From an archaeon (GTDB lineage Archaea > B1Sed10-29 > JAJSAI01), in contig JAJSAI010000008.1 in NCBI GenBank assembly GCA_024274695.1, forward strand, positions 1 through 10,812: DNA of 10,812 nucleotides, in the 5' to 3' direction. Under the pieces are notes generated by a model that had not been told where the DNA came from, made no database searches, and saw nothing but the letters and a program-made list of their open reading frames with translations. Below are positions 1 to 10,812 of the stretch, one piece after another. A program made the translations under genes and the position numbers. Each line of letters opens with the position of its first letter. Positions within the stretch are counted from its first letter, which is position 1.

Positions 1-7
1 AGAGAGA

Positions 8-637
8 ATGATAGAAAGGGCTGACGTTAACGGGTGCCCTCAAGTAGGCCTTTTCGCAGTGGCGAACAACGACTACGCAGTAGTCTCAGCCCTGACGCCC
101 CCCTCTTTCCAGGACCTTGTAAGCAGGGTTCTTGGAGTGGACGTTGTCACTGCCACGGTTGACGAGACAGGGCTCATAGGCTTGTTCTGCGCGGCCAATT
201 CCAAGAAGGTCTTCCTCCCGAAGACCGCGCTCCCCGAGGAAAAAAAGGTCTTTGAAGACGTTTTCCAGGAAGTAATAGTCGTGGAGTCAAAGTACACTGC
301 CCTCGGTAACCTGATGGCCTTGAACGACAAGGGCATGATAGTGAGCAAGTACATCGCGGAGAGCGTTCCAGAGGGCGTGAGGATGAAAATAGCAGGGTCT
401 GACCTGGTGGGCTCGGTCCTGTACGCCAACAACAAAGGATTCCTGGTCCACCCTGAATCTAATGATGCTGAGATCCGGGAAATAGAAAAAATACTCGGGG
501 TCCCGGGAGACGTTGGGACCGTGAACTTCGGAGACCCATTCGTGAAGTCAGGCTTGCTGGGTAACGACAAGGGCCTGCTGGTGGGCTCGGCCACCACAGG
601 GCCCGAGATGATGAGAATAGACGACGTGTTCGGGTGA
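8..637 (+). CDS. eif6: Translation initiation factor 6 (aIF6), ribosome anti-association factor
   Basis: IF6 family motifs: N-terminal G-x-P-x-VGLF-x-x-ANN, ALGNLMALNDKG, LVGS...NNKGFLVHP, GTVNFG...SGLLGNDKGLLVGSATTGPE-x-x-RI. Lies upstream of pfdA-ftsY, as in the conserved archaeal cluster. Confidence 0.96.
   Translation: MIERADVNGCPQVGLFAVANNDYAVVSALTPPSFQDLVSRVLGVDVVTATVDETGLIGLFCAANSKKVFLPKTALPEEKKVFEDVFQEVIVVESKYTALGNLMALNDKGMIVSKYIAESVPEGVRMKIAGSDLVGSVLYANNKGFLVHPESNDAEIREIEKILGVPGDVGTVNFGDPFVKSGLLGNDKGLLVGSATTGPEMMRIDDVFG
632..637 (+). promoter_or_regulatory. Shine-Dalgarno-like GGGTGA for pfdA, overlapping the aIF6 stop codon
   Basis: GGGTGA ends 4 nt before ATG 642 and matches part of the archaeal SD consensus GGAGGTGA. 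Confidence 0.5.
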
Positions 638-641
638 AAAA

Positions 642-1019
642 ATGAACAAAGAAGAGAAAATGATCAGGATCCAGGCCCTGGAACAGCAGGCCGCGGAAGT
701 ACAGCTCAGGATGGAAGAGATCTCCAGGGCAGTAGCAGAAAACCAGCTCACGCTCGCGGCCCTGGAAGAACTTGAAAAGAATGCCAGGACCTTCTCGGCA
801 ATAGGGTCAGGAGTCTACGTTAAAACAAGGGTGGATGACGCTGAGAACGTTCTCATGAGCCTCGGGGAAGACGTTCTCGCGGAATACCCTGTCGGCAAGG
901 TCAAAGAAAAACTGAAGCAGGCCCAGGAAAAGCTTGAAGAAGACCTCCGGCAGTTGTCCGCCCTGTACTCCAGAATAAGAGAGGAGTACTCCGAACTCCT
1001 GCGGGAGGAAGGCGCTTAA
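642..1019 (+). CDS. pfdA: Prefoldin subunit alpha
   Basis: 125 aa. Two coiled-coil helices flank two beta-hairpins (AIGSGVYVKTRV and VLMSLGEDVLAEY), the alpha-class prefoldin layout. Canonical position between eif6 and ftsY. Confidence 0.92.
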   Translation: MNKEEKMIRIQALEQQAAEVQLRMEEISRAVAENQLTLAALEELEKNARTFSAIGSGVYVKTRVDDAENVLMSLGEDVLAEYPVGKVKEKLKQAQEKLEEDLRQLSALYSRIREEYSELLREEGA

Positions 1020-1020
1020 A

Positions 1021-2136
1021 ATGTTCGGAATGCTCAGGAAGAAGATAAAAACGTTCTTCAAGAAGGAAGAGGAAAAGATAGAAGAGAAACTGGAGCAGGC
1101 CCCGGAAGAAGAGGCTGTAGAGGAACCCGCAGGCCCGGAGCAGATTGTCCAGGAAGAGCCTGAGAAAAAAACGCAACCCTCTGCTGGTAAGAGGCCTGCC
1201 GGGAAAAAGGCTGAAAAGAAGACCAGGAAGGAGAAGGACTCAGAAAAGGAGAAGAAGGTCAGACTCGCCGCGCGGGTGAAAAAGAGGATAGCGCGCAGGA
1301 TAAGGATAAAAGAAGAGGACATCGCGCCCCTGCTGGAAGACTTCGAGCTGGAACTTCTTGAGGCTGACGTGGCCCTGGAGACCGCAGAGGAGATCGTGAA
1401 AAAGCTCAGGGAAAAGCTGGTTGGCAAGGAGATAACATCCAAGGAAACGATATCCGGGACTGTTGAGAAAGCGCTGAGGGAAACCCTGCTGGAAATACTT
1501 CCTGCTCCTGACAAGGTCAAACTGGAGGGAGGCAAGCCGTTCGTTATAATGGTCGTGGGCCCCAACGGGCACGGGAAGACCACGACCATCGTGAAGCTGG
1601 CGAAGAAACTGCAGGACAAGGGCAAGAAGGTGGTCATAGCAGCCGCGGACACGTTCAGGGCGGCCAGCATAGAACAACTCGAGACCCTGGCCGGGAGGAT
1701 AGGCGTTAGAGTGATAAAGCACGATTACGGCGCAGACCCTGCGGCAGTATGCTATGACGCGATAGCCCACGCCAAGGCAAGAGGCCTTGACTACGTGATA
1801 CTGGACACCGCAGGCCGGTCAGAACTTAACAAGAACCTGATGGAAGAGCTCAGGAAAATAGAAAGGGTCGCGAAACCGGACCTGAAAGTGTACGTTGGAG
1901 AATCCCTGGCAGGAAACGCCGCGGTGGAGGAAGCCAAGAACTTTGACAAGGCAGTGGACTTTGACGGCATAATAATGACAAAAGCAGACTGCGACGTGAA
2001 GGGAGGGAGCATAATATCAGTGGCCCACGCCACCGGAAAGCCTGTGCTCTGGCTAGGGGTGGGCCAGGGCCTGGACGACCTGGAAGAGTTCACTCCAGAA
2101 AAACTTGTTGACAGGATACTGGGTGAAGACGATTGA
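1021..2136 (+). CDS. ftsY: Signal recognition particle receptor FtsY
   Basis: N-terminal amphipathic MFGMLRKKIKTFF and a charged linker, then LLEADVA, GPNGHGKTTT (G1), DTFRAA, DPAAV, DTAGR (G3), TKAD (G4) and GVGQ...DL. No M domain. Confidence 0.97.
   Translation: MFGMLRKKIKTFFKKEEEKIEEKLEQAPEEEAVEEPAGPEQIVQEEPEKKTQPSAGKRPAGKKAEKKTRKEKDSEKEKKVRLAARVKKRIARRIRIKEEDIAPLLEDFELELLEADVALETAEEIVKKLREKLVGKEITSKETISGTVEKALRETLLEILPAPDKVKLEGGKPFVIMVVGPNGHGKTTTIVKLAKKLQDKGKKVVIAAADTFRAASIEQLETLAGRIGVRVIKHDYGADPAAVCYDAIAHAKARGLDYVILDTAGRSELNKNLMEELRKIERVAKPDLKVYVGESLAGNAAVEEAKNFDKAVDFDGIIMTKADCDVKGGSIISVAHATGKPVLWLGVGQGLDDLEEFTPEKLVDRILGEDD
2121..2126 (+). promoter_or_regulatory. Shine-Dalgarno-like GGGTGA for srp54
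   Basis: Ends 6 nt before TTG 2133, which overlaps the ftsY stop (TTGA). Confidence 0.45.
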
Positions 2137-3455
2137 TAAACAAGATGAGGGAAATCCTGTCCAGGATAACCAGGGCAGGAGTGCTTGACAAGAAACAAGT
2201 AGAAGAGATAGTCAGGGACATTCAGAGGACCCTGATAACAGCAGACGTTAACGTAAAACTTGTTAAAGAAGTTTCAGAAAGAATAAAAAAGAGGGCCCTG
2301 GAGGAGAAGCTCCCTGCTGGGGTGAGCAGGAGAGAGCACCTGATAAGAATAATCTACGACGAGCTCGTGGGAATACTCGGAGGAGAAAAATACTCTCCGA
2401 GGATGGAAAGACACAAGATTCTCCTGGTCGGCCTTTTCGGTTCAGGAAAAACCACCATGGTGGGGAAGCTCGCGAGGTACTATCTTAAGAGGGGAATGAG
2501 CGTTGCGGCGATAACCACGGACACATGGAGGCCCGCGGCCTACGAGCAGCTCCAGCAGATCGGGCAAGCAGTAGGCTTCCCTGTCCTGGGAGGAAAAGGA
2601 GAAGACGCGGTCAAGATCCTGGAAGAGAGCCTGAAAAAGCACAAGGGACAGGACATTCTCATAGTAGACTCCGCGGGCCGGGACAGCCTCAGCGACGATC
2701 TCATACGAGAAATAAAAGAAATAAAAGAGATACTGCAGCCTGACGAGGTCTTTCTCGTGATCTCCGCGGACATAGGCCAGACCGCTTCAAAACAAGCACA
2801 GGCATTCAACGACGCTGTCGGGCTCACGGGAGTCATCGTGACAAAAACAGACTCCAGCGGCAGGGCCGGAGGAGCCCTGTCAGCATGCCGGCAGGCAGGA
2901 GTCCCGGTAGCGTTCATAAGCACGGGAGAAAAACCAGAAGACTTTGAGGTGTTCAACGCCGAAAAGTTCGTGAGCCGCCTCCTCGGTTTCCCTGACCTCG
3001 GGGAACTGCTTAAGAAAGTTCAGGAAGCCGTTGAAGAGTCGGAATTCTCGCCGGAGGACCTGTTAAAACAGGAGTACAACCTGCGCACGTTCTACAAGCA
3101 GCTTGAGGCAATGAAAAAAATGGGGCCCCTGAAAAAAGTCCTTGAAATGCTCGGGGCAGCCAGCGTTCCCAAGGAAATGGTGGAAGAGAGTGAGGAAAAA
3201 CTGCGGACGTTCAAGGTAATAATGGACAGCATGACCAAAGAAGAACTAGAACACCCCGAGATAATCAAGAGCAGCAGGATAAAAAGAATAGCAAGAGGCT
3301 CTGGCAAGAGCGAGAAAGAAGTCAGGGAACTGCTCAAGCAGTACGAGATGAGCAAGAAAATGATCAAGAAAATAAAGAAAGGCAAGTTCAGAGGAATCCC
3401 TGGAATGAAGGGCCTGAAAGGAATTCCTGGAATGCCCCCGGGGATGATGAAATAG
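2133..3455 (+). CDS. srp54: Signal recognition particle protein SRP54 (Ffh); TTG start at 2133, alternative in-frame ATG at 2145
   Basis: NG domain (ADVNVKLV, GLFGSGKTT, DTWRPAAYEQL, DSAGR, TKTD, TGEK, FVSRLLG) plus M domain (KKMGPLKKVLEMLG, IMDSMTKEE, SRIKRIARGSG) and a Gly/Met-rich tail. Confidence 0.97.
   Translation: MINKMREILSRITRAGVLDKKQVEEIVRDIQRTLITADVNVKLVKEVSERIKKRALEEKLPAGVSRREHLIRIIYDELVGILGGEKYSPRMERHKILLVGLFGSGKTTMVGKLARYYLKRGMSVAAITTDTWRPAAYEQLQQIGQAVGFPVLGGKGEDAVKILEESLKKHKGQDILIVDSAGRDSLSDDLIREIKEIKEILQPDEVFLVISADIGQTASKQAQAFNDAVGLTGVIVTKTDSSGRAGGALSACRQAGVPVAFISTGEKPEDFEVFNAEKFVSRLLGFPDLGELLKKVQEAVEESEFSPEDLLKQEYNLRTFYKQLEAMKKMGPLKKVLEMLGAASVPKEMVEESEEKLRTFKVIMDSMTKEELEHPEIIKSSRIKRIARGSGKSEKEVRELLKQYEMSKKMIKKIKKGKFRGIPGMKGLKGIPGMPPGMMK
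3392..3434 (+). repeat. Short direct repeat in the srp54 3' end (GIPGM x2)
   Basis: AGGAATCCCTGGAATG (3392-3407) and AGGAATTCCTGGAATG (3419-3434) are 15/16 identical, with a 27-nt period. Confidence 0.75.
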
Positions 3456-3475
3456 GATCGCGCGCAGGCGCCCTC

Positions 3476-3484
3476 TTTTTATAT
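3476..3484 (+). promoter_or_regulatory. Putative archaeal TATA box for the orphan locus, probably a leaderless or near-leaderless transcript
   Basis: TTTTTATAT in an intergenic gap. The TTTATA core ends at 3483, about 25 nt before ATG 3509, and there is no SD in between. Confidence 0.6.
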
Positions 3485-3508
3485 CCTTCAAAAGCGTAAA
3501 ATACTCTG

Positions 3509-4600
3509 ATGAATCCTGAAGAAATGAAGAAGGCTAGGGAAAGGCTTGAAAAGCTCAGGGGAATGCTGAAGATCGTTAACACCCTCCCAGGAGGCAGGGC
3601 ACTCCGCCACCTGGATGAAATAAGAAGGGCTAGGAGGGCCAGGCTCAGACGAGAGCAGAAGGCAGCAGAGGATCTTGCAAGCGAAGAAGAAAGGACCAGG
3701 GCAGAAAGAATAGCAGAGGGCCTGGAAGCAGCATCAGAACTGCTCAAGAACGCCGTGGAAAGAGGGGAACTGAGGCATGCTGAAGAACTCCTGGACAAGA
3801 TGAAAATGCTTTCAGAGTTCCTGAAAGAAGAGCCCGAGCAGATCCGCAACCCTCTTGTCCTCCGAGAGCTGAGGGAAGCCTCAGAGCACCTGAGCATGCT
3901 TCCGGAAATGATCCCGCAGGAACTGGTTGAAGAAGAGGCCAGAAGAGCAGGAGTGCCGGAAAAAGTCAGCGTGAAAAGAGACCTACTAGAGCACGGGGGC
4001 CCGAGGCAGTGGACTACAATCCCGTGGCCTCTCCCCAGTCATACCTTGTCTCCACGAAGGGCGTGAAACCGTTCAGCCGCATGGAACTCCGCACAGAACT
4101 GGGCAAAGGAGCCGAACCTGAGACCGGCACGCTCTACTACTCTCCTGACAGCGTGCTCGCGCACGAGGCCCAGCACGCCAAGAACTACCGGGTCAATAGA
4201 ACAGAAGCCGGGCGTGGAAACGCTTGACGAGTACCTTGCTTTCCTGGCCATGGCGTGGAAGAACGAGTTCGACGCCAGGAGAGCGTGGGCCCTTCATTCA
4301 GGGTTTCCCGGAAGCCCCCACGAGACCGGCGCAAGGCTCGCGGTCGTGTCCAAGGAACTCGGCCTCAGGCCGGAGGACGTGCTCAAGGCGAAAAGAAGGG
4401 GAGAGTCTGACGAAGAATTCCAGGAAAGAGTTCTCAAGATCATGCGCAGGGCAGAACAGGAGTACAAGGCCCTCAGGAAGGATTACGAGCAGAGGAAGAA
4501 GAGCGCGAGGGGCCCGGGAGAAAAGCAGAGGCTGGAGCTCGAGTTCAGGCAAAGGCTTCGGGAGTACGGGCAAAAGGTCAGGAGAAGATTGGAAGAGTGA
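3509..4600 (+). pseudogene. Doubly frameshifted gene for a ~363-aa putative zinc metallopeptidase-like (HExxH...E) protein with charged helical termini; either pseudogene, recoded gene or sequencing error
   Basis: ORFs 3509-4066 (frame 2), 4009-4227 (frame 1, open from 3931) and 4214-4600 (frame 2, open from 4067) overlap. VLAHEAQH lies in frame 1 and LDEYLA follows shortly in frame 2. The span is 1092 nt = 364 codons, with one upstream TATA box. Confidence 0.6.
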
Positions 4601-4611
4601 CAGGTCCAGCG

Positions 4612-4619
4612 TTTTTATA
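4612..4619 (+). promoter_or_regulatory. Putative archaeal TATA box for the trmY-pus10-peptidase unit
   Basis: TTTTTATA ending at 4619, about 24 nt before ATG 4643, with no SD. Confidence 0.6.
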
Positions 4620-4642
4620 CGCGGTGGGCGTAATGTTTTCTC

Positions 4643-5155
4643 ATGAGGACTTTCGTGCTCGTGCTAGAAAAAGACCTTCCGGGCAGCATAAACTTGAACA
4701 ACCTTTCGGAGCACAGGATTGACGTCTTGTGCAGGGTCATGACAAGCGCGTTCTATCTTGACAACGACTTCAGGAGGGACGTGAAGCTAATAATAAAAGC
4801 GAACAACGTGGTGCTGGAGCTTGACGGAAGCAGGCTGAAGGGAGTAAGGCCGGACGAGAGAACGAACGCGGGAATACTCAGGAAGGTGCTGTCAGGAGGA
4901 AGCCAGCCTGGGATAAGAGCACTGCCTGAGTACGTGATACCAGAGCACGCGTTCTGGCTTGACATGGCAGGAGAATACTACAAGGACAAAGACCCTGGCC
5001 AGGACCCAGTGTTCGTGGTAGGCGGAGAAAAGGGAATGACCGTCCCGGAGAACGCTAATAAAATAAGCCTGGGTAAAAAGAGTTACCTTGCCAGCCACTG
5101 CGTGACCATACTCAACCACTGGATGGACGTGAGGGAATGGAGTACAAGAAAGTGA
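4643..5155 (+). CDS. trmY: tRNA (pseudouridine54-N1)-methyltransferase TrmY, SPOUT family
   Basis: Motifs RIDVLCR...SAFYL...RRDV, PDER, FVVG, and C-terminal ISLG..SYLASHCVTILNHWMD. Overlaps pus10, which makes its substrate. Confidence 0.9.
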   Translation: MRTFVLVLEKDLPGSINLNNLSEHRIDVLCRVMTSAFYLDNDFRRDVKLIIKANNVVLELDGSRLKGVRPDERTNAGILRKVLSGGSQPGIRALPEYVIPEHAFWLDMAGEYYKDKDPGQDPVFVVGGEKGMTVPENANKISLGKKSYLASHCVTILNHWMDVREWSTRK

Positions 5156-6396
5156 GGGAATACCTGCTCGAGAACGGGGCGTGCGACCACTGTATTGGCA
5201 GGCAGTTCAGAGAAAAGTTCAGGGGACACGAGTCAGCAGAAATAGGAGCGGCGGTCAGAAGAGCAGGCTCTCTTGAAGAAGTTGAAGGCCTTTTAGGGAA
5301 AGACCTTCCAGTGAAAGAAGGGTGCAGGTACTGCGACAGCATCTTCTCCATGATGCCCGGGCTCGTGGAAAAAGCAGAAGAAAAGGCCAGGGGTTGGGAG
5401 CATGATACCTTCCTGATGGGCTGCAGGATCCCAGAGGACCTCATCATACTAGAAGAAAAGATGTGGGAGAACATAGGCGCTGAGTACTGCGAGCCCCTGA
5501 AGCGAGAGGCGAACAGGCTCGCCGGGAAAACGTACTCAGAACACACTGGAAAGAAGGCGGAGTTCGTCTACCCGGACATTTCCTTCGTGCTCGACTACGT
5601 TAACAACAACGTGGAAATGACTGTGCACAGCCTTTACGTTTACGGGAGGTACCAGAAGCTCGTGAGGGGTATCCCTCAGACAAGGTGGCCGTGCAGGGAG
5701 TGCGGCGGCACCGGAAAGTACGTGGACGCGTTCGGTCAGGAGAAGCCCTGCCCCAAGTGCAAGGGGCTTGGGAAAATGTACCCTGAATCAGTGGAGGAAC
5801 TGATAGGGGAGAAGATGAAGGAGTACTTCCAGGCCGAGGACGCGGTGCTCCACGGTTCAGGGAGAGAGGATATTGACGCGAGGATGCTGGGTAACGGAAG
5901 GCCTTTCGTGATGGAGCTCGTGAAGCCCAGGAAAAGAAGCTTTGATCCCGCGGAACTCGAGCGGCTCATAAATTCTGACAAGGTCAGGGTGACTGGCCTG
6001 AGAAAGTCGAGCAAGCAGGAGCTCGTGCAGCTCAAGGCAGCAGAGTACAGAAAGAAGTATCTCGCGGTGATAGAATTCTCAGAACCCGTGTTCTGGGAAG
6101 AGCTCCATAGGATAGAAAAAGCGTTCGACGGCAAGGTGATCAAGCAGAGAACTCCCCTGCGGGTGGCGCACAGGCGGCCTGACAAGATAAGAAAGAGAAA
6201 GGTTTTCCAGGTCAGGTTCACCGGGCTCGAGGGGAACACCGCTACCGCGGAGATTCTGACGGCCTCGGGAACGTACGTTAAAGAACTTGTGTCAGGAGAC
6301 CAGGGCCGGACTGTCCCTTCCTTCTCCTCGGTGATCGGGAAAGAGTGCAGGGTGAAGGAACTGGACGTGCTAGAGGTGATTGACGAGAATGCTTGA
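5137..6396 (+). CDS. pus10: tRNA pseudouridine(54/55) synthase Pus10
   Basis: N-terminal CDHCIGRQF and CRYC zinc site, GRYQKLVRGIPQTRW, SVEELI, catalytic HGSGREDIDARMLGNGRPF, QRTPLRVAHRR, GTYVKELVSGD.GRT.PS and LDV. Confidence 0.97.
   Translation: MEYKKVREYLLENGACDHCIGRQFREKFRGHESAEIGAAVRRAGSLEEVEGLLGKDLPVKEGCRYCDSIFSMMPGLVEKAEEKARGWEHDTFLMGCRIPEDLIILEEKMWENIGAEYCEPLKREANRLAGKTYSEHTGKKAEFVYPDISFVLDYVNNNVEMTVHSLYVYGRYQKLVRGIPQTRWPCRECGGTGKYVDAFGQEKPCPKCKGLGKMYPESVEELIGEKMKEYFQAEDAVLHGSGREDIDARMLGNGRPFVMELVKPRKRSFDPAELERLINSDKVRVTGLRKSSKQELVQLKAAEYRKKYLAVIEFSEPVFWEELHRIEKAFDGKVIKQRTPLRVAHRRPDKIRKRKVFQVRFTGLEGNTATAEILTASGTYVKELVSGDQGRTVPSFSSVIGKECRVKELDVLEVIDENA
6373..6380 (+). promoter_or_regulatory. 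Shine-Dalgarno GAGGTGAT for the A24 peptidase
   Basis: Strong archaeal SD match ending 8 nt before ATG 6389. This favours 6389 over the TTG at 6380 as the start. Confidence 0.65.
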
Positions 6397-7228
6397 CAAG
6401 CTCGCGATAGGAGTAGCCCTCGCGGGCACCGGCATCACGGCATGGCAGGACTACAGGACAGGGTACTTGTCCGACAAGATAACCGTGCCAATGATCGGCG
6501 CAGGAGTCCTGCTCGCTCCCTTCATTTTCCCTGACCCAGTGCTGGCGTACGTTACCGCTCTAGGAGTCTTCCTGCTGGGCTTTGCCGGGTACGCCTTCGG
6601 ACAGATCGGCGGCGGGGACGTTCTCCTGTTCACGGCCCTTGCGCTGCTCGTGCCAGGTTCTCTGGCCAACGCGCCCTCGCCCCCATACCCTCCAGTGGTT
6701 TCAGTCTTCCTGATCGCAGGCCTCATAGGCCCCCTGTTCTTCACTCCCCTGAAAACACACTATCGCCTGTACAAGAAAAGAAACGAGATCAAGGACTACT
6801 GGAAGAAGCTGGCCAAGGGTATCCTGCTCGGGTCCATGACCTTCCCCCTGTTCGTGCTATACAGTCAAGTTTCCCCGAGGATATGGCTCCTGGCACCTTT
6901 TTTCGTCCTAGGGTTCTCAATATCCTTTTTCAAGCTTGACGTGCTCAGGCTGTTCTGCCTCAAGGCCAAGAGGGTCAGCGAGGTTGACGAGGAGGAGATA
7001 ATAGCGACAGAGTTCATCCCCGAGCACGTGAGGAAAAAGCTTGGCATAAAACGGAGGACGCTGATAGGCAAGGAGCTCGAGAGAATGAAAGAAAAGGCCT
7101 CGGAAGAGGGAGTGGAAGAAATTCCGGTGTACGAGAACGTTCCAGTGTTCGTGCCGTCAATACTCGCGGCCCTTGTTCTGTACCTTGTTTTCGGGGACGT
7201 GTTCTTCCTGGCAGTATCCCCTGTCTAG
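6389..7228 (+). CDS. Prepilin/pre-archaellin peptidase-like aspartic protease (family A24, FlaK/PibD-like)
   Basis: Multiple hydrophobic segments, first catalytic Asp in AWQDYRTG, GxGD motif IGGGD, and a C-terminal soluble insert followed by VPVFVP and a final TM helix. Confidence 0.88.
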   Translation: MLDKLAIGVALAGTGITAWQDYRTGYLSDKITVPMIGAGVLLAPFIFPDPVLAYVTALGVFLLGFAGYAFGQIGGGDVLLFTALALLVPGSLANAPSPPYPPVVSVFLIAGLIGPLFFTPLKTHYRLYKKRNEIKDYWKKLAKGILLGSMTFPLFVLYSQVSPRIWLLAPFFVLGFSISFFKLDVLRLFCLKAKRVSEVDEEEIIATEFIPEHVRKKLGIKRRTLIGKELERMKEKASEEGVEEIPVYENVPVFVPSILAALVLYLVFGDVFFLAVSPV

Positions 7229-7233
7229 TCCCT

Positions 7234-8421
7234 TCACGTGATGGCCACCGCCACTGTTACCGGGACCAGCATGACAGGAAGGTACCTGAGGTTCTCCCTG
7301 ACTATCCTCCCGGCCCCAAGAATCCAGAGTATGAGCAGGCTGGCGGCCGCGCTGGTGGTGCTGGCCACGGTCACAGCAACAAGCGCGGTGTCCTCGGGAA
7401 TTCCCGCGGACAGGACTGAGACCGTTGCCGCGGCCCCGTTGCCCAGTCCTCCGAGCGCGGACGCTATGAGCACTCCTCCGCTAGTGTACTTCAGCAGGGA
7501 CAAGAGGGTCAGCACAACGAATATCATGACACCTATCTTCACAGCCTCTTTCACGTTGAAAGGAGAGTTCACCTTAACGCTCAGCCGCTTCTTTTTCTTG
7601 GGCAATGACGCCTTGTACACTGCCCAGAAGCATGCTCCGGATACAAGGATTACTACAACGCTTTTCGGGAGCAGGCTGGGCATGAAAAAGCTGGCGAGAA
7701 GCAGGTTCCTGGCAAAGGGCCCGAACAAGAGCAGGTGAAACAAGGCCCTCAGTAGCGGGAGGTTGCGCTTGTCCTGGGAGTATAGTTCTCCCAGCATCGC
7801 CGCCCCGGGAGTCGAGTCCGTCAAGAGCACGACCAGGGGAAGCTCCTTCTGGGCTGACATGAACCTCGCTCCAGCGTACGCCGCGAAGTTTAGTCCCGCT
7901 AGGATTATCACCAGCGCCCACAACGACTTCAGGCTTATCACGAGCCCGTAGAACACAACGTGCTCCGGCATCAGCGGGTACACGAGGCCGAGGATTATCA
8001 TCAGCTCGATGAAGTCCTGCACCTCTGCCTCGGTCAAGTGCTCAACGAACCTGTGCACCTTCCTGCCCAGGTAGAGTATGGTGGTTATTATCACGGACAG
8101 GTAAACGGCCTCCCGCACGAAGCCTTTTCCCGCGATCACTCCTATAAGGAAAACGAGTATTACCGAAAGGCTTGTGGTGAACCCTATCCTGGGCTTCCTG
8201 GTCCGGTAGAGGTACAGGAGGAGCGCGAAAGCGCACGAGGCCCCAAAGCCTATGTCCAACAGGAGAGGGTTTTCCGGGAACGAGGAGGACACGTACCCTA
8301 AGAGGCTCATGAGAGAGAACGTTCTCATGCCCACCCTGTGCTGTTTCTTGGTATGCTCTCTCTCAAGGCCTATCAGGGCTCCCGCGAGCAGGCTTACCAG
8401 GATTCCTTCCAGGGAAAACAT
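7234..8421 (-). CDS. MgtC/SapB-family N-terminal domain plus DUF4010-like polytopic membrane protein
   Basis: N-terminal LLAGALIGLERE...GMRTF...GFTT, followed by VYPLMP, SPFNVKEAVK and many hydrophobic segments over 395 aa. Confidence 0.85.
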   Translation of the reverse strand: MFSLEGILVSLLAGALIGLEREHTKKQHRVGMRTFSLMSLLGYVSSSFPENPLLLDIGFGASCAFALLLYLYRTRKPRIGFTTSLSVILVFLIGVIAGKGFVREAVYLSVIITTILYLGRKVHRFVEHLTEAEVQDFIELMIILGLVYPLMPEHVVFYGLVISLKSLWALVIILAGLNFAAYAGARFMSAQKELPLVVLLTDSTPGAAMLGELYSQDKRNLPLLRALFHLLLFGPFARNLLLASFFMPSLLPKSVVVILVSGACFWAVYKASLPKKKKRLSVKVNSPFNVKEAVKIGVMIFVVLTLLSLLKYTSGGVLIASALGGLGNGAAATVSVLSAGIPEDTALVAVTVASTTSAAASLLILWILGAGRIVRENLRYLPVMLVPVTVAVAIT

Positions 8422-9174
8422 TCAACCACGCATGGCCTTTATTATGCTTTTCACGGTCTTCTCAGGGTCCTTGGATTTCTCGACAGCGGTCCCAGTGACG
8501 ATGAAGCTCGCTCCCGCCTTTACCTTCCTTCCAGCCTCTTCAGGAGTTGTTATCCCGCCGCCGACGATCACGGGTATGTCAACTATCCTGCTCACGAACC
8601 TTATCATCTCCTCGGGCACGCTCTGCCTCGCCCCACTTCCTCCTTCCAGGTACACTAGTTTCATTCCAAGGTACTGTGCGGCCAGCGCGAACGCGGCGGC
8701 TATCTTAGGCTTTTCCCTGGGAATGGGGTTGACGTCCCCGTAGAACTCCACAGAGGTCCTCTTGTCAGACTCTATGACAAGGTAAGACATTGGGATGGGT
8801 TCTATTCCCATCTGCTTGACCGTGAATGCCGCGAAGGTCTGGGCGAGGGAGAGCCAGTACCTTGACCTGGAGTTCATCAGGCTCATGAAGAATATGGCGT
8901 CAGCCTCAGGGGTCACGTCGTTGACGTTCCCGGGGAACAGGATAAGTGGAACGCTCGTCTCTTCTTTTATTCTCTTGGCGGTCTCGTCCATCTTGCTCCT
9001 GTCCCCTCCGGAGCCTCCCAGCATTATCGCGTCAGTCCCCCCTGCTTCTGCCCCGGCCGCTATCCCAGCAAGTTTTTCCGGGGGCCCGAAGTCAGGGTCT
9101 ATCAGGGTCATGTGCCCGCAGCCCTTCTCCTGCAGCACGCTCATCAGGTAGTCGTAAACTTTTCCTTTACTCAT
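8422..9174 (-). CDS. Geranylgeranylglyceryl phosphate synthase (GGGPS, group II type)
   Basis: HMTLIDPD, DAIMLGGS, PLILFPG, ADAIFFMSLMNS, PIPMSYLVI, YLEGGSGA, VGGGI and VTGT motifs. Adjacent to egsA. Confidence 0.95.
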   Translation of the reverse strand: MSKGKVYDYLMSVLQEKGCGHMTLIDPDFGPPEKLAGIAAGAEAGGTDAIMLGGSGGDRSKMDETAKRIKEETSVPLILFPGNVNDVTPEADAIFFMSLMNSRSRYWLSLAQTFAAFTVKQMGIEPIPMSYLVIESDKRTSVEFYGDVNPIPREKPKIAAAFALAAQYLGMKLVYLEGGSGARQSVPEEMIRFVSRIVDIPVIVGGGITTPEEAGRKVKAGASFIVTGTAVEKSKDPEKTVKSIIKAMRG

Positions 9175-10184
9175 CCTCTGATCACTCCCGTGTCCTTCAG
9201 TGCTTTTTCCGCGATCTTGCGGTTCAGGTTAACATGCTCTATTATCGTGTACCTCTCGGGCCTTATTTTTTTGGCCAGCAGCATTGCTTTTATCATCTTC
9301 TTGTCGCTTACTCCCAGTTCCTCTGCTGTGGTCGGGCAGCCGGCGATGCTAAGGGCGTTCTTTATCTTCCTCCAGTTCTCTCCCTGCAGGTACGACATTA
9401 CTATTGCTCCAACTCCCACCTGCTCGCCGTGCAGGGCAGGGCTCCCGAGCCTGTCCAGAGCGTGAGACAGCTTGTGCTCTGACCCGCTCGCGGGCCTGCT
9501 GCTTCCCGCGATGCCCATCGCGGCGCCGCTGGATATCAGCGCCTCGATCAGTACTGCCAGGCCCTTTTCTGTCTTGTGCTTTATCTCCATCACGTTGTTC
9601 ATGACCACCTTCGCTGTCATGAGCGAGAGGTATCCGGCGTAGTCTCCCATGTACTCTCCTTTTATTATGGCCCCAAGCTGCCAGTCCTTCACGGCAGAAT
9701 ACTTTCCTATCACGTCCCCGACTCCCGCGAGAACAAACCTTTTCGGGGACTTTCTTATAATGCTCAGGTCAACCAGCACCCCGACAGGAGGCCTGGTCAT
9801 GACCGAGCCCACGCCGTTCTTTGTCTTCACTGACGCGACAGGAGACGCTATCCCGTCGTGAGCGCAGTTCGTGGGCACGCTCACAACATCCTTTTTCAGG
9901 TCCTTCGCAATTATCTTGGCGGTGTCTATCACGCTCCCTCCGCCCACCGCGAATATCCTGTCAGCCCTTGACTCCAGCACCATTTTTTTCAAGGCCCTCA
10001 GGCTCTGGCCCTCCTTCACTATCTGGTCGCATCCCAGTATTCCAGCCACCCTGTTCCCAGCAAGTTTTGCTGTCGTAGGCCCTGTCAGGACCACGGGGTT
10101 GCTGTCGTCAACGAACTCTTCTGCTTTGGCAAGGACTCCAGAGCCTATCAGCACCTTTTCGGGAAGTTCTATTCTTTTTATCAT
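9171..10184 (-). CDS. egsA: sn-glycerol-1-phosphate dehydrogenase [NAD(P)+]
   Basis: GGGSVIDTAK, VPTNCAHDGIAS, GVGD, SSRPASGSEHKLSHALD, LHGEQVG and RYTI motifs. ATGA overlap with GGGPS. Confidence 0.96.
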   Translation of the reverse strand: MIKRIELPEKVLIGSGVLAKAEEFVDDSNPVVLTGPTTAKLAGNRVAGILGCDQIVKEGQSLRALKKMVLESRADRIFAVGGGSVIDTAKIIAKDLKKDVVSVPTNCAHDGIASPVASVKTKNGVGSVMTRPPVGVLVDLSIIRKSPKRFVLAGVGDVIGKYSAVKDWQLGAIIKGEYMGDYAGYLSLMTAKVVMNNVMEIKHKTEKGLAVLIEALISSGAAMGIAGSSRPASGSEHKLSHALDRLGSPALHGEQVGVGAIVMSYLQGENWRKIKNALSIAGCPTTAEELGVSDKKMIKAMLLAKKIRPERYTIIEHVNLNRKIAEKALKDTGVIRG

Positions 10185-10206
10185 GATCTCACTCTCTCCC
10201 GCGGGT

Positions 10207-10215
10207 AATATAAAA
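10207..10215 (-). promoter_or_regulatory. Putative archaeal TATA box for the egsA-GGGPS-MgtC operon
   Basis: The minus strand reads TTTTATATT. The TTTATA core ends at 10209, about 25 nt before the egsA ATG at 10184. Confidence 0.6.
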
Positions 10216-10254
10216 GTGAGCCATGCCCGGCGATCAACGTTTTTTCCAGCCCGC

Positions 10255-10812
10255 TTATTTTCCGCTCACTCCAGGGGCCAGCACGTTCACGAGGTCAAGG
10301 GCCTGCAGCAGGTGCTCCTTGAACCCCGGCGGCCCGTGCCCGGGAAGGAACACGTCAACGTCAAGCGCGCACAGTTTCTCCAGGCTCTTCCTGAGGAGCC
10401 TCACGTTGCCCCCGGGCAGGTCAGTCCGGCCCACGCCCTCCTTGAACGCCACGTCCCCGCACACGAGCAGTTTCAGGTCAGGCTCGTACAAGCTTATGCC
10501 TCCCGGAGCATGCCCCGGAGTTTCTATTACCCTGAACCGCGTCTCCCCGAAGGAGAGCACATCCCCCTCCTTCAGGGGTACGACCCTGCGCTTGGCAAGC
10601 TTTACTCCGAAGAGTCCTGAGACAGTGTACTTCGGGTCACCAGCGTAAACGTAGTCCGCAGCGTCCCTTCCAGCGTAAACTCTTGCCCTCGGGAACATTG
10701 AGTTGCCCCCGCAGTGGTCGGCGTGGGGTTCTGTGTTCACCACCACCGAAACATCCTCGGGGCCAACGCCCCTCTTTTTCAGGACCCCGAGCAGGTAGTA
10801 GTTGTCCGGCAG
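10255..10812 (-). CDS. MBL-fold metallo-hydrolase (glyoxalase II-like); 5' end lies beyond the window
   Basis: The frame is open from the window edge (LPDNYYLLGVLKKRGVGPEDVSVVVNTEPHADHCGGN...). It contains TPGHAPG, GDVAF..GVGRTDLPGG and PGHG. The ORF-track start at 10746 is internal. Confidence 0.9.
   Translation of the reverse strand: MPDNYYLLGVLKKRGVGPEDVSVVVNTEPHADHCGGNSMFPRARVYAGRDAADYVYAGDPKYTVSGLFGVKLAKRRVVPLKEGDVLSFGETRFRVIETPGHAPGGISLYEPDLKLLVCGDVAFKEGVGRTDLPGGNVRLLRKSLEKLCALDVDVFLPGHGPPGFKEHLLQALDLVNVLAPGVSGK

Follow-up and report, generated by a model that had tools for sequence, protein, structure and literature searches.

Frameshift recoding of a cellular archaeal gene has been proven for one gene, fucA1, as far as the excerpts of two reports go (PMC8037382, PMC8211752), and a real second case would matter. 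fucA1 encodes the alpha-L-fucosidase of Saccharolobus solfataricus. In the excerpts of PMC1616953 and PMC8211752, it is described as an archaeal gene that lies in two frames, has full-length relatives, and bears a heptamer at the junction. The site is a canonical A-rich slippery sequence with flanking rare codons, a putative stem-loop is present, and the full-length product was shown experimentally. For slippery heptamers of the form X XXY YYZ, the excerpt of PMC8211752 gives the rule that Y is usually A or U and that Z is not G. The same excerpt also covers interrupted archaeal coding sequences, in which small indels at short runs split a gene into adjacent ORFs in different frames while a close relative remains intact. 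The gene described here resembles these interrupted sequences, but it differs in that two shifts of opposite sign lie 200 nt apart and the last third is back in the original frame.

We analyzed a window of 10,812 bases, which constitutes the entire contig C2 of its genome (G000). Pfam families were matched by 9 of the 10 ORFs scanned in the window, the exception being a 185-aa ORF that is the N-terminal piece of the gene under study. The neighbors with a Pfam match encode eIF6, prefoldin, an FtsY-like GTPase, the SRP54 GTPase, a Methyltrn_RNA_2 methyltransferase, Pus10, an A24 peptidase, an MgtC/DUF4010 protein, and PcrB. This gene is located between SRP54 (2133–3455) and the methyltransferase gene (4643–5155). 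The original prediction had placed at 3509–4600 a single gene that reads in frame 2, then 1, then 2, and when the ORFs were re-read, both the coordinates and the order of frames held exactly.

On the forward strand of 3509–4600, frame 2 gives way to frame 1 at about 3997–4194, the segment with the HEAQH motif, and frame 2 then resumes. The first piece (3509–3999, frame 2) comprises 163 homologous codons and corresponds to a helical, coiled-coil-like N-terminal part; from ATG 3509 the frame continues past this piece to TGA 4064–4066, forming the 185-aa ORF. The second piece (3997–4194, frame 1) has 66 codons, for which β strands and the HEAQH helix (...SPDSVLAHEAQHAKNY...) are predicted. In translation, frame 1 gives ...PEAVDYNPVASPQ...SPDSVLAHEAQHAKNYRV... 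up to TGA 4225–4227, and the earliest start codon of this frame is GTG 4009, which defines a 72-aa ORF. The third piece (4196–4600, frame 2) has 134 codons, reads IEQKPGVETLDEYLAFLAMAW... from 4196, and stops at TGA 4598–4600; it contains the LDEYLAFL block, whose Glu is the candidate third zinc ligand, followed by a helical C-terminal part. Together, the three pieces amount to 363 codons (163 + 66 + 134). A public protein collection holds the first piece as P0002 (180 aa) and the third as P0003 (128 aa, from GTG 4214), and both records come from the window's own 10,812-base contig.

A TATA-like box, TTTTTATAT, was read directly from the forward strand at 3476–3484, ∼29 nt upstream of ATG 3509, and represents a putative promoter. 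The sister genome described below (G001) has a comparable T-rich/TATA-like stretch ∼30 nt before the ATG of its own copy, and we take both to be archaeal promoter boxes. A second TATA-like T/A-rich box occurs on the forward strand at 4611–4621, ∼27–30 nt upstream of the methyltransferase ATG at 4643. The arrangement of the boxes at 3476–3484 and 4611–4621 suggests separate promoters and short-leader or leaderless transcripts.

The N-terminal ORF was searched against 41 genomes, namely the window's own genome and 40 relatives (16 of the same order, 13 of the same class, 10 of the same domain, and G001, the sole other genome of the genus among those searched). Two of the 41 genomes were matched, the window's own and that of the sister species, with none of the 39 more distant relatives giving a match to this query. 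The match in the sister genome (E = 2.1e-24) lies within a stop-free open frame. The orthologue there is a 326-aa ORF in a single frame, in the order SRP54, gene, methyltransferase, Pus10, as in the window. The middle, frame-1 piece is identical to this ORF at 39 of 88 positions (E = 1e-18), and the C-terminal piece (P0003) matches it with E = 1.6e-17. In succession, the three pieces cover the sister ORF from end to end with identities of 44, 48, and 43%, the first extending over residues 1 to ∼150, and judged from these alignments, the match of each piece far exceeds chance. The sister form of the gene is also present in two metagenome contigs and one ENA protein at 99–100% identity; these three additional records are open wherever they cover the gene, which P0001 and L004 do completely and L005 for residues 139–326 only. 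The whole contig (1–10,812) is syntenic with contig C12 of the sister genome (L018), in which the neighboring orthologues are 59–88% identical as compared with 43–48% for the pieces of the HExxH gene.

Because the three pieces tile an intact ORF at the same locus, they are one gene carrying a −1 and a +1 shift. The comparison of reading frames in related genomes, which the original prediction had put forward as a check, was thus run on the only relative found, in which one frame of 326 codons is open. The intact orthologue also established the central claim of that prediction, a single gene of ∼363 codons with the HExxH middle segment out of frame between a −1 and a +1 shift.

The same alignment places the two shifts. 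The first (−1, forward strand) lies at 3995–4002 in a G5C3 run, GGGGGCCC, which is one base short of the reading that matches the sister ORF; adding one base within this run makes the translation colinear with the orthologue codon for codon. The second (+1, forward strand) lies within 4189–4225, with 4195 as the best guess, a position favored by an Ile-Glu match following Val. This region encodes the loop that links the HExxH helix to LDEYLAFL; the loop is poorly conserved and spans 28 nt in the window versus 24 nt in the sister gene. The return to the original frame is without functional consequence, because TGA 4064 ends the first ORF.

The original prediction had raised the possibility of a protease gated by recoding. 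Such programmed recoding would combine a −1 shift on G GGC CCG (3997–4003) with a +1 shift near 4195–4225 and would deliver the full-length protease at a low, regulated yield. We consider it highly unlikely. In its favor, G GGC CCG is the only zero-frame X XXY YYZ heptamer in the 3925–4066 overlap, it lies exactly at the junction defined by homology, and the protein made after a slip there would be colinear with that of the sister species. However, its Y is C and its Z is G, against the usual rule given in the excerpt of PMC8211752, and an indel hot spot in a homopolymer accounts for the heptamer equally well, as the loss of one base in a G/C run creates such a pattern.

The criterion for a stimulatory RNA at a −1 site was a structure 5–9 nt downstream. 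The RNA of 3990–4110 folds at −34.5 kcal/mol, as compared with a mean of −39.98 kcal/mol for shuffled sequences (z = +1.52), and 192 of 200 shuffles were at least as stable. The RNA after the second site was not unusually stable either (z = −1.39; 17 of 200 shuffles at least as stable), and no Rfam family was matched in the window, which we counted against recoding. A +1 site calls for a P-site codon able to re-pair in +1 beside a stop or slow codon; at the second site, no frame-1 codon in 4186–4225 (UAC CGG GUC AAU AGA ... GCU UGA) can do so, the GCU ahead of the UGA included, and two rare events in series would leave a negligible yield. The interruption is also absent from the only relative found. 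An intact sister gene alone does not refute recoding, however, because fucA1, the only proven archaeal case in the excerpt of PMC8211752, likewise has full-length uninterrupted relatives.

Set beside fucA1, the window gene has G GGC CCG in place of a typical slippery site, lacks a stable downstream RNA, and would need a second, +1 shift for which there is no signal. Together with the single frame of the sister gene, these differences leave the idea of a recoding-gated protease unsupported, and the evidence on the window gene speaks against a second archaeal case.

A much more probable explanation, though one that we hold only tentatively, is an error of assembly or sequencing. The true gene would then be intact at ∼363 codons, and the contig would be one base short in the G5C3 run and have one base too many within 4189–4225. 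The genome (825,026 bases in 32 contigs, 91% complete) is an assembly of the metagenome type, and the G5C3 homopolymer pair at the first site is a classic spot for length miscalls. The three pieces are stop-free and equally similar to the sister ORF, as if nothing were broken, and the promoter-like box is retained. Against an error at the first site, the genome contains 841 G/C runs of length 5, and its genes are generally unbroken by G5 runs. The second site lies outside any long homopolymer and differs from the sister gene by 4 nt rather than by 1.

As a proxy for assembly accuracy, we scanned the genome by ungapped tblastn against 697,458 bases of the sister genome for co-linear matches that change frame. 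The scan needs a recognizable sister orthologue on either side of a shift, so shifts in poorly conserved genes are missed. Among 793 best-frame ORFs of the sister genome with a match, the scan returned 14 candidate rows, of which three were accepted: two belong to the HExxH gene and one to an ELP3-like gene. Six rows (C23, C4, two in C21, C29, and C32) were dropped as 5′ extensions of ORFs or non-coding frames; in the two C21 rows, C29, and C32, the likely start comes only after the first HSP. The remaining five rows, all in C7, were also dropped, four being inside the rRNA operon at C7:5527–10220 and one ∼16–21 nt upstream of it. The SSU and LSU rRNA genes in this operon (L047, 1028–5721) are adjacent on the same strand, ∼195 nt apart. 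In the reverse direction, the scan gave six raw candidate rows in the sister genome among 825 ORFs. This ungapped scan replaced a gapped version, which was too noisy, with 65 and 104 raw rows that stemmed from ORFs in alternative frames, and which had missed the HExxH gene, its middle piece being bridged in the wrong frame.

The ELP3-like radical-SAM gene (assigned by Pfam) lies on the minus strand at about 14,462–14,522 of contig C10 (L048) and is split into frames of 300 and 253 codons. The split falls at an A run that is one base too short, and the gene is 78–84% identical to an intact ORF of the sister genome; the split may be genuine or may stem from a miscalled homopolymer. As the only other clear frameshift detected is a one-base shortfall in a highly conserved gene that is expected to be kept, it lends weight to error at the HExxH gene as well, and it hints at occasional homopolymer errors in the assembly. 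On the other side, the genome contains 101 uninterrupted ORFs of at least 500 aa, totaling 74,539 codons (224 kb), the longest of 2570 codons, and the assembly is generally accurate. At a rate of three accepted events in 793 comparable ORFs, and with the long ORFs unbroken over 224 kb, two errors 200 nt apart are improbable unless local coverage is poor.

We slightly prefer to read the two indels as real and the gene as recently inactivated, with no special decoding, a reading to which we give somewhat less than an even chance. The locus at 3509–4600 is the orthologue of the intact sister gene, which evolves fast and was found in this Micrarchaeota genus only, and its product would be a cytoplasmic protein that is helical in its N- and C-terminal parts and has a small HExxH domain between them. 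In the window's genome, one base would have been lost from the G5C3 run at 3995–4002, and the stretch 4189–4225 would have gained one base or, measured against the sister gene, 4 nt. Translation from ATG 3509 would then end at TGA 4064 and yield only the 185-aa N-terminal product, and no single chain would contain the HExxH segment together with the C-terminal part. The locus would be a young pseudogene or a disabled allele picked up by the population consensus.

We infer real lesions, as opposed to errors, because two independent errors within 200 nt are improbable at the low frameshift rate of the assembly and because relaxed selection on a dispensable, weakly constrained gene is expected to give several lesions. 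The second site also looks likelier to be an evolutionary indel than a base-calling slip, because its length differs from that of the sister gene by 4 nt. Conservation of the gene is indeed low: its pieces are 43–48% identical to the sister ORF, whereas the median for 519 orthologue pairs of the two genomes is 70.7%, with 9% of the pairs at or below 46% identity, and the gene is in the lowest tenth for conservation. All three pieces are devoid of in-frame stops, and the middle piece, at 48% identity as against 44 and 43% for its flanks, is no more diverged than they are; any decay must therefore be very recent.

We also weighed a gene split into three pieces, which we regard as very unlikely. 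ORFs 3509–4066 (185 aa), GTG 4009–4227 (72 aa, with HExxH), and GTG 4214–4600 (128 aa, with LDEYLAFL) would be translated separately, perhaps with coupled translation of the overlapping ORFs, and would assemble into an enzyme. The first start codons sit just within the homologous segments, GTG 4009 ∼4 codons in and GTG 4214 6 codons in, at places where the sister gene has no start codon. A rough estimate of the chance of both placements was 0.06–0.1, however, and Val is commonly encoded by GTG here; the placement of GTG 4009 and GTG 4214 is probably due to chance. The 14-nt overlap of the second and third ORFs is compatible with coupled translation, but the first overlap is long at 58 nt, and no convincing ribosome-binding motif was present at the usual distance from either GTG. 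Split genes do occur in DPANN archaea, which favors this arrangement. A small catalytic domain is nevertheless unlikely to tolerate a break between its HExxH helix and the helix that follows, and gene callers report only the 180- and 128-aa pieces and not the 72-aa ORF. Taking both special routes together, low-level −1 slippage on G GGC CCG combined with a further shift or translation of each of the three ORFs by itself, it is improbable that the gene still yields an active HExxH enzyme. Most likely, the locus reflects a commonplace gene disruption or an assembly error and not a specially decoded protease.

What the intact protein does was considered next to the gluzincins, in which HExxH is combined with a Glu on the following helix, as in thermolysin and the M1 aminopeptidases. 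The best-conserved blocks of the two orthologues are SP[DE]SVLAHE[AI]QHAKNY and LDEYLAFL. The HExxH motif, HEAQH in the frame-1 piece of the window and HEIQH in the sister protein, falls within a predicted helix (low model confidence), and the conserved Glu of LDEYLAFL follows the second His by 18 residues in the window and 17 in the sister species, starting the next predicted helix. The predicted secondary structure, taken from low-confidence models, begins with a long helical N-terminal part and continues with three short strands, the helix bearing HExxH, the LDEY helix, and more helices. Like the gluzincins, the protein thus carries HExxH in its best-conserved block, a Glu 17 or 18 residues further on, and a predicted strand-strand-strand-helix(HExxH)-helix order, and in these models, the domain would look like a small gluzincin-like domain. 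It differs from them in matching no curated peptidase model and, with poor models, no structure.

Profile searches returned little. For the middle piece, Peptidase_M91 came closest among the Pfam families (E = 0.076), but its 13.8 bits are below the cut-off of 25 and the match covers only 27 residues around HExxH, and the intact sister ORF matched no Pfam peptidase family even at E ≤ 10. Searches of NCBIfam and PHROGs gave nothing relevant at E ≤ 10, and the top match of a PDB sequence profile search was an unrelated viral polymerase subunit (E = 0.066). The AlphaFold model of the full protein had a pLDDT of 61.1, falling below 50 over residues 134–220, the catalytic part, and that of the domain had a pLDDT of 51.0. 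Foldseek gave no PDB match at E ≤ 0.001 for either model, and at these pLDDT values, the models are too poor for the negative to count. Neighbors in a protein atlas scored 0.85–0.91 and shared 91–135 of 256 features; as leads only, those at 0.85–0.90 include the small HExxH families M78, Tox-MPTase4, SprT-like/Zn_peptidase_2, LPD23, and DUF3920. Of the zinc-metallopeptidase call in the original prediction, the motif part stood, with HExxH and the LDEYLAFL Glu conserved in both orthologues, whereas no significant match in Pfam, NCBIfam, PHROGs, or the PDB profiles accompanied it. From the conserved HExxH and LDEYLAFL blocks, we put the assignment to a zincin-like metallopeptidase at about an even chance.

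The family is found only in this Micrarchaeota genus in the data searched, as judged by sequence similarity. With the sister ORF as query, a word-indexed search of 5.8 billion proteins returned a single protein, the sister form itself (99% identity). An exhaustive HMMER search of 1.84 billion representatives with the full-length ORF returned four proteins, the sister form, P0002, P0003, and P0004, and no further relatives. P0004 (E = 8e-5) was judged to be a repeat-amplified chance match; it is a protein of 1515 aa with ∼16 near-identical repeats of ∼95 residues, six stretches of which match residues 233–291 of the sister ORF. Contig scans confirmed two metagenome loci among the 600 pattern matches listed and one genome locus among 97, all of the sister form. 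A second assembly of the window's species appeared neither in the protein collection nor in the contig scans, from which records of its own genome were possibly left out.

A frame-gated metalloprotease, or one split into three pieces, in a DPANN archaeon is what the locus would represent if either form of special decoding were true. As it stands, the finding is a routine matter of annotation, in that the three ORFs are one disrupted gene. What the locus adds for the lineage is a genus-restricted, unannotated HExxH protein family situated in a conserved Micrarchaeota housekeeping cluster of SRP54 and tRNA-modification genes.
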